Shown: positions 1 through 64,000 of the stretch, in pieces
Layout of the letters: every line of letters begins with the position of its first letter
Position numbering within the stretch: position 1 is the stretch's first letter
Assembly (NCBI GenBank): GCA_041660305.1
Contig: JBAZWO010000004.1
Location: 32,873 to 96,872 of the forward strand
Direction of reading: 5' to 3'
DNA: 64,000 nucleotides
Source of the DNA: Patescibacteria group bacterium
GTDB taxonomy: Bacteria; Patescibacteriota; Patescibacteriia; UBA9570
The notes under the pieces: generated by a model
What the model was told of the DNA's origin: nothing
Seen by the model: the letters and a program-made list of their open reading frames with translations, nothing else
Databases searched by the model: none
Made by a program: the position numbers and the translations under genes

Positions 1-219
1 GTATGCGAACGGATTCAGCAGTTAAAACAGCAAACAAACATGAGCGTGTTAATGATTACGCATTATAATCGTATTTTACATTATTTAAAGCCGGATGTGG
101 TGCATGTATTAATTAATGGAAAAATTGTTAAATCGGGGGATTATAAATTTGCGCGAGAGATAGAAGATAAGGGGTATGAAAATATAGCCCCCCAACCCCC
201 TAAAGGGGGAGTAAGATAA
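1..219 (+). CDS. sufC: SufC Fe-S assembly ATPase, C-terminal fragment (5' end outside window)
   Basis: Frame 1 reads ...NMSVLMITHYNRILHYLKPDVVHVLINGKIVKSGDYKFAREIEDKGYENIAPQPPKGGVR with stop TAA at 217-219. This is a SufC-type ABC ATPase C-terminus directly upstream of sufB. The last ~11 codons come from a GC-rich repeat. Confidence 0.7.
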   Translation, partial: VCERIQQLKQQTNMSVLMITHYNRILHYLKPDVVHVLINGKIVKSGDYKFAREIEDKGYENIAPQPPKGGVR

Positions 220-312
220 TTTTCCCCCTTGCCTTTAGGAAAGGCCTCCGGTTCTACGAAGCCGAAGGCTCGGAGAGGGGTAGGGGAAAGGCCGGGGATT
301 TAGGGGGCTTGA
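186..312. repeat. Family-A GC-rich hairpin repeat cluster (sufC/sufB gap)
   Basis: AGCCCCCCAACCCCCTAAAGGGGGAG (186-211) is followed by further G/C-run hairpins (CCTTTAGGAAAGG and …GGAGAGGGGTAGGGGAAAGG…). Confidence 0.8.
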
Positions 313-327
313 TTTGAGAAAAAATTT

Positions 328-1761
328 ATGCCTATTTCTAAAAAAACAATTAATACAACTAAACGCATCTTTGCTGGACTGAACAAAGCTACGTTTGAAC
401 ATAAAAATTCAGCTGATTATGTTAAACACGCTACCCGTGGTTTAAGTGAAGAGTTGGTACGTAAAATTTCTAGTATCAAGCATGAACCAGATTGGATGTT
501 GAATTATCGGTTGCAGGGATTAAAAGTGTTTTATGAAAAAGTGCTACCTACTTGGGGAGTGGATTTATCCCATTTAAATTTTGACGAGATTATTTATTAC
601 GCGGCACCTGGCGAAATTACTGGTACAAAATCGTGGAATGATGTGGCTTCGGAGATTAAGGCTACGTTTGAACGCTTAGGTATTCCTGAAGCCGAAAAGA
701 ACATGTTGGCCGGTGTCGGCGCGCAATACGAATCTTCGGTAGTGTATCATCGTTTAAAAGAACAGTGGGAAAAGTTGGGAGTTATTTTTGAAGACATGGA
801 TGTAGCGGTGCAAAAATATCCAGAGTTAGTGCGGCAATATTTTATGAAACGTTGCGTGCCAATTACCGATCATAAATTTTCCGCGTTACATGCGGCAGTA
901 TGGAGTGGTGGTACGTTTTTGTACGTGCCTAAAGGTGTAAAAGTAGCCGCTCCCATGCAGGCTTATTTTCGCATGAACGCTGAAAACATGGGGCAGTTTG
1001 AACATACGTTAATTATTATTGAGGACGGCGCGGAAGCGCATTATATTGAAGGTTGTTCCGCACCAAAATATGGTTCTACTTCACTGCATGTAGGATGTGT
1101 AGAAATTTTTGTTAAACAAAACGCTCATTTTCGTTATTCCAGCGTTGAAAATTGGAGTAAGGATACTTATAATTTAAATACCAAACGAGCTTTGGTGGAA
1201 GCGCATGCCCGCATGGAATGGGTGGGTGGCAATATGGGTAGCCAAGCTACTATGTTATATCCGTGTAGTATTTTACAAGGCGAAGGGGCACACGCGGAAC
1301 ATTTAGGCATTGCCTTTGCCGGTGATGGGCAGGTGCAAGATACTGGCGCTAAAGTGATGCATGTGGCGCCGCATACTACCTCTAGTGTGATTATGAAAAG
1401 TTTAAGTAAAGCCGGAGGTAAAGCGGTGTATCGAGGCTTATTGAGTATTAGTCCGCGGGCTAAGGGATCGGTAGCCAAAGTAAAATGTGATGCGTTGTTA
1501 TTAGACGAGCAATCACAATCGGTTACGGTGCCGGATATGAAAGTGTATAACAATCAGGTGACGATTAGCCACGAAGCTACGGTTGGAAAAATTGGCGAAG
1601 AGGAAGTGTTTTATTTAATGTCGCGTGGCTTAACCGAACAAGCAGCGGTGGCGCTGGTAGTAAACGGCTTTATTGAACCGATTGTAAAATCATTACCGTT
1701 AGAATATGCCGTGGAAATGAATCGATTAATTGAATTAGAAATGGAAGGGAGCGTAGGTTAA
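328..1761 (+). CDS. sufB: Fe-S cluster assembly protein SufB
   Basis: 477-aa ORF with a typical SufB sequence (…FEHTLIIIEDGAEAHYIEGCSAP…, C-terminal EEEVFYLMSRGL…GFIEPI). It lies in suf operon context. Confidence 0.95.
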   Translation: MPISKKTINTTKRIFAGLNKATFEHKNSADYVKHATRGLSEELVRKISSIKHEPDWMLNYRLQGLKVFYEKVLPTWGVDLSHLNFDEIIYYAAPGEITGTKSWNDVASEIKATFERLGIPEAEKNMLAGVGAQYESSVVYHRLKEQWEKLGVIFEDMDVAVQKYPELVRQYFMKRCVPITDHKFSALHAAVWSGGTFLYVPKGVKVAAPMQAYFRMNAENMGQFEHTLIIIEDGAEAHYIEGCSAPKYGSTSLHVGCVEIFVKQNAHFRYSSVENWSKDTYNLNTKRALVEAHARMEWVGGNMGSQATMLYPCSILQGEGAHAEHLGIAFAGDGQVQDTGAKVMHVAPHTTSSVIMKSLSKAGGKAVYRGLLSISPRAKGSVAKVKCDALLLDEQSQSVTVPDMKVYNNQVTISHEATVGKIGEEEVFYLMSRGLTEQAAVALVVNGFIEPIVKSLPLEYAVEMNRLIELEMEGSVG

Positions 1762-1773
1762 TATTATATTACT

Positions 1774-2460
1774 ATGATTACAATTACTGATTTTGGTACA
1801 GAAATAAATAAAGAAATTTTGGTAAAAGCTAATGATGTAGTTAATTATTTTTATGTGGCTACGCATGATAATAACATAAAACGTAAAATTATTTTACAGG
1901 CCAATGCGCATGTTACTATTTGTTCAGCCGTATTAGCTGGCCATAATCAACAGGAAATTGTTATTGAACATGTTGGAGCTGGCGCTACTAGCAATCATTA
2001 CGGTTTATTTTTTGGTAAAGAGCACGATCATTATTTAATGAATTATTGGAGTAATCATATGGCCAGCAATACTACCGGGCATATCAAAATTCACGGTGTG
2101 TTATTGGATGCGGCTTACGCAGATGTAAAAGGGGATATTAAAATACAGCCCACTGGCAAGCAAACCAGCGCTTCATTAGTAGAAGCGGTATTGTTGTTAG
2201 GTGATAAGGCACGCGCTGAAACCATTCCACAATTAGAAATTGCTACTAATAACGTGCAGGCTTCCCATAGCTCGGCTATTACTACGATAGATGAAGAGCA
2301 GTTATTTTATTTACAAAGCCGGGGATTGGCATTAGCTGAAGCTAGGCGTATGATAATGATGGGTTTCTTGGCAGAAATTTTGCAAGAATTTAATAATAAT
2401 GATATGCAGAAACAAATAATAAATTTTATTAAAAACAAATTAAGCCCCCCAACCCCCTAA
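1774..2460 (+). CDS. sufD: SufD-like Fe-S assembly protein (short form)
   Basis: 228 aa with a SufB/D-family C-terminal beta-helix signature (IPQLEIATNNVQASHSSAITTIDEEQLFYLQSRGL). It lies between sufB and sufS. The C-terminal SPPTP-stop is encoded by a repeat. Confidence 0.75.
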   Translation: MITITDFGTEINKEILVKANDVVNYFYVATHDNNIKRKIILQANAHVTICSAVLAGHNQQEIVIEHVGAGATSNHYGLFFGKEHDHYLMNYWSNHMASNTTGHIKIHGVLLDAAYADVKGDIKIQPTGKQTSASLVEAVLLLGDKARAETIPQLEIATNNVQASHSSAITTIDEEQLFYLQSRGLALAEARRMIMMGFLAEILQEFNNNDMQKQIINFIKNKLSPPTP

Positions 2461-2468
2461 AGGGGGAG
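2443..2468. repeat. Family-A repeat, 26-mer identical to 186-211
   Basis: AGCCCCCCAACCCCCTAAAGGGGGAG. Confidence 0.9.
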
Positions 2469-2473
2469 AAATT

Positions 2474-3673
2474 ATGTACAAATCCGATTTTCCATTATTA
2501 CAATATACTAATGTAGCCTGGCTAGATAATGCTGCCACTACGCAAAAACCGCAGGTAGTGCTAGATAAAATGACAGAATTTTATACGCACTACAATGCTA
2601 ATGTGCATCGTGGTTTGTACACATTAAGTGTTCAGGCAACAGCGCTGTATGAAAGTGCTCGCGGTACGGTGCAAGCATTTATTCATGCCGGAGCTCCAGA
2701 GGAAATTATTTTTACTAGCGGTACTACCGCTGGTATTAATTTACTAGCCACATCGTTAGGGGAATTATTAATAAAACCAGGCGATGAAATTTTATTAAGC
2801 CCAATGGAGCATCATAGCAATTTGGTGCCGTGGCAATTATTAGCGAAACGTAAGCAGGCTAAGTTAACGTTTTTTGATCTTACGTCTGATACAGAAATTG
2901 ATTTAAACACTTTGGCCGGAAAAATTACGGATCGAGTAAAAATAATTAGTTTGGCGCATATTTCGAATGCCGCCGGAACGGTGCATCCGATTAAACAAAT
3001 TATCGAATTGGCGCATAAAAACCATATACCAGTAATTATTGACGGAGCACAAAGCGTTGGGCACGTGCCAGTGAACGTGCAAGAACTGGATTGTGATTTT
3101 TTAGTGTGGTCTGGCCATAAAATGTGTGGGCCAACTGGTACTGGGGTGCTTTATGGTAAAAAGCGCTGGCTAGAACAAATGGAGCCCTGGCAAGGTGGCG
3201 GCGACATGATAAAAGAAGTTACTCTAGAACAAGCTACTTGGAATGAGTTGCCATATAAATTTGAAGCTGGCACGCCAAATATTGCCGGCGTAATTGGTTT
3301 AGCGGCCGCTATTGAGTATTTAGAAAAAATTGGTATAAAAAAGATAGAACGAGTTACTAGTGAACGGTATCACTATTTATTAACAAGCCTGCAACAATTA
3401 GATTTTATTAAATTGCACGGTGTGAATAAAATCAATCATGGCATTGTGTCGTTCACCATGGATATTGCACACCCGCATGATATTGCGCAGATATTAGATG
3501 AGCACAATGTAGCGGTGCGCGCCGGGCATCATTGTTGTCAGCCGCTCATGCATATCTGGCAAGTACCGGCTACTACACGCGCCAGTGTGTATTTTTATAA
3601 TGAACCAGAAGATATTGATAAATTAATTAATGGGTTAAAGAAAGTGTATGATACATTCAGACCCCACCCTTAA
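2474..3673 (+). CDS. sufS: Cysteine desulfurase SufS (class V aminotransferase)
   Basis: 399 aa with motifs HHSNLVPWQ, SGHKMCGPTGTGVLYG (PLP lysine region) and RAGHHCCQPL (catalytic Cys loop). Confidence 0.9.
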   Translation: MYKSDFPLLQYTNVAWLDNAATTQKPQVVLDKMTEFYTHYNANVHRGLYTLSVQATALYESARGTVQAFIHAGAPEEIIFTSGTTAGINLLATSLGELLIKPGDEILLSPMEHHSNLVPWQLLAKRKQAKLTFFDLTSDTEIDLNTLAGKITDRVKIISLAHISNAAGTVHPIKQIIELAHKNHIPVIIDGAQSVGHVPVNVQELDCDFLVWSGHKMCGPTGTGVLYGKKRWLEQMEPWQGGGDMIKEVTLEQATWNELPYKFEAGTPNIAGVIGLAAAIEYLEKIGIKKIERVTSERYHYLLTSLQQLDFIKLHGVNKINHGIVSFTMDIAHPHDIAQILDEHNVAVRAGHHCCQPLMHIWQVPATTRASVYFYNEPEDIDKLINGLKKVYDTFRPHP

Positions 3674-3748
3674 TCCCTCCCCTGCAAGGGAGGGAGATAA
3701 ATTAATTAATTTTTACCCCCTCTTGCAGGAGGGGGCAGGGGGAGGTCT
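3662..3748. repeat. Family-A hairpins (sufS/sufU gap)
   Basis: TCCCTCCCCTGCAAGGGAGGGA (3674-3695) and CCCCCTCTTGCAGGAGGGGG (3716-3735). Confidence 0.75.
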
Positions 3749-3753
3749 GAATT

Positions 3754-4119
3754 ATGGATCTTTACCAAGAACAAATTCTCGAGCACTATAAACATCCACA
3801 AAATTTTGGATTAATTAAAAATGCCACGTATACGCGTAAAGAACTAAATCCTACATGTGGGGATAGCTTTACGTTTAGTATTCATATTAACGATAAAGGT
3901 GTTGTCGATGAGGTAGGGTTTGCCGGTGAGGGCTGTGCCGTTAGCACCGCTTCGGCTTCGTTATTATCGGAAGCCATTAAAGGCAAAACGTTACCGGAAG
4001 TGTTAAATTTAAAAACTGAATTTATCTTAGAATTACTTCATATAGAACTAGGTCCCGCCCGTTTAAAGTGCGCGTTATTGCCTTTACAGGCGGTTACGAG
4101 GATAAATCAGAGCAGTTAA
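3754..4119 (+). CDS. sufU: SufU/IscU-like Fe-S scaffold / sulfur acceptor
   Basis: 121 aa with N-terminal LYQEQILEHYKHPQNFG, conserved Cys at NPTCGD, GEGCAVS and ARLKCALLP. An RBS-like GGAGG lies upstream. Confidence 0.85.
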   Translation: MDLYQEQILEHYKHPQNFGLIKNATYTRKELNPTCGDSFTFSIHINDKGVVDEVGFAGEGCAVSTASASLLSEAIKGKTLPEVLNLKTEFILELLHIELGPARLKCALLPLQAVTRINQSS

Positions 4120-4199
4120 TTTTGACTAGCCTGATTATTTATGTTAATTTGAGTAACGTTTTAATCGTTCTTTATAATACAGGGTTGTTGGGAATTGAG

Positions 4200-4500
4200 T
4201 GTATATTTTTTATTTGTAGAGACGCCCCGCCGGGGCGTCTCTACAAAAACAATGTGCGTTGAATCCCCAACAACCCACTCGCCCCCGGTCTAAAATGGTT
4301 TAGACCGGGGGCTAGAAAGGAGAACCCCATGACAACATTATTGGTCGTGGGAGGCCTGGCAGGCAGTTTTTTTGTCTGCTTGGTCTGGGGCTCATTAGCG
4401 CGGTTCAGTGAACCACGCGAATGAGCCCCGCGCCCTCTCCCGCGGAACGGGAGGGGTGATTCGGCCGAGCCACGGCGGTTTCGGAGAGGTGCTTGCAGGC
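4200..4500. repeat. Cluster of long GC-rich hairpins (possible structured RNA)
   Basis: There are four hairpins: GTAGAGACGCCCC-gcc-GGGGCGTCTCTAC (4216-4244), CCCCCGGTCTAAA-atgg-TTTAGACCGGGGG (4282-4311), GGGGCTCATT…AATGAGCCCC (4387-4429) and CCCTCTCCCG-cggaa-CGGGAGGGG (4433-4456). Confidence 0.7.
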
Positions 4501-4558
4501 TCGGGCAACATCTCATTTTTTTTTATTTTTTCAAAAAAACTTTATAAAATATCATGAT

Positions 4559-7450
4559 ATGGTATATAATATAACCATGTTTATTTATTACAAAAAATAT
4601 CTATTATTATGTAGTGTTATTAGTATAATATTGTTTGGTAATGTAACTTTAGTTTCAGCCAGCAATATAGCTATAGCGGGTTCCGGCTGTTTTGCGCGGG
4701 TGAGCGATGATGTGAATAACGTGTATACGGTGCGGATGCAAACACCGAGTTGTGCTGTTACGGTTAATAATACAGCCAGCACTAACCAAACGGTAAATAT
4801 TACTATCGAAAACATTGATCCGGATTTTGTGACGGTAGATAAGTATGATGTTATACCAGGGTTAACTAAAACTACTAACACGTTACAGTTTTTATACACA
4901 GTAGCGGCTGGTAGCACTACTATTAATATTACACCTTGGCAAACAATTACCAATGATTTTTATTTTGTAGCGTTATCGGACAATCAACCCAGCGGTACAA
5001 TAGAAGTTAACCCGGCGTTTACGCAAATGTTACAGCAAGTTAGCACGGTTAATCCGGTATTTTTTACTAATTCCGGTGATTTGGTTTCTGGCAGTGAAGA
5101 TACGGCTACACTGCAAGCTATGTTTACCGCATTGCACAGTGAGTTAGCTAGTTATGCCACAGCGCCCATCTACACTGTACCGGGAAATCACGATTATGGA
5201 ACCGATTTAAGCATTTACAAAACTTATTTTGGCGGTACTATCGATTATACGTTTGATTTTGCCAATACTAAATTTGTTAATTTTTCTACGGCCTCACCGG
5301 TAGCTAAGGGAGATGTAACGAGCGAGCAGTTAACTTGGCTAAATACTACCCTAGCCGGTAATACTAAAACCAATCTAATCGCGTTGTTTCATCATCCGGT
5401 ATCTACTCCTAGCTGGGGCAGTAGTACGTGTTGTTACACTAATACTACTACACGCAATGAATTAGCGGGCGTGCTTGATAATAACCAAATTGATTACGCG
5501 ATTAACGGCCATACCCATGGTTATGATTACCGGTGGTTAACTAGTACGGACGTGTCTACCATTAATAATGGTTTTTATCAGCTAATTACCGCTGGTGCCG
5601 GCGGTTCTTTAACACAGCCAGACGGGCAATATCATTTTATGTTAATGCATGTATTAAATGATGCTATTACGCCAACATTTATTGCCTTAAATGATTTTGC
5701 CACCACAGTTAATTACACAGATAATACCGGTACAACGGCTATAGCCACAGCGCAAGTAAAAAATACGGCAGCCACAGCTTTGCCTTATGTGCGCTTAAAA
5801 TTTAAAGTTAGTAACCAGTACACTAATTATCAAGTGTACGATAATGCTAGTTGGCAATATCGTACGCCAAGTTGTAAAGCGTTTACGGATTATACCGTTT
5901 GTTATTTAGACACTACTGCTCCGGCGCAATCTGATTTTACTTATACCATTACCGCATCAGTACAGTTATATCGTGCGGCAGTTAATACCGTGCAAGCCGA
6001 TGGCACGGTAACGGTTAATCCTACGCCGGCTTCAGCCGAGAATGTAGTTACCGGCTTAACAGTGTTGCCGGCTACACAGAGCACGCAGGTTAGCGATATT
6101 GTGTGGGGTGGTGCCGCCGAACACTATCAGCGTACCTGGTTAGAAACGCCCAGGGTAGCTAATTTAGCTACTACATATACTATTAGCGAATTACCGGCAC
6201 AGCAAACTTTTGCCGTAACAGTGAATAATAAATTAATCGATAAAATTACTACAGACACAGCTGGTGTGTTAACGTTCACTTACAACGAAGAAAATGCCAG
6301 CCGGCAATTTAAATTAATTTGGTTAGATGATGCCGTGTATCCGGAAAAAGTCTTTTTAACGCCCGATAGTGGTGGTCAGCCGCAAGTGCGTGTATTTGAT
6401 GGCGCTGGTAAAAATTTAACCAATTGGTACGCGTTAACGTCATCTACCAGTGGATCCTATCGTACCGTCTTAGGAGATGTAACCGGCGACGATATTGACG
6501 AGGTAATTGTGTATACAGGCAAAGGCATCATGGCGCAAGTAGGGGCGTATACCCAAGACGGAGCTAAATTAGCTAGTGTAATTCCTTATGGAGAATCGTT
6601 TACGAAAGGATTACAAGTGCAGGTAGCGGATATTACTGGTGACGGTGTAGCTGAATTAATTATGTCGCCACAATCTGGCAAAGGTGAATTAAAAGTATTT
6701 GGTTATGATGCCACTACAGCTACGTTAATAAAGCTAAGTGGCTATACATTTTATTCAACTGCTTTTAAAAAACCGGTACGCTGGTTAACGGGTAATTGGA
6801 ACAATGATAATGTAGCGGAATTAGTAGTGGTAGGTAGTAATAAAAAAGGCACTAAAGTAAGGCTGTATCGTTATGATACAGCTACTCAACAGTGGGCATT
6901 AGTTAATAAAAAAATTCTCACGGATTTTTATACCAATTTAGCAATAGCTAAAGGTGATGTGTTGGGCGTTGGCAGTACGCAGTTATTAATTTACGGTTTA
7001 AATCAAACATTAGCAGAACCACAAGAGCAGTTAATTGTATTTAAAAATAGAGGCGGGAAATTAAAACTGGTTAATCGATATTCATTAACTACAAAATTAA
7101 CCGGTCAAGTGCGTATGGCTAGTGGCAATGTGTTTAATGAATTAAATGACAGTGTGTTATTCTGGTCAAAGCAAAATAATTATTTAGTGGGTTTTTCGTT
7201 ACAAGAGCAAAAACTAAAAAAACGCTTCAAAAAATATCCTTATAGCCAAGACGCTACTAATAGTTTTAATTTTAATTTGTTAGATACGAATCATGATGGA
7301 CAAGTGGAGTTAGTAATAGCGCCTATGGCCAGTGCCGCGCCTAAAGTTAAGATATTAAATTATGATACCAGTGCAAACCAGTGGTTAAAAACCAGTTGGT
7401 TAGGGTATCCTAGTAATTTTTTGGGTGGGGTGTATATTGGTAATAAGTAG
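4559..7450 (+). CDS. Secreted calcineurin-like metallophosphoesterase fused to FG-GAP/VCBS-type propeller repeats
   Basis: The ORF is open from 4493, but the first ATG outside the GC-rich repeat cluster is 4559 (4577 is also possible). It has an N-terminal hydrophobic signal/anchor. Metallophosphoesterase motifs are GDLVSGSED, VPGNHDY, FHHP and NGHTHGY. C-terminal repeats are GDVTGDDIDEVIV, ADITGDGVAELIM and LDTNHDGQVELVI. Confidence 0.7.
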   Translation: MVYNITMFIYYKKYLLLCSVISIILFGNVTLVSASNIAIAGSGCFARVSDDVNNVYTVRMQTPSCAVTVNNTASTNQTVNITIENIDPDFVTVDKYDVIPGLTKTTNTLQFLYTVAAGSTTINITPWQTITNDFYFVALSDNQPSGTIEVNPAFTQMLQQVSTVNPVFFTNSGDLVSGSEDTATLQAMFTALHSELASYATAPIYTVPGNHDYGTDLSIYKTYFGGTIDYTFDFANTKFVNFSTASPVAKGDVTSEQLTWLNTTLAGNTKTNLIALFHHPVSTPSWGSSTCCYTNTTTRNELAGVLDNNQIDYAINGHTHGYDYRWLTSTDVSTINNGFYQLITAGAGGSLTQPDGQYHFMLMHVLNDAITPTFIALNDFATTVNYTDNTGTTAIATAQVKNTAATALPYVRLKFKVSNQYTNYQVYDNASWQYRTPSCKAFTDYTVCYLDTTAPAQSDFTYTITASVQLYRAAVNTVQADGTVTVNPTPASAENVVTGLTVLPATQSTQVSDIVWGGAAEHYQRTWLETPRVANLATTYTISELPAQQTFAVTVNNKLIDKITTDTAGVLTFTYNEENASRQFKLIWLDDAVYPEKVFLTPDSGGQPQVRVFDGAGKNLTNWYALTSSTSGSYRTVLGDVTGDDIDEVIVYTGKGIMAQVGAYTQDGAKLASVIPYGESFTKGLQVQVADITGDGVAELIMSPQSGKGELKVFGYDATTATLIKLSGYTFYSTAFKKPVRWLTGNWNNDNVAELVVVGSNKKGTKVRLYRYDTATQQWALVNKKILTDFYTNLAIAKGDVLGVGSTQLLIYGLNQTLAEPQEQLIVFKNRGGKLKLVNRYSLTTKLTGQVRMASGNVFNELNDSVLFWSKQNNYLVGFSLQEQKLKKRFKKYPYSQDATNSFNFNLLDTNHDGQVELVIAPMASAAPKVKILNYDTSANQWLKTSWLGYPSNFLGGVYIGNK

Positions 7451-7475
7451 TAAATTGTGCTATAATAACAACATT

Positions 7476-8279
7476 ATGTACCCTGGAAAAGTGTTACAAA
7501 AACTATTTCCGAATTTGGCTATTGGTACTCATTGTACAATTAATCGTTTAGCGCGTACTACGCTTCGGTTAACCAGAATTTCCAAACGTATTCCGCACTG
7601 GAAAATTATTAATGAATACGAAGGCATGAACGGTATGGATGGTTTATGGATCATGAAAGAACAACAACTGCCTTCACATTCAGCGTATAATCCAGTTACT
7701 AAACAAGGTCATGGGCTAACAGAAATGCAAGAGCAGTATCAACAGCTAGTAACCGCTTGGAAAGGAGAAGCGGTAAGTGAGGTGCCAAAACGGTTGGCGT
7801 ATTTATCGCACATTATTGCCGATGTGTGCACGCCACCACATCAACACGGTAAATTAACTCCAATTCGTAAGCAACGCTGGTATGGTTTTTTTCATACTAC
7901 CGATGATTGGAGTGATCGTGATACCGAATCATTATTATTTGATAACCATAATTTGTTTGAATTAAACCTGTTAATTCGTTTAATGTTTAAGCCATTAGCT
8001 AAAGCTACCTTGTATACTAATTTTATTAAAGAATATTTAGTTTTAAAAAATACCAGGTCAGAAACATTAAAACGGTTTTTGTTACAAGAAATTAAAACTA
8101 TTCATGGTTTACGAGTATACCAAGATTATTTGCGCTTTGGTTGGAATCAACGCATTGAGCAAGCCATGCGCTTGGTAGTGTTGCCAAAAACTATTTCATT
8201 AGTAGCTACGTATTGGTATTTGGCGGCGCGGGAAGGGAAAAGGTCACGTCGCGCGTATTTTCCCTTGGCTAGTCACTAG
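7476..8279 (+). CDS. Hypothetical protein with a zinc-dependent phospholipase C / P1-nuclease-like H-x3-D...P-x-H motif
   Basis: The ORF is open from 7425 and the likely start is ATG 7476. The motif LAYLSHIIADVCTPPHQHG resembles the metal-binding helix of the PLC-like fold; I have no further family evidence. The 3' end overlaps proA convergently by 36 nt. Confidence 0.4.
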   Translation: MYPGKVLQKLFPNLAIGTHCTINRLARTTLRLTRISKRIPHWKIINEYEGMNGMDGLWIMKEQQLPSHSAYNPVTKQGHGLTEMQEQYQQLVTAWKGEAVSEVPKRLAYLSHIIADVCTPPHQHGKLTPIRKQRWYGFFHTTDDWSDRDTESLLFDNHNLFELNLLIRLMFKPLAKATLYTNFIKEYLVLKNTRSETLKRFLLQEIKTIHGLRVYQDYLRFGWNQRIEQAMRLVVLPKTISLVATYWYLAAREGKRSRRAYFPLASH

Positions 8280-9509
8280 CCATTTATAAGTAGTTAAGGC
8301 TGTTAAACCCATGGGGCCACGGGCGTGTAATTTTTGAGTTGAGATGCCAATTTCGGCACCTAAACCAAATTCAAACCCATCGGTAAAGGCGGTAGAGGTA
8401 TTTACGTATATCGTGGCGGCATCAATATTGTTTATAAAATCATTAGCTAGTTTTTTATTATGTGTGATAATAGCTTCAGAATGACCAGAAGTGTGTTTTT
8501 GAATAAATGCAATAGCTGGTTGATAATTAATAACTGTTTTAATAGCTAATTTTGGTGCCAAAAATTCTTGGCCATAATGTTTATCAGGATTAACTTTATT
8601 TAATAATGATGTAGGATAATATTTTTTTAGGATTTGATAACTAAACTTGTCTGCGAAAATTTGTATTTGATATTTCTGTAAAACCAGCGCTAATTTTGGC
8701 AGTAATTTTTTAGTAATAGCCTTATCTAGTACCAAACAATCTAACGTATTGCAAACCGTATAACGTCTGGTTTTAGCATTTACAATAATCTGAACAGCTT
8801 GGTTAACGTTGGCTGTTTTTTCAACATACGTATGACACACGCCAGCGCCAGTTTCAATAACTGGTACGGTAGCTTGTTCACGGACATATTGAATTAAGCG
8901 GTTACTACCACGTGGAATCACCACATCTACATAACCATGGGCCTGTAATAAGTCAGTGGTTAATTGGCGATCGTATGGATCAATAAGCTGTACACTATAT
9001 TTATTTAAGTTGTGTAATTGTAAACTTTGTTGGATTAATTTAACTAGTATTGTGTTGGTGCAAAACGCATCTTTGCTGCCTTTTAGCAATACAGCATTAC
9101 CAGTTTTTAAACATAAACTAGCTACCTCGATAGTTACATTAGGCCGGGCTTCATAAATAACGCCTATTACTCCAAAAGGAACACGTACACGGGTTACAGT
9201 AATTCCAGAAGGGCGCTTGGTGGTATCTAACACTTCTCCAATCGGATCGGTTAATTTAGTTACCGCTAATAAGCTAACACTTAATTGTTTAATCCGTTCT
9301 GGGGTAAGCAGTAATCGATCGCGCATAGCGTAATCGGCTGGTAGTATGGCTAAATCTTTTTGATTAGCTTTTAAAATTTTATTTGTATTTTTTTGAAGTA
9401 AGTTAGCTAAGGTTACCAAAACAGCGTTTTTCTGTTTTGTAGAAATTATATTTAATATTCTAGAGGCTGTGCGAGCTTTTATTAGTTGTTGTATTAAGTG
9501 TTTGTGCAT
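8244..9509 (-). CDS. proA: Gamma-glutamyl phosphate reductase
   Basis: 421 aa of aldehyde-dehydrogenase-like ProA sequence (…VIYEARPNVT…, GSNRLIQYV, HTSGHSEAIIT). It is the last gene of a proB-proC-proA run. Confidence 0.9.
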   Translation of the reverse strand: MHKHLIQQLIKARTASRILNIISTKQKNAVLVTLANLLQKNTNKILKANQKDLAILPADYAMRDRLLLTPERIKQLSVSLLAVTKLTDPIGEVLDTTKRPSGITVTRVRVPFGVIGVIYEARPNVTIEVASLCLKTGNAVLLKGSKDAFCTNTILVKLIQQSLQLHNLNKYSVQLIDPYDRQLTTDLLQAHGYVDVVIPRGSNRLIQYVREQATVPVIETGAGVCHTYVEKTANVNQAVQIIVNAKTRRYTVCNTLDCLVLDKAITKKLLPKLALVLQKYQIQIFADKFSYQILKKYYPTSLLNKVNPDKHYGQEFLAPKLAIKTVINYQPAIAFIQKHTSGHSEAIITHNKKLANDFINNIDAATIYVNTSTAFTDGFEFGLGAEIGISTQKLHARGPMGLTALTTYKWLVTSQGKIRAT

Positions 9510-9522
9510 AATGTTTTTATAT

Positions 9523-9603
9523 TCTCCCTTTCCCCTGTTTAGGGGAAAGGGTTGGGGATAGAGGTAGGATGTTTAAAGGAGAGGGGGGGTTAGGGGGTGA
9601 GGT
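9523..9603. repeat. Family-A repeat (proC/proA gap, includes the proC stop)
   Basis: CTCCCTTTCCCCTGTTTAGGGGAAAGGGTTGGGGATAGAGGTAGG is nearly identical to 11868-11912. Confidence 0.85.
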
Positions 9604-10387
9604 CTTTAGCTCTTTCATAAGCCGCCTGTACAGCCTTATTCCAAATAGTCTGCAAATTTGTTTGAGCTAAGCTGTTTAAGGCAGCTGCCGTGGTGCCGTC
9701 TTTCGAGGTTACTTTTTGGCGCAACTCTACTGCATTTTTATTTTGTGCTAATAAAGTACTAGCACCTAATAATGTTTGGATCACTAATTGGCCGGCTGGT
9801 ATTTCATTAAAGCCTAATTGTTTAGCGGCATTAATTAATTGTTCAGCAAATAAAAATACATAAGCCGGGCCAGAGCCGCTTACGGCGGTAGCTTTATCAA
9901 TCCAATCATCATTACTCACATATAATTCTTGGCCTAATAATTTTAACAGATCTTTAATTAATTGTTTGTCTATTTCTGTTACTGTTGGTGTAGCTGTCCA
10001 GGCGCTCATACCTAAACCAATTTTAGCTGGTGTATTCGGCATTATGCGTACAATATTATTACTGTGAAATAGTTGTGCTAATTTAGAAGTAGAAATTCCA
10101 GCCATTACAGAACATAATAATTGTTTAGTAATATTACTAGAGATAGTTTCAGCTACTGTAGTAATGTCTTGTGGTTTAACGGCTAAAAAAATAATATTTT
10201 TGTTAAGAGCTAATTCAGACGTTAGGGGAGTAGCTATAATATGATACGTGTTTTGTAAATATTCACGGCGTTCTACACTACGTTGGGCTACGGTAATATT
10301 TTTAGCGTCAGTTAATTTTAATAACTCTTGTAAAAATATTTCTCCAATAGTGCCTCCACCGATCAATAAAATATTTTTTTTATACAT
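9590..10387 (-). CDS. proC: Pyrroline-5-carboxylate reductase
   Basis: 265 aa with an N-terminal Rossmann motif ILLIGGGTIGE and the ProC C-terminal dimerisation region (VTSKDGTTAAAL). It overlaps the proB stop by 8 nt. Confidence 0.9.
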   Translation of the reverse strand: MYKKNILLIGGGTIGEIFLQELLKLTDAKNITVAQRSVERREYLQNTYHIIATPLTSELALNKNIIFLAVKPQDITTVAETISSNITKQLLCSVMAGISTSKLAQLFHSNNIVRIMPNTPAKIGLGMSAWTATPTVTEIDKQLIKDLLKLLGQELYVSNDDWIDKATAVSGSGPAYVFLFAEQLINAAKQLGFNEIPAGQLVIQTLLGASTLLAQNKNAVELRQKVTSKDGTTAAALNSLAQTNLQTIWNKAVQAAYERAKDLTP

Positions 10388-11477
10388 AAAGTAACTTTAA
10401 TTTATCAGCATGAATAACTGGTTTATCTAGTGGTTGTTGTTTTTGCAAAGCTTGTTTTATTTGATCAGAGTGATATTTTACCAAACCACAGGCCACAATT
10501 TGGCCAGCTTCATTTTCCACACTAATAATATCATCCTGGCGAAAATCGCCCTTTACTTTTTTAAGGCCAACTACTAGTAAGCTCTTGCGCTCTTTTAATG
10601 CCTCTTCTGCACCAGCGTCAATTACTACGGTGCCAAAATTATTACGATTCGATAAAAACCAGCGCACCTTAGCTTGTTCCGAATGGCTAGGCACCAGCGG
10701 TGGCACAAATAATGTACCGGGCGGGTCAGCGTCAGCCAATAACGGGTAAGTGGCTAAATTCATACCATTAGCAATTAACGTGGGAATGCCAGCATACCAG
10801 GCTAAGCGCGCCGCTTCTACTTTAGCATACATGCCACCAATACCATTAGCGCTTACTTGATTATTAATGAGTTTTAGTAGTATATCCGGGCTTTTAACTG
10901 TTTGAAAACGTTGCGCAGTAGGGTCAGTAAATGGATTTTTATCATACACACCGTCGGTATTAGTAAGCAGTACTAAACGATCAGCATTTAGGGCAACGGC
11001 AATTACGGCGGCTAAGCCATCATTACCGCCAGAAGATAATTCCAACGTGGTTACCACATCATTACCGTTGATAATAGGCAAGATGTGTTCTTCCAACATA
11101 TGATTTAATACAGCCGTAGTGTTGTAATAACGGTTCAGTTCCGAAAAAGTGTTACGAGTTAATAAAGCCTGGCCTAAAGTTATGCCTAGTGGAGCAAAAG
11201 CATTAACCAGCGCGTGCATTAAATAAGGCTGGCCAACGGCGGCATAAAGTTGACGGCGGGCAATGGTAGTATATTTAGATTTTTCTTCTGGTGTTAGCTG
11301 AACATGATTTTTGCCCGCAGTGGCGGCGCCGGAACAAACAATGATTAAATCGTGTTGCTCGTGTAATTGTTGAATTTGCTTAGCCAATTGATTTAACCAA
11401 GATAAATTTAATTTTGTTTCACCATGCGTAAGCACGTTTGTTCCTAGTTTTAGCACTAAACGTTGGCGGGTTTGCAT
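10380..11477 (-). CDS. proB: Glutamate 5-kinase with C-terminal PUA domain
   Basis: 365 aa with an amino-acid-kinase fold (LVLKLGTNVLT, VCSGAAT/AGK, GNDGLAA) and a PUA-like C-terminus (VVIDAGAEEALKERKSLLVVGL). Confidence 0.9.
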   Translation of the reverse strand: MQTRQRLVLKLGTNVLTHGETKLNLSWLNQLAKQIQQLHEQHDLIIVCSGAATAGKNHVQLTPEEKSKYTTIARRQLYAAVGQPYLMHALVNAFAPLGITLGQALLTRNTFSELNRYYNTTAVLNHMLEEHILPIINGNDVVTTLELSSGGNDGLAAVIAVALNADRLVLLTNTDGVYDKNPFTDPTAQRFQTVKSPDILLKLINNQVSANGIGGMYAKVEAARLAWYAGIPTLIANGMNLATYPLLADADPPGTLFVPPLVPSHSEQAKVRWFLSNRNNFGTVVIDAGAEEALKERKSLLVVGLKKVKGDFRQDDIISVENEAGQIVACGLVKYHSDQIKQALQKQQPLDKPVIHADKLKLLYV

Positions 11478-11533
11478 AACACTAAAAGCATACGGGCTAT
11501 ATGTGTTGCTGTCAACGAAACAGGTGTGTTACC

Positions 11534-12838
11534 ATGAAGTTCATGTTATTTGCTCACGCGCCACTTGGTTTTTTAACGGTTCGTGCTACCAGACGATGGT
11601 GGAGTAAATTTAATTTATCCAAACGGCAACAACGTGGTTTGTATATCGCTGGAGGGCTCGGCGGCATTTTTCCAGATATTGATTTGTTTTATTTTTATTT
11701 AGTAAATGCCAGCGTTAATCATCGCCAGCTGTGGACGCATGGTATTTTGCCGTATCTGCTGGTGTTGTTAATTGGATTTATATTAGTATCCCTCTCCTCC
11801 AAACGTCCTACCTCACCCCCTAGCCCCCTCTCCTCTAAGGAGAGGGGGGATAATCAAATTGCATTGCTCCCTTTCCCCTGGTTAGGGGAAAGGGTTGGGG
11901 ATAGAGGTAGGTATTTAGGCTTATGTTTATTAATGTTCGTTATAGGAGTATACACTCATTTATTCGCCGATTGTATTACCGGCCGCATAGTATTATTGTA
12001 TCCGTTTTCCAATTTGTTATATGGGTTTAATTCTTGGAGCTGGTATGAACATAGTATTTTAGCTAGCTATTCATTAACTACTAATTACACAGTAGAATTA
12101 CTAGTATTTATTATATTAGGTTATTTATTTGTAAAAAGAAGCACTACAAAAATTATTTATATTATTGTTTCGATTATATTATTCGTAAGTGTAACGAGTG
12201 GATTAATTTGGCTAGATAAGCACACTTATAAAACTAATGGTATATTTGTGTATAGCGATATAGATAATGACGGAATATTAAATGTGCAGGATTTAGATAT
12301 AGACGGTGATGGTATAAATAATAGTAATGATAACAATGCTGATAATAACAATATTAATAATCGTGAACAATTAAATAACGAATTACCTAAAATATTAGGC
12401 TCGTTATATGATTATTCTAACGGCGGGTTTATTCAAATACCACTACGCTTAGGTCTGGTAAACGATTTAGTATTAATTGAGCGCGCTTATACAAATATTG
12501 GTATGTCTTTTTCATCTGAAATGGGCGAAGATTTTAAAAATAATCCCAGTGGTTATATTTCTAATCCAAAGGATTACCGATTTACTGATAATCCGCAAAA
12601 CTGGCAGACTTGGTTACAGCATCAACAGAAATTATTGCCCGCTACCATTTTAACTCAAGCGCAACCATTTGATATTATCTTTTTTCAATCTGGTCATGTA
12701 GCTTTATATTATCCATGGAATAACCAGCCAGCGGTAATTGAAATAAACAAAAAGCAACCATTTACTAGTGTAGTATCATTAAATGAAGTAATAAAACAAG
12801 AAGGTCAGGTAAGTGCATTTGGCAAAATTTTACCTTAA
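11534..12838 (+). CDS. Membrane protein: YdjM-like membrane-bound metal-dependent hydrolase N-domain, Asp/Asn-rich Ca-binding-like repeats and an uncharacterised C-domain
   Basis: The likely start is ATG 11534 (MKFMLFAHAPLGF). It has multiple TM helices and a THLFADCITG motif. DIDNDGILNVQDLDIDGDGINNSNDNN resembles thrombospondin type-3-like repeats. The CDS carries an in-frame GC-rich repeat at about 11790-11912. Confidence 0.55.
   Translation: MKFMLFAHAPLGFLTVRATRRWWSKFNLSKRQQRGLYIAGGLGGIFPDIDLFYFYLVNASVNHRQLWTHGILPYLLVLLIGFILVSLSSKRPTSPPSPLSSKERGDNQIALLPFPWLGERVGDRGRYLGLCLLMFVIGVYTHLFADCITGRIVLLYPFSNLLYGFNSWSWYEHSILASYSLTTNYTVELLVFIILGYLFVKRSTTKIIYIIVSIILFVSVTSGLIWLDKHTYKTNGIFVYSDIDNDGILNVQDLDIDGDGINNSNDNNADNNNINNREQLNNELPKILGSLYDYSNGGFIQIPLRLGLVNDLVLIERAYTNIGMSFSSEMGEDFKNNPSGYISNPKDYRFTDNPQNWQTWLQHQQKLLPATILTQAQPFDIIFFQSGHVALYYPWNNQPAVIEINKKQPFTSVVSLNEVIKQEGQVSAFGKILP
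11790..11912. repeat. MITE-like family-A composite element, in frame inside a CDS
   Basis: Inverted termini CGTCCTACCTCAC … GAGGTAGG bracket two hairpins, CCCCCTCTCCTCTAAGGAGAGGGGGG and CTCCCTTTCCCCTGGTTAGGGGAAAGGG. Confidence 0.75.
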
Positions 12839-12897
12839 TGTTATAATGTAATATAAATAAAGCTTATGGAGGAAATTAAAATATATATAAAAACCGT

Positions 12898-15800
12898 ATG
12901 ATAACAAATGTGTTTCTGCGGTGGTGTAACAAATTACAGGCTGTTATTGTTAGTTTGCAAGAAAAAATAGCCAGTAAGAGCTTTATTATAAAGTTAATAG
13001 TAGCGCCTGTTTTATTAGTGTTTTATATAGTATTGGCGCTTTGTTATGTGATATCGTTGTTATTTTCCTCACCACAAGCTACGTTCGAACATTTTACTAC
13101 GTTGCATCCTCGTAAAGGGTATACTACTTCATATACCGCTCATCGACGCTGGCAACGCTCTATTCAGGTAGCTACAGTAGCTTCCACTTTTGTGGTAATT
13201 GTTATTACTGTTGTTAATGGCTTGTTAGCTACGCCGCGTTCAGCTTTGGCTGACACACAAAGTATTGAATGTACTGGCACATCAGGTTCACCTTTACCAA
13301 TTAACCCTACTACAGGCGCAGATGTTACTTTAACCGGCAGCGGTTTTTGTCAGTTGATGACAGCAGCTAGTTTAAACAGCTTAACTATTCAAAATGGCGT
13401 TACGTTAACTCACGCGGCTGGAAGTACAACTGGTTTAGATATTACTATAGCGACTGATCTTAACATTGCCAGCGGTGGAGCGATTAGTGCCAATGCCAAA
13501 GGTTGTCAAGGTGGGGCTGTTAATGCTAATGGTTATGGTCCCAATCCTAGCACCGGTATCTGTGCAATTACTACTTCTGGCTATGGTGGAGGTCATACGG
13601 GAGGTAGCGGTGCTGGTCATGGTGGTGTTGGTGGGCGAGGTAATATGGATACAGCTGGAACTACTTATGATTCTAGCACGACACCGGCTTTACTGGGATC
13701 TGGCGGCGGCGGCGGCGGTGTTAGCGTTACCGGTGGCTATGGTGGCGGAAAAGTAATTTTAACAGTAAGCGGAACCCTCACAGTTAACGGCAATATCTCT
13801 GCCAACGGACAAGACGGTCCGACTATAACCACTTATGGCGGCGGCGGCGGAAGTGGTGGATCTGTTTATATTTCTACAAATGCTATTACCGGCAGTGCTG
13901 CTATTTCAGCCAATGGTGGCAATGGTGGAGTAGGATCAAGTATGGCGGGCGGTGGCGCTGGCGGCGGGCGAGTGACTGTTAATTATAATAATGCTTCTGG
14001 ATTTACTTTAGGCAATATCACCTCTACCAAAGGTTTGGCAGGAACAGGGGCAGGGGTAAGATCAGATGGTACTAATGGGACTACTTTTATTCTAGATCAA
14101 ATTACTGATAGTTTACGGATTATTTCAGGATTAAATTTTCAATCCGATAGTGATTATACACGAGCAAATATTACAGTGGATAATGGGGCTATTTTATCCT
14201 GTGATACTTTTGCAACTTTAAACTTTGGTGCAACGGCTACGCTAACCATGAACGGAGCAACTTGGACTTGTAGCACTATCGACACTATAAATATTTCTGC
14301 GGCTACTTGGACAACGAGCGGCACAAACACGTTAACGTTCAATAAAGCTGGAGCCCAAGTAGATTGGAACATTACCAATAATCTAACACTCAATAACCTA
14401 ACCTATACCGGTGGCACAGCTGGAACGTCCAGTGCCAATGGCGGTGTATTGAGTATGGACAATGCTGTTGCCGTAGCACTAGTAAATACCGACATTAATT
14501 CTAATATAAATTGGGCTAATTTAGCTAGCCTTAACATAGACGCTGATTCTTCAATTAGTTCTAATGCCAAGGGTTGTCAAGGTGGGGCTAGTACTCTTAA
14601 TGGTTATGGTCCAGATCCTAGTACAGGTATTTGTGCGATTAATATTTCCGGTTACGGCGGAGCGCATTCTTCGGGTAGCGGTGCTGGTCATGGCGGCGCT
14701 GGTGGGCGAGGTAATGCTGATACTGGTGGAACTACCTATGATTCCAATACTATTCCGGCTTTACTTGGATCTGGCGGCGGCGGCGGCGCTGGTCCTGCCG
14801 GTGGCTATGGTGGAGGAAAAATAAGCTTAACAGTAAGCGGAGCCCTCACGGTTAACGGTAATATTTCTGCTAACGGACAAGCCGGTCCAACAGCCAGCAA
14901 TTATGGTGGCGGTGGTGGAAGCGGTGGATCGGTTTATATTTCTATAAGTTCTATTCTCGGTAGCGCTGCTATCTCGGCAAATGGTGGCAATGGCGGCGAG
15001 GGATCTTCTAGTGCGGGTGGTGGCGGTGGTGGCGGTCGAGTGGCTGTTTATTATAACGATGCCGGCGGTTTTACTTTAGACAATATCACTTCTATCAAAG
15101 GTTTGGCAGGAACAGGAGTAGGGCCTAGACTAGATGGATCTAACGGAACAACTTATACTTTTCAATACACGGTTGCCGATACTCCTTCTGTAACAGCGCC
15201 GGTTAATATGTCTAGTGATAGTCGTACCCCAACTTTAACCGGATCCAGTTATTCTTCAAACGGAGCAGTTCACACCACAACAGATTGGAAAATAACTTCA
15301 GATCCGGAAGGTTCTACCATAGTATGGAGCAAAGACGACGATGCTGTTAATTTAGAAACCACTGTAGTGAATGCAACTAATGGCACCTTTAGTGGAGCGC
15401 TAGCCGGCGCAACCACTTTAGTAGGCAATACTATTTATCATGTTTTTGTACGCTATGCCAATGCCGCGGGTGATTCAGCTTGGTCTAGCGGTAATAACTT
15501 TATTACCAACAATACCCAGCCGGTTTGGGGTGGACCAATAATTGATCCGGGACAGGTGCCTGAAGACGGTACTCTGTTTTGGACGTTTGATTTAGATGAT
15601 TATTGCTCTGATGCTGACGGTGACGCTTTAACTTATTCTGCTGACAATGGTTTTTCTTTAGGTGTCATGACTATTAACCCAGTTACTCATGTAGTTACTT
15701 TTGCTTTAAATGCCAATGCCAACGGCAGTGATACTATTCGTTTTTCCGCTACCGATGGTTTATCTAGTGCAGTGTTGTCTAATGCCCCAACTATTACTGT

Positions 15801-18249
15801 TAACGCTGTGAACGATGCCCCGGTATTTACCAAAGGTAGTAACGATTTTGTTATGGAAGATGACGCTAGTCGCCAAGTAAATGGCTGGGCAACTGGAATT
15901 GGCACCGGTGGTGGTAGTGATGAATCTGGCCAAGTTTTAACATTTACTGTTGCCAATGATAATAACAGTCTATTTTCAGTACAACCAGATGTTAATGAAA
16001 GTTCTGGAAATTTAACGTACACACTTGCTAGTAACGCTTTTGGTAGCGCTACTGTTACAGTCGGTTTGTCTGATAATGGTGGTACAGCTAACGGTGGCGA
16101 CGACACCAGTGATAGTCAGACGTTTACTTTAGAGGCAACTTCCATTAACGATGAGCCGTCATTTACAGCAGGCGAGAGTCAAACAGTGTATGAAGACACT
16201 GGTTTATACACTGTCGCTACTTGGGTAGTGGCTATGAGCACCGGTCCTAGTAACGAATCCGGGCAAACCGTGTCATTTAACGTGACTAATGAGGGTAATA
16301 GTTTATTTTCTGTTCAGCCGGCCATAGATGCAAGCGGTGCTTTAACCTTCACTCCCGCAGATAACATAAATGGTTCTACTACTGTTCACGTTACCATGCA
16401 AGATAGCGGCGGCACAGATGCCGGCGGTGATGACACCAGTGCTGAACAAACATTTACCATTGGAATCAACCCGGCAAACGATGCTCCGAGTTTTACTAAA
16501 GGCGCCAATCAAAGTGTCGCCGAAGATGCCGGCGCACAGACGGTGGCTGGTTGGGCAACCGGTATGAGCAAAGGACCGGCTGATGAATCCGGTCAAACTT
16601 TAACATTTAATATTAGCAACGATAATAACAGCTTATTTTCTGTTCAGCCGGATATTGATGAAAGTACCGGTAATTTAACATATACTCCGGCCACCAATAT
16701 CAACGGTTCAGCCACAATTACTGTTTATCTGTCAGATAATGGCGGCATTGAGGGGGATTACACCAGCGATGAGCAAACATTTACCATTACGGTTAATGCC
16801 GCAAATGATACTCCCACGGCCAATGCCGGTAGCGATGTAACGGCCACGGAAGACGACGCTAGCGTTGCATTAAACGGCTCCACTTCGTCTGATTTGGATG
16901 GCGATACTTTAACTTATGCTTGGGTGGAAATCATCGATAGCGGTGATGGCTGCAGTATCAGTAATATCACTAGTAGCCAGCCGACAGTATCTATCTTTAA
17001 TGAAGATTCTAATTTTTCATGTGAATATCGCTTAACGGTTAACGACGGCGCGGCTTCGGCCACTGATACAGTTACTGTTAATATATCAGCCGATAATGAC
17101 GCGCCGGCTTTCTCCACGGTTTCTAATCAAACTGTTACAGAAAACAATACTTTATCTTTCACGGTAAATGCCAGCGATATTGATACTTCTTTGTTAGATT
17201 TATCAGCCGCTGATAACAACGGAGATTTTACAGACAAAGCTATAAATGTTAATACTCTTTTTACTGATAATAACAACAACACCGGCACGTTCTCTTGGCA
17301 GCCAACCGCTGGAAAGAGTGGCACATATCGTGTACTGTTTAACGCTACCGACGGCGCCAGTACCGCCGCGCAACAAGTGGATATTACCGTAGTAGCTGGT
17401 ACTTCCACCAATACCAACACTAATACCAATACCAATACGAACACAGAGCCGACTTTTACTGGGGCTCTAGATAATATCACTTTATTCGCTGGCACCACAG
17501 CTAGTAATATAATGGATTTGGATAATTATTTTAGCGATGCCGAAGATACTCAATTAACCTATAGCATTAAAGAAAACGTAGTTATTACAGTTACCATAGT
17601 TGATGGCCAGGTATCAATTACCGCTCCGGCTAATAGCGCCGGTACGTATGCCATTACCTTTATGGCACAAGACAGCCAACAAGCCGAAGCGGACAGCAAT
17701 GCTATTATAGTTAGCATTATGGAACCACCGGCTTTGGCAGATATTAATGTAATGACTGGATCAGCTACTGGCAAAGGGGTAATTACATTGTTTGATAAGG
17801 ATGGTAAAGAGTTAAGTAGCTGGGAAGCATTTTCAGAAGGTGGGGTAATTCCTAAAGTAACCACTATCAATAACACGCCGTATGTTTTAGCGATTAAACA
17901 AAAAGTTGGTTCCACTATTCATATTTATACTACAGCCGGTAGCCTAGTAAGAAAACAACGTTTATCCAAACAACTCTATTGGCGCAAATTGGCTATAGGT
18001 AATGTAGATAATCATACTAACAATAAAGAAATTGTAGTGGCTACTCTGCGTAATCAAGGAGTTACTATTAAAGTTTATCGATTCAATGTAAAACGCAATG
18101 CCTTCCGTTTAATCAAACGAGGTTATTATCGCGATGCCTTAACACCAGCGAATCATAACTATCAAGTTAGCATCAAGCAACGTACTATTATATTAAAACA
18201 TGAAGACGGTAGTGTGTTCTTCAGGTGGAAAATAAATTCTACAAACTAA
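12898..18249 (+). CDS. Giant (1783 aa) membrane-anchored surface protein with Gly-rich beta-helix-like modules, Ig/cadherin-like tandem domains and a propeller-like C-terminus
   Basis: This is a single long ORF with an N-terminal TM segment. It has two ~200-aa Gly-rich modules, three ~110-aa tandem domains beginning ND(A/E)P(S/V)FT, and a PKD-like segment. It also has a (TN)n linker and a C-terminal region resembling the C-terminus of the 4559-7450 protein. Confidence 0.8.
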   Translation: MITNVFLRWCNKLQAVIVSLQEKIASKSFIIKLIVAPVLLVFYIVLALCYVISLLFSSPQATFEHFTTLHPRKGYTTSYTAHRRWQRSIQVATVASTFVVIVITVVNGLLATPRSALADTQSIECTGTSGSPLPINPTTGADVTLTGSGFCQLMTAASLNSLTIQNGVTLTHAAGSTTGLDITIATDLNIASGGAISANAKGCQGGAVNANGYGPNPSTGICAITTSGYGGGHTGGSGAGHGGVGGRGNMDTAGTTYDSSTTPALLGSGGGGGGVSVTGGYGGGKVILTVSGTLTVNGNISANGQDGPTITTYGGGGGSGGSVYISTNAITGSAAISANGGNGGVGSSMAGGGAGGGRVTVNYNNASGFTLGNITSTKGLAGTGAGVRSDGTNGTTFILDQITDSLRIISGLNFQSDSDYTRANITVDNGAILSCDTFATLNFGATATLTMNGATWTCSTIDTINISAATWTTSGTNTLTFNKAGAQVDWNITNNLTLNNLTYTGGTAGTSSANGGVLSMDNAVAVALVNTDINSNINWANLASLNIDADSSISSNAKGCQGGASTLNGYGPDPSTGICAINISGYGGAHSSGSGAGHGGAGGRGNADTGGTTYDSNTIPALLGSGGGGGAGPAGGYGGGKISLTVSGALTVNGNISANGQAGPTASNYGGGGGSGGSVYISISSILGSAAISANGGNGGEGSSSAGGGGGGGRVAVYYNDAGGFTLDNITSIKGLAGTGVGPRLDGSNGTTYTFQYTVADTPSVTAPVNMSSDSRTPTLTGSSYSSNGAVHTTTDWKITSDPEGSTIVWSKDDDAVNLETTVVNATNGTFSGALAGATTLVGNTIYHVFVRYANAAGDSAWSSGNNFITNNTQPVWGGPIIDPGQVPEDGTLFWTFDLDDYCSDADGDALTYSADNGFSLGVMTINPVTHVVTFALNANANGSDTIRFSATDGLSSAVLSNAPTITVNAVNDAPVFTKGSNDFVMEDDASRQVNGWATGIGTGGGSDESGQVLTFTVANDNNSLFSVQPDVNESSGNLTYTLASNAFGSATVTVGLSDNGGTANGGDDTSDSQTFTLEATSINDEPSFTAGESQTVYEDTGLYTVATWVVAMSTGPSNESGQTVSFNVTNEGNSLFSVQPAIDASGALTFTPADNINGSTTVHVTMQDSGGTDAGGDDTSAEQTFTIGINPANDAPSFTKGANQSVAEDAGAQTVAGWATGMSKGPADESGQTLTFNISNDNNSLFSVQPDIDESTGNLTYTPATNINGSATITVYLSDNGGIEGDYTSDEQTFTITVNAANDTPTANAGSDVTATEDDASVALNGSTSSDLDGDTLTYAWVEIIDSGDGCSISNITSSQPTVSIFNEDSNFSCEYRLTVNDGAASATDTVTVNISADNDAPAFSTVSNQTVTENNTLSFTVNASDIDTSLLDLSAADNNGDFTDKAINVNTLFTDNNNNTGTFSWQPTAGKSGTYRVLFNATDGASTAAQQVDITVVAGTSTNTNTNTNTNTNTEPTFTGALDNITLFAGTTASNIMDLDNYFSDAEDTQLTYSIKENVVITVTIVDGQVSITAPANSAGTYAITFMAQDSQQAEADSNAIIVSIMEPPALADINVMTGSATGKGVITLFDKDGKELSSWEAFSEGGVIPKVTTINNTPYVLAIKQKVGSTIHIYTTAGSLVRKQRLSKQLYWRKLAIGNVDNHTNNKEIVVATLRNQGVTIKVYRFNVKRNAFRLIKRGYYRDALTPANHNYQVSIKQRTIILKHEDGSVFFRWKINSTN
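13489..14087 (+). repeat. Gly-rich module copy 1 (intragenic duplication)
   Basis: SANAKGCQGGA…GYGP(N/D)PSTGICAI…GSGAGHGG…GGRGN…LLGSGGGGG…NGNISANGQ…GGGGGSGGSVYIS…ISANGGNGG is repeated at 14560-15157. Long stretches are identical at the nucleotide level. Confidence 0.85.
14560..15157 (+). repeat. Gly-rich module copy 2 (intragenic duplication)
   Basis: Paralogous to 13489-14087 (same order of motifs, similar length). Confidence 0.85.
15811..16803 (+). repeat. Three tandem ~330-nt coding repeats (Ig/cadherin-like domains)
   Basis: Units start at 15811, 16147 and 16477. Each reads ND(A/E)P(V/S)FT…DESGQ(V/T)(L/V)(T/S)F(T/N)(V/I)…NSLFSVQP…G(N/A)LT(Y/F)T…NG(S)(A/T)T(V/I)…SD(N/S)GG…. Confidence 0.85.
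17407..17445 (+). repeat. Imperfect hexanucleotide (ACC-AAT)n microsatellite encoding (TN)6T
   Basis: accaataccaacactaataccaataccaatacgaacaca lies inside the giant ORF. Confidence 0.8.
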
Positions 18250-18357
18250 ACATAAAATCACTAGACAAATAAAAAAATATTGCCAATAGTTTTTTAGTTA
18301 AAGACGATGTGTTAATAAAAACTAAAAACACTATTCCCATGTATTTATTTGGTTTTC

Positions 18358-18819
18358 TTAATTGATCAGCCAGTACAACAATAATGTTAACCCAATTCCG
18401 CACAGCGTGCCCATGAGGGCTTCTAGGGGGGTGTGGCCTAAGCGGGTAATGATTTTGGGGTGTTGAATATGGGCGTCATGAGCCTTATGCTCTTCTTCAA
18501 TGAGCTGTTTTAAAATTTTGCCGTGTTCACCTAGGTGCCAGCGAATGCCAACGGCATCGCGCACGACTGTTAAATAAAGAACGGTTGCAAGAACAAATTC
18601 AAACGACGTCCAGCCGAATTTTAACCAGCTTAACACTACCAATGATATAAACAATGCGGCGTGGGAAGACGGCATGCCCCCATAGTGCATGAAATATTTA
18701 AGCTTGAATTTTTTGGCCGGCCGCCGATAAGCATCCATTGCTACCTTCACAAATTGTGTTATAATCACTACCAGTAGAGGAATGATTAACAGTTGACCGT
18801 TATGTAATAATTGCGTCAT
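18358..18819 (-). CDS. Divergent PAP2-family membrane protein (acid phosphatase/vanadium haloperoxidase-related)
   Basis: 153 aa and polytopic. The motif YGGMPSSHAALFISL is typical of the divergent PAP2 family. Confidence 0.75.
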   Translation of the reverse strand: MTQLLHNGQLLIIPLLVVIITQFVKVAMDAYRRPAKKFKLKYFMHYGGMPSSHAALFISLVVLSWLKFGWTSFEFVLATVLYLTVVRDAVGIRWHLGEHGKILKQLIEEEHKAHDAHIQHPKIITRLGHTPLEALMGTLCGIGLTLLLYWLIN

Positions 18820-18875
18820 GTATCTACTATATACTATTTTATCTATTTATAAAATAGTTTTAATAATTAATTTAT

Positions 18876-19030
18876 TTCTCCCCCTTCCACTAAACACCTA
18901 CCTCACTCCCCCTACCCCCTCTCTCCTCTAAGGAGAGAGGGGGAAATAAGAAATGATAATTAGAGAAATTACTCCTCCTCTCCTTAGAGGAGAGGAGGTT
19001 GGGAGGTGAGGTAGGACGTTGGGGGTAGAA
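18876..19030. repeat. MITE-like family-A composite element, intergenic copy
   Basis: CACCTACCTCAC…CCCCCTCTCTCCTCTAAGGAGAGAGGGGG…CTCCTCCTCTCCTTAGAGGAGAGGAGG…GTGAGGTAGGACG has the same architecture as 11790-11912. Confidence 0.8.
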
Positions 19031-19037
19031 GAAGTTT

Positions 19038-20087
19038 ATGTACATCGTCATTCGCGCCGGAGGCGTGGGCACACGGTTGTGGCCAGTGTCACGGCAAGCT
19101 AAACCAAAACAATTTCACGCGCTTACTAGCCGCAAAACTTTATTGCAAGAAGCCGTAGACCGAGTGGCTGATATGGTGCCGGTGGAGCATATTTTTGTGT
19201 CTTGCAATAAAGCGGCGGAGTTAGCTGTGCAACAACAGTTAAATATTAATCCACAACAAATTATCAGCGAGCCGGTATCGCGTGATACCGCCGCGGCCAT
19301 TGGTTTAGAGGCCGTGCTAATTGCTAAACAAGATCCTACAGCCATTGTGGCTAGTTTAGGTTCCGATCATGTTATTAACGATACAGCCGAGTTTCAACGG
19401 GTATTGAAATTAGCCGAAATTACTGTGCAACAACAACCTAAACAAATTGTGTGCATTGGCATTACACCAAAACAGCCAGATACCGGGTATGGTTATATTG
19501 AATTAGGTAAGCCAGTGGCTGGTGAAGTGTTTCAAGTGCATTCTTTTAAAGAAAAGCCTAGTTTAGAAATAGCGACAGAATTTTTAAAGAGTGGCCATTA
19601 TTTATGGAATGCCAACATGTTTGTGTGGCGCGTGGATACATTATTAAAATTGTATCAGCAATTCATGCCAGCTATGTACCAACAATTATTAGAAATACAA
19701 GCTAACCCAGATAAATTACCAGAAATTTATGCTCGGTTAGAAAAAGTAGCCGTGGATTACGCTATTATTGAACGAGCACCGCATATTTTAGCTATGCCTG
19801 GTAGTTTTGGCTGGAATGATATTGGTGATTGGGCGCGCTTGAAAGATGAATTAGCGCCTAGTGAATCGGATAATTATGTGAATAAACCAGATAATCATGT
19901 TAGTATTGATGATAAAAATATTTTAATTCATTCAGAAACTAATCGAGTGATAGCTACGCTAGGTTTAAAAAATATTATTATAGTAGATACGCCAGATGCA
20001 TTGTTGGTTTGCAAAAAAAATCGCAGCCAAGGCGTAAAAGATTTAGTGGAAATATTAAAAACACGTAATCGGTTAGACGTGTTATGA
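19038..20087 (+). CDS. Mannose-1-phosphate guanylyltransferase-type sugar nucleotidyltransferase
   Basis: 349 aa with the N-terminal motif VIRAGGVGTRLWPVSR…KQF and a DTGYGYIE region. Confidence 0.8.
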   Translation: MYIVIRAGGVGTRLWPVSRQAKPKQFHALTSRKTLLQEAVDRVADMVPVEHIFVSCNKAAELAVQQQLNINPQQIISEPVSRDTAAAIGLEAVLIAKQDPTAIVASLGSDHVINDTAEFQRVLKLAEITVQQQPKQIVCIGITPKQPDTGYGYIELGKPVAGEVFQVHSFKEKPSLEIATEFLKSGHYLWNANMFVWRVDTLLKLYQQFMPAMYQQLLEIQANPDKLPEIYARLEKVAVDYAIIERAPHILAMPGSFGWNDIGDWARLKDELAPSESDNYVNKPDNHVSIDDKNILIHSETNRVIATLGLKNIIIVDTPDALLVCKKNRSQGVKDLVEILKTRNRLDVL

Positions 20088-21085
20088 AATGGTTAGCGCG
20101 AGTGGCGATAGCCTTATTAATTGTGTTAGCTATTGCTTTTGGTATTTATTTATTAAATGTAGCTCAGGTAGTGAAATTAGAGCAGCCGGTTACCATACAA
20201 GTGCCAAATACTGGTAGTACTTGGTTGTCCATCACTACATTAGCTGAAGCTGATATTATTTCATCACGCGTAGCTTTTGCCGTGCACTTGATATTAACCA
20301 ATCATTGGTTCGATGTGCAGGCCGGTAACTACACTTTTACCGGTCAAAATTCTTTCAATACGGTAATGAAAATTATCACGCAGCCGGGTGATTACCAGCC
20401 AGAGGTGCAAGTTACGTTATTAGAAGGCTGGACGAATGAACAAATGGCGGATACTTTTGCTAAAAAAGAGTTAATGACGAGTGCCCAGTTTTTAACTGCC
20501 GCCAGTGCGCCGGATACTACCGGTTACACTTGGCTAACAAGCCGGCCAGCGGCCGCTGATTTACAAGGGTTTTTATTTCCCGATACATACCGGTTTTTTA
20601 AAGGCGCCGAACCAAGTGATATATTACAAAAAATGTTAGATAATTTTGATCAAAAATTTACCAAACAAATGCGTGATGATTTAGCGGCTAGACAGCATTC
20701 GGTTTACGATGCCATCACGTTAGCTAGTATTGTAGAAAAAGAAGCGCGTAGTTTTGAGGATAAAAAAATTGTAGCTGGTATTTTTTGGAACCGGTTAGCC
20801 ACCGGTAAACGCTTAGAATCCGATGCCACTATTAATTACATCACGAAAAAAAACACTACACTGCCTACGCTTAGTGATTTAGCTGCTGAATCGACTTACA
20901 ATACTTATCGTAATAATGGCTTGCCGCCAACACCAATATGCAACCCTGGTTTAGATGCCATTAACGCGGTTATTTATCCAACGGAAACTAATTATGTTTT
21001 CTTTTTAAATACGCCCGATGGCGCCATGAAATATTCCGAAACCTACGAACAACATTTAGAATTAAAACACCAGTATTATGATTAA
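20084..21085 (+). CDS. mltG: Endolytic murein transglycosylase MltG (YceG family)
   Basis: 333 aa with an N-terminal TM. YceG signatures are ASIVEKEA and YNTYRNNGLPPTPICNPG. It has a 4-nt overlap with the upstream gene. Confidence 0.85.
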   Translation: MKWLARVAIALLIVLAIAFGIYLLNVAQVVKLEQPVTIQVPNTGSTWLSITTLAEADIISSRVAFAVHLILTNHWFDVQAGNYTFTGQNSFNTVMKIITQPGDYQPEVQVTLLEGWTNEQMADTFAKKELMTSAQFLTAASAPDTTGYTWLTSRPAAADLQGFLFPDTYRFFKGAEPSDILQKMLDNFDQKFTKQMRDDLAARQHSVYDAITLASIVEKEARSFEDKKIVAGIFWNRLATGKRLESDATINYITKKNTTLPTLSDLAAESTYNTYRNNGLPPTPICNPGLDAINAVIYPTETNYVFFLNTPDGAMKYSETYEQHLELKHQYYD

Positions 21086-21779
21086 AGCAACCGCTAAACC
21101 AATTATTATTTCTTTAGGCGGCTCATTAATTGTGCCAAAACAACAAGTAAACGCAGTATATTTGAAAAAATTTATTACGTTTATTAATCAGCTGGCCAAT
21201 AACCAACAGCGCTTTATTATTTTTACCGGTGGGGGAGTAACGGCGCGGCATTATCAACAAGCGGCGCGAGCTATCACTAAAAAATTACCGGCCACGGCGC
21301 AGGATTGGATAGGCATCAAAGCCTCGTTATTAAACGCTGAATTATTAAAACAGCTATTAGGTAAATTAGCTAACGATATTATTATTACCGATCCGCGCGT
21401 AAAATTGCGCTGGCCTAAACCAATTTGGATAGGTTCCGGCTGGAAACCGGGTCGATCGACCGATTATGATGCAGTACGATTAGCGGTAGAAAACAATATT
21501 ACACAAGTAATTAATTTATCTAATATTGATTACGTTTACAATAAAAATCCCAAGCAGTTTCCTGATGCTAAACCTATTAAAACCATGACCTGGAGTGAAG
21601 CGAGAAAATTATTAGGCAACACATGGAACCCGGGTTTAAACGTACCGTTCGATCCGATTGCTGCCAAGCTAGCTCAGCAACACAATATTACGGTTAGCAT
21701 TATGAATGGGGAGAATTTAAAAAATGTAGCCGCAGCAGTTAACGGTAAAAACTTTAAAGGGACAGTTATACAATTATAA
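21078..21779 (+). CDS. pyrH: UMP kinase, archaeal-type
   Basis: 233 aa with an amino-acid-kinase fold (IIISLGGSLIVP, FTGGGVTAR, GWKPGRSTDYDA, VDYVYNKNP). Its length and motifs resemble archaeal PyrH rather than the longer bacterial form. Confidence 0.7.
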   Translation: MIKATAKPIIISLGGSLIVPKQQVNAVYLKKFITFINQLANNQQRFIIFTGGGVTARHYQQAARAITKKLPATAQDWIGIKASLLNAELLKQLLGKLANDIIITDPRVKLRWPKPIWIGSGWKPGRSTDYDAVRLAVENNITQVINLSNIDYVYNKNPKQFPDAKPIKTMTWSEARKLLGNTWNPGLNVPFDPIAAKLAQQHNITVSIMNGENLKNVAAAVNGKNFKGTVIQL

Positions 21780-22301
21780 TTCAGTCTGGCTAGTTTTATC
21801 AGTAACTTGTTCCTGCAATCTAGCCAAAACCGCTTCAGCTCCAGTTTGTTCAATCGCCGCTACTAATTTTATAATATCTTGGCCAGACCAGGTAGCGGCA
21901 ATTTTTAAAATACCGGCTGTTTGGCGGTTTAGTTCCGCAATATGTTCTGTGGTCGGTTTTTGTCGTTTTAATATGCTAACGGCAATGCTAACCATATGTG
22001 CTCTATTTGGTAGACTAGGAGTTGGTAGTGGATCTACATTCGGAAAATCTTTTACACAATTCTTGCCAAGTTCAGCCATTAAAGCGCCGATGTTTAACAA
22101 TGTTTGGGTATTTTCTGGTTCTGATTTATCGCGCAAATGTTCTCCTAAACAAGTTAAAGTAGCTAAATTTTCTGTGTTAAATTCCCTATGTTCTTTTAAA
22201 ATACTAGCAAATTCAAGCATTAATTTTAAAGCTTGTCCGGTTTCCGTAGCAGTTTCAGCAAACCTTTCTAGTCGTCTTAGTATTTTAATTTTTTCAGACA
22301 C
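21774..22301 (-). CDS. Hypothetical helical protein
   Basis: 175-aa ORF with host-like composition; I recognise no motif. Confidence 0.45.
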   Translation of the reverse strand: MSEKIKILRRLERFAETATETGQALKLMLEFASILKEHREFNTENLATLTCLGEHLRDKSEPENTQTLLNIGALMAELGKNCVKDFPNVDPLPTPSLPNRAHMVSIAVSILKRQKPTTEHIAELNRQTAGILKIAATWSGQDIIKLVAAIEQTGAEAVLARLQEQVTDKTSQTEL

Positions 22302-22404
22302 AAGCCTAATTATACACTAATATTCATTTTGTTAGGCATGTTTTCCACAGGCATAGGAGCTAAATAATTGACCATTTTTAGTATTTAAGTTACAGTAACA
22401 GCAC

Positions 22405-22506
22405 TTTATCGCAGACTACAAGCATTAAAATAAGACTTGTATAGATAATGGATTATTTTTGTCTGCGGTAAAACCGCATTTTTTTATTAGTAATTATTGT
22501 GTTTTT
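22405..22506 (+). promoter_or_regulatory. Candidate rplJ leader with mutually exclusive antiterminator/terminator helices
   Basis: CGCAGAC (22410-22416) can pair with GTCTGCG (22461-22467). The same 3' segment overlaps the hairpin TGCGG-TAAAA-CCGCA (22464-22478), which is followed by T7 (22479-22485) just before the rplJ ATG. Confidence 0.3.
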
Positions 22507-23037
22507 ATGGCTAAAACAAGGCAACAAAAAGAACAAGCCTTACAGGAGTTAACCAAGCTTTTGGATAATAAAGGAGTGGTAATGTTTGGTCATTCTGGCT
22601 TGAAAGTTAAGCAAATGGAAGACTTACGTAAAGACTTACGTAAAGATAATTTAACGTTAACTGTAGCCAAACGAAATTTGTTGCTGTTAGCGTTAAAAAA
22701 TAAGGGTTTGAGTTTAGCAGATAATGCCATTACTGGAGCAGTAGCAATTGCCGTGGGCGATGATGAGGTGGCACCGGCTAAAGCCGTGGCTAATTTTAAG
22801 AAAACAAATGAACAGGTAGAATTTTATGGAGCGTTGATTAACCAAACAGCTTTGGATGCTACTGCTGTAACCAATTTAGCTAAATTACCAAGCAAACAAG
22901 AATTACTAGCGAAGCTGGTCGGTTCGTTACAAGCGCCTATTACTGGCTTTGTTAACGTATTAGCCGGTAATTTACGTGGTTTGGTGAATGTGCTTAATGC
23001 CGTTAAAGACGGCAAATCTAAAGCGATTAATAATTAA
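22507..23037 (+). CDS. rplJ: 50S ribosomal protein L10
   Basis: The likely start is MAKTRQQKEQ at 22507. The L10 sequence is typical and is followed by rplL. Confidence 0.9.
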   Translation: MAKTRQQKEQALQELTKLLDNKGVVMFGHSGLKVKQMEDLRKDLRKDNLTLTVAKRNLLLLALKNKGLSLADNAITGAVAIAVGDDEVAPAKAVANFKKTNEQVEFYGALINQTALDATAVTNLAKLPSKQELLAKLVGSLQAPITGFVNVLAGNLRGLVNVLNAVKDGKSKAINN

Positions 23038-23065
23038 TAAATAATCAATTAACATAACAAATTAT

Positions 23066-23473
23066 ATGTCCGAAGAAAAAAAAGATGTAGTAGTACCAGA
23101 AAAATTTAAAACTCTGATAGAACAAATCGAAAAAATGTCGGTGCTCGATTTAGCCGAATTAGTTAAAATATTAGAAGATAAATTTGGCGTATCAGCTGCC
23201 GCCCCAGTAGCGATGATGGCTGCCGCTGGAGCCGGTGCAGCCGCTGCTCCGGTTGAAGAAAAGGATAGTTTTAACGTAGAATTAACTGCCATTGGCGCTA
23301 ATAAAATTGCTGTTATTAAAGTGGTGCGTGAAGTAGCTGGACTTGGCTTAAAAGAAGCTAAAGATTTAGTAGAAGCCGCTCCAAAAGTGGTAAAAGCTGA
23401 CGTGAAAAAAGCTGATGCGGAAGCCTTGAAAAAGAAATTGGAAGAATCTGGTGCTAAAGTAACTTTAAAATAA
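23066..23473 (+). CDS. rplL: 50S ribosomal protein L7/L12
   Basis: 135 aa with an Ala-rich hinge and C-terminal [12 protein letters not shown]…KEEAE-like domain. Confidence 0.95.
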
Positions 23474-23585
23474 ATTAAATAATCAATCATACTTTGGTGT
23501 TATTAAAACAACACACTAGAGGCTTGGTTCCGTGTTATGCAGAACTCTCTAGTGTGGCCAGGGTAGTAGCTTAAAGAACTATTCT

Positions 23586-24329
23586 ATGACAACAACCGAT
23601 ACATCGTTATTAGAAATGCTCCAAGCCGGCGTACATTTTGGACATCGCATTTCCAAACGCCATCCAAAAATGAATCCGTTTATTTTTGGTGTGCGCAACG
23701 GCATTTCCATTATTGATTTGGAAAAAACCAAAGAGCAATTAGATAAAACATTAATTGCCATTGAAGAAGTAGCGGCTCAAGGCAAAACTATTTTGTTTTT
23801 AGGTACCAAGCGGCAAATTCAACCTATTGTAAAATCTGCCGCGGAAGCCGCTGGTATGCCTTACGTAGTAGAGCGTTGGTTAGGCGGACTATTAACCAAT
23901 TACCAACACGTGCGTCAACTAATGAAAAAATTAACCGATCTAAAAGAAGCGCGTGATCGTGGTGAATGGACACAACGTTATACCAAAAAAGAGCGCCTGG
24001 TGTTTGAACGAGAAATCGACCGCTTAGAAAATTTGGTCGGTGGTATTGAATCCATTAAAGGTTTGCCAGATATGCTAATGGTGTTTGATTGTAAAAAAGA
24101 AAAAACCGCTATTGCCGAAGCCGCTCGTTTAACTATTCCAATTGCCGCGATTACCGATACTAATATTAATCCCACACTCATTACTTATCCAATTCCAGCC
24201 AACGACGATGGTATAAAATCGGTAACGTATATTGCTACTAAAGTAGCGGAAGCGGTCAAACGAGGTCAAGCCCGGATTAAAGTGGTAATTCCACCAACTA
24301 CAGAAGTGAAACCAGCTTTAAAAAAATAG
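23586..24329 (+). CDS. rpsB: 30S ribosomal protein S2
   Basis: 247 aa with MLQAGVHFGH and a conserved S2 core. Confidence 0.95.
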   Translation: MTTTDTSLLEMLQAGVHFGHRISKRHPKMNPFIFGVRNGISIIDLEKTKEQLDKTLIAIEEVAAQGKTILFLGTKRQIQPIVKSAAEAAGMPYVVERWLGGLLTNYQHVRQLMKKLTDLKEARDRGEWTQRYTKKERLVFEREIDRLENLVGGIESIKGLPDMLMVFDCKKEKTAIAEAARLTIPIAAITDTNINPTLITYPIPANDDGIKSVTYIATKVAEAVKRGQARIKVVIPPTTEVKPALKK

Positions 24330-24344
24330 TTTAACAAGTTTATT

Positions 24345-24926
24345 ATGGGAACAGAACTTATTCAACAAATTCGTAATCAAACTGGTGCTGGAGTGTTAGA
24401 TATAAAAAAAGCGTTAGTGGAAGCTAAGAATGATGCTAATAAAGCCATTGAGCTTTTACGTAAAAAAGGTGAAAAAATTGCCGCTAAAAAACAAGCGCGA
24501 GTTACTAGTGAAGGGTTAGTAGAGGCTTATATTCATGGTAATGGGCGAGTGGGTGTATTAGTAAAATTAAATTGTGAAACCGATTTTGTAGCACGCACTA
24601 ATCAGTTTAAAGAACTGGCGCATCAATTAGTGTTACATGTAGCGGCGTACAATCCTACTTATTTATCCCCAGAAGAAGTACCAGCGGAATTAGTAGCCAA
24701 GGAAAAAGAAGTATATACTGTGTTATTAGCTAAAGAAAACAAACCGGCTAACATGATGGAAAAAATTATTGCCGGAAAACTGCAAAAGTATTATGCTGAA
24801 GTATGTCTGCTCCAGCAGCCGTTTATGTTCGATGAAACCAAGACGGTGCAACAAATTATTACGGGGCGGATTGCCGAGTTAGGAGAAAATATCAAAGTAG
24901 CTGAATTCAAGCGCATTAGTTTATAA
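24345..24926 (+). CDS. tsf: Elongation factor Ts (short form)
   Basis: 193 aa with an N-terminal UBA-like IRNQTGAGVLDIKKAL and CETDFVART. Confidence 0.9.
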   Translation: MGTELIQQIRNQTGAGVLDIKKALVEAKNDANKAIELLRKKGEKIAAKKQARVTSEGLVEAYIHGNGRVGVLVKLNCETDFVARTNQFKELAHQLVLHVAAYNPTYLSPEEVPAELVAKEKEVYTVLLAKENKPANMMEKIIAGKLQKYYAEVCLLQQPFMFDETKTVQQIITGRIAELGENIKVAEFKRISL

Positions 24927-24933
24927 TTAACTT

Positions 24934-25737
24934 ATGGACATTGCGTTATTGTATTACATTGTTCCAAGTGGGTTGGCGCTAGCCAGTTTAATAGTACTGG
25001 TAGTTATTCACGCGCGTAAAATTCCACAATTACGGTCGATTGATTTAGAAGCGATGCCAGAATATCGGCAACGGTTACAGCGTGATGCGTTAATTAAAAA
25101 TCGGTTTAGTCGAAAAATTGGTCAGAGCAAGGTATTGATTCGTAACATTAGTTTGCCAGTAGTGCATGTTATTGAAACACTGTTTAAAAATTTGTATAAA
25201 CGATTATTAAAATTAGAAAATCATTACAAAATGATGGCCAGTGGTAATGCTACTACACTTGCTGAGGAAGCTAAACAGCAACAATCGGCTATGGCAATTA
25301 TTCAAGCGGCAGACGCATTGTTAGCTCAAGAAAAATATTCTGAAGCGGAGAAACAATATATTGCCGCTATTACGCTTGATCAAACTGCGCAAGCCGCGTA
25401 CATTGGTTTGGTAAAAATTTATCGTGCGCAAAAAAATTACACACATGCTATTGAAACCTTAAAATTTTTAGTGCAACTAGATAGTGAAAATGAAACGGCT
25501 TGGCAAGATATTGCTAATATTTACAAAACAGAACATAAATTAGATGATGCACTAGAAGCCTATGAGCAAGCCTTAAAAATTTCTCCTAATAACCCAAAAA
25601 ATCTTGATGCCTACATAGAACTTGCTATTCTCAATAAGCTAAAATACAAAGCCCAAAGCGGCTTAGATCGTTTAACCGCTGTTAATCCAGATAATCAAAA
25701 GCTAAAAGATTATCAAGCCCAGATTGATGCTTTGTAG
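24934..25737 (+). CDS. Membrane-anchored TPR-repeat protein
   Basis: 267 aa with an N-terminal TM and C-terminal TPR-like repeats (YSEAEKQYIAAI, NYTHAIETLKFL, LDDALEAYEQAL). Confidence 0.65.
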   Translation: MDIALLYYIVPSGLALASLIVLVVIHARKIPQLRSIDLEAMPEYRQRLQRDALIKNRFSRKIGQSKVLIRNISLPVVHVIETLFKNLYKRLLKLENHYKMMASGNATTLAEEAKQQQSAMAIIQAADALLAQEKYSEAEKQYIAAITLDQTAQAAYIGLVKIYRAQKNYTHAIETLKFLVQLDSENETAWQDIANIYKTEHKLDDALEAYEQALKISPNNPKNLDAYIELAILNKLKYKAQSGLDRLTAVNPDNQKLKDYQAQIDAL

Positions 25738-25745
25738 TTAGCCGT

Positions 25746-25821
25746 GCCGTTGTAGCTCAGTTGGTAGAGCACCCCCATGGTAAGGGGGAGGTCACCGGAT
25801 CATTCCCGGTCAACGGCTCCA
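25746..25821 (+). tRNA. tRNA-Thr (anticodon GGU), CCA encoded
   Basis: The acceptor stem is GCCGTTG/CAACGGC and the D arm is TAGCTCAGTTGGTAGAGC. The anticodon stem is CCCCC/GGGGG with loop ATGGTAA. The T arm is ACCGG-ATCATTC-CCGGT, followed by discriminator T plus CCA. Confidence 0.85.
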
Positions 25822-25845
25822 GTTTAAAATATCATTAATCAATTA

Positions 25846-25873
25846 TCTCTGATACTAAACTCAGAGGTTTTTG
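25846..25873 (+). terminator. Candidate intrinsic terminator after tRNA-Thr
   Basis: TCTCTGA (25846-25852) pairs with TCAGAGG (25861-25867) and is followed by TTTTT. Confidence 0.45.
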
Positions 25874-25885
25874 ATTTGGCCTTGA

Positions 25886-25903
25886 CATCATCATCATCAT
25901 CAT
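25886..25903. repeat. (CAT)6 trinucleotide repeat
   Basis: catcatcatcatcatcat overlaps and immediately follows a TTGACA hexamer (25882-25887). Confidence 0.9.
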
Positions 25904-26071
25904 GGTAATTTTCTAAGTCACTTTCATTAATTATGAAGGTGAATTTTAATATAACTTGTTCTTTAAAATTTATGTTTGTCTGCCAATAAACTGACAGGGC
26001 GATCGCTATGTGAGTAATTTTTTTATTTGCACAGCGGTCGTTCTGTCATTAACTCTTTGGAGGGATTTTTT

Positions 26072-26335
26072 ATGAGGCTTTGGATCATAGTGACGTTGTT
26101 GCTTTTTTCTGGCTGTAATAAGCAGGTTGAAAAACCTGTTGAAAAGCAGCCTGATGAGCAGCCAGCGGTGTCGACACCAACGCCGACTCTGGCGCCAGAG
26201 CGGCGAATTCCCATTAACCCGCCTCCTGGTTGCACTTGGGAGGAAATTTTCAAGGCAACCGATGAAAAGGTTGTCTGTGTAAGGTCTGGACGCGGCTGGT
26301 TCTGGGACAGTGCCTGCAAGGGGCGGTGCCAGTAG
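26072..26335 (+). CDS. Small Cys-rich lipoprotein (foreign-composition cassette gene 1)
   Basis: GGAGGG lies 8 nt upstream of ATG 26072. The sequence MRLWIIVTLLLFSGC has a lipobox-like motif. The mature part is Pro/Glu-rich, followed by 4 Cys. GC content is clearly above the flanks. Confidence 0.6.
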   Translation: MRLWIIVTLLLFSGCNKQVEKPVEKQPDEQPAVSTPTPTLAPERRIPINPPPGCTWEEIFKATDEKVVCVRSGRGWFWDSACKGRCQ

Positions 26336-26352
26336 AAAAAAATGGAGGTTCT

Positions 26353-27102
26353 ATGTCAACGTTAGCAGAACGGATCGCAACTCATGTGGGTCATCGGTAT
26401 GGAGGTTCAGTGGAGAAGATGGGTTATTGTCTTCACACTGTTCTTGAAGTTGGGGACAATTACCCTACGGAAGGCAAGACCGACCTGACCGCACAGGGCA
26501 GGGAGCGACTTCATGCCGCAGGTGTTGGTAACGTGGTGGCAGGCATGATCGGATGCGACAGTGAGCAGTGTGCAGATGTAGTGGAAGCGATTGTAGGGAT
26601 GAAGCCATTTGTGGTTCTGGAATGGAAGCTGGCTTTGGAAAACGGTTTTGTGGGCTATGCCATGTATCGAGCACTGGTTCCTCAAGTATTGATGTCTCAG
26701 TTTGGTTATGTAGAACGGGTAGCATTACTGGCTACCATGTCTGGTCATACAGCAACGGCATCAATACTATGGCTGTTGGTAGGGGAGCGATATAAAAACA
26801 ATCTTCCCGCTATCATCCATTACTGGGTCAATGCCAGGGTGAATAATAAAGATGGCGTGCTGGTTATGAAGCGAGAGCGTTTCTGGGAACTCATGCGGAC
26901 TTGGGTATTCAAGCGGCGCGAAATGGGTATCATGGACCGTGTGCAGATGGCTTGGGCGCTGTGGCAGCAGCACAAGACTGCGCAGAAGTGTGGCACGGTT
27001 TTGGCACGTGTTTTCGGTGAGCTGGCCATGTTGGAAATGACTGAATCTGAGTTTATCGCTGAGGTCAACGGCAAGTTGGCCGAGGTCTACCCCGAAGAGT
27101 AA
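26353..27102 (+). CDS. Hypothetical protein, no recognisable family (cassette gene 2)
   Basis: The ORF is open from 26326, and ATG 26353 is preceded by GGAGG. It encodes about 250 aa that are Trp/Met-rich with one hydrophobic stretch (ALLATMSGHTATASILWLLVG). It is the longest frame in a region where all six frames are open because of high GC. Confidence 0.55.
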   Translation: MSTLAERIATHVGHRYGGSVEKMGYCLHTVLEVGDNYPTEGKTDLTAQGRERLHAAGVGNVVAGMIGCDSEQCADVVEAIVGMKPFVVLEWKLALENGFVGYAMYRALVPQVLMSQFGYVERVALLATMSGHTATASILWLLVGERYKNNLPAIIHYWVNARVNNKDGVLVMKRERFWELMRTWVFKRREMGIMDRVQMAWALWQQHKTAQKCGTVLARVFGELAMLEMTESEFIAEVNGKLAEVYPEE

Positions 27103-27112
27103 AGGAGAAATT

Positions 27113-27364
27113 ATGATCGTATCAGGTGCTGATCTGAGTCAAACGCTGCACGAGATCACGGATGAAGCCTTTGCAGGTAAACGCGATGGCGTTTTGTTTG
27201 AAGGCTGGCTTGTCCAGGTTCGGTGTGGCAGACTCGTGCGAGCGGTCGCGATCCAAGGTGAAGAGTGGTGGCATGCCACACTGTTCGATGAGTTTGATAT
27301 CGGAAGTACTGTTCAGGTGGTCAAGCAGGAAGGCAAGATTATCGCGAAAGCTGTCGAGCGATAA
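27113..27364 (+). CDS. Hypothetical 83-aa protein (cassette gene 3)
   Basis: AAGGAG lies 7 nt upstream of the ATG, and the gene starts 10 nt after the stop of gene 2. I recognise no motif. Confidence 0.5.
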   Translation: MIVSGADLSQTLHEITDEAFAGKRDGVLFEGWLVQVRCGRLVRAVAIQGEEWWHATLFDEFDIGSTVQVVKQEGKIIAKAVER

Positions 27365-27623
27365 TTCTGCCAGTTGACCAACCAAATGCCGTTTTCCATG
27401 GTATGGCGGAAGTCTGCTGCGTCCTGTAGCAGGCGGAGTTTGGTAGACAAACTCTTGTTCTTTAGGCGTAGCTATTTGCCTTTCCCAAAAAGTAAGTAGC
27501 TCGAAAGCATGAAGAGTGGGGAGTTAAGCTAGTAATAGTTTTCTCCCTCCCTCAAATAATCGTTTAATAAAACATTGAACCATTTGAGAGGGGAATATAA
27601 TTAGTTGAGAAGGCTTTAATTTT

Positions 27624-28574
27624 TTATAGGTCGGTACTCTTAATAAATGAACCGTAAGCGTATTTATCGGTTTCTTTGTCGCCGCCAAATTCTACTTCGG
27701 CATCAATATTGCCATTAGCTTCATCTACGGCAGTTACAGTACCATCGGAATAAGAGCCAATAAATGGCACGGCCACTTCATCACCAACTTTTACAACTGG
27801 TTTAAGTGGCATGGTTTTAGCATCGGTTTTATCTATAACCTTGATTTTTCCAGCAAACCCGTAAGCTAAGATTTTTTCACCAGATACTTTTAACACTTGA
27901 TAATGATCGTAATCACTGCCGTTTTTCACGGCAATAGAAGTGCCGGCTTGCCATGGATCCGTGATTACTACAAAAGAATCGGCTTTTAATTGTTCTGGTT
28001 CACTTTCGCCTAAGGTATCAACATCCAAATAACGTACCATTGGTTGAGTAGGGGTACCGCCGGCCACTACGTAACCGCGGGTTAAGCCAGAGCCAGATTG
28101 CCACCAGGTTAACACGGTATCACCAACTTCAGCCGTTTGGCCATTCAAAATAGGAATAATCATGCCATTAGGAATAGTAACTTCTTCAGTAATTTCTGTT
28201 AGTACCGAAGCTGTTTCACCAACTTCAGCCACTTCAGCCATATAATAAATAAAAGTGGTGTTGTCGGCGCCTTCAGTAGCGGCTTCATCAAGCGCGGCGC
28301 GAGTTGGTGCTAGTACATAATCACCCACATCGGCATCCAAGGTAGAGTTAGGAAAATCCAGTGGCATCGCCGTTGGATCAATTTTTACTGCCACTTCGTT
28401 GGCATTTGGTGCCTGAAGATTTGTTACCGCATTTACAGAGTTAGTGTTTGGTGGAGTAATGTTTGTTGTATTAGTAGTAGTGGTACTAGTGCAACCAGCG
28501 CCAAGTAATACTAAAAACACACTCGCTCCGGCCAATTGTTTGGCTATTGATGTATGCATATTTGTCATAAGCAA
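27624..28574 (-). CDS. Probable lipoprotein, function unknown
   Basis: 316 aa with a signal peptide ending LLGAGC, followed by a Thr/Asn-rich linker. Composition is host-like. Confidence 0.6.
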   Translation of the reverse strand: MLMTNMHTSIAKQLAGASVFLVLLGAGCTSTTTTNTTNITPPNTNSVNAVTNLQAPNANEVAVKIDPTAMPLDFPNSTLDADVGDYVLAPTRAALDEAATEGADNTTFIYYMAEVAEVGETASVLTEITEEVTIPNGMIIPILNGQTAEVGDTVLTWWQSGSGLTRGYVVAGGTPTQPMVRYLDVDTLGESEPEQLKADSFVVITDPWQAGTSIAVKNGSDYDHYQVLKVSGEKILAYGFAGKIKVIDKTDAKTMPLKPVVKVGDEVAVPFIGSYSDGTVTAVDEANGNIDAEVEFGGDKETDKYAYGSFIKSTDL

Positions 28575-28663
28575 AATTTATTTACGCCTCCTTAAATTAA
28601 ATACAGTATAACATATTTTTTTAGTATAGTCACGTTATTAAAAATGGTATATGCTGTTTGAGC

Positions 28664-29902
28664 ATGCAACAAAACCGAGCAGTACAATTTTTACAAGCGG
28701 GGAGAAACGTGTTTTTAACCGGGCCAGCCGGTTCGGGGAAAACGTATGTATTAGAGCAATTTATTCAGTGGTTAAAGAAAAATGGTAAAACTGTGGCTAT
28801 TACAGCTTCTACTGGTATTGCGGCCACGCATCTAAACGGCACTACTATTCATGCTTGGGCAGGAATTGGGATTAACGATTATTTATCACCGTTTGAGTTA
28901 GACGCGATAACGCAAAAAGAATATTTACAGCGGCGGTTACGCACTACTGACGTGTTAATTATCGATGAGATTTCCATGCTCCATTCGTTTCGCTTGGATA
29001 TGGTGGATTTGGTGTTGCGCACGTTGCGTGATAATCCATTGCCGTTTGGTGGTATGCAAGTAGTGCTAGCCGGTGATTTTTTTCAGTTGCCGCCGGTTAA
29101 TCGTTATAATACCGATACGAATTACGCGTTTGAGGCGCAAGTTTGGGCACAAATGAACATGGCGGTGTGTTATTTAGACACGGTTTATCGGCAGTCTAAC
29201 GATCCGTTATTACAAATTTTACAAGAAGTGCGCCAAGGAGAGGTAAGTGAAATGAGTATGGAATTATTACAAGACCGCATGCAAGCAACTTGGCCAGATG
29301 ATATTACACCAACTCGATTATATACCCATAATATTGATGTGGACGCGTTAAATAAAAAAGAATTAGCGAAGTTACGCAAAAAAGCTAAAATATTTTTAAT
29401 GACAACCACTGGTAAAAAAGCGAATGTAAAAATATTACAAAAATACTGTTTAGCACCAGAGAAATTAGAATTAAAAATTGGCGCTCAAGTAATGTTTGTG
29501 CGCAATAATTTTGCGGCTGGCTATGTAAACGGTACATTGGGAACGGTGGTAAAATTTACCGATGGTCAGCCGATGGTGGAAACGGTGGCAGGAAAAACCA
29601 TTACGGTAGAACCAAGTTCTTGGGTAATGGAGCAAGCTGGAGCCATTAAAGCAGAATTATGCCAATTGCCCTTGCGCTTAGCTTGGGCCATTACCGTGCA
29701 CAAAAGTCAGGGCATGACGTTAGACGCGGTAGACGTGGATTTGTCCAAATCGTTTGCCGCCGGCATGGGCTATGTGGCGTTATCTAGGGTTAAAACGTTA
29801 CAGGGTTTATATATTCGTGGTATGAATCAGCGGGCATTATTAGTAGATGAACGTGTACAACAATTTGATAATATTTTTCGTGAGCAGTCTAAACAGCAGT
29901 AG
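28664..29902 (+). CDS. PIF1/RecD-family (SF1B) DNA helicase
   Basis: It has Walker A GPAGSGKT, DEISML and GDFFQLPPV, plus the C-terminal ITVHKSQGMTLD and ALSR motifs. ATG 28664 is preferred over TTG 28658. Confidence 0.85.
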   Translation: MQQNRAVQFLQAGRNVFLTGPAGSGKTYVLEQFIQWLKKNGKTVAITASTGIAATHLNGTTIHAWAGIGINDYLSPFELDAITQKEYLQRRLRTTDVLIIDEISMLHSFRLDMVDLVLRTLRDNPLPFGGMQVVLAGDFFQLPPVNRYNTDTNYAFEAQVWAQMNMAVCYLDTVYRQSNDPLLQILQEVRQGEVSEMSMELLQDRMQATWPDDITPTRLYTHNIDVDALNKKELAKLRKKAKIFLMTTTGKKANVKILQKYCLAPEKLELKIGAQVMFVRNNFAAGYVNGTLGTVVKFTDGQPMVETVAGKTITVEPSSWVMEQAGAIKAELCQLPLRLAWAITVHKSQGMTLDAVDVDLSKSFAAGMGYVALSRVKTLQGLYIRGMNQRALLVDERVQQFDNIFREQSKQQ

Positions 29903-29949
29903 AGCCAAATATATTAGTGTTTTATAATAAAAAACGCTATAATACTAGC

Positions 29950-31833
29950 ATGCCAAGTAATTTAGAATTAGCTCGTCCGTGGATTTTTAATTGGGCTAAG
30001 ATAGTTTTGTTATTAATTGTTTTTTCTACTTTAGTAAGTGCTAATCAAGTGTTGGCGGATGTGCCAACTTGTACTGTACCGGACAAAATAACAACCTTTG
30101 CGGAAAAATTTAATGTGTTAAATTATGAAAGCGCTATTTCGGTAGCGCCAGCTGAAGATGACGGTATTATTATAGCCGGTACTACTATTCCGCCGGGTAT
30201 GATGGAAGATGCTGATATCTTTATTACCAAGCTAAATAAGTCTGGTAATAATGTGTGGACTAAAATTATTCAAGGTGGGCCAGGTCAGGCGGAGGACGAA
30301 GCGGTAAAAGTGATAAAAACAAATCCTGGTTATTTGTTGGTTGGTTATACATTATCTACTGCCACAGATGGTGATGAACGGGTATTATTAGTTAAATTTG
30401 ATGAAGCCGGTAATAAAAACTGGTCGGTAATTTTAGGTGCTGGCTCGTTAAATCGGCCAGTGGCTGTAACGCAAACTAGTGATGGCGGCTACGCTGTATT
30501 AGCACAACAGCGTTTGAGTGAAGAAGGTGATTTATATAGCCAAGTGCTTTATAAAGTAAATAGTTCTGGCAGCAAACAATGGTCTAAAGTTATTACTAGT
30601 GATATTTCTAGTAGTTTTTATGCTGTGGCGGATACCAATGACGGCGGGATAATTATTACCGCCACTGCGGCAATTAATAATTATGGTAGGCAATCAACTA
30701 GTTTTAGCGGTTTAATTAAACTAGATAAAAATGGAAATATAGAATGGTCTAAAATAATGGAAACTATTCCACAAACATTGCCTACTACCACAGGTACTTA
30801 TGAAGATTGGCGCTGGTCACCGGCTATTTTTAAAGCTGTGGAACAAACCAGCGACGGTAGTTATCTGGCTGCCGGTCAAATTTATTCCGCGTTATTAACC
30901 GATACTAATGCCGTTGGTTATACTAGTTCAGATTTATTTGTTACTAAACTGGATAAAAACGGTAAACACAAGTGGACCGAAAGTTTTGATTTTGGTGGCA
31001 TAGAAACAGGTTTAGGGATAATAAAATTAAATGATGGATATCTTATCTTTGGCGAACATGCTTCTGCTCAACTGGAAAAAAAATATATCTTGTTAAAAAT
31101 AAACTTATCTGGCGCTAGGCAATGGCACAAGTTGATAGGCTCGCTAGAAACAGGGGATTATGCTAAAACTAGTGCCGGCGGTTATGTAGTAGCTGGTGTG
31201 AAAGATAATGATCCATATGTACTAAAATTAAACAGTTATGGTGATTGTCACGAAAACTGTAGTTTAGTCAGTACTACTAAAGTTACCAGACACGATTGGA
31301 CGCAATATGTATTAATTAGCCGTGCTGCACCGGACATGAAAACCGATTCATCAAATAGCGCTAATTATAACTTAAACATTTCATCAACTACTATTCATCC
31401 AGAACAAATTTGTAACTTGGAGGACACTAGTTCTGTACCTGTTTGTTTAGTTAATAAAAAACTGAAACATCCTAATCCCAATCATCCAAAAACTTGGATA
31501 GCTATAAAATATGAACAGACCACAGAAATAGATTTAACCTCGGCAAAAAGTATTAAAGTCAATGATTATTTACAGCCGGTATTTGATGAAGTGTTTAATA
31601 ATAGTGTAAAAATAAAAGATGAAATGATCGGTGGATTATTAGATTATGTGGCAAACAGAAAAATTACTAGACAAGATGTACGGTCAGTTAAGCAGTTATT
31701 AATAGCCCAAGGTTTTGCGTTAATTGACACTAATGGTAAAAAACAAATTACCATGAGTGGCAATGGTTTAACATTGGTAATAACTTTTAATGTGAATAGA
31801 AAAGATAGCGCCTTAATTGAAGTAACATATTAA
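29950..31833 (+). CDS. Secreted beta-propeller-repeat protein
   Basis: The signal peptide is at MPSNLELARPW…LVSANQVLA. There are at least six repeats of the form (K/N)xW(S/T)K…(T/S)xDGGY…, resembling SBBP-type propeller repeats. Confidence 0.55.
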   Translation: MPSNLELARPWIFNWAKIVLLLIVFSTLVSANQVLADVPTCTVPDKITTFAEKFNVLNYESAISVAPAEDDGIIIAGTTIPPGMMEDADIFITKLNKSGNNVWTKIIQGGPGQAEDEAVKVIKTNPGYLLVGYTLSTATDGDERVLLVKFDEAGNKNWSVILGAGSLNRPVAVTQTSDGGYAVLAQQRLSEEGDLYSQVLYKVNSSGSKQWSKVITSDISSSFYAVADTNDGGIIITATAAINNYGRQSTSFSGLIKLDKNGNIEWSKIMETIPQTLPTTTGTYEDWRWSPAIFKAVEQTSDGSYLAAGQIYSALLTDTNAVGYTSSDLFVTKLDKNGKHKWTESFDFGGIETGLGIIKLNDGYLIFGEHASAQLEKKYILLKINLSGARQWHKLIGSLETGDYAKTSAGGYVVAGVKDNDPYVLKLNSYGDCHENCSLVSTTKVTRHDWTQYVLISRAAPDMKTDSSNSANYNLNISSTTIHPEQICNLEDTSSVPVCLVNKKLKHPNPNHPKTWIAIKYEQTTEIDLTSAKSIKVNDYLQPVFDEVFNNSVKIKDEMIGGLLDYVANRKITRQDVRSVKQLLIAQGFALIDTNGKKQITMSGNGLTLVITFNVNRKDSALIEVTY

Positions 31834-31910
31834 ACCATTGTTACTAAAAAGTATTTTTGCTATAATAAGAACAGTATAAAATATAATAGTTAATTATTAA
31901 GGAGGAAAAT

Positions 31911-34900
31911 ATGCAAAAACTATTTAAATATTGGCTAGTTGGTATACTAGTTGTGTTTGGTTTTGGTTTAACTAGTAAGGCCATCCAAGCCGCTACGGTT
32001 AACGATCCAAGCATTAGTAGTGTTACACTTGGCACAATTTCTTCTACACAAAAAGAGGCTAGTGGCGTAAGTTACACGTTAACCATTACTACCACGGCAA
32101 CTTTATCGGCGAATAGTGGGTTTTCCATTCAAACCAGACCAACTTCGTGCATGACCAATTATGAAAACTGTTCACTTAACTTTCAGGCGCCGGTTACTAT
32201 TAGTGGGCTAAACGGTACTGTTACTAGCACTGGTTATGGTAATATGTTTTTCTCTAATAGCGATGTTTTACCGGCCGGTTCTTATACGTTTACTATTAAT
32301 AATGTTATTAATCCGAATTTTGATGGGTCGTTACGTTTTGCTTTTAGTGTACCAACCAGTAATATATCAGCTATTAATTTAGAAGGTGATAGCGCGGCTA
32401 CGGTGTCTGAAACATTTGTAATTGGTTCACCGCTAGTAAAGGGTCGGATTACTCATCCCACCACTGGTGCCGGCTTAATGTTAAGCGGACAAGTAGCTAG
32501 TCAGGATTGGAGCATTAATCAATTTTTTAATACGGATGAATGGGGTGAATATGCCGTAGCTAATCCTGGATTTAGCGCTGGTGCTACCGTTAACTTAACG
32601 ATTAATCCAGACAGTGGCAGCGGTTTAGCCTCAACAGCTACCACATTTACTTACTCTGGCAGTACGGCCACGGTAAATTTATCTCCTACTCAAGCTACCA
32701 AATCAATTAGTGGCACTGTATTGTATGAAGACACCGGTACGCCAGTGGCTACCGCCTCGGTAAATGCTAATGGTAAAGGTAATGGTTGGAGCAGTGCTAT
32801 ACCAGATAGTGCCGGGGCTTATTTGTTAACGATAGGTGGTGGCGAATATGATATTTGTTTAGGCGATCGATTTGATGACAATGGTAACAAATTGCCACGT
32901 GATTGGTATGTAGCTGGCGATAATCAATGTCAAACAGTTTCGTTTGCGAAAGATACTGCTGTAGAAGCTAGCACCATTAATTTTCTTGTAAAACGAGCGG
33001 ATGCTAAAATTATCGGTGTTTTTAAAAATCCCAATGGCAGTTTTCCCAGTAATGGATCGGTTATGTTTTCTCAAGAGGGGTTATGGTTTAATAGTGGTGT
33101 TAATCGAGACAACGGAGCATTCGAAGTGGCCTTAGTAGGCAATCAATCTTATCAAGGTCAGTATCAATCTCAAAGTACCGGCGAACATATGTATTGGGAT
33201 ACTGATAGTGTACGGGTAAATACCAATCAAACGGTAGATTTAGGTACTATAACACTAAAAGAACGCGATGTAGTATATACAGCCACGGTAAAAGATAATA
33301 ACGGCACGCCTGTGCCACATATTTATGTGGATGCTTGGCAAGAACGTGGTGGCTGGACACACGCGGAAACCGATCAAAACGGAGTAGCGACACTTTATTT
33401 ATACGAAGGATCTTGGAGTATTCGTCCGTCTACCTGGAATACCGCCACTTATATTTATTCCGGCAAAGAAGACCGCGTGCAATTAGCCGCTGGCAGTAGT
33501 GCTAGTGGAGCTTTTACACTAACAGCTACTACTTTAGTTGTAACTGCATTAACCAACACAGCTGATGGTAGCGCGGCCAGCGTGACTGGTTGGGTGAATT
33601 GTTGGCAACCGGGTAATAATTTTGGTTTTGGTGGCCAGGTGCGTAATGGTACCGGCACGTTTGGAGCGATTGCCGGTGATTTTCAGTGCAACTTAATGGT
33701 TAATGATGAAAGTTATCAAGCGGCCGGCGAAACACGCACCACTTTTACCGCCGGTGTAAATACTACACTTAACTTTACATTGCTACGTCGGACGGCCACA
33801 GTAACGGTATATATTAAAGATCAAGATGGTAAATTGGTAGATGCGAAAAACGGGCGCGTTTCGGCTCGCAGCACGGCTAGCGGTATGATAGATAAAAGAT
33901 TAGAAAGTGGTCAAGTTGCGTTACGCTTGGCACCGGGTAGCTATAATTTAGGAATTTGGTTTGAAGGTGATCAAAGTAAATATATTTCCAGTCAAGGTCC
34001 AAACAGCGGTACGGATGTAACTGTGGTTGATAACGACGCACTAAGTAAAACCTTAACTGTGTTTGCAGTGAGCGCCACATTAGAGGCGACGGTTAAAGAT
34101 AATGATGGTAATCCGGTTAGTGATGCTTGGGTACACTGCGGTAATTGGCCGGAATTAAAAGGCACAGTAAAAATGGATGATAAGAATTCTAAAATCATTG
34201 AAAGCGGCGCACCAACTGATGCTAATGGTAAAGCGACAGTTGGTTTAGTAGCTGGACATGAATACGAATGTAATGTAGGAGTAAAATCCGAAACATCTGA
34301 TTTAGTTGGTTCAGCCTCTCAAACCATTGATTTTACTACCGCTAAAAAAGCTACCGCTAAATTTATTTTACAAAAAGCCAATGCTAAAATTACTGGAAAA
34401 ATTACCATGGCTGATGCAGCGGATATTACTACCAAAGATTTAAATAATATCTGGTGCCATGCTTGGTCCGATGAGGGTTATAATTCTTTTGGTGATGGTT
34501 CGGCGAATAAATACACGTTAAACGCTATAGTTGGTACGTGGAATGTGTCCTGTGGCGGTGAAGCCACCACTGCTAACGGTAAACGACAGTGGTATTCCAG
34601 TCCGCGCACCGTAGTAACCATCACTGCAGCTGGTACAGTAACGCAAGATTTAGTATTAGCTAAATCTTTATTCGAAATTCCGGAATCTTATTCAGAAACA
34701 TTTGATTCCACTCAACCAAAAAGCATTACCTTATCTGATGGAACACGTTTAAATATTCCAGCGTACGCGTTAGCCACCGATGGTAATGTAACGCTAACCG
34801 CTGAACCAGAATTACAAGCGATTGAAACATATACCGATGGATTAGCTAACATACCTTGGAATTTTGAAGTATATGATAGTAGTGGAAAACTTATTTCCGG

Positions 34901-35414
34901 AGATTTTAATGATAAAGTAACGCTGATTATTACTTATGATCAAGCAGTGCTTAATAAATTAGGGATTGATGAAACTACTCTTTTGCCGAAATATTTTGAT
35001 GTAGCTAGTAATATTTGGAAAAATGTAGATAATGCTTCACAAGACACCGCGGCTGATGAGATAACGTTTACCTTAAGCCATTTTTCCCAAGTGGGTTTAG
35101 TTTATAATCAAAAGTTAAATCAAGCTTCACCGAGCAAACCTTATAAATTAAAAGCCAAACGGTTAACGGCTACTACGGCCTTGTTAACTTGGAAAAAACC
35201 AACGCAACGCAAAGCTACTTATTATAATGTTCAGCTACGGTTATTTAAAGACAAAGAAAAAACTACTTGGCAAACCTTTACTGCTAAAAAAACCAAACAA
35301 GCGGTAAAAAAACTAACTGCCAATACCAAATATCAATTTAGAGTAAAAGCTTGTAACAAAAAGAAATGCTTTAAATTCAGCAGCTGGGCTAAATTTAAAA
35401 CCAAACGTAGTTAA
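31911..35414 (+). CDS. Large secreted protein with carboxypeptidase-regulatory-like beta-sandwich repeats and a C-terminal fibronectin type III domain
   Basis: 1167 aa with a strong RBS (AAGGAGG) and a signal peptide. It has repeated …V(K/T)D…G.P(V/L)…A.V… modules. The C-terminus PSKPYKLKAKRLTATTALLTWKKP…YYNVQLR…TKYQFRVKAC is FN3-like. Confidence 0.65.
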   Translation: MQKLFKYWLVGILVVFGFGLTSKAIQAATVNDPSISSVTLGTISSTQKEASGVSYTLTITTTATLSANSGFSIQTRPTSCMTNYENCSLNFQAPVTISGLNGTVTSTGYGNMFFSNSDVLPAGSYTFTINNVINPNFDGSLRFAFSVPTSNISAINLEGDSAATVSETFVIGSPLVKGRITHPTTGAGLMLSGQVASQDWSINQFFNTDEWGEYAVANPGFSAGATVNLTINPDSGSGLASTATTFTYSGSTATVNLSPTQATKSISGTVLYEDTGTPVATASVNANGKGNGWSSAIPDSAGAYLLTIGGGEYDICLGDRFDDNGNKLPRDWYVAGDNQCQTVSFAKDTAVEASTINFLVKRADAKIIGVFKNPNGSFPSNGSVMFSQEGLWFNSGVNRDNGAFEVALVGNQSYQGQYQSQSTGEHMYWDTDSVRVNTNQTVDLGTITLKERDVVYTATVKDNNGTPVPHIYVDAWQERGGWTHAETDQNGVATLYLYEGSWSIRPSTWNTATYIYSGKEDRVQLAAGSSASGAFTLTATTLVVTALTNTADGSAASVTGWVNCWQPGNNFGFGGQVRNGTGTFGAIAGDFQCNLMVNDESYQAAGETRTTFTAGVNTTLNFTLLRRTATVTVYIKDQDGKLVDAKNGRVSARSTASGMIDKRLESGQVALRLAPGSYNLGIWFEGDQSKYISSQGPNSGTDVTVVDNDALSKTLTVFAVSATLEATVKDNDGNPVSDAWVHCGNWPELKGTVKMDDKNSKIIESGAPTDANGKATVGLVAGHEYECNVGVKSETSDLVGSASQTIDFTTAKKATAKFILQKANAKITGKITMADAADITTKDLNNIWCHAWSDEGYNSFGDGSANKYTLNAIVGTWNVSCGGEATTANGKRQWYSSPRTVVTITAAGTVTQDLVLAKSLFEIPESYSETFDSTQPKSITLSDGTRLNIPAYALATDGNVTLTAEPELQAIETYTDGLANIPWNFEVYDSSGKLISGDFNDKVTLIITYDQAVLNKLGIDETTLLPKYFDVASNIWKNVDNASQDTAADEITFTLSHFSQVGLVYNQKLNQASPSKPYKLKAKRLTATTALLTWKKPTQRKATYYNVQLRLFKDKEKTTWQTFTAKKTKQAVKKLTANTKYQFRVKACNKKKCFKFSSWAKFKTKRS

Positions 35415-35418
35415 ATAA

Positions 35419-36837
35419 TTACGTATTAGTGAGTGATTGATTAAACACAATTGCGTCGTGCATCAGGATTTGTTGGAGTAATTGGCCGGCTTGTTTGCTA
35501 AGGGTAGTAAGTTCGCTAATGTTGTTTTGGGAATACAATTTAAAGCGGCTCGGTTCGGTAGTTTTTATTAACACAAAACCATATACATCCATTGGGGTAG
35601 TGAGAGCTAAAGCAAAAGCCAAGCGGTGCTTTTGCATGAATTTATTAATTTCAGTGCGTAAATCTGGTGCTAATTTAGTATTTGGGTTATTTATTTCATC
35701 GGCTACTATCAGCACATCTCTAGTTTTAGCAAATTGAATTAAGGCATGGCTGTGTTTAAACCAAATTAACCCCGTAGTCTTAACTGCTTGAAATCGTTTC
35801 TGTTTCCAATCCATTAAGCAAAAAATCGGTTCCATAATACCATAATTATCACGCAGTACCGTTTGCAAATGGTTAAACACGTTGTCTACCGCTTGTTGAG
35901 TTGGTTGTGCGTAGATAAGCGCATCGGGGATGGTAATTTCAGTGTCGCCAGTCATATTATAGGCAATTAAAAACCAATTTACTAAGCGGGAAAACAGTAA
36001 TACCAGCAACACGGTTATTACTATGAATAACCAAATAGACGCAGCCAAGAACGAAATAATATCTATGTTTAACAACGCTAGACTAATAAATAGAGTTAAT
36101 AATGTTAATCCCAAAATAACCAGATCACGCCATAATTCAATTGTCCACTTTTTTAAAATAAACGTGATCCCAAGCAGGCGGTAACGCGTGATGGCGTAGG
36201 CACAACAAAAACTAAATACTAAACTACTTGAAGTGCCGTAATTATTTAAAGTATTTATACCGAATGTTGGTAAAATTGCATTTGTATTAATGCTTATAAG
36301 AGCAGTAATTAATGAACCAATTAAAATATAAACAGCTTGATATCGTTTTATGATATTTTGGGTAGTTTTGTAAAAAATAAACAATTTTATAGTAGCTGAT
36401 CCTAATAACAATAGAAAATAAACAGTATAAATTGAATAGAGAACACCAGGAATAAAATGGCCAGGAGCATCTGTTAGGCCTTTAATATTGTTAGGCGTAA
36501 AGATAAACATTGTCATTATCACTGGCGGTACCCAAAGAAACAATGTAGTTAATTTTGGTATTTTTTTATCAATAAACTTTGATACGAAATAATAATAAGT
36601 ACTAGGTATAAAAAGTACCGACATTAAAGTTAGTTGTGTGAACAAAAACATTAATGTTACATTGGTTAATGTAAAAGAGAAGAAATTAACTAATATCCAT
36701 ATGGCGGCTTGTAAGATGAGTAAACTAAATATTTTATTTGCTGGTTGTTTTATTCCCTTGTATAAAGTATATACACCTACGGTTAGTGTGCAAATAAAAG
36801 AAATTAATAAAATTATGGATGATGTAGCAATAAACAT
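35419..36837 (-). CDS. 7TM sensor-domain protein (histidine-kinase N-terminal 7TM type) with GAF-like C-domain and no kinase core
   Basis: 472 aa with about 7-8 TM helices ending in AYAITRYRLLG, paralogous to the N-terminus of the 38075-40306 kinase (AYAIARYRLFD). I see no H-box or ATPase motifs. Confidence 0.6.
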   Translation of the reverse strand: MFIATSSIILLISFICTLTVGVYTLYKGIKQPANKIFSLLILQAAIWILVNFFSFTLTNVTLMFLFTQLTLMSVLFIPSTYYYFVSKFIDKKIPKLTTLFLWVPPVIMTMFIFTPNNIKGLTDAPGHFIPGVLYSIYTVYFLLLLGSATIKLFIFYKTTQNIIKRYQAVYILIGSLITALISINTNAILPTFGINTLNNYGTSSSLVFSFCCAYAITRYRLLGITFILKKWTIELWRDLVILGLTLLTLFISLALLNIDIISFLAASIWLFIVITVLLVLLFSRLVNWFLIAYNMTGDTEITIPDALIYAQPTQQAVDNVFNHLQTVLRDNYGIMEPIFCLMDWKQKRFQAVKTTGLIWFKHSHALIQFAKTRDVLIVADEINNPNTKLAPDLRTEINKFMQKHRLAFALALTTPMDVYGFVLIKTTEPSRFKLYSQNNISELTTLSKQAGQLLQQILMHDAIVFNQSLTNT

Positions 36838-37076
36838 AAGGCTTCCTTTCTTCTACTTCATATTCAAATTTTAAGCAATATCGTTTAAGCGACGGCGCTA
36901 GGGCTAAAATATAGGTTTTGTTCAATAAAGGCAAGGTTATTGTGCCTGTGGATAAGTTTTTGGTGCGACGGCGGTAAAATTGTTTATTTTCTCATATTCC
37001 ATAGTAGTATATTTTGTTTGGAATTTTTCTATAATTTATGGTAAAGATATGGTAGCTCTTTGAGCAAGGAGGAAAA

Positions 37077-38012
37077 ATGAACACCGCAAATGTAGGTGGA
37101 GGGCAGCAGGAATACCGCCCACTACATTGGGCGGTGGATTTTATTATCCAGGGGATCTTTCTTTTGGAGGGGTTACTGTATCATTTACAGTTTCACCTTC
37201 GAAAGGGGCAGTTCCCGGTCAGCGCGCCTTGCACGGGGCCGCTGTTTCGACATGTTTTTGACCTGGCCAGCAAGAGGATGGCCACGGTCTACACTCATAG
37301 GGCTCGAGTTCTGGCACTCGAGCAGATTTACTTCCCGGATCACCAGCGGGACAACGAAACTTGGTGGGGGCGGATAGTTGGTGACTGGTTTATCAACGTC
37401 CGCAATTCTGTGGCCGTGAGAAATCGCGCTCTGCTGGTCCAAGAAGCAGTGGTGAGCGAAATTTTGCGGCTGCGGGACGCATCTGGCCGAAGTGAATTTG
37501 TAGCCGTGTCGATCGCCTGTGGGTCGGCCGTGGCTATGATTCGTTCAGCGCAGGAACTAGTCGGGTTAGGGATTGTGTTGAGACTAGTTCTCTACGATCT
37601 TGACCCGATTGCTCTGGATTATGCCAGGGCGAAGGCCATTGGGCTCGGTTTTCCGGCCGAGCACTTGGTTACTATCAACGCCAACGCCCAGGATTTGGAA
37701 CGGGAGTTGGCATCTCGGGGCATTACCCCAGACGTGTGTGAAGTGGTTGGCTTGCTGGATTACTTCAGTGATTCAGCATTAGTTCGACTACTCCAACGCG
37801 TCCGAGCGGTTTTGCCGGTCGGACACTCCCTGGTGGCCGCAAATGTGCGGCCGAACGTCGAAATGGCGTTCGTAACGTTCGTGCTGGACTGGGTAATGAA
37901 GTATCGGACAAGCACCCAGTTCAGTCGCCTGGTACGCCAGGCAGGGTTTGTTTACTTCTGGACCGCAGTAGAGCGGGCCGGAGTATATACTATAATAGTG
38001 GCGAGGAGATGA
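37077..38012 (+). CDS. Class I SAM-dependent methyltransferase-like protein of foreign composition
   Basis: AAGGAGG is upstream. The Rossmann-MTase motif order is VAVSIACGSA (motif I), LYDLD (acidic end of beta2), NANAQD and CEVVGLLDYFSD. The overall layout resembles the putative methyltransferase family Methyltransf_20 from memory only. My hand-counted lines give 37/60 and 35/60 G+C against 22/60 in the flank. Confidence 0.6.
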   Translation: MNTANVGGGQQEYRPLHWAVDFIIQGIFLLEGLLYHLQFHLRKGQFPVSAPCTGPLFRHVFDLASKRMATVYTHRARVLALEQIYFPDHQRDNETWWGRIVGDWFINVRNSVAVRNRALLVQEAVVSEILRLRDASGRSEFVAVSIACGSAVAMIRSAQELVGLGIVLRLVLYDLDPIALDYARAKAIGLGFPAEHLVTINANAQDLERELASRGITPDVCEVVGLLDYFSDSALVRLLQRVRAVLPVGHSLVAANVRPNVEMAFVTFVLDWVMKYRTSTQFSRLVRQAGFVYFWTAVERAGVYTIIVARR

Positions 38013-38074
38013 GCTCATGAACAAGATGTGTTATACTAAGGATAACAACAGTTCATGAGCTTTTAATTTATATT

Positions 38075-40306
38075 ATGAATCTATACGCTATTTCAGGATT
38101 ATTTAACGCACTAGCTGCAACTATACTAGGCTTTGCTATACTTTTGCATAATACCAGTAGAAAGATAAATAGATTATTTTTTATTTTTACACTTAGTATT
38201 TCTGTTTGGAGTTATGCTTACTTTTTTTGGCAAATCGCATCTTCTGCTCCCATGGCTTTACTATGGACCCGCTTACTGATGGCTGGAGCAATTTTTATTC
38301 CGTTTACGTACTTACATTACCTAGTTGTATATGTGAATCAATGGAAACAAAAATCAAAATTGGTTATTATTGGCTATGGTATTGCCATATTATTTTTATT
38401 CACTGATTTTACTCCCTATTTTGTAGAGAGTGTTAGCCAGAAATTATCATTTCCGTTTTGGCCTAATCCAGGTATATTATTTCATCCTTTTTTGATTATA
38501 TGGATTGCGTGTGTGATCTATACTTTATATCTTAATTTAAAGGCAATAAGCCATGCCAAAGGTGTTTTTCGTTCGCAGTTATTATATATGTTTTGGGGTT
38601 TAGTCATTGGCTATTTAGGCGGCGGTACAAATTTTTTACTTTGGTATAATATTCCAACTCCTCCCATTGGCAACGTATTTATTACTGTGTTTGTTTGTTT
38701 TGTGGCTTACGCCATTGCTCGTTACCGTCTTTTCGATGTTCAAATTCAACTCCAAAAGATAATTAATTTTCTTTTACCTATTGTAATAAGCATAACATTA
38801 TCGACTGTTTTTGCTTATGCGTTATATACCTATACTAAGTTAGATTACGCTTTAAATGGAGTTATTATTTTATTGTTTTATACGGTAGTGTACAGCATAT
38901 TACACTATGTATTTTTTTACACGCCGGTAAGCTATTTGTTATTTTACCGAACGTATCGAGCGCATCGGGCTATTAAGGAGCTGGCGAACAAGGCTACTAC
39001 GATTATTGATTTAGCGGCGTTGACTAATGAGATTATTGTGACGTTAACGGAAAAATTATTGGTGGAAAAAGTGGCTATTTTTATTCGGGAAGAATTTAAT
39101 AGTAAAGCGTTTAACTTGGCACAGCAAAAAAATTTTAATGAGCAGAATGTGCAAGCGTTAGTTAGCTTATCAGCTGAACAATTATTGGCGTTTCAACAGC
39201 CGCAACCTTCGTATGTGGCAGATGAATTGGATATGGTGTTACAACAGAATAATTTGTTTCCAGATCATCGCCAGCGCCAACAAACAATTTATGATTTATT
39301 ACAGGCTAGCCAGGCTACGGTGATATTGCCGTTGCGCGCACAGCAATCGCTAATGGGTTTTATTGTGCTGGGCGATAAGTATCCGCGCAAGGCTTATACG
39401 AAAGATGATTTGGAATTATTGGAACAAGTGTGTAAAGAAATTGCCGTGGCGTTGATTAATTCTAAATTACATCAGGATCAAACCGTGCTCACGCGTATTT
39501 TACAGGAAGAGGTAGATCGAGCTACGGTGAAATGGCGGCAGAAGGCGAAAGAGAATGAAGAGTTGTTGCGGGTAAAAACGCAGTTTATTACCGTGGCTTC
39601 ACATCAGTTACGTACACCACTAAGTGTGATTCGTGGCATGTTAGGCATGATGTTCGAGGATTATTTAATTAAAAAAGAGCAAGATACTTTAGAAACAGTA
39701 CAACAGCGTATGTTGGATGCCAATAAAATGTTGCATCACGCTTTTGCGGCCGCGGATAACCTGCACCATACCATGGAAATGATTTTAGCGGCCTCGGAAT
39801 TTACCGGCGGCAGCAGCGAGGTAATTATTGATAAAATAGACGCGCGGGCATTTTTTACCGAACAAGCCAATAGTATTCAGCATTTATTACAAACCGATTC
39901 TAAACAAGCGCTTAAATTTTATTTAACGCTGGATCGTAAGTTACCAGAGGTATTGCGTCAAGATAAACAAAAGCTAAATATTATTTTACAAGTGTTGTTA
40001 ACGAACGCGATTATTTATACGGTCAAGGGGTCTATTTCCTTAACCGTAGAAGATCATAATCAAGCATGTGTGATTACGGTTACCGACACTGGTATTGGCA
40101 TACCGGCTAATTTGCAACACAAAATTTTTGATCAGTTTGTGCGGTTAGATAACGCTAAAAAAATGGTGGCCGATGGCTCTGGTTTAGGTTTGTATTTAGC
40201 CAAGCAGTACGCAGAATTATTACACGGCAGTATGACGTTTGAAAGCGAAACAGGCAAGGGTAGTGCGTTCACGGTACGAATACCGTGGGAATATCAGTAT
40301 ATGTGA
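38075..40306 (+). CDS. Sensor histidine kinase (7TM N-domain, GAF, HisKA, HATPase_c)
   Basis: 743 aa with H-box VASHQLRTPLSVI, N-box LLTNAIIYT, G1 DTGIGIP and G2 GSGLGLYLAK. No response regulator is adjacent. Confidence 0.85.
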   Translation: MNLYAISGLFNALAATILGFAILLHNTSRKINRLFFIFTLSISVWSYAYFFWQIASSAPMALLWTRLLMAGAIFIPFTYLHYLVVYVNQWKQKSKLVIIGYGIAILFLFTDFTPYFVESVSQKLSFPFWPNPGILFHPFLIIWIACVIYTLYLNLKAISHAKGVFRSQLLYMFWGLVIGYLGGGTNFLLWYNIPTPPIGNVFITVFVCFVAYAIARYRLFDVQIQLQKIINFLLPIVISITLSTVFAYALYTYTKLDYALNGVIILLFYTVVYSILHYVFFYTPVSYLLFYRTYRAHRAIKELANKATTIIDLAALTNEIIVTLTEKLLVEKVAIFIREEFNSKAFNLAQQKNFNEQNVQALVSLSAEQLLAFQQPQPSYVADELDMVLQQNNLFPDHRQRQQTIYDLLQASQATVILPLRAQQSLMGFIVLGDKYPRKAYTKDDLELLEQVCKEIAVALINSKLHQDQTVLTRILQEEVDRATVKWRQKAKENEELLRVKTQFITVASHQLRTPLSVIRGMLGMMFEDYLIKKEQDTLETVQQRMLDANKMLHHAFAAADNLHHTMEMILAASEFTGGSSEVIIDKIDARAFFTEQANSIQHLLQTDSKQALKFYLTLDRKLPEVLRQDKQKLNIILQVLLTNAIIYTVKGSISLTVEDHNQACVITVTDTGIGIPANLQHKIFDQFVRLDNAKKMVADGSGLGLYLAKQYAELLHGSMTFESETGKGSAFTVRIPWEYQYM

Positions 40307-40340
40307 AATAAATAGTTAGTAGCTTGCGTATTATTAATAT

Positions 40341-40913
40341 ATGGTAGATTCAGCAGGGGAAGACAAAGAATTAGTGCGGCAGGCGTTACTACAAACTTCG
40401 GCGTATACTGCTATTGTAAAAAAATACGAACAGCGCTTGTTAAGATACGTACAACGTATTTCCGGGTTAAATCAGCCGGACGCGGAAGATATTGTGCAGG
40501 AAATATTTATTAAAGCGTATTTAAATTTGAACGCCTTTGCATTAACGCGGTCGTTTAGTGCTTGGTTATATAGTATTGCTCATAACGAAACAGTATCGTT
40601 TTGGCGTAAACACAAACAGCGTTTAGCACAAAGCGATCTTAATGATGAAGTGGTAACTAATTTAGCCAGCACCGTGATTAATGCTGGTCAGAAATATGAT
40701 AATACTATTTTAAAAAAACATATTATCGAAGTATTAAACCAGTTAAGCGCAAAATACCAAGAAGTGTTAGAGCTCTATTATTTAGAAGAGTATAATTACG
40801 AAGAAATCAGCGATATTATTAAAAAGCCGGTTAGTACCGTAGGCACGTTATTACGGCGTGCAAAACAACAATTTAAAGAGCAATATATTAAACATTATGG
40901 AACCACTAAATAA
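40341..40913 (+). CDS. ECF-type RNA polymerase sigma-70 family factor
   Basis: 190 aa. Region 2 is DAEDIVQEIFIKAY…WLYSIAHNE and region 4 is YQEVLELYYLEEYNYEEISDIIKKPVSTVGTLLRRA. Confidence 0.85.
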   Translation: MVDSAGEDKELVRQALLQTSAYTAIVKKYEQRLLRYVQRISGLNQPDAEDIVQEIFIKAYLNLNAFALTRSFSAWLYSIAHNETVSFWRKHKQRLAQSDLNDEVVTNLASTVINAGQKYDNTILKKHIIEVLNQLSAKYQEVLELYYLEEYNYEEISDIIKKPVSTVGTLLRRAKQQFKEQYIKHYGTTK

Positions 40914-41580
40914 ACGCATTACTACTATTATTAAGCAAAAAAAACTACAGCCAAAACCCAAGTGGCAAATTAGCTTGGTTGAAATATTGCGCTGGGTGGT
41001 ATTTGGTTTAGGCCTGGTTTTATCCGGTGTATTAGTAGCTATTATTATTAATGTAGTTAATCAAGAAGAGGCTTGGGCAGTGTGGCAAATGCGGCGGAAC
41101 ATTACGTTGTTAATTAGCGCCATTCCAATAGTGTGGATTTTATGTGTAGCGTTACTTAGTGTTTTGCTACGGTTTGAATTTAAACACACGAAACATGGTT
41201 ATAAGATAACCGGGTATAAAATAATTGGAATAGTAATGGCGGCCAGTTTAGTATTAGGGTTGGTGTTTTCTGTGTTTAATATCACGGCGTATTTGCCGGC
41301 ACTGGTGCATACCATTCGGCAACCTGAACAATATTGGTCACAGCCGCAAGCCGGTTTATTATCTGGCACTATTTTATCGATAGATCATCAAACATTAACA
41401 TTGCGCGATTGGAGTGGAACTGTTTGGCATATTAATATCACTAGCGCTACAACCGTGCGTGGCCGAGTGCAATTGGTGCCTAATGAACAAATTAAAATTA
41501 TGGGTCAATTAAATAGCGAGAATATTTTTGTAGCCAATGATATTAGGCCGTGGTTGCCGGGGCGGCGGTTAGTGAAATAA
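40897..41580 (+). CDS. Membrane protein co-transcribed with the ECF sigma (candidate anti-sigma)
   Basis: ATG 40897 overlaps the end of the sigma gene. The protein has about 4 TM helices and a C-terminal beta-rich domain. There is no zinc anti-sigma HxxxCxxC motif, so the call rests on position only. Confidence 0.4.
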   Translation: MEPLNKRITTIIKQKKLQPKPKWQISLVEILRWVVFGLGLVLSGVLVAIIINVVNQEEAWAVWQMRRNITLLISAIPIVWILCVALLSVLLRFEFKHTKHGYKITGYKIIGIVMAASLVLGLVFSVFNITAYLPALVHTIRQPEQYWSQPQAGLLSGTILSIDHQTLTLRDWSGTVWHINITSATTVRGRVQLVPNEQIKIMGQLNSENIFVANDIRPWLPGRRLVK

Positions 41581-41687
41581 AATTAAGCATGTCTGCGTAT
41601 AGTCTGGTGTAACGATAATACTACGCTGTACAGCATAAGTGATTATCACTAACTAAACAAGCTAAATAATAAATAACCAATAAATTT

Positions 41688-42074
41688 ATGAACAACACAG
41701 CAAAAATATTAATGGCCGTTGGTATCGTAGCCGCACTAGGTTTAGGCGCTACTGCCTATGCTTACCAAGGCGATATTACGCAACATGGCCCAAATTACAC
41801 TCCAGAGCGTGAAGCGGCTATGACCAAGGCTTTTGATAATAACGATTACCAATCCTGGAAAGAGTTGATGAACGGTCGTGGCCGAGTTTCTCAAGTAATT
41901 ACCGAACAAAATTTTGCCAAATTTGTAGAAATGCGCAAATTACAGTTAGCCGGCAAAACCACTGAAGCCAATGCGATTCGTACCGAACTTGGCTTAGGCA
42001 CTGGCGCCGGTCAAGGTCGCGGCATGGGCAAAGGCAACCATTCTGGCAATGGCACCTGTAATAACGCACAATAA
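41688..42074 (+). CDS. Small secreted protein with Gly-rich tail
   Basis: 128 aa with a signal peptide (ALGLGATAYA), a helical middle and the C-terminus GLGTGAGQGRGMGKGNHSGNG. Confidence 0.5.
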   Translation: MNNTAKILMAVGIVAALGLGATAYAYQGDITQHGPNYTPEREAAMTKAFDNNDYQSWKELMNGRGRVSQVITEQNFAKFVEMRKLQLAGKTTEANAIRTELGLGTGAGQGRGMGKGNHSGNGTCNNAQ

Positions 42075-42095
42075 ATCATTCTGTATCTGATGTAT

Positions 42096-42130
42096 AAAAC
42101 TCCCGCTCATTTACAGCGGGAGTTTTTGGT
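42096..42130 (+). terminator. Rho-independent terminator
   Basis: AAAA-CTCCCGCT-cattta(c)-AGCGGGAG-TTTTT has an 8-bp GC-rich stem plus a T-run and lies 22 nt after the stop. Confidence 0.75.
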
Positions 42131-42141
42131 TTTTAATTATT

Positions 42142-42178
42142 ATCATAGTAGTCATTTAATCAGATAAATCATAGTTCA
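42142..42178. repeat. 37-nt repeat R, copy 1
   Basis: ATCATAGTAGTCATTTAATCAGATAAATCATAGTTCA matches 42570-42606 at 35/37. Its 3' 20 nt also match 45871-45890. Confidence 0.85.
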
Positions 42179-42211
42179 AGATATACGCTCTTATTTTTCT
42201 TCATAAAATAA

Positions 42212-42532
42212 TCAAATTATCTTCGTACTAACATATCCCACCACACTGCCAAGCACGGCCGACATAGCTAAAATAATACCAACCGATTTAACTTCGGTTT
42301 TAGCGACAATAATTACAATAGGTAAAGACATTAACACAGCCACAATTAAACCTTTTAGCCAGCCAGTTTGCAAACCAGGAATGTTTACATGAGTAATAAT
42401 AAAACCTAACACTACCCATTGCACAAAAGCAGAACCGGTAGCATATTTATCTAATTTTTGAATCAACATTGGGATGATATCAATGATTCCAGCAATCGAG
42501 CCCAAAACTAATGATAATAATATAGTACGCAT
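42212..42532 (-). CDS. Small polytopic membrane protein, function unknown
   Basis: 106 aa with 3-4 hydrophobic helices. It is flanked on both sides by repeat R. Confidence 0.55.
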   Translation of the reverse strand: MRTILLSLVLGSIAGIIDIIPMLIQKLDKYATGSAFVQWVVLGFIITHVNIPGLQTGWLKGLIVAVLMSLPIVIIVAKTEVKSVGIILAMSAVLGSVVGYVSTKII

Positions 42533-42569
42533 AATGTTTTTGAATTATGATTAAAAATAATTATTTATA

Positions 42570-42606
42570 ATCATAGTACTCCTTTAATCAGATAAATCAT
42601 AGTTCA
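42570..42606. repeat. 37-nt repeat R, copy 2
   Basis: ATCATAGTACTCCTTTAATCAGATAAATCATAGTTCA. Confidence 0.85.
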
Positions 42607-42708
42607 GAAACTATTTATTTTTGCTAAATAACTCCAAATTTGGTAGAATAAATATAATTGTGCACATTGTAGCGATAAATTAAATTAAAAAAATAAGGAG
42701 AAAAAATT

Positions 42709-44856
42709 ATGTACAAAAAAATATTGGCACTTGTTATCACCGGATTTATTTTGTGGCCGGTAACTAGCCAGGCAGAGACTAGTTTTAGTACGTTTCAGGA
42801 ATTTTCCGGTGAAGCGGCTAATGATAACGCCGGTCTTAGTGTTACGGCGGTAGGCGATATGAATGGCGATGGGTATGATGATTTTGTTACGGCCGCTACC
42901 AATAATGATAGTGGCGGAGATAATGCCGGGGCGGTTTATTTAATTTATGGTAGTAGCGCGGCGCTTACTAGTAAGGTGTTATCGGATAGCAGTGTGGTGA
43001 AATTTTCTGGCGCAGCGGCTAATGATTATGTTGGTACAGCGGCTGGCGCGGGTGATATTAATGGCGATGGGTATGATGATTTGTTAGTGAGTAATTCTAA
43101 CAGTAACGATTACGCTGGTGTAGTGTATTTATTATACGGACAGGCTACTAAATACACGGCCATGTCTTTAAGCACCGCTTCATTTATTAAAATAAACGGT
43201 GAAACAGCTGGTGAGCAAGCCGGTTCCGCCATAGCCAGAGCCGGAGACGTAAATAACGATGGTTATGCTGATTTTATGATTAGTGCTTTTGATAAAGATA
43301 GTAACGCTATTGATGCTGGTGCCGTGTATTTAGTATATGGTCAAGCTACTAGATTTACCGATTTTACATTATCAAATGTTACGGCCGTACAAATAAACGG
43401 GGCTAACGCGGATGATTTTTTAGCTACCAATTTAAGCGCCGGCGATGTGAATGGTGATGGTTATAGCGATATATTACTTAGCACGTACACGCACAATAGT
43501 AATACGGGAGCCGTTTATTTACTGTATGGCCAAAGCAGCCATTTAACTAATATGAATTTAAGTAGCGCCAATTCGGTTATGTTTACCGGTGAAACAGCGG
43601 GTGATTTTACCGGCATGGATATAAGCAGTGGTGATATTAATGGCGATGGCTATGATGATATTGTAACCAGTTCAGTGCTTAATTCAGTTAATGGAGTAGC
43701 GGCCGGTTCGGTGTACATTATTTACGGGCAGGCTACTGCATTAACAACTAAAAGTTTGAGTGATACTTCAGTAATAAAATATTGGGGCGAAGCTTCGGGC
43801 GATGCGGCCGGTTCAATTGATGTGGTGGGTGATATTAACAATGATGGTTATGCTGATTTAGTAGTTGGCGCGTCACGTTATGATAACGGTAGTATGTTAG
43901 ATGTGGGAGCCGTTTATGTGCTGTATGGTCAGGCGGCTGGGTTAACTGGAGGAAATTTAGCCAATAGTAATCAAAAATTTGTTGGCGAGTATGCCTATGA
44001 CGGCGCTGGTGACGGCTTAAGTTCCGGCGGTGATTTTAATGGCGACGGTTTTGCCGATGTGTTGGTAACGGCCTATACACACGATACTAATTATGTAGAT
44101 GCCGGTGTGGCCTATTTAGGCTATTTGTACATTGATAGCGATAGAGATGGCGTAGCCGGTACTACCGGTTTGTTCAGTGGCGCGGATTGTAATGATGAAG
44201 ACAATACTGTATCAGCGAATCAGACTTACTATCAAGATAGTGATGCCGATGGTTTGGGCAATGTTAGTGTAACGTTATCTATTTGCTCCAGCACGGTGCC
44301 GGCTGGTTATGTTACTGATTTTACTGATACGAACGATACGGTAAAAGATATTACCAGTGTTATCGGCACTACTAACGGCGATATCTTAATTACTTATGTA
44401 AATGGTGATACTGCTACCATGAATGTATTTGACGATGAAATTACCGATAATGCTATTGTAACGCCTTATACCAGTAACACACAATATTATTTAGTGTTAT
44501 CTGCCAATGGTAAAAAATTAGCGTTAGTGGATGTGTATACTAAAACCGTGTTGGCTACTAAGGTGTTATCGGAAAATAATAGTTACAAAAAAAATACTCT
44601 ACTGTTAAAAGTGCTGCGTAAAAGAGATTTGGCTGTAATTGTTTCAAAAAAGCAAAGTAATGTATTAGTATCGCTAGTGAGAATTAATTTTACTAAAGGC
44701 ACACTAAAATTAAAACACCAAATTACCTTAACCAACAAAAAAATAGTACCGGCCAGTACCATTATACATAACAAGTACATCTATTTAATGAAAAAAGACA
44801 CTAAAATTAGTAAAACGTATTTTGTGAATAAGTTGTTGCAGTTGGTGAAAAAATAA
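42709..44856 (+). CDS. Secreted seven-blade FG-GAP (integrin-alpha-like) repeat protein
   Basis: 715 aa with a signal peptide. There are seven GD(I/V/M/F)N(G/N)DG(Y/F)(D/A/S)D repeats, each followed by AGAVY(L/V)…YGQ. A D-rich segment and a Lys-rich C-terminus follow. Confidence 0.8.
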   Translation: MYKKILALVITGFILWPVTSQAETSFSTFQEFSGEAANDNAGLSVTAVGDMNGDGYDDFVTAATNNDSGGDNAGAVYLIYGSSAALTSKVLSDSSVVKFSGAAANDYVGTAAGAGDINGDGYDDLLVSNSNSNDYAGVVYLLYGQATKYTAMSLSTASFIKINGETAGEQAGSAIARAGDVNNDGYADFMISAFDKDSNAIDAGAVYLVYGQATRFTDFTLSNVTAVQINGANADDFLATNLSAGDVNGDGYSDILLSTYTHNSNTGAVYLLYGQSSHLTNMNLSSANSVMFTGETAGDFTGMDISSGDINGDGYDDIVTSSVLNSVNGVAAGSVYIIYGQATALTTKSLSDTSVIKYWGEASGDAAGSIDVVGDINNDGYADLVVGASRYDNGSMLDVGAVYVLYGQAAGLTGGNLANSNQKFVGEYAYDGAGDGLSSGGDFNGDGFADVLVTAYTHDTNYVDAGVAYLGYLYIDSDRDGVAGTTGLFSGADCNDEDNTVSANQTYYQDSDADGLGNVSVTLSICSSTVPAGYVTDFTDTNDTVKDITSVIGTTNGDILITYVNGDTATMNVFDDEITDNAIVTPYTSNTQYYLVLSANGKKLALVDVYTKTVLATKVLSENNSYKKNTLLLKVLRKRDLAVIVSKKQSNVLVSLVRINFTKGTLKLKHQITLTNKKIVPASTIIHNKYIYLMKKDTKISKTYFVNKLLQLVKK

Positions 44857-44859
44857 TTA

Positions 44860-44893
44860 AATTATTTTTGTACTAACATATCCCACCGCACCG
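44860..44893 (-). pseudogene. 3'-terminal fragment of a paralog of the 42212-42532 gene
   Basis: AATTATTTTTGTACTAACATATCCCACCGCACCG matches 42215-42248 at about 29/34. On the minus strand it reads …GAVGYVSTKII-stop, compared with …SVVGYVSTKII-stop in the intact gene. Confidence 0.6.
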
Positions 44894-44955
44894 TTATTAT
44901 AAACATATTGAGTAACAAATAGGGTGAGCCTCCTGACGAACCCATAATGAGATCG

Positions 44956-45885
44956 TTAATTAATAAACCACCATAATATTGATAAAGTAATAGGAGCTAG
45001 CGCTAACGACAAAGCATTGGCCATTGCCACTTGTTTGGGATTGTTTTGATATAAATCAGCTAAAGTAACAGTAGTTACGGCAAATGGTGTAGCGGCTTCA
45101 ATTAACAATACATAAGCATTTTGATCTAGTGGTACAGTAAACAATACGAGAAAAACATAACCTAACGCCGGCATGATAATAAGTTTAAAAATAAGAGTTG
45201 GCGAAACTAGTTTCCAGTGAATTTGGGTAAATTTAACCCGAGCTAAAAATGTTCCTAATAATATTAATTGTATCGGCACCAAAGCATCACCTAATGTTTT
45301 AATAGGTTGTAATATTGCGTCTGGTAAAAATACATGATTTATATTAAGTAATAAACCAACTAATACTGCATAAATTAATGGTAATTTAATTACTTTTAAA
45401 ATTGATTGCTTTAAAGAATTAGGTTCACGACCTAAAAAATAAGCACCCGGGCCAGACAGAAAAATTGTATTAACTAGAATTAATAAGGTGGTCACAGCTA
45501 AAGCTTTTTCACCAAGTAAAAACAAAATAACTGGAATACCAAAATTACCATTATTACCAGCCCATGCTAAAGCGGTTATTACGCCTTGTTCTTTAAAATT
45601 ATAACGAAACAGCTTGGCATATACATAAGCTATTACTATCATTACGCAATTAAGTAACACGTAAATTGCCGGAATAACAACTGTTTGCCAATTGTATTGT
45701 CCATGATAAACGCCATAAAAACCTAAAGCGGGCAAACATAAATATAAACCAATATACGTTAAAATTTTGTTGTCCAATTTAAATATTTTATCGATTATTA
45801 TTCCTAACGCGATAATGATGTAAAGTTGTAAAATGATAGTGAGCATTGACATGGATGTTAATATAACATATAAATCATAGTTCAA
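44956..45885 (-). CDS. AEC-family (auxin efflux carrier-like) transporter
   Basis: 309 aa with about 10 TM helices and AEC-like sequence. The ORF begins at TTG 45885, and ATG 45852 is an alternative start. Confidence 0.7.
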   Translation of the reverse strand: MNYDLYVILTSMSMLTIILQLYIIIALGIIIDKIFKLDNKILTYIGLYLCLPALGFYGVYHGQYNWQTVVIPAIYVLLNCVMIVIAYVYAKLFRYNFKEQGVITALAWAGNNGNFGIPVILFLLGEKALAVTTLLILVNTIFLSGPGAYFLGREPNSLKQSILKVIKLPLIYAVLVGLLLNINHVFLPDAILQPIKTLGDALVPIQLILLGTFLARVKFTQIHWKLVSPTLIFKLIIMPALGYVFLVLFTVPLDQNAYVLLIEAATPFAVTTVTLADLYQNNPKQVAMANALSLALAPITLSILWWFIN

Positions 45886-46382
45886 GATATTTTCTCAATT
45901 TTATAAGTAATTTTTTTTGTGCCGGTCTGTACTGTTATTGTTTCACCAACTGTATGATTAAGTAACGCGGCACCGAGGGGGGATTGATAGGAAATAATGC
46001 CAGCGGCGGGGTTGGTTTCGCTGGAGCCGAGAATTTTATAAGTTACTTGAGCTTGATTAACAGCTAGAGTTACTGTGTGACCAATTTGTACAGTTGTAGT
46101 GTCTGATGGTTCCTCAATAATAATAGCGTGATCCACTTGATACTGTAGTTCAGTGACCGCTTGGTTTAAGCCGCGCAATCTACCTTTGGCAATTTGGTAC
46201 TCCGCGTTTTCCGAAAAATCGCCGTTTTCGGCGTGTTTTTGAGTATCTTTAATGGCTTGTGGTAACGCAACAGTTTTAATGTGCTCTAATTGTTGTTGTA
46301 ACGCTTTAAATTTGATGGCGGTGATTTTTAAATCAAACGTTTTAAACGTGTATTTACCGGGTTTACGATTTGGTAAGCGCAT
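45882..46382 (-). CDS. greA: Transcription elongation factor GreA
   Basis: The likely start is M57 of the ORF (ATG at 46382). The protein has an N-terminal coiled coil containing GDFSENAEYQIAK and a C-terminal FKBP-like domain (ISYQSPLGAALL). Confidence 0.8.
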   Translation of the reverse strand: MRLPNRKPGKYTFKTFDLKITAIKFKALQQQLEHIKTVALPQAIKDTQKHAENGDFSENAEYQIAKGRLRGLNQAVTELQYQVDHAIIIEEPSDTTTVQIGHTVTLAVNQAQVTYKILGSSETNPAAGIISYQSPLGAALLNHTVGETITVQTGTKKITYKIEKIS

Positions 46383-46478
46383 AGAATAGTATAGTAGCAT
46401 AAAGTTTAGTGATGATACTAGTAAGAAAAATCTTACCAGTATCTTGACGTTATTATTGTTGCGCAGTAGGCTTAAAAC

Positions 46479-46694
46479 ATGAAAACAAAACCAACTGGCA
46501 ATAACGGCAATGATTTTTTTGGTTGGGTGACAATTTCCAGCAAAGGGCAAATAGCTATTCCGGCTGATATTAGAAAACTGCTCAAGATTAAAACCGGCGA
46601 GCGTTTGTTAATTGTATTAAGAAAAGATCAAGCTGGGATTAACCTGATTAAAGCCAATGAAGTTGATAAAATATTTAGAAAATACAGTAATTAA
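46479..46694 (+). CDS. AbrB/SpoVT/MazE-family DNA-binding protein (orphan antitoxin-like)
   Basis: VTISSKGQIAIPADIRKLLKIKTGERLLI is a swapped-hairpin AbrB-type motif. No toxin gene is adjacent. Confidence 0.65.
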   Translation: MKTKPTGNNGNDFFGWVTISSKGQIAIPADIRKLLKIKTGERLLIVLRKDQAGINLIKANEVDKIFRKYSN

Positions 46695-46698
46695 CTTT

Positions 46699-46770
46699 AC
46701 TAACCCACCAGGCTAAACCTGGGGGTTAGTATGATTAACCCCTGGGTTTATCCCAGTGGGTTAATCAGGG
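46699..46770. repeat. Family-B GC-rich hairpin repeats, two copies in inverted orientation
   Basis: The two copies are TAACCCACCAGGCTAAACCTGGGGGTTA (46701-46728) and TTAACCCCTGGGTTTATCCCAGTGGGTTAA (46735-46764). Each is a hairpin, and together they form a larger palindrome. Confidence 0.8.
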
Positions 46771-46798
46771 GACATCTAAATAATAACTTTATAAATTT

Positions 46799-47068
46799 AT
46801 GCAACCATCACCCTTTACGCCTATTTGCCAAAGCTGCGGCATGCCAATGAAAGCCGATAAAGACTTTGGTACTAATCAAGACAAAACTATCAATCAAGAA
46901 TACTGCACGCATTGTTATCAAGCCGGGCAATATACTGCGCCAGATATTACTTTAGACCAGATGACCAAAGGTTGCGTAGGTATTATGACGCAATTCGGTG
47001 TACCAGAAATGCAAGCCAAACAGCAAATGGAAACGTTATTACCAACTTTAAAACGCTGGAAAAGATAA
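46799..47068 (+). CDS. Zinc-ribbon domain protein
   Basis: 89 aa. CQSCGMPM…(21 aa)…YCTHCY is a four-Cys zinc ribbon. Confidence 0.6.
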   Translation: MQPSPFTPICQSCGMPMKADKDFGTNQDKTINQEYCTHCYQAGQYTAPDITLDQMTKGCVGIMTQFGVPEMQAKQQMETLLPTLKRWKR

Positions 47069-47086
47069 TTAATAACATAATCCTAT

Positions 47087-47116
47087 TAACCCCCCGGGTT
47101 TATCCTGGTGGGTTTA
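47087..47116. repeat. Family-B hairpin repeat
   Basis: TTAACCCCCCGGGTTTATCCTGGTGGGTTT has the same consensus as 46735-46764. Confidence 0.75.
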
Positions 47117-47187
47117 TAAAAAACTATGCAACTCAACAAAACATTCTATATCGATTTGTTTGGTTATAGAAATAATAAAAAATCAAT

Positions 47188-47817
47188 ATGAACATTCTTT
47201 CACAACTTTCATCACAAGTAGGGGATATAACCGAAACTGCTAATCAAAAGGTAGCGGCTAAATGCTTAAAACAACCAGCGTTACTAAAAGATATTGCTAA
47301 AGGTTTAATAGATGCGAATCAAAAACTAATTGGGGATACTGCTGAAATAATGACCATAGTGGCTGAACAAAAACCAGAGTTAATTAAACCATTTGCTCAA
47401 CAAATTATCCCATTATTGGATCATAAGTATACGCGGGCTCGTTGGGAAGCGGCTCATTCTTTATCTTATCTGGCTACTTATGTTCCTAAAGAAATTGGAG
47501 CCATACTACCTAAATTAAAAGGCATTGCTATTTTAGATGACAGTACGATTGTGCGCGATTATACTACTTGGACGATTGCCAATTATGCACAAACTAGCAA
47601 AACCGCTGCTCATGCCGCAGTTGATGCACTGGCTATCATTTTAGATCAATGGAAAGACAAACAAGCCGCTAAAGTGATTCAAGGTTTTATTTATGCAGTT
47701 AAGCAAGATAAAACATTACTACCAAAAGTACAAAAATTAGTGAAGCCTTATGAAAAAAGTACCAAAGGAGTGGTGAAGAAAGTGGTGAAACAATTTCAGA
47801 CGGTAATAAAAAAATAA
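47188..47817 (+). CDS. Hypothetical helical-repeat protein
   Basis: 209-aa ORF with an alpha-helical-repeat appearance (HEAT-like). I have no firm family assignment. Confidence 0.45.
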   Translation: MNILSQLSSQVGDITETANQKVAAKCLKQPALLKDIAKGLIDANQKLIGDTAEIMTIVAEQKPELIKPFAQQIIPLLDHKYTRARWEAAHSLSYLATYVPKEIGAILPKLKGIAILDDSTIVRDYTTWTIANYAQTSKTAAHAAVDALAIILDQWKDKQAAKVIQGFIYAVKQDKTLLPKVQKLVKPYEKSTKGVVKKVVKQFQTVIKK

Positions 47818-47822
47818 TTACT

Positions 47823-48578
47823 ATGAAACAAATTAACATTACAGTACTGCATACAGAATTAGATCAATTTGATAACAGCCAATCTGGCTTTAGTTTATTA
47901 ATTGAAACAGAAAACAAAAAAATATTGTTTGATACATCTTTTGGAAACGATGTAAATAATAATGCTAGTAAAGACAAAATCGATTTAGATAATGTTGATA
48001 CTATCGTGTTAAGTCATAATCATTGGGATCATACTGGTGGTTTAGAGACAATTAATTTTCAAAAAACTACTCAGTTAATTGCACATCCATTATGTTTTGA
48101 GCCAAATTTAGTGGCCGGCAGGGGAAATATTGGTTGTCCCGTATCATTAACTGAGTTACAAAAAAAATTAACAGTCACGTTAACTAAAACGCCATATTGG
48201 TTGCAGCCGGATAACATAGTTTTTCTTGGAGAAGTACCACGTAAGTATCCGACTAGTGCCACAGGCCATCTATTAGATGATTCAGCGTTGGTGATTAAAC
48301 ATGAAAAAGGTTTGATTATTATTACCGGCTGTTCGCATGCTGGAGTAGATAACATTGTAGAATATGCCAAGCAAGTTTGTAACGAAACTAAAATTTATGC
48401 GGTAATCGGTGGATTTCATTTATTTAATCAAATACAAACAGATAATATTATTCATTATTTAAAACAGCAACAAATTGCTAAGTTATATCCAGGGCATTGT
48501 TTGAATGATTATGCGTTGGAACAGTGTAAAAAAATTGGTGGTGTAAAATTAAAAACACTACAAAAGATTAATTTGTAA
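47823..48578 (+). CDS. MBL-fold metallo-hydrolase
   Basis: 251 aa with the motif LSHNHWDHTGG (HxHxDH) and downstream GCSH / GGFH metal ligands. Confidence 0.75.
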   Translation: MKQINITVLHTELDQFDNSQSGFSLLIETENKKILFDTSFGNDVNNNASKDKIDLDNVDTIVLSHNHWDHTGGLETINFQKTTQLIAHPLCFEPNLVAGRGNIGCPVSLTELQKKLTVTLTKTPYWLQPDNIVFLGEVPRKYPTSATGHLLDDSALVIKHEKGLIIITGCSHAGVDNIVEYAKQVCNETKIYAVIGGFHLFNQIQTDNIIHYLKQQQIAKLYPGHCLNDYALEQCKKIGGVKLKTLQKINL

Positions 48579-48590
48579 AAAATGAATTAT

Positions 48591-49214
48591 TTATTTTATT
48601 TTGCTCAAATATTGCAATAATTTTATCACCAGTGGTATATACATGGTAGCTTGAGCGGCGTAGGAAGCGGTATCTAATGTTTTAGGTGGTTCGAGTGGTT
48701 CGCCGATTTTTGGTAATACTTTTAATGTATATGGTTCAATTGGAGTGGACAAAAAGGTGCCGAGCTTACCAAGGGTAGAATAAGTACTGTTAGTATTATG
48801 ATTAGCTAATAATCGATCGATTTGTTCATTAAACGTATTTGATAATAGTTGCTTATTTTGTTCACAGAACCGTTGAAATTGAGTAAACTCACCGTGATTT
48901 AACCAGAATCCACCACAAGTTCGACAACTTTCTATTTTAATATCTTTGGGAAAATTAATATCAGAAAAAGCTAATAATGGAGCGTGATCAATTGGACAGT
49001 ATAAAGTAGCGTCTGCGTGTGTGGCAGCTGGTGAGAAGGTGGTTGTATTAGCTGGTTCTATGTTTTTAGCAGTACCAGCTTTAGCGCGAAATAATTCTGA
49101 GGCATCGAACCAAATACCGTTACATTTAGGGCATTGATCGATAGTTAACGATTGTCCATAATGCGATTCAATTTGCACGGATTTCATTAATAAGTTACAT
49201 TGTGGACATTGCAT
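48591..49214 (-). CDS. Double zinc-ribbon protein (TFIIB-type zinc finger domains)
   Basis: The likely start is MQCPQC at 49214. CPQC…CPKC…WFDASEL is followed by a second CPID…CRTCGGFWLNHGEF. Confidence 0.6.
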   Translation of the reverse strand: MQCPQCNLLMKSVQIESHYGQSLTIDQCPKCNGIWFDASELFRAKAGTAKNIEPANTTTFSPAATHADATLYCPIDHAPLLAFSDINFPKDIKIESCRTCGGFWLNHGEFTQFQRFCEQNKQLLSNTFNEQIDRLLANHNTNSTYSTLGKLGTFLSTPIEPYTLKVLPKIGEPLEPPKTLDTASYAAQATMYIPLVIKLLQYLSKIK

Positions 49215-49343
49215 AATAAATATTATATTACTTAAATCGCAGTACAGCAATATGGTTGAGTTACGGCGCACCCGGACATTGACAGACCGTTAGAAGCATG
49301 TTAATAATGATGATATTTTATTATTAATTGACGCACTATTTAT

Positions 49344-50705
49344 ATGGAGCAAAAATCATCTGTCGTTAAGGCACCGGGATTTTTAAAACGCGATAATTAT
49401 TTGATATTAAAATATATTATTTTTGGCATTGTTTTTAGCCTGGTTATTTTGATATTTAGTTTGAGTATGTCTGTAGTAGCTAAACAGCGACAGGCTATTA
49501 GTGTTAATAATTATACTAGAACTAACCAGATATACAGCGGCCCGCTCACGCAAAATTCTCCCAGCATCGATGCTTTATCGGAAAACAGCGCTATTTACAA
49601 AGACAAGGCGCTTAGTTATCAAGTGGCTAAAAATTATGCCGAAAACACTTCTTTGGTAAAAACAACTGGCCAGGTAGTAATGCTGGCGGATTTTGTTAAA
49701 AAAGGTTTGGTCTATCAGCCAACTTATAAAACAGAATTTAACGCGGCGTATGAATTAAAAAACGATCTAGCCGAAGATAGCGCGGTGGAATTTTTCTTTC
49801 CTTTTCCAGTTAACACGCAGTTATCAGAAATTAGCCATGCCAAATTGTTGGTGAATGGTCAGGAAATTAGCAATGCCAAGGCTAATACAACCAATGTTAC
49901 AGGCACGGCTGATGCAATGACGCAAGGTTTAAAATGGGAGGGCGTTATTCCGAAACAAAGTACAGTAAAAATAGAAGTTAGTTATAATACAGTTGGTTTG
50001 TCGCAATTTAGTTACGTTGGTATTGAGAATCCCAAAGGAGCACAAGACGTTGATTTTACTTTAACTATCAAGGGCATCAGATCTTATGATATTGAAAACG
50101 GTTTATCGGTAGATAAACGCGAGTTTGGCGACAATTCGGTTGTATTGCAATGGAACAAGCAAAATTTGTATTCATCGCCGAGGATTTCGGTTAGTGTGGG
50201 CGATAAATTAAATCCATCTACCCAAGTTTCGCGCATATACTGGGTAATGGCGCCGCTATATATTGTAGCCATCTCGATTTTATTGTTCTTGGCTTACCGC
50301 TTTGGAAAAAAAATGCGTATTTTCGACATGCTAATAATAACAGTGTTGTACGTTTTGTATTTTCCGTTCGTGCATTATCTTTCCAGTTTTACCATCGATC
50401 CAACCATTGAAGCGTTAAGTATCTTTAAAAATGTTGGATATTTTTCCATGCCGCTTTATGGCGCTTTTGCCATGGCTTGGTTGGTAATTGGCGGAATGTT
50501 ATTTTATCTATTCGCTCGTTTATCAAGCTTGAAGTTTGCTCTGAAATTTATTTTACCGGCTTTAGTGTTGTTTTTAGGATTTTTTCCGTTGGTTTTAACG
50601 GTGCCGGAATATTCAATACTATTAACCTTAATTGGGGTAATTGCTTTGGTAGCGATTATCATTCAAAGCCGGCTGCAAATTCATCAACAAAATACTACGG
50701 AGTAA
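49344..50705 (+). CDS. Membrane protein with an N-terminal TM, a ~270-aa extracytoplasmic domain and a C-terminal polytopic region
   Basis: 453-aa ORF. The topology is read from its hydrophobic segments, and I assign no family. Confidence 0.5.
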   Translation: MEQKSSVVKAPGFLKRDNYLILKYIIFGIVFSLVILIFSLSMSVVAKQRQAISVNNYTRTNQIYSGPLTQNSPSIDALSENSAIYKDKALSYQVAKNYAENTSLVKTTGQVVMLADFVKKGLVYQPTYKTEFNAAYELKNDLAEDSAVEFFFPFPVNTQLSEISHAKLLVNGQEISNAKANTTNVTGTADAMTQGLKWEGVIPKQSTVKIEVSYNTVGLSQFSYVGIENPKGAQDVDFTLTIKGIRSYDIENGLSVDKREFGDNSVVLQWNKQNLYSSPRISVSVGDKLNPSTQVSRIYWVMAPLYIVAISILLFLAYRFGKKMRIFDMLIITVLYVLYFPFVHYLSSFTIDPTIEALSIFKNVGYFSMPLYGAFAMAWLVIGGMLFYLFARLSSLKFALKFILPALVLFLGFFPLVLTVPEYSILLTLIGVIALVAIIIQSRLQIHQQNTTE

Positions 50706-50779
50706 ATATTATTATTGACCGTTTTCTTACACTGGGTTATAGTACGGAAGCTGAATATTTATAGATATTATTCAGCCCT

Positions 50780-50863
50780 GGGCAGGTGGCGGAGCGGTCA
50801 ATCGCACTTGGCTGTAAACCAAGCAGCCTCTGGCTTTCGGGGGTTCGAATCCCTCCCTGCCCA
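50780..50863 (+). tRNA. tRNA-Tyr (anticodon GUA), long variable arm, no encoded CCA
   Basis: The acceptor stem is GGGCAGG/CCTGCCC and the anticodon stem is CTTGG/CCAAG with loop CTGTAAA. It has a long variable arm and a T arm GGGGG-TTCGAAT-CCCTC. Confidence 0.85.
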
Positions 50864-50935
50864 CATTAATACATCCTCTTTACCATCTTCCTTAGTTAAG
50901 ATACAATAACGTTACTAAACATAACTTGTTTTATT

Positions 50936-51574
50936 ATGTCTAAAACCGTTGTTACTATTATATTAGCTTTCCTAATTGTATTAGGAGTAAGCGTAGTATT
51001 ATATAGTTATTCGCGACCGGTATTGGCTCCGGGAGAAAATATTAATCAAAATAGCAACCAAATTGTTAATGATAACATTAATAATAATGTAAATGGTCTG
51101 GCAGACAATAGCGTAAATATATTTTTAGTAGCATTGGAAGATAATGGCAAAACCGGGGAATTAATTGGGTGTGGCGATAGTTTAGTAGCAGTTGATGTAT
51201 CGGCACCGTCTTTGCCGGACACTTTTAATCGTGAATTAACGCAGGAAGAAAAAGTTAAATTAGCCTTGGAAAATTTGTTAGCCATTAAAGAACGTACATA
51301 TGGCCAATCTGGTTTGTATAATGCTTTATATCAATCTAGTTTAACAGTAAAGAGCGTTGTTGTTACTGCAGGATTAGGTTATCCAGTTCCAATAGGGGTA
51401 ATTAGCGTAGTATTAGAAGGATCTTTTCAAATGAATGGTGCTTGTGATAATCCACGCACTAAAGCGCAGTTAGAACAAACGGTTAAAAATCAGCTGGTTG
51501 ATGATGTTAAGGTGGTGATTACTGTAAATAGCAAACCATTAAATGATGTATTATCTGGTAAAAGTGAATTATAA
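50936..51574 (+). CDS. Membrane-anchored hypothetical protein (possibly GerMN-like domain)
   Basis: 212 aa with an N-terminal TM and an Asn-rich linker. IFLVALEDNGKTGELIGCGDSLVAV resembles a GerMN-type domain, but this is low confidence. Confidence 0.45.
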   Translation: MSKTVVTIILAFLIVLGVSVVLYSYSRPVLAPGENINQNSNQIVNDNINNNVNGLADNSVNIFLVALEDNGKTGELIGCGDSLVAVDVSAPSLPDTFNRELTQEEKVKLALENLLAIKERTYGQSGLYNALYQSSLTVKSVVVTAGLGYPVPIGVISVVLEGSFQMNGACDNPRTKAQLEQTVKNQLVDDVKVVITVNSKPLNDVLSGKSEL

Positions 51575-51578
51575 AGTT

Positions 51579-52547
51579 ATGATTGATAAAACACTCATGC
51601 AAAAACAACTTAATCACTGTTTAACTGAAACAAATTTTGTTGGTTTAGGAAAAAAAAGACAAGGGAAAGTGCGTGATAGTTATGAACAAGCTGATAAAAT
51701 GATTTTAATTACTACCGATCGGCAATCGGCCTTTGATCGGATTTTAGCCAGCGTGCCCTTTAAAGGGCAGGTGTTAAATGAAGTGTCCGCTTATTGGTTT
51801 GAACATACTAAAGATATTGTGCCAAATCATGTGCTTGCTGTGCCGGATCCAAATGTTACGGTGGCTAAAAAATGTACTGTGTTTCCAGTGGAGTTTGTGG
51901 TGCGTGGGTATTTAACCGGAGTAACCGATACAGCGGTGTGGACAGCTTATGCCAAAGGGGAGCGGGAATTTTGCGGTAATATATTACCTGAAGGCATGGC
52001 CAAAAATCAGCCGTTTGCCGAACCGATTATTACGCCTACTACTAAAGATGATAAACATGATGAAAAAATTTCTGCCACAGAAATTGTTAAACGAGGCTTA
52101 ATGACTCAAGCCGATTGGAATACTTGTGCTGATATTGCTTTAAAATTATTTAAACGCGGCCAGGAATTAGCCAAGCAACACGGCATGATATTAGTAGACA
52201 CTAAATATGAATTAGGCAAAGATGCTAACGGTGTTATTACCTTGGTAGACGAAATTCACACACCAGATTCGTCGCGTTATTGGATTGCTAATACGTATGA
52301 AGAACAATTAGCTAATGGTCAAGAGCCAGCCAATATAGATAAAGAATTTTTAAGATTATGGTTCAAATCACACTGCGATCCATATAAAGATAAAGTACTA
52401 CCAGAAGCTCCCGCTGAATTAGTTACCGAATTATCAGCTAGATATATTCAGTTATATGAAGCCATTACTGGTAAAGATTTTATGTATCCAGATATTAATC
52501 AAGCAATCAATGAACGTATTGAGCAGAATTTAAAAAATTATTTTTAA
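51579..52547 (+). CDS. purC: SAICAR synthetase (long form)
   Basis: The start is ATG 51579. Motifs are [26 protein letters not shown] and DTKYELG. Confidence 0.85.
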
Positions 52548-52551
52548 TAAT

Positions 52552-53031
52552 ATGAACCACCCACCATTAGTTAGCATTATTATGGGCAGTACATCAGATT
52601 GGCCAACTATGCAGGCGGCCGCCGAAGTGTTAGATGAATTAGAAATTTCTTATGAAAAAAAAGTAGTATCAGCGCATCGGACGCCGGATTTAATGTACGA
52701 ACATGCCAAAACGGCGCATGAACAAGGCATTGAGGTAATTATCGCCGGTGCCGGTGGAGCAGCGCATTTACCGGGCATGACAGCTTCGTTAACTACTTTG
52801 CCAGTAATTGGCGTACCGATTGAAAGTAAAACATTACATGGAGTGGACTCGCTATTATCGATTGTACAAATGCCTAAAGGGATACCGGTAGCAACTGTGG
52901 CTATCGGCAATGCGCGTAATGCTGGGCTATTAGCGGCTAGAATATTAAGTATTAAATATCCAGAAATTGCCCGGGCCTTAAAAGAGCTGGCCAAAAAAAC
53001 CGCTGAAGAAGTTAAGCAAGCTAAGATATAA
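52552..53031 (+). CDS. purE: N5-CAIR mutase (class I PurE)
   Basis: 159 aa with [14 protein letters not shown] and AGGAAHLPG. It is followed by purK. Confidence 0.9.
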
Positions 53032-54167
53032 TGCCATTATTACCAGGCACCACAATTGGCATGTTAGGCGGCGGACAACTAGGCCGCATGTTTGGTTACG
53101 CGGCTAAGCGGTTGGGTTATAACGTAATTACGCTGGATCCAACGCCAACTTGCCCAATGGCGCAAGTAGTAGATGAGCAAATTGTAGCGGCTTATGATGA
53201 TGTTAACGCCGCTAAAGAACTAGCTAAACGTTGCCAAGTTATTAGTTATGAATTTGAAAATGTGGCTGTAAAATTAGTCGATACCATTACTGCTACAACA
53301 CCGGTGTATCCCGGCGCCAAAGCATTAGCTGTTTCTCAACACCGCTGGCGCGAGAAAGATTTGTTTAAAAAATGTTCCATTCCCGTTACGCCGTTTTATC
53401 AAGTAGCTACGGAAACAGATTTAGAGCAAGCCGAAAAAACCATTGGTTATCCGGCCGTGTTAAAAACGTGCCAGTTTGGTTATGACGGTAAAGGGCAGTA
53501 TGTGATTAATAATACCAACGAAGCTAAAACCGCTTTTACTAAACTTAATAAGCAAGAATTAATTTGGGAAAAGAAAGTAGATTTTGTAAAAGAAATTAGT
53601 GTTATTTGTGTGCGTGGGCAAAATGGTGAAACTGTAACTTATCCTGTTTCAGAAAATATTCACGTGAATAATATTTTAGATATTACTATTGTGCCGGCCA
53701 GAATTTCCAAATCCTCTACCCAGCAAGCGCACGATATTGCTAAAATGATTGCCAAAGAGCTGGATATTATTGGCACGTTTTGTGTGGAATTATTTGTTTT
53801 AGCCGATGGCACAGTCATGGCCAACGAAATTGCCCCACGGCCGCATAATTCCGGGCATTATTCCATTGAAGCCTGTTATTGTTCACAGTTCGAAAATCAG
53901 TTGCGCGCTATTTGCGGTTTGCCACTAGGGTCTCCAGATTTACGCTATGGCACGGCCGTAATGATAAATATTTTAGGCACCGGTACCGGTAATACTTTAA
54001 GTGGTGTTGATCAATTAATGAACAATAAAAATGCTTACTTACATTTATATGGCAAAGCCGAAGCTAAAGCCGCTCGCAAAATGGGTCACTTTACAGTAAT
54101 TGGCGATGATATAGAAACATTATTACAGCAGGCGCAAGAGATTAGAAAAAATTTAAAATGGGTATGA
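53031..54167 (+). CDS. purK: N5-CAIR synthetase (ATP-grasp)
   Basis: 378 aa with GMLGGGQLGRM, GYDGKGQ and NEIAPRPHNSGH. Confidence 0.9.
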   Translation: MPLLPGTTIGMLGGGQLGRMFGYAAKRLGYNVITLDPTPTCPMAQVVDEQIVAAYDDVNAAKELAKRCQVISYEFENVAVKLVDTITATTPVYPGAKALAVSQHRWREKDLFKKCSIPVTPFYQVATETDLEQAEKTIGYPAVLKTCQFGYDGKGQYVINNTNEAKTAFTKLNKQELIWEKKVDFVKEISVICVRGQNGETVTYPVSENIHVNNILDITIVPARISKSSTQQAHDIAKMIAKELDIIGTFCVELFVLADGTVMANEIAPRPHNSGHYSIEACYCSQFENQLRAICGLPLGSPDLRYGTAVMINILGTGTGNTLSGVDQLMNNKNAYLHLYGKAEAKAARKMGHFTVIGDDIETLLQQAQEIRKNLKWV

Positions 54168-54418
54168 ATATTATTACGATCATTGGTACGTTAGCCGCCG
54201 GTTGCACAACCATATCGTTTTTACCGCAAGCGATTAAAACTATCAAAACTAGAGAAACTAAAGATATTTCTTTGTTGATGTATGTATTGTTTATTATTGG
54301 TATTACCCTGTGGTTAGTGTACGGTGTATTATTACACGAATGGCCGATTATTATTGGTAATAGTATTACGTTTGTTTTAGCGTTTATTGTGTTGAGGTTG
54401 AAGATTAAGCATGGATAA
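54158..54418 (+). CDS. SemiSWEET (PQ-loop) sugar transporter
   Basis: 86 aa with 3 TM helices and the motif TISFLPQAIKTIKTR. It overlaps the end of purK by 10 nt. Confidence 0.75.
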   Translation: MGMNIITIIGTLAAGCTTISFLPQAIKTIKTRETKDISLLMYVLFIIGITLWLVYGVLLHEWPIIIGNSITFVLAFIVLRLKIKHG

Positions 54419-54526
54419 GTATAAATAAAAGTGCTAAAATGCAAGCACTTAATTTAACGCAACTATGCTTTTATAGATCTTGGAGGTTAGGTCAATAAAA
54501 TCATGGTTAGGTAACTATTAAAACCT

Positions 54527-55345
54527 ATGACCAATGCTAGTACAACTACGAAAATTGCCTTATTTCAAGGCAAAAAAATCCGACGAATTTGGAATAACGA
54601 ACAAGGTAAGTGGTACTTTTCAATAGTTGACATTATTTTTGTACTTACCGAAAGTGCTAATCCAACAGATTATTTAAAAAAATTGAGAAAGAGAGATGCT
54701 ATTCTCAGTAATTACCTGGGGACAAATTGTCCCCAGGTAGAAATGTATACTAAAACTGGGAAAAAAAGAAAAACATTAGCTGGCACTCCAGAACATTTGT
54801 TAAGAATTATTCAATCCGTTCCTAGTCCAAAAGCCGAACCAATTAAGCTGTGGTTGGCACGAGTAGGTTACGAGCGTATAGAAGAAATGAGCGATCCGGA
54901 AAAAGCGCTCAATCGGAGCCGGGATTATTGGCAAAAAATGGGCCGGAGTCAAAAATGGATTCAGCAAAGAATGATGGGACAGGAAATTAGAAACAAACTT
55001 ACAGATTACTGGAAAAATAACGAAGTAACTAAGCAAGATGAGTATGCAATATTAACGAATATCATTCACCAAGAATGGAGCGATTTATCAGTAACGGAGC
55101 ATAAAAGTTTAAAAAAATTAAAAAGAGAAAATTTGCGCGATCATATGACGGACGCTGAATTAGTGTTTACAGCCTTAGCAGAACTTTCTACGCGCCAGAT
55201 TGCGGAAACCATGCAAACAAAAGGTTTGGTAGAAAATAAAGTTCCAGCAAAGAAAGGTGGCAGAATTGCTAAACATGCTCGGTTAGAATTGGAACAAAAA
55301 ACCGGTAAAAAAGTAGTAACCGGGAATAATTTAAAATTAAAGTGA
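54527..55345 (+). CDS. Bro-N domain protein
   Basis: The N-terminus ALFQGKKIRRIWNNEQGKWYFSIVDIIFVLTES is Bro-N-like, a domain common in phage and accessory DNA. The C-terminus is helical. Confidence 0.6.
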   Translation: MTNASTTTKIALFQGKKIRRIWNNEQGKWYFSIVDIIFVLTESANPTDYLKKLRKRDAILSNYLGTNCPQVEMYTKTGKKRKTLAGTPEHLLRIIQSVPSPKAEPIKLWLARVGYERIEEMSDPEKALNRSRDYWQKMGRSQKWIQQRMMGQEIRNKLTDYWKNNEVTKQDEYAILTNIIHQEWSDLSVTEHKSLKKLKRENLRDHMTDAELVFTALAELSTRQIAETMQTKGLVENKVPAKKGGRIAKHARLELEQKTGKKVVTGNNLKLK

Positions 55346-56532
55346 AAGCTTTGGAGCAAAATAAATTAGCTAGCAACATTTGGAAATTTTACTTGCTAGA
55401 AATATTATCTGGCATGTTTTTTAGCGTGCCGGTGATTGTGTTATTTTGGCAGGCCAATGGTTTAAGTGTGCAGCAAATTTTATTGTTGCAAGCGATATTT
55501 TCTTTTGTGGCTTTGGTATTTGAAATACCCACTGGCTATTTTGCGGATATTTATGGAAGAAAAAAATCATTGTTATTGTTCGGTATATTATTTGCTGCTG
55601 GAATATTAATGTATAGTTTCGGGCACTATTTTTATCAATTTGTTCTATTAGAAATAATCTTTGGCTTGAGCTTAGCCTTTTTATCTGGGGCGGCCGAAGC
55701 GTTTGTGTATGATACGTTAGTAGATTTGCACCAACAGCAATATTTTAAAAAAATTTGGGGCAAGGGCATGGCTTATGGCATGGTGGCCATGGCGGTCTCC
55801 AATATTATCGGCGGATTCATAGCCCAATATGATCTACGTTATCCATTTTATGCTTCGGTGCCGTTTTTTACTTTGTTAATTCCAGTGGCATTATCATTAC
55901 ATGAACCGCATGCCAAAAAACCAATTATACAAAAAGACTATTTAAGAATTTTATGGCTGATTATTAAAACAGTATTTACTCAACAAAAAAAGCTACGTTG
56001 GTTGATTATTTATGCCGGTATTATTTTTTCTTTTAATCAAACAGCGTTATGGTTGTATCAGCCTTATTTTAAATTAATCAAGCTAGACATTGTTTATTTT
56101 GGAATAGTATTTGCTAGTTTTCAATTAGTCGCGGCGGCGGCTTCAAAATATTCTCATAAGCTAGAACATATTTTAGGTGGACGTTATTCATTAATATTAT
56201 TAGTAGTTTTGTTAGTTATTAGTTACTTGCTCATGAGTAATTTTGTTTTCCTGTTTAGTTTTTCATTTGTATGGTTACAGCAATTCGTGCGTGGTTTTGT
56301 CGACCCGGTGATGGCTGATTATATTAATAAATTAACAGAAACACATATTCGAGCCACAGTTTTGTCTGTAAAGGGCATGATTGAAAAAATATTATATTCT
56401 ATATTATTAATTTTTGCCGGCTGGTTTACCAATATTTTTTCTTTAACGCAAACATTAGGTTTGTTAGGTATTTTGGTATTATTAGTAGGTAGTGCGGTTT
56501 TATTTATACTGCATAGAACTAAAGTAGTGTAA
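55342..56532 (+). CDS. MFS transporter (paralog A)
   Basis: 396 aa with 12 TM helices, a GTG start and the motif FADIYGRKK. It is paralogous to 58094-59278. Confidence 0.75.
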   Translation: MKALEQNKLASNIWKFYLLEILSGMFFSVPVIVLFWQANGLSVQQILLLQAIFSFVALVFEIPTGYFADIYGRKKSLLLFGILFAAGILMYSFGHYFYQFVLLEIIFGLSLAFLSGAAEAFVYDTLVDLHQQQYFKKIWGKGMAYGMVAMAVSNIIGGFIAQYDLRYPFYASVPFFTLLIPVALSLHEPHAKKPIIQKDYLRILWLIIKTVFTQQKKLRWLIIYAGIIFSFNQTALWLYQPYFKLIKLDIVYFGIVFASFQLVAAAASKYSHKLEHILGGRYSLILLVVLLVISYLLMSNFVFLFSFSFVWLQQFVRGFVDPVMADYINKLTETHIRATVLSVKGMIEKILYSILLIFAGWFTNIFSLTQTLGLLGILVLLVGSAVLFILHRTKVV

Positions 56533-56578
56533 TAGCGAATAAAGTGGTAAAATTGAGCTAAGAATATTTTAAAACTAT

Positions 56579-57211
56579 ATGGAAAAAAGAGATCTTAGAA
56601 TAGAATATCCACCTACATTAAATATTGATCGTTCGCGATTTGCTCCAGATGTAGACATAAATAATTTTCTTGAGTCTTTAAAAGCACTGCAAGTTTCTTG
56701 TCCTTGGGGAAATCTTAAAAGAGGCGAAGGCATGACACAATATCCCGATATGCCGGATCTTAATGTAATTCCTTATATACCATTAGGATTAGTAGTAGGT
56801 AGTGGGCACTCTAAAAGAGAAGGAGAAGATCAATCGGTGGCTTTAGCAGATGAATTTGGAAAGTTAATATACAGCGATATTGTCGATCCTCAACTAATGT
56901 CAGATAATTATGTTCGGCTGGATTTGACCGACCCTCCTAACGTACACCTGTTTGGTTTTAAGGTTCATGCCATAGTGAGTATTGGAGTTTTTACTTATGA
57001 TGGTAGCGGGGTTCATTTTAAAGACAAGGCAAATGAGTTAGCATCAGCCATGGCATTAAATAATATGTTAATGCCAGGGGGAATTATCGCTAATGATGAT
57101 TTTAATCGTATGTTTAATTGTATGCGATTCGAGGATATTTTTTTAAAAAGATTAGGCTTCGAATTGGTGAAAAATAATTATTGGGGTATTATTTTACAAA
57201 AGCCATTTTAA
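56579..57211 (+). CDS. Hypothetical protein, possibly a degenerate class I methyltransferase fold
   Basis: 210 aa. It has weak motif-order resemblance (LVVGSGHS, IYSDIV, HAIVSIGVF, LMPGGII). Confidence 0.4.
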   Translation: MEKRDLRIEYPPTLNIDRSRFAPDVDINNFLESLKALQVSCPWGNLKRGEGMTQYPDMPDLNVIPYIPLGLVVGSGHSKREGEDQSVALADEFGKLIYSDIVDPQLMSDNYVRLDLTDPPNVHLFGFKVHAIVSIGVFTYDGSGVHFKDKANELASAMALNNMLMPGGIIANDDFNRMFNCMRFEDIFLKRLGFELVKNNYWGIILQKPF

Positions 57212-57219
57212 AAATATTC

Positions 57220-57273
57220 ATGATGTATTTAACACAAAAAAATTAATTAATAACAATTTGGTCAGACAATAAA
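57220..57273 (+). pseudogene. Degenerate duplicate of the MFS 5' end
   Basis: atgatgtatttaacacaaaaaaaattaattaataacaatttg matches the first 42 nt of the MFS gene at 58094 at 34/42 (MMYLTQKKLINNNL against VIYLTQNKLVSNIW). It then hits a stop. Confidence 0.6.
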
Positions 57274-57315
57274 AAGTAGTATAAATAACATTTTTTTGCT
57301 ATACTAAAAGCACTT

Positions 57316-58092
57316 ATGCCAACATTACAAAATTTATTAGCAGAAATTAATCGGTTATTGATAGCTTATTTAGCTAAGCGGCCGTTGAGCTTGGATGAAC
57401 AAGAAGCGCATTATGAAAAGTTGAGGCTGGATTGGACGTATCACTCTAACGCGCTAGAGGGCAATTCTTTAACATTGGGTGAAACGGCGTTTTATTTGCG
57501 GGAAGGGTTAACCAGCGAGGGCAAGCCATTGGTAGATTATCTAGAAATAAAAAATCATACTGAAGCTATCGATTGGTTATTTCAAATAGTTAAAGAACAA
57601 TGTCCAATTACTGAAGGGTTTATTAAAGATTTAAACGCTTTATTACACAAAGGCATTACCGAACGTCCAGCCATTGGCGCTAATGGCCAAAAATTTATGC
57701 GTAAAATTACGCCTGGCCAATATAAGCAACAGGCTAATCATGTGTTAACGGTGTCTGGCAAGATTCATTACTATATTGAACCGGTGCAAGTGCATACAGA
57801 AATGAGCAAGTTAATAGAGTTAATTAATAATGAAGAGAAAAAATTGCATCCGGTAGAATTAGCGGCCGCAGTGCATTATGAAATAACCAGAATTCATCCA
57901 TTTGACGATTGCAACGGCCGGACGGCCCGATTATTATTAAATTTATTGTTAATGCGCGCTAAATATCCGCCGATAGTTATAAAAACCGAAGACCGGCGAA
58001 AATATTTAGAGGCACTAGAACAAGCCGATCAAGGTAACCGCGAGCCGTTTTATTTATTTGTGGCGGAACACGTAAGAGCTATTCTTAGTTAA
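57316..58092 (+). CDS. Fic-domain protein (class II, intramolecular inhibitory helix)
   Basis: The Fic motif HPFDDCNGRTAR has Cys in place of the first Gly of HPFx(D/E)GNGRxxR. An N-terminal SNALEG matches the inhibitory (S/T)xxxE(G/N) motif. Confidence 0.85.
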   Translation: MPTLQNLLAEINRLLIAYLAKRPLSLDEQEAHYEKLRLDWTYHSNALEGNSLTLGETAFYLREGLTSEGKPLVDYLEIKNHTEAIDWLFQIVKEQCPITEGFIKDLNALLHKGITERPAIGANGQKFMRKITPGQYKQQANHVLTVSGKIHYYIEPVQVHTEMSKLIELINNEEKKLHPVELAAAVHYEITRIHPFDDCNGRTARLLLNLLLMRAKYPPIVIKTEDRRKYLEALEQADQGNREPFYLFVAEHVRAILS

Positions 58093-58093
58093 T

Positions 58094-59278
58094 GTGATTT
58101 ATTTAACACAAAATAAATTAGTTAGCAACATTTGGAAATTATACGCCATTAAAGGTAGTACTTGGTTTAAGGTGTACATGCCAATTATAGTGCTATTCTA
58201 TGCTAGCGTGGGCATAGGTGTAGGGGATATTTTATTGCTAAAAAGCGGCAATGCTTTTATTATCGCGCTTACTGAAATTCCTACAGGTTTGTTGGCTGAT
58301 AGAATTGGCCGGAAAAATTTAATAATAGCCGGCGCTATTTTTACTACGTTAGGTTTTAGTTTATACGGTTTTGTGAGCGGCTTTTGGTGGTTTATGTTAG
58401 CCGAAATATTATTAGGCTTAGCGACTAGCTGTATTGACGGGGCTGACACAGCATTATTGTATGATTCATTACAGCATTTAAAAAATACGCACAAATATTT
58501 AAAAATCGAAGGCAAAACTTTGGCCATTGGCAATCTGGCTGAAGCCGTAGCAGCTTTGTTAGGCGGGGGATTGGCTTGGTTATATGGTTTCCGCTGGCCG
58601 TTTTATATACAAATTATTTTGTCGTTTATTACTATTATTATAGCACTAGGTTTGCATGAGGTACCGAAGAATATTACAGTAATAAAAACTCATGTTCAAC
58701 AAATCAAACATACCTGGCATTATTTATTACATGAGCCAGCCTTACGTTTACAGTTATATTTTTCGGCGTTAATGTCGGCGGCTATTTTAGTGATGGCTTG
58801 GTTGGCCCAGCCGTATTTTTCACAAGTGCAATTGCCGGAATATTATTATGGCATCGTGTGGGCCGGTTTGCAGATTATCGTTACCATAGCTTCTTTATAT
58901 AGTTATGTAATTGAAAAAAAATTATCGGCTAATAATATTTTATTGTTGTTAGTGTTAGGCATGGGAACGAGTTTTGTGTTATTAGGGTTAGTATCAGCGC
59001 TTTATGCCATTGGTATTATTGCGGCGTTCTATATATTAAGAGGCTTTTCCCAGCCGATTTTAAAACACGTCATTCACAAACTAGTCGCTTCAGAATTTAG
59101 AGCTACCGTGCTGTCTGTCCGCAGCACTCTAGGTCGCTTAGCTTTTTCGATCGCTACCGCCGGTTTAGGCTGGATAATTACCGGCTATCAATTAAGCACG
59201 GCGTTGTGGGTTAGTGGGGTGGTGGTTTTATTTTGCGGAATTATTATTTTAATGTACAATAAGCAATATGAAAAATAA
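58094..59278 (+). CDS. MFS transporter (paralog B)
   Basis: 394 aa with a GTG start one nt after the Fic stop, the motif LADRIGRKN and 12 TM helices. Confidence 0.75.
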   Translation: MIYLTQNKLVSNIWKLYAIKGSTWFKVYMPIIVLFYASVGIGVGDILLLKSGNAFIIALTEIPTGLLADRIGRKNLIIAGAIFTTLGFSLYGFVSGFWWFMLAEILLGLATSCIDGADTALLYDSLQHLKNTHKYLKIEGKTLAIGNLAEAVAALLGGGLAWLYGFRWPFYIQIILSFITIIIALGLHEVPKNITVIKTHVQQIKHTWHYLLHEPALRLQLYFSALMSAAILVMAWLAQPYFSQVQLPEYYYGIVWAGLQIIVTIASLYSYVIEKKLSANNILLLLVLGMGTSFVLLGLVSALYAIGIIAAFYILRGFSQPILKHVIHKLVASEFRATVLSVRSTLGRLAFSIATAGLGWIITGYQLSTALWVSGVVVLFCGIIILMYNKQYEK

Positions 59279-60629
59279 AAATGTTTTATATATCTTTTTT
59301 GCTAGTTTGTTTTTATTGCCAATAGCTGTAAATGCTAAATTTTCTTTTCCAATTCCTATTCCAAACCCAGACAAAGGCAATACTTATACTACGCCGGCTG
59401 TAACGGTGGATTTGAATAATAAAATTGTCACCATTACTAATGGTTTAAATGAAGCCGAGTTGGATTTTAGCGGCAGTACCGATATCCAAGCCATTCGCAT
59501 TGAGCGGGACAGTGATTATTATTTTGCTATTTTGCGCTTTAAAGATGATACGGTGCGATTATTTTTATACGATAAAAACGGGGTAAAAATAGATGGGGAA
59601 AAAGTGATGAGCGCGGCTGATGCCAAAGATTTTTCCATACTACGAACCTTAGCCAAAGTAGTTAATGATGATAAACGAATTGAAGTGTGCGGTATAAAAT
59701 TAAACGAATCAGCTCAACCAACTAAACATATTTGCAAACTGTATCGCGTACATCCCACTAAAGACGATCCGATAGCCTTGAAGAGCGAAACTAAAACCGA
59801 TATCAAATATCCGGATTTGTCTGGTTTATCCGATCAAGATGCCGGCATGGCATTATTTAATTATCATCGCCTGGCCGCCGGTGTGTTGCCGGTAGAGCGT
59901 TATAGCGATACAGACGAAGCCTGTTCTTTACATGCCAAATACATGGCGACTAATGACATGCTAGAGCATTCTGAAGATCCCGCTTTGCCCGGTTACACGG
60001 CAGAAGGAGAGGCGGCCGGTAATAGCTCTAATGTGGCGCGTAATACTAAAAATGGCATGGTAACGGCTTTAAACATGTGGCTAGACGGCACTTATCATCG
60101 TTTTCCCATGTTAGACGGCAGTTTATACGGCACTGGTTTTGGCATAGCCGGGCCATCCAATAGTCATTATTATTATTCCGCTTTGGATATCACTACGAAA
60201 TATTATTCTTATGCTTTGTCTGGCCGGGAAACGAATGTAACTTATTTTGATCCAATGAGTTTGCAAACAGTCATTAGCCCGGGCGTTAACCAAACCAACG
60301 TGGAAACCACCATGTCGCAATCGGAATGGCCTGATCCGCTCGATAAATTTAACGGTTCTTATCCGGCCGGCTATGCCATTACCGCCACGCCCGGAAGAAC
60401 TTATATAGAAGATTTATATTTGCAACTTTATAATGCTCAAGGCGACAAAGTTTTTACTTATTGGCAGCCGCCGGGAGACGCTACCGATCCAAATTCACTT
60501 TATCAAGGCAGTAATTATTCATTAATTCCAGCTTCACCTTTAGCTAACAAAACTAAGTATACCGTGAAAATGACCGGTAAAGTAGATGGAGTGGCTTATA
60601 CCAAAGAATGGCAGTTTACTACAAAATAA
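59268..60629 (+). CDS. Secreted CAP/SCP-domain protein
   Basis: 453 aa with a signal peptide. The central region ALFNYHRLAAGV…HAKYM…LEHSE…GEAAGNSN is CAP-like. Confidence 0.6.
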   Translation: MKNKNVLYIFFASLFLLPIAVNAKFSFPIPIPNPDKGNTYTTPAVTVDLNNKIVTITNGLNEAELDFSGSTDIQAIRIERDSDYYFAILRFKDDTVRLFLYDKNGVKIDGEKVMSAADAKDFSILRTLAKVVNDDKRIEVCGIKLNESAQPTKHICKLYRVHPTKDDPIALKSETKTDIKYPDLSGLSDQDAGMALFNYHRLAAGVLPVERYSDTDEACSLHAKYMATNDMLEHSEDPALPGYTAEGEAAGNSSNVARNTKNGMVTALNMWLDGTYHRFPMLDGSLYGTGFGIAGPSNSHYYYSALDITTKYYSYALSGRETNVTYFDPMSLQTVISPGVNQTNVETTMSQSEWPDPLDKFNGSYPAGYAITATPGRTYIEDLYLQLYNAQGDKVFTYWQPPGDATDPNSLYQGSNYSLIPASPLANKTKYTVKMTGKVDGVAYTKEWQFTTK

Positions 60630-60696
60630 AATATTACCGTATTTTTTAAATCCCTCATGGTTTTATTTTCCGTTTTTTATGCTAAAGTAGGGTTAT

Positions 60697-60810
60697 ATGG
60701 AATTAATTATTCAACCAAAAATTTTTCAAACTTTTCCAGATTTGGTCATTGGCGTTATCGTAACTAATAAAAGATTTAGCAGATGTAGTGAAACAATATT
60801 GCGGCGGTGA
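60697..60810 (+). pseudogene. Possible N-terminal remnant of a B3/B4 tRNA-binding-domain protein
   Basis: MELIIQPKIFQTFPDLVIGVIVTN… resembles the conserved N-terminus of B3/4-domain proteins, but the frame stops after 37 codons. Confidence 0.3.
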
Positions 60811-60836
60811 AGTAAACTATTATTTTAAGCAATCGG

Positions 60837-61292
60837 TTGTGTAATATTTTTATGCAAGAAAAATCAAAATTTAAACTGCGCAATCTGTTGTATTTTCCAT
60901 TCATCTTGTTGATGATTTTGGCTCCAGTATGGTTTATATTGTTGTTCGGATATTTTTTATATGAACCAAAATGTGCAAGAATGTGTACTGAAATTTCCAT
61001 GGATCAAAGCCGTTCAATTTTGCCGTATAATAATCGCCACGGCAGCAATTATATGCGTTATCCAGAACGATTTCCTTTTTGGATGGGTTGCCACTGTAGT
61101 ATATTTTCCAATGGTCGTTGGTATGATAAAATGTTGAAAGGAAATTTTTATTCAAAAAACTATATACTAGACTTTAGTATTACTGCTGTGTTTCCGATTT
61201 TTGCCTCCATTGTTATTTGGAGTTTACCGGCGGTTATTGAGCGCAGGAAAAGGATAATAAAATATTTGAAAAAAAAATATAAAATTCAATAA
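60837..61292 (+). CDS. Hypothetical membrane protein
   Basis: 151-aa ORF in a very AT-rich region with two hydrophobic segments. Coding status is uncertain. Confidence 0.35.
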   Translation: MCNIFMQEKSKFKLRNLLYFPFILLMILAPVWFILLFGYFLYEPKCARMCTEISMDQSRSILPYNNRHGSNYMRYPERFPFWMGCHCSIFSNGRWYDKMLKGNFYSKNYILDFSITAVFPIFASIVIWSLPAVIERRKRIIKYLKKKYKIQ

Positions 61293-61668
61293 AATTATTA
61301 AGATGCTAAAAATTTAGTCATCATCACCGTTCCTTTAGCTGTAAAACTGCGTTCAGTACGTGTCAAATTACTTAATAATATGCTACCATTAAATCAAGCT
61401 CGGCATAATTAATAAGTTTTCGTGATTCTCCCTTTTTAGATCGTGACGCTGGGGGAGAGTCATGAAAGTTATAAAACATGTTCGGGCTTTTTAATTTATT
61501 ATCATTATGACTAAAATAATTTCTTGATAACTTGTTGAATATCATGTAAATCTTTTTTTGTTACATTACCTAGCGTTCCAATATATGAACCTGCACTCTA
61601 ACATTTAAAATTAACGGAAATATAGAATATAGATAGACGTTTTAGAAAAAAATTGCTACACTTTAAGC

Positions 61669-62067
61669 ATGAATAAACTGGTAGCACAAATTAATTATTG
61701 GCGAACATCTGCCAAAAGAAATACTAAAACGGCCACTCATCTTTATCGAACAAAAGATTGGGATGCTTGTTTATTTTTTTGTCATTTAACACTAGAAAAG
61801 CAGCTTAAAGGGCTAATTATACAAAAAACCAATAACTTATCACCATATATTCATGATCTTGCAAAATTGGCCGTAATTGCTAAATTACAACCAAATGTTA
61901 CACAATTACAGCAATTAAGAACCATGACTACATTTAATATTGCTGGGCGTTATGATGATATCAAGTTTGATTTTCATAAAAAATGCACGCCAGCTTTTAC
62001 TACAAAGTATTATAATATTACAAAAGAATTAATGCTATGGCTAGAAAAAGAATTTCAAAACAAGTAA
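61669..62067 (+). CDS. HEPN-domain protein
   Basis: 132 aa and helical, with the pattern C(L/H)L(T/A)LEK.LK…HDL.KL typical of small HEPN proteins paired with minimal nucleotidyltransferases. Confidence 0.7.
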   Translation: MNKLVAQINYWRTSAKRNTKTATHLYRTKDWDACLFFCHLTLEKQLKGLIIQKTNNLSPYIHDLAKLAVIAKLQPNVTQLQQLRTMTTFNIAGRYDDIKFDFHKKCTPAFTTKYYNITKELMLWLEKEFQNK

Positions 62068-62360
62068 ATAACAGTATTCAAGAATATTTAACTGTTCTAA
62101 AACAGGATTGTTTGCCAATTAATCAGGTTTGGTTGTTTGGTTCTTATGCCAAAGGCACACAACACCAATGGAGTGATATTGATTTGTGTATTATTTCATC
62201 TAAGTTTAAAGATCCTTGGCAAGCAATGAATTATCTTTGGTCAAAACGTATACATGACGATGGTTTAACTATTGAGCCAGTAGGGTTTTCGGTTAAGGAA
62301 TTTAAACAACCAAGTTCTTTGATTCAAGAAATTAAGCAGAATGGCATTCAATTAGTATGA
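62037..62360 (+). CDS. Minimal nucleotidyltransferase (MNT) domain protein
   Basis: LFGSYAKGTQHQWSDIDLCII is a GS-x10-D-x-D pol-beta-type NTase motif. It overlaps the HEPN gene by 31 nt and the purM start by 4 nt. Confidence 0.8.
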   Translation: MARKRISKQVNNSIQEYLTVLKQDCLPINQVWLFGSYAKGTQHQWSDIDLCIISSKFKDPWQAMNYLWSKRIHDDGLTIEPVGFSVKEFKQPSSLIQEIKQNGIQLV

Positions 62361-63448
62361 TAACCACCTACGCATCATCCGGAGTAAACATAGAGCTAGG
62401 TGATGACGTGTCTAAAATTTTGTATAACGCGGCTAAAGCCACTTGGCAAAACCGGGCTGGAAAACTAGGGGAAGTAATTGTACCGTTTGATGATTTTTCC
62501 GGGGTACGGGCGATTAATGTTGGCAATTTGCCGGCAGGCACGCTCATGAATATTGGGTTTGACGGAGTTGGCACCAAAGTGGAAATCGCTGAACGAGTGG
62601 GGGATCATAGCACCATGGCTTTTGATTTATTGGCGATGGTATGTGATGACGCGGTAGTGCGCGGAGCTGAACCGGTTTTGGTCGGCTCTATTTTAGATGT
62701 AAATAGTTTATCGTTAGAAGCCGTAAAACAGTTAGCAATAGGTTATGTGGCGGCGGCTAAACAGGCTAATGTAGCCATTGTGAATGGCGAAGTGGCCGAA
62801 TTAGGCAGCCGGGTGCATGGTTACGGCGCTTTTAATTACAATTGGGGAGCGGCGGTAGTTTGGTTTGTACATAAAGACAAAATGTTTACCGGTAAAGAAA
62901 TAAAAATTGGGGACAGTGTAGTAGCCTTACAAGAAACCGGTTTTAGATCAAATGGCTTGTCGTTAACCAGAAAAATATTAGCTACTAGTTATGGCGAAAA
63001 TTGGCACACTGTTAAATTTAATAACAGCACGCTTGGTCAGCTCGCTTTAACGCCATCCAGAATTTATTCTGCCGCAGTAGTGGCCATGATGAACAAAACT
63101 AGTGTTCATGGAGTTGTGCATGTTACCGGCGGCGGCATTCCTGGAAAACTAGGCCGCGTGCTAAAAGCGTCCGGCTTTGGCGCGGAACTTACTAATTTAT
63201 TTGCGCCATGTGATCTCATGTTGCATTGCCAGGCCAAGGGCAATGTGCCCGATGAAGAAGCGTACAAAACCTGGAACATGGGCAACGGCATGTTAATAAT
63301 CACACCGGAACCGGAACAAATAATGAGCATTGCTAAACAATATAATATTAAAGCGCAAGTAGCTGGTAAGATTATTTCCGATAAAAAAATTAACATAAAA
63401 AATAAAGGTTATTTTCAAAAGCAACAATCTACTTTGATTTTTCCGTAA
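62357..63448 (+). CDS. purM: AIR synthetase (phosphoribosylformylglycinamidine cyclo-ligase)
   Basis: 363 aa with motifs GFDGVGTKV, DLLAMVCDD and HVTGGGIPGKL. Confidence 0.9.
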   Translation: MITTYASSGVNIELGDDVSKILYNAAKATWQNRAGKLGEVIVPFDDFSGVRAINVGNLPAGTLMNIGFDGVGTKVEIAERVGDHSTMAFDLLAMVCDDAVVRGAEPVLVGSILDVNSLSLEAVKQLAIGYVAAAKQANVAIVNGEVAELGSRVHGYGAFNYNWGAAVVWFVHKDKMFTGKEIKIGDSVVALQETGFRSNGLSLTRKILATSYGENWHTVKFNNSTLGQLALTPSRIYSAAVVAMMNKTSVHGVVHVTGGGIPGKLGRVLKASGFGAELTNLFAPCDLMLHCQAKGNVPDEEAYKTWNMGNGMLIITPEPEQIMSIAKQYNIKAQVAGKIISDKKINIKNKGYFQKQQSTLIFP

Positions 63449-63670
63449 ATTAATCAATCCAAAATAAAAAAGGGCTTGGTAACTAAAAAGAAACCTTGCC
63501 ATTATCTTCTCTCCGGTGTTCCGGTTAGGGTATCCAACCCGGGTGCGAGATACGCCCATCCCATAACGCAGGGACATCGCGACATGCCGCCAGGGGGCTA
63601 CCTCCCCTTTGTACGACGGCGGTATTCGTCGTACAATCCCTCAGCGATAAAGCCGGGAGTTAACATAACT

Positions 63671-63696
63671 AACACCCAGGTTTATCCCGGTGTGGT
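63671..63696. repeat. Family-B hairpin repeat
   Basis: AACACCCAGGTTTATCCCGGTGTGGT has the same CC(N)GG-TTTAT-CC(N)GG architecture as the copies at 46.7 and 47.1 kb. Confidence 0.65.
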
Positions 63697-63760
63697 AGTA
63701 AAGGATCGCTAAGAAAAATGAATTTCTCATGAATTTTACCTAAGTTAACCCTAAAGGGGC

Positions 63761-63788
63761 TTGACTTTTTTTTATTTTACGCTACAAT
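63761..63788 (+). promoter_or_regulatory. Sigma-70-like promoter
   Basis: TTGACT (63761-63766), a 16-nt spacer, then TACAAT (63783-63788). Confidence 0.45.
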
Positions 63789-63905
63789 GGCGCCGCTCTT
63801 TAACAAAACATACCCACAAATTTGAAAATTTATACCTAATATTAGTAAAGTTTTTATATTTGTGGGTAGTGTGTTTTTTTATTTTTTTGCTGAATTGGAG
63901 GCAGT

Positions 63906-64000
63906 ATGCGGTTTTTTCTGCTGGTGCTGATGTCTGTAGTGGTTTTTTCTGTCAGTTTTTTAGCGGCTGCCAAGGAGCCGTTATCTGTGTTTACCGCTCC
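63906..64000 (+). CDS. 5' fragment of a secreted/membrane protein (continues beyond window)
   Basis: GGAGG lies 6 nt upstream of the ATG. MRFFLLVLMSVVVFSVSFLAAAKEP is a signal-peptide-like sequence. Confidence 0.4.
   Translation, partial: MRFFLLVLMSVVVFSVSFLAAAKEPLSVFTA

Follow-up and report, generated by a model that had tools for sequence, protein, structure and literature searches.

The segment at positions 11799-11919 of the window (the whole stretch of 64,000 nucleotides of Patescibacteria DNA that was analyzed) is quite probably one copy of a non-coding palindrome, rich in GC and repeated at dispersed sites, in which two intrastrand triplex motif modules are paired in inverted orientation. 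As shown by alignment with orthologues, this copy, element A, entered the gene of a YdjM-family hydrolase in the part that encodes a loop joining two membrane helices, and it adds a floppy stretch of ~35 residues there. The in-frame palindromic insertion in the membrane hydrolase gene is real, but this kind of event is already known; tolerated in-frame palindromic insertions have been described since 2000, and the single event is ordinary. Its wider meaning is that it joins two literatures that have so far been separate, one on selfish DNA within genes (Rickettsia palindromic elements and intragenic REPs) and one on the BoxC/triplex motifs, so far unexplained, in E. coli and cyanobacteria, and that it brings Patescibacteria, with their small and compact genomes, into both. 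The repeats of this window part genes that normally overlap, provide stop codons, and lengthen a loop of a membrane enzyme.

Element A and its host gene

The host gene (11534-12838, + strand) encodes a membrane metal-dependent hydrolase of 434 aa in the YdjM family (PF04307; Pfam YdjM E = 1.2e-13). The longest open reading frame began at 11501, and the true start, judged from the orthologues, is likely at 11543. PF04307 was found in all 38 of the 38 homologues. The invariant residues H8, D48, D50, H63, H69, H142, and D146 were all retained in the window protein; H142 and D146 were unchanged across 19 sequences, and the THLFADCITG motif followed the element in the translated reading frame, where the initial annotation had placed it.

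Element A extends over 11799-11919 (+ strand) when its extended inverted ends, CCAAACGT...TATTTAGG, are included. Its core (11804-11911) is 108 nt or 36 codons (R91-R126), with inverted ends CGTCCTACCTCAC (11804-11816) and GAGGTAGG (11904-11911), and is abutted by TCCTCCAAA on the left and TATTTAGG on the right. The extent first proposed, 11790-11912, thus captured a real element and missed how far its inverted ends reach, which is about 11799-11919; a pyrimidine-arm-like fragment, CCCTCTCCT (11790-11798), may also be derived from it. Within the core were two perfect 11-bp hairpins, at 11824-11848 (CCCCCTCTCCT/CTA/AGGAGAGGGGG) and 11869-11894 (CCCTTTCCCCT/GGTT/AGGGGAAAGGG). None of 200 shuffled sequences folded as well as the element, either as RNA (z = -3.7 for the + strand and -5.5 for the - strand) or as DNA (z = -5.7 and -5.9); the folding programs consider Watson-Crick pairs only.

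As had been claimed, the reading frame ran straight through the element, giving the product ...SSKRPTSPPSPLSSKERGDNQIALLPFPWLGERVGDRGRY... (predicted tryptic peptides GDNQIALLPFPWLGER and RPTSPPSPLSSK). Only one of the six frames of element A was open, and it was the frame read by the YdjM-family gene. The GC content was 56% in the core and 33% in the remainder of the gene, a jump of 23 points. In an AlphaFold2 model with a mean pLDDT of 87, residues 91-120 formed a low-confidence coil (pLDDT 52-62) flanked by confident helices at 71-89 and 121-149, in agreement with the earlier placement of the insert between two helices. These data support the view that element A is in frame, in a loop between two helices of an otherwise intact YdjM-family gene. 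It may have persisted because it landed in the sole stop-free orientation and frame of six. Translation of its C-rich and G-rich arms would give a stretch rich in Pro, Ser, Gly, Glu, and Arg, predicted to be disordered, that leaves the helices and catalytic residues intact.

Element A corresponded to a gap in all of the 18 aligned YdjM-family orthologues. The loop from the end of the helix to the W/Y-L-G motif was 41 residues in the window protein and 8 in the three closest orthologues (48-52% identity). The net gain over the closest orthologues is 33 aa, which corrects the ~40 aa described initially. The right-hand boundary was not simple. By comparison with other copies, the 8 nt of TATTTAGG are repeat-derived, yet they encode Y-L-G, matching the conserved W/Y-L/I-G of the orthologues. 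This dual identity suggests either that the insertion was not clean or that microhomology was involved.

Each half of element A consists of a polypyrimidine arm, a loop, a polypurine arm, a linker of 2-3 nt, and last a G-rich segment that repeats the purine arm in mirror image, sometimes with T in place of A. The left module (11807-11848, - strand) reads CCCCCTCTCCT/TAG/AGGAGAGGGGG/CTA/GGGGGTGAGGT/AGG and had 11 of 11 valid triads, and the right module (11869-11911, + strand) reads CCCTTTCCCCT/GGTT/AGGGGAAAGGG/TTG/GGGATAGAGGT/AGG and had 10 of 11; an AT-rich spacer (11849-11868) separates them. In the triad listing, the right module was the same as module 12419 of the related contig L025. A triplex-module oligonucleotide including the mirror segment has the sequence CCCCCTCTCCTTAGAGGAGAGGGGGCTAGGGGGTGAGGTAGG. 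In triplex chemistry, the mirror segment binds the purine arm of the hairpin by reverse-Hoogsteen pairs, and a single-stranded module would fold to a hairpin in which the purine arm is bound in this way.

Such intrastrand triplex motifs (ITxF) are defined by three consecutive blocks, of which the first is a pyrimidine arm, the second is the purine arm complementary to it, and the last mirrors that purine arm, with stems of 6-15 nt, at most one mismatch, and loops of 1-6 nt (Holder 2015, PMC4666352). The seven complete modules in the window matched the G/C-rich class II form of this motif, with loops of 3-6 nt, linkers of 2-3 nt, and valid triads ranging from 7/7 to 13/13, except for the one module with 10/11. 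In all, the mirror rule held, with no more than one bad triad each, for 39 modules that came from the window and from 20 other loci. Changes in the stem were matched by changes in the third segment, as in AGGAGAGGAGG with GGAGGTGAGGT, AGGAGAGAGGGGG with GGGGGAGTGAGGT, AGGGGAAAGGG with GGGATAGAGGT, and AGGGAGGGGG with GGGGGTGGGT, both in the window and in other phyla. Eleven of the 12 distinct stems fitted their own tails, compared with 34% of swapped pairs; the background among these G-rich sequences is high, with swapped controls already scoring 0.84. From these sequence rules and the covariation we infer that the modules form triplexes. Across phyla, stem, partner, and mirror segment vary together, and this three-way covariation is support, at the level of sequence, for a constraint on the triplex-capable layout; it also makes the long-standing question of how BoxC-type motifs function and move easier to test.

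A search with the strict TM_ECO/BoxC consensus, 5'-CCCTCNCCC N3-6 GGGNGAGGG N3 GGGNGAGGG-3', gave 0 matches on both strands of the window. With Rfam 15 at gathering thresholds, the two matches in the window were both tRNAs, and four related loci had none. Sub-threshold matches were to microRNA hairpin models, fell far below threshold, and were attributed to generic hairpin similarity.

Copies in the window, in relatives, and in other phyla

Four copies were found in the window, all in its first 19 kb. Element B (18890-19025) is an intergenic inverted dimer between DUF212 (- strand) and manC (+ strand), with its end 13 nt short of the manC ATG (19038). Its left (18897-18943, -) and right (18974-19015, +) modules had 13 of 13 and 11 of 11 valid triads, and its stems were unlike those of A while the architecture was the same. 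The A arm at 11793-11854 was 84% complementary across 62 nt to the far arm of B at 18968-19029. The initial annotation had reported this copy (at 18876-19030) as intergenic and of like architecture, which was borne out, and elements C and D are to be added to it.

Element C (9526-9603, + strand) lies between proC and proA. It has one complete module (9526-9568), which the linker ATGTTTAAA joins to a second module (9578-9603) that is truncated and has no pyrimidine arm. The stop codon of proC, TAA (9590-9592, - strand), is the TTA linker of the module. Across 45 nt, half of element A (11867-11911) was 98% identical to 9524-9568 in this copy, 2.3 kb away. Element D (3658-3749) is an inverted dimer with modules at 3658-3695 (left, -) and 3716-3749 (right, +), valid triads of 8/8 and 7/7, a DNA fold z of -3.3, and tails that differ from those of A (CAGACC...GGTCTG); the TAA stop (3671-3673) of the ORF at 2474-3673 is the linker of its left module. 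The junction motifs of element A, GGTAGG-T(N)(N)TTTAGG, were found again at copies B and C and in the related contig L024. By itself the 10-mer CCTACCTCAC had 4 matches in the window with 1.4 expected, which is not significant, whereas the long alignments are.

In a syntenic relative (contig L028) the sites of A, B, and C were all empty. At the site of B there was only a 13-nt spacer, and proC and proA overlapped by ATGA where the window has an 80-nt spacer with element C. The C-terminus of proC was ...AKEL* in relatives and ...AKDLTP* in the window. Three related contigs (L024, L025, and L027) carried the same repeat families at different sites. Copies elsewhere in relatives, together with the empty sites, fit the recent or ongoing spread that had been suggested. 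No "empty" allele was present in the 90% protein cluster, in which all three of the three members had the insertion. The insert-bearing protein was identical in two NCBI MAGs, IMG/GEM, and ENA, and the ENA contig (L031) was 100% identical across 9.1 kb. Element A is not an assembly artefact, given the identical sequence in these four assemblies or sources, which may have been built from overlapping read sets.

A 24-base module pattern was found at 19 loci, compared with about 0.05 expected by chance as estimated from the size of the searched collection. These loci belonged to Cyanobacteria, Armatimonadota, Chloroflexota, Ignavibacteria/Chlorobi, Thiotrichales, and Cytophagales; judged by this pattern, the same module is present in at least six other phyla. 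A module dimer also lay in frame in the gene of an S9 peptidase from Ignavibacteriaceae; orthologues of ~280 aa were without the dimer, and the site was an insertion hot spot of varying length. An exhaustive phmmer search with the 42-aa insert gave six matches, of which the only relevant one (P0044) was an AMP-binding domain with five TSPPTPLLSKERGDE units; the other five were unrelated tandem-repeat proteins. Viral contigs scanned with both inverted ends yielded three matches, all attributable to chance in GC-rich coding DNA.

The distribution of the module raises the speculative and probably incorrect idea that triplex-motif dimers are one pan-bacterial family of selfish DNA, selected for structure, which would spread via a hairpin-triplex single-strand intermediate with no linked transposase and recurrently supply new disordered protein loops across phyla. 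The notion of one family comes from the near-identical AGGAGAGGGG-NNN-GGGGTGAGGT module in Patescibacteria, Cyanobacteria, Ignavibacteria, Chloroflexota, and the BoxC of E. coli. The notion of a source of loops comes from the YdjM-family protein here, the Ignavibacteriaceae S9 peptidase, and the adenylation domain with five tandem units.

Class of the repeat and its route of spread

No flanking direct repeat that would represent a target-site duplication was found at A, B, C, or D. No transposase family, including Y1_Tnp/RAYT (REP-associated tyrosine transposase), was seen among the genes at ~4.6-22.8 and ~29.5-54.8 kb of the window. Two modules that face each other with their mirror segments outside have the appearance of terminal inverted repeats. 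Since what had been taken for terminal repeats corresponds to the third strands of a pair of inverted triplex modules, the element is better filed with the REP/BoxC-type palindromic repeats than as a MITE, the label it was first given. The copies would most likely spread by a process of the REP/BIME type that depends on structure in single-strand DNA, whether by an unlinked tyrosine transposase or by copying in replication or repair, and classical cut-and-paste transposition seems less likely.

Several other candidates were rejected. Removal of the A core alone leaves an AT-palindromic target (AAATATTT), which was not repeated at B, C, or D. The ends did not fit an attC site (RYYYAAC...GTTRRRY) and an integron context was absent, while the element is too small for an intein or intron and has no catalytic motifs of either.

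The copies might also have arisen with no enzyme of their own, by replication or repair errors at stable non-B DNA (template switching, microhomology-mediated copying, or gene conversion), which we regard as possible and somewhat unlikely. Triplex motifs were tied to genomic instability by Holder et al. (PMC4666352), who found TM_ECO loci to be far more rearranged than controls and did not find a link to transposons (Holder et al. 2015, PMC4666352). The messy boundaries, with possible microhomology at TATTTAGG/Y-L-G, the replaced end codons of proC (AKEL* to AKDLTP*), the truncated modules, and the variable-length hot spot in the Ignavibacteriaceae peptidase all suit such errors, but the near-identity of a 40-nt module across phyla and the neat inverted dimers are poorly explained by them.

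It is unlikely that the element is a REPIN-type doublet that moves in single-stranded form with the help of a RAYT whose gene lies in another part of the genome. Two palindromes in inverted orientation with a GTAG-containing tail (GAGGTAGG) outside resemble the "HH dimer", the prevailing arrangement of GTAG REPs, and there is a precedent in REP dimers that lie within genes and encode 20-30 aa (PMC3733652); the missing duplication also suits Y1 transposition. However, in a GTAG-tagged REP, which is an imperfect palindrome of 20-40 bp, the tetranucleotide (GTAG or CGTC) immediately adjoins the stem on one side (PMC3733652), while the GTAG of GAGGTAGG is 13-15 nt from the stem, past the linker and the mirror segment, and GTAG is absent from copy D. 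A Y1_Tnp gene was not seen in the scanned parts of the window. Furthermore, REP families usually follow one species and its RAYT, while the window module is nearly the same across phyla.

A classical MITE is very unlikely. Such an element derives from an insertion sequence by deletion and relies in trans on the DDE transposase of that sequence, which recognizes the terminal inverted repeats and duplicates target sites. The size of ~120 nt, the inverted ends of 8-14 nt, the several dispersed copies, and the insertion polymorphism among relatives would all be expected of one, and by the usual description the ends CCTACCTC...GAGGTAGG (extendable to ~16 nt with mismatches) and the length of 108-121 nt (below ~300 bp) are of the MITE type. 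The inverted ends, however, co-vary with the internal stems rather than forming a fixed transposase site, the ends of copy D (CAGACC) are quite different, and the truncated half-modules and tandem half-units with fixed linkers are BIME-like; flanking direct repeats and a transposase family were missing from A-D and the scanned parts of the window, respectively. A native lineage-specific loop or an assembly artefact is extremely improbable: the loops of orthologues vary slightly in length and the closest orthologue is just 52% identical, but near-identical DNA at non-homologous sites, the GC jump, the 18 orthologues without the segment, and the exact agreement of four assemblies or sources argue against it.

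Comparison with known repeat families

The inverted pair of triplex modules can be compared with four known systems. Bacterial MITEs (e.g. Correia/NEMIS, RUP, ERIC, and the cyanobacterial MITEs of Anabaena) are alike in size, inverted ends, and a long RNA hairpin, and like element A they sometimes yield in-frame fusions. The element differs from them in the covariation of its ends with the internal stems and in that no target-site duplication was found at the four copies and no parent insertion sequence in the scanned parts of the window.

Rickettsia palindromic elements (Ogata et al. 2000) are ~100-150 nt long and lie in frame in unrelated housekeeping genes, where the encoded peptide is tolerated (summarized in PMC10969869 and PMC3733652). 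The initial comparison with them as tolerated in-frame insertions was apt, since both the in-frame insertion and the position in a loop of the protein are alike, which is shared behaviour and not membership. In that family, which belongs to Rickettsia, the encoded peptide is conserved, whereas here it is the triplex/mirror rule in the DNA that is conserved, and across phyla. Given the host phylum and the module sequence, membership of the window element in that family is unlikely.

The REP, BIME, and REPIN sequences with GTAG or CGTC tags (Di Nocera et al. 2013, PMC3733652) are palindromes as well, short and rich in GC, and most of them occur as inverted "HH" dimers with a spacing of 20-100 bp. 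They form mosaics with fixed linkers, and intragenic REP dimers encode 20-30 aa (PMC3733652). The ends of REP/BIME sequences often give neighbouring genes their stop codons, as copies C and D do. Unlike in REPs, the tag is apart from the stem with a mirror third segment in between, and a RAYT was not found in the scanned parts of the window.

The E. coli BoxC/PIT/TM_ECO strand has a hairpin-triplex fold backed by experiments (Holder et al. 2015, PMC4666352). TM_ECO has been reported in Proteobacteria only and is intergenic throughout E. coli K-12 (Holder 2015, PMC4666352), while the window element has a host in Patescibacteria and one copy in frame within a gene. The window stems are also distinct in being asymmetric and 7-13 nt long (e.g. 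CCCCCTCTCCT), and they are accompanied by a TAGG tail and the fixed linkers T-N-N-TTTAGG. Otherwise the likeness is extensive. Both share the five-part layout of C-rich arm, loop, G-rich arm, linker of 2-3 nt (TTA, CCG, etc.), and G-rich mirror, and both have a GAGAG...GTGAG core with one A-to-T change. TM_ECO copies are dispersed and form inverted pairs at 5 of 18 E. coli loci, and the copies here are likewise dispersed, some of them as inverted pairs. In the E. coli pair formed by nos. 17 and 18 the mirror segments are outermost, as they are in the window element.

In-frame insertion in the ydjM gene

The source of the window is a metagenome-assembled genome of Patescibacteria (CPR). The product of ORF 11534-12838 is a membrane hydrolase of the YdjM family (PF04307, E = 1.2e-13), matched at 100% identity by the NCBI protein 'metal-dependent hydrolase [Patescibacteria group bacterium]', and the gene is adjoined on the opposite strand by a proB-proC-proA operon. 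Alignment of the protein with 18 orthologs (32-57% identity) showed that a repeat copy, element A (11799-11919), is inserted in frame in a loop, leaving the rest of ydjM intact. There was a gap opposite RPTSPPSPLSSKERGDNQIALLPFPWLGERVGDRG in 18 of 18 orthologs, in agreement with the in-frame insertion proposed in the initial annotation, and the family-invariant residues flanking it on either side were all kept. The distance from the end of a helix (GFILV) to a conserved W/Y-L/I-G was 8 residues in the three closest relatives (L026-L028) versus 41 in the window, a net gain of 33 residues at the codon level; the ydjM genes of the closest syntenic relatives had no insert. AlphaFold2, run on the alignment, gave an overall confident model (mean pLDDT 87, pTM 0.80) in which residues 91-120 were predicted as coil (pLDDT 52-62) between helices 71-89 and 121-149.

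The core of A (11804-11911, CGTCCTACCTCAC...GAGGTAGG) contains two perfect 11-bp GC-rich hairpins. Its predicted fold, both as RNA and as single-stranded DNA, had z-scores of -3.7 to -5.9 and was equaled by none of 200 shuffles, and its G+C content was 56%, compared to 33% in the remainder of ydjM. The initial description of A as having inverted ends and two hairpins was therefore correct. Only one of the six reading frames of A is free of stop codons, and this is the frame read by ydjM. We infer that survival of A would reflect a filter on frame and orientation, as well as the composition of the residues encoded by its C-rich and G-rich arms (Pro, Ser, Leu and Gly, Glu, Arg, respectively).

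The identical protein, with the insertion, was recorded in two NCBI metagenome-assembled genomes, in IMG/GEM, and in an ENA MEGAHIT assembly, so an assembly artefact appears very unlikely as the origin of A, though agreeing assemblies may share reads. The contig JBAYKG010000014.1 (GCA_041664685.1) had zero mismatches to the window across 18.2 kb, and the ENA contig (L031) was 100% identical over 9.1 kb.

A repeat family in the window and its relatives

Sequence comparison places A in a repeat family that is represented at least four times in the window. One other member, copy B (18890-19025), already noticed as a second copy near 18876-19030, has the architecture of A and is 84% complementary to it over 62 nt. 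Copies C and D are additional to those two: the first half of C (9526-9603) and the right half of A shared 98% identity across 45 nt, while D (3658-3749) has the design of A with different stems and ends (tails CAGACC...GGTCTG). Permissive Rfam matches of window 18883-19029 to plant and animal microRNA precursors scored at most 40 bits against thresholds of 55-150, and were rejected as generic long-hairpin matches.

The gene order of a syntenic relative, contig L028, was that of the window (proA-proC-proB / ydjM / DUF212 / manC), and its sites for A, B, and C are all empty: an ATGA overlap joins proC to proA, and just 13 nt lie between DUF212 and manC. With copy C present, proC and proA are 80 nt apart in the window, and ProC ends in ...AKDLTP* instead of ...AKEL*, its stop codon being the TTA linker of a module, or element half, in copy C. 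In copy D, the stop codon TAA (3671-3673) of ORF 2474-3673 is likewise the linker of a module, and 4 nt lie between the end of the copy and the next ATG (3754). A triplex-motif dimer lies immediately 3' of the ydjM stop codon in L027 (3150-3246), and two contigs of metagenome Ga0172379 (L024 and L025, 37% G+C) carry several family copies, one overlapping the 3' end of a gene. Because sites differ between relatives and the 98%-identical half-copy lies 2.3 kb from A, the sequences point to spread of the family within this lineage.

Other repeats were seen in these regions. The 1783-aa protein encoded at 12898-18249, whose gene is missing between ydjM and DUF212 in L028, contains a (Thr-Asn)n run and internal repeats about 1.07 kb apart that are about 80% identical (13459-14004 versus 14530-15072). 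A 5S rRNA-like sequence at L024 10180-10300 is followed by a BIME-like mosaic in which half-modules, each with a mirror-segment complement and a pyrimidine arm but no purine arm, are strung together by TAAACTT-type linkers. A second, unrelated palindromic family (e.g. TTAACCCCTGGGTTTATCCCAGTGGGTTAA) occurs at 46695-46765, 47088-47120, and 63665-63703, flanking a small zinc-ribbon gene, and also at L025 539-600 and 7386-7428. The stretch 4182-4312 holds a long inverted repeat, its arms at 4182-4220 and 4238-4276 lying on either side of GAGACGCCCCGCCGGGGCGTCTC; after this repeat, upstream of ORF 4493-7450, comes another strong hairpin, CCCCCGGTCTAAAATGGTTTAGACCGGGGG, and contigs of two other assemblies start downstream of this hairpin region, at 4550 (L031) and 4593 (L001).

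Putative triplex modules and their occurrence across phyla

On its G-rich strand, each half-element consists of a pyrimidine arm, a loop, a purine arm, a 2-3-nt linker, a G-rich segment, and AGG. The left module of A is CCCCCTCTCCT / TAG / AGGAGAGGGGG / CTA / GGGGGTGAGGT / AGG and the right module of B is CCTCCTCTCCT / TAG / AGGAGAGGAGG / TTG / GGAGGTGAGGT / AGG; the final G-rich segment is a mirror copy of the purine arm in which T replaces one or two A. A literature search with GGGGTGAGG led to TM_ECO of E. coli (formerly BoxC, 'PIT' elements), which forms a purine-motif intrastrand triplex in vitro, is dispersed in 262 proteobacterial genomes, is intergenic in every case in E. coli K-12, and is tied to local rearrangement but not to transposons (Holder et al. 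2015, PMC4666352). The layout of the window modules is exactly that of TM_ECO. The strict TM_ECO consensus had zero matches in the window, so the element is best classed, as far as sequence can tell, with general G/C-rich intrastrand triplex motifs rather than with TM_ECO itself. Purine-motif triplexes do not form in RNA (PMC4666352), and therefore any triplex of the window element would be a DNA structure. The element can be read as an inverted pair of modules with the mirror segments outermost, which makes these segments look like terminal inverted repeats; in inverted TM_ECO pairs of E. coli they are inside in four of five and outside, as in the window, in one of five (published table; PMC4666352).

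The pattern CCTACCTCAC-N8-22-CTCTCCTNNNAGGAGAG, with 24 fixed bases, was scanned in one genome per species (596 Gb), for which about 0.05 chance matches were estimated. It identified 19 loci, in Cyanobacteria, Armatimonadota, Chloroflexota, Ignavibacteria/Chlorobi, Thiotrichales, and Cytophagales, where the module layout also fits at unconstrained positions and many of the loci have inverted dimers. In the window and these loci together, 39 modules followed the mirror rule with no more than one bad triad, and unusual stems were paired with correspondingly unusual third segments (AGGGAGGGGG with GGGGGTGGGT, AGGGGAAAGGG with GGGATAGAGGT, and AGGAGAGAGGGGG with GGGGGAGTGAGGT). Of 12 distinct stems, 11 matched the tail of their own module with no more than one error, versus 34% of swapped pairs, a background that is high because all of the sequences compared are G-rich. 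This cross-phylum covariation and the recurrence of in-frame copies are the aspects most deserving of further study.

In-frame copies, mode of spread, and known elements

The gene of an S9-family peptidase in an Ignavibacteriaceae contig (L011, MAG CAZHCW010000005.1; 2400-2620) carries an in-frame triplex-motif dimer, which falls between YP... and LPCIIWNRGG in the protein. Close homologs (329-389 aa; 63-87% identity in local BLASTP matches) retain TSPLTPLLKGEG...PSPFRRGAGGEVG, with a spacer between them that differs in length, or have other repeats at the site, which is empty in homologs of about 280 aa; the site is therefore an insertion hot spot. When the 42-aa insert was used in an exhaustive phmmer search, the one relevant hit was P0044 (a 221-aa fragment), with five tandem in-frame units, TSPPTPLLSKERGDE / TSPPTPLPTWEKDDE, in an AMP-binding (adenylation) domain; these are translated hairpin modules. 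The peptidase and P0044 indicate that in-frame survival of such elements is not confined to the genome of the window.

Element boundaries were ragged, with a pyrimidine-arm fragment 5' of A (11790-11798) and a truncated module in C, and in L024 tandem half-units are linked by a recurrent T-N-N-TTTAGG. The 8 nt at the right-hand end of A (TATTTAGG) are repeat-derived by comparison with other copies, yet the Y-L-G they encode lines up with the conserved W/Y-L/I-G of the orthologs, which suggests that A arose by microhomology or replacement and not by simple insertion. No target-site duplication was found at A, B, C, or D, and no transposase families were found among genes scanned at about 4.6-22.8 kb and 29.5-54.8 kb. 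Among the routes by which copies could spread, one of structure-dependent replication or repair ranks first, though only tentatively, and a RAYT-like single-strand route is a more doubtful second. Classical MITE transposition ranks last and is improbable; the initial reading of A was right in substance, with 'MITE' a loose label.

In a literature search of incomplete coverage, no paper was found that described elements of this kind from Patescibacteria, or triplex motifs within coding sequence. The insertion in the window is real, and its behaviour and structure each match known elements. It behaves like Rickettsia palindromic elements, the comparison originally drawn, and like intragenic REP dimers (Di Nocera et al. 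2013, PMC3733652), in a study that also noted stop codons supplied by REP ends, while its structure is that of BoxC/TM-type triplex motifs.
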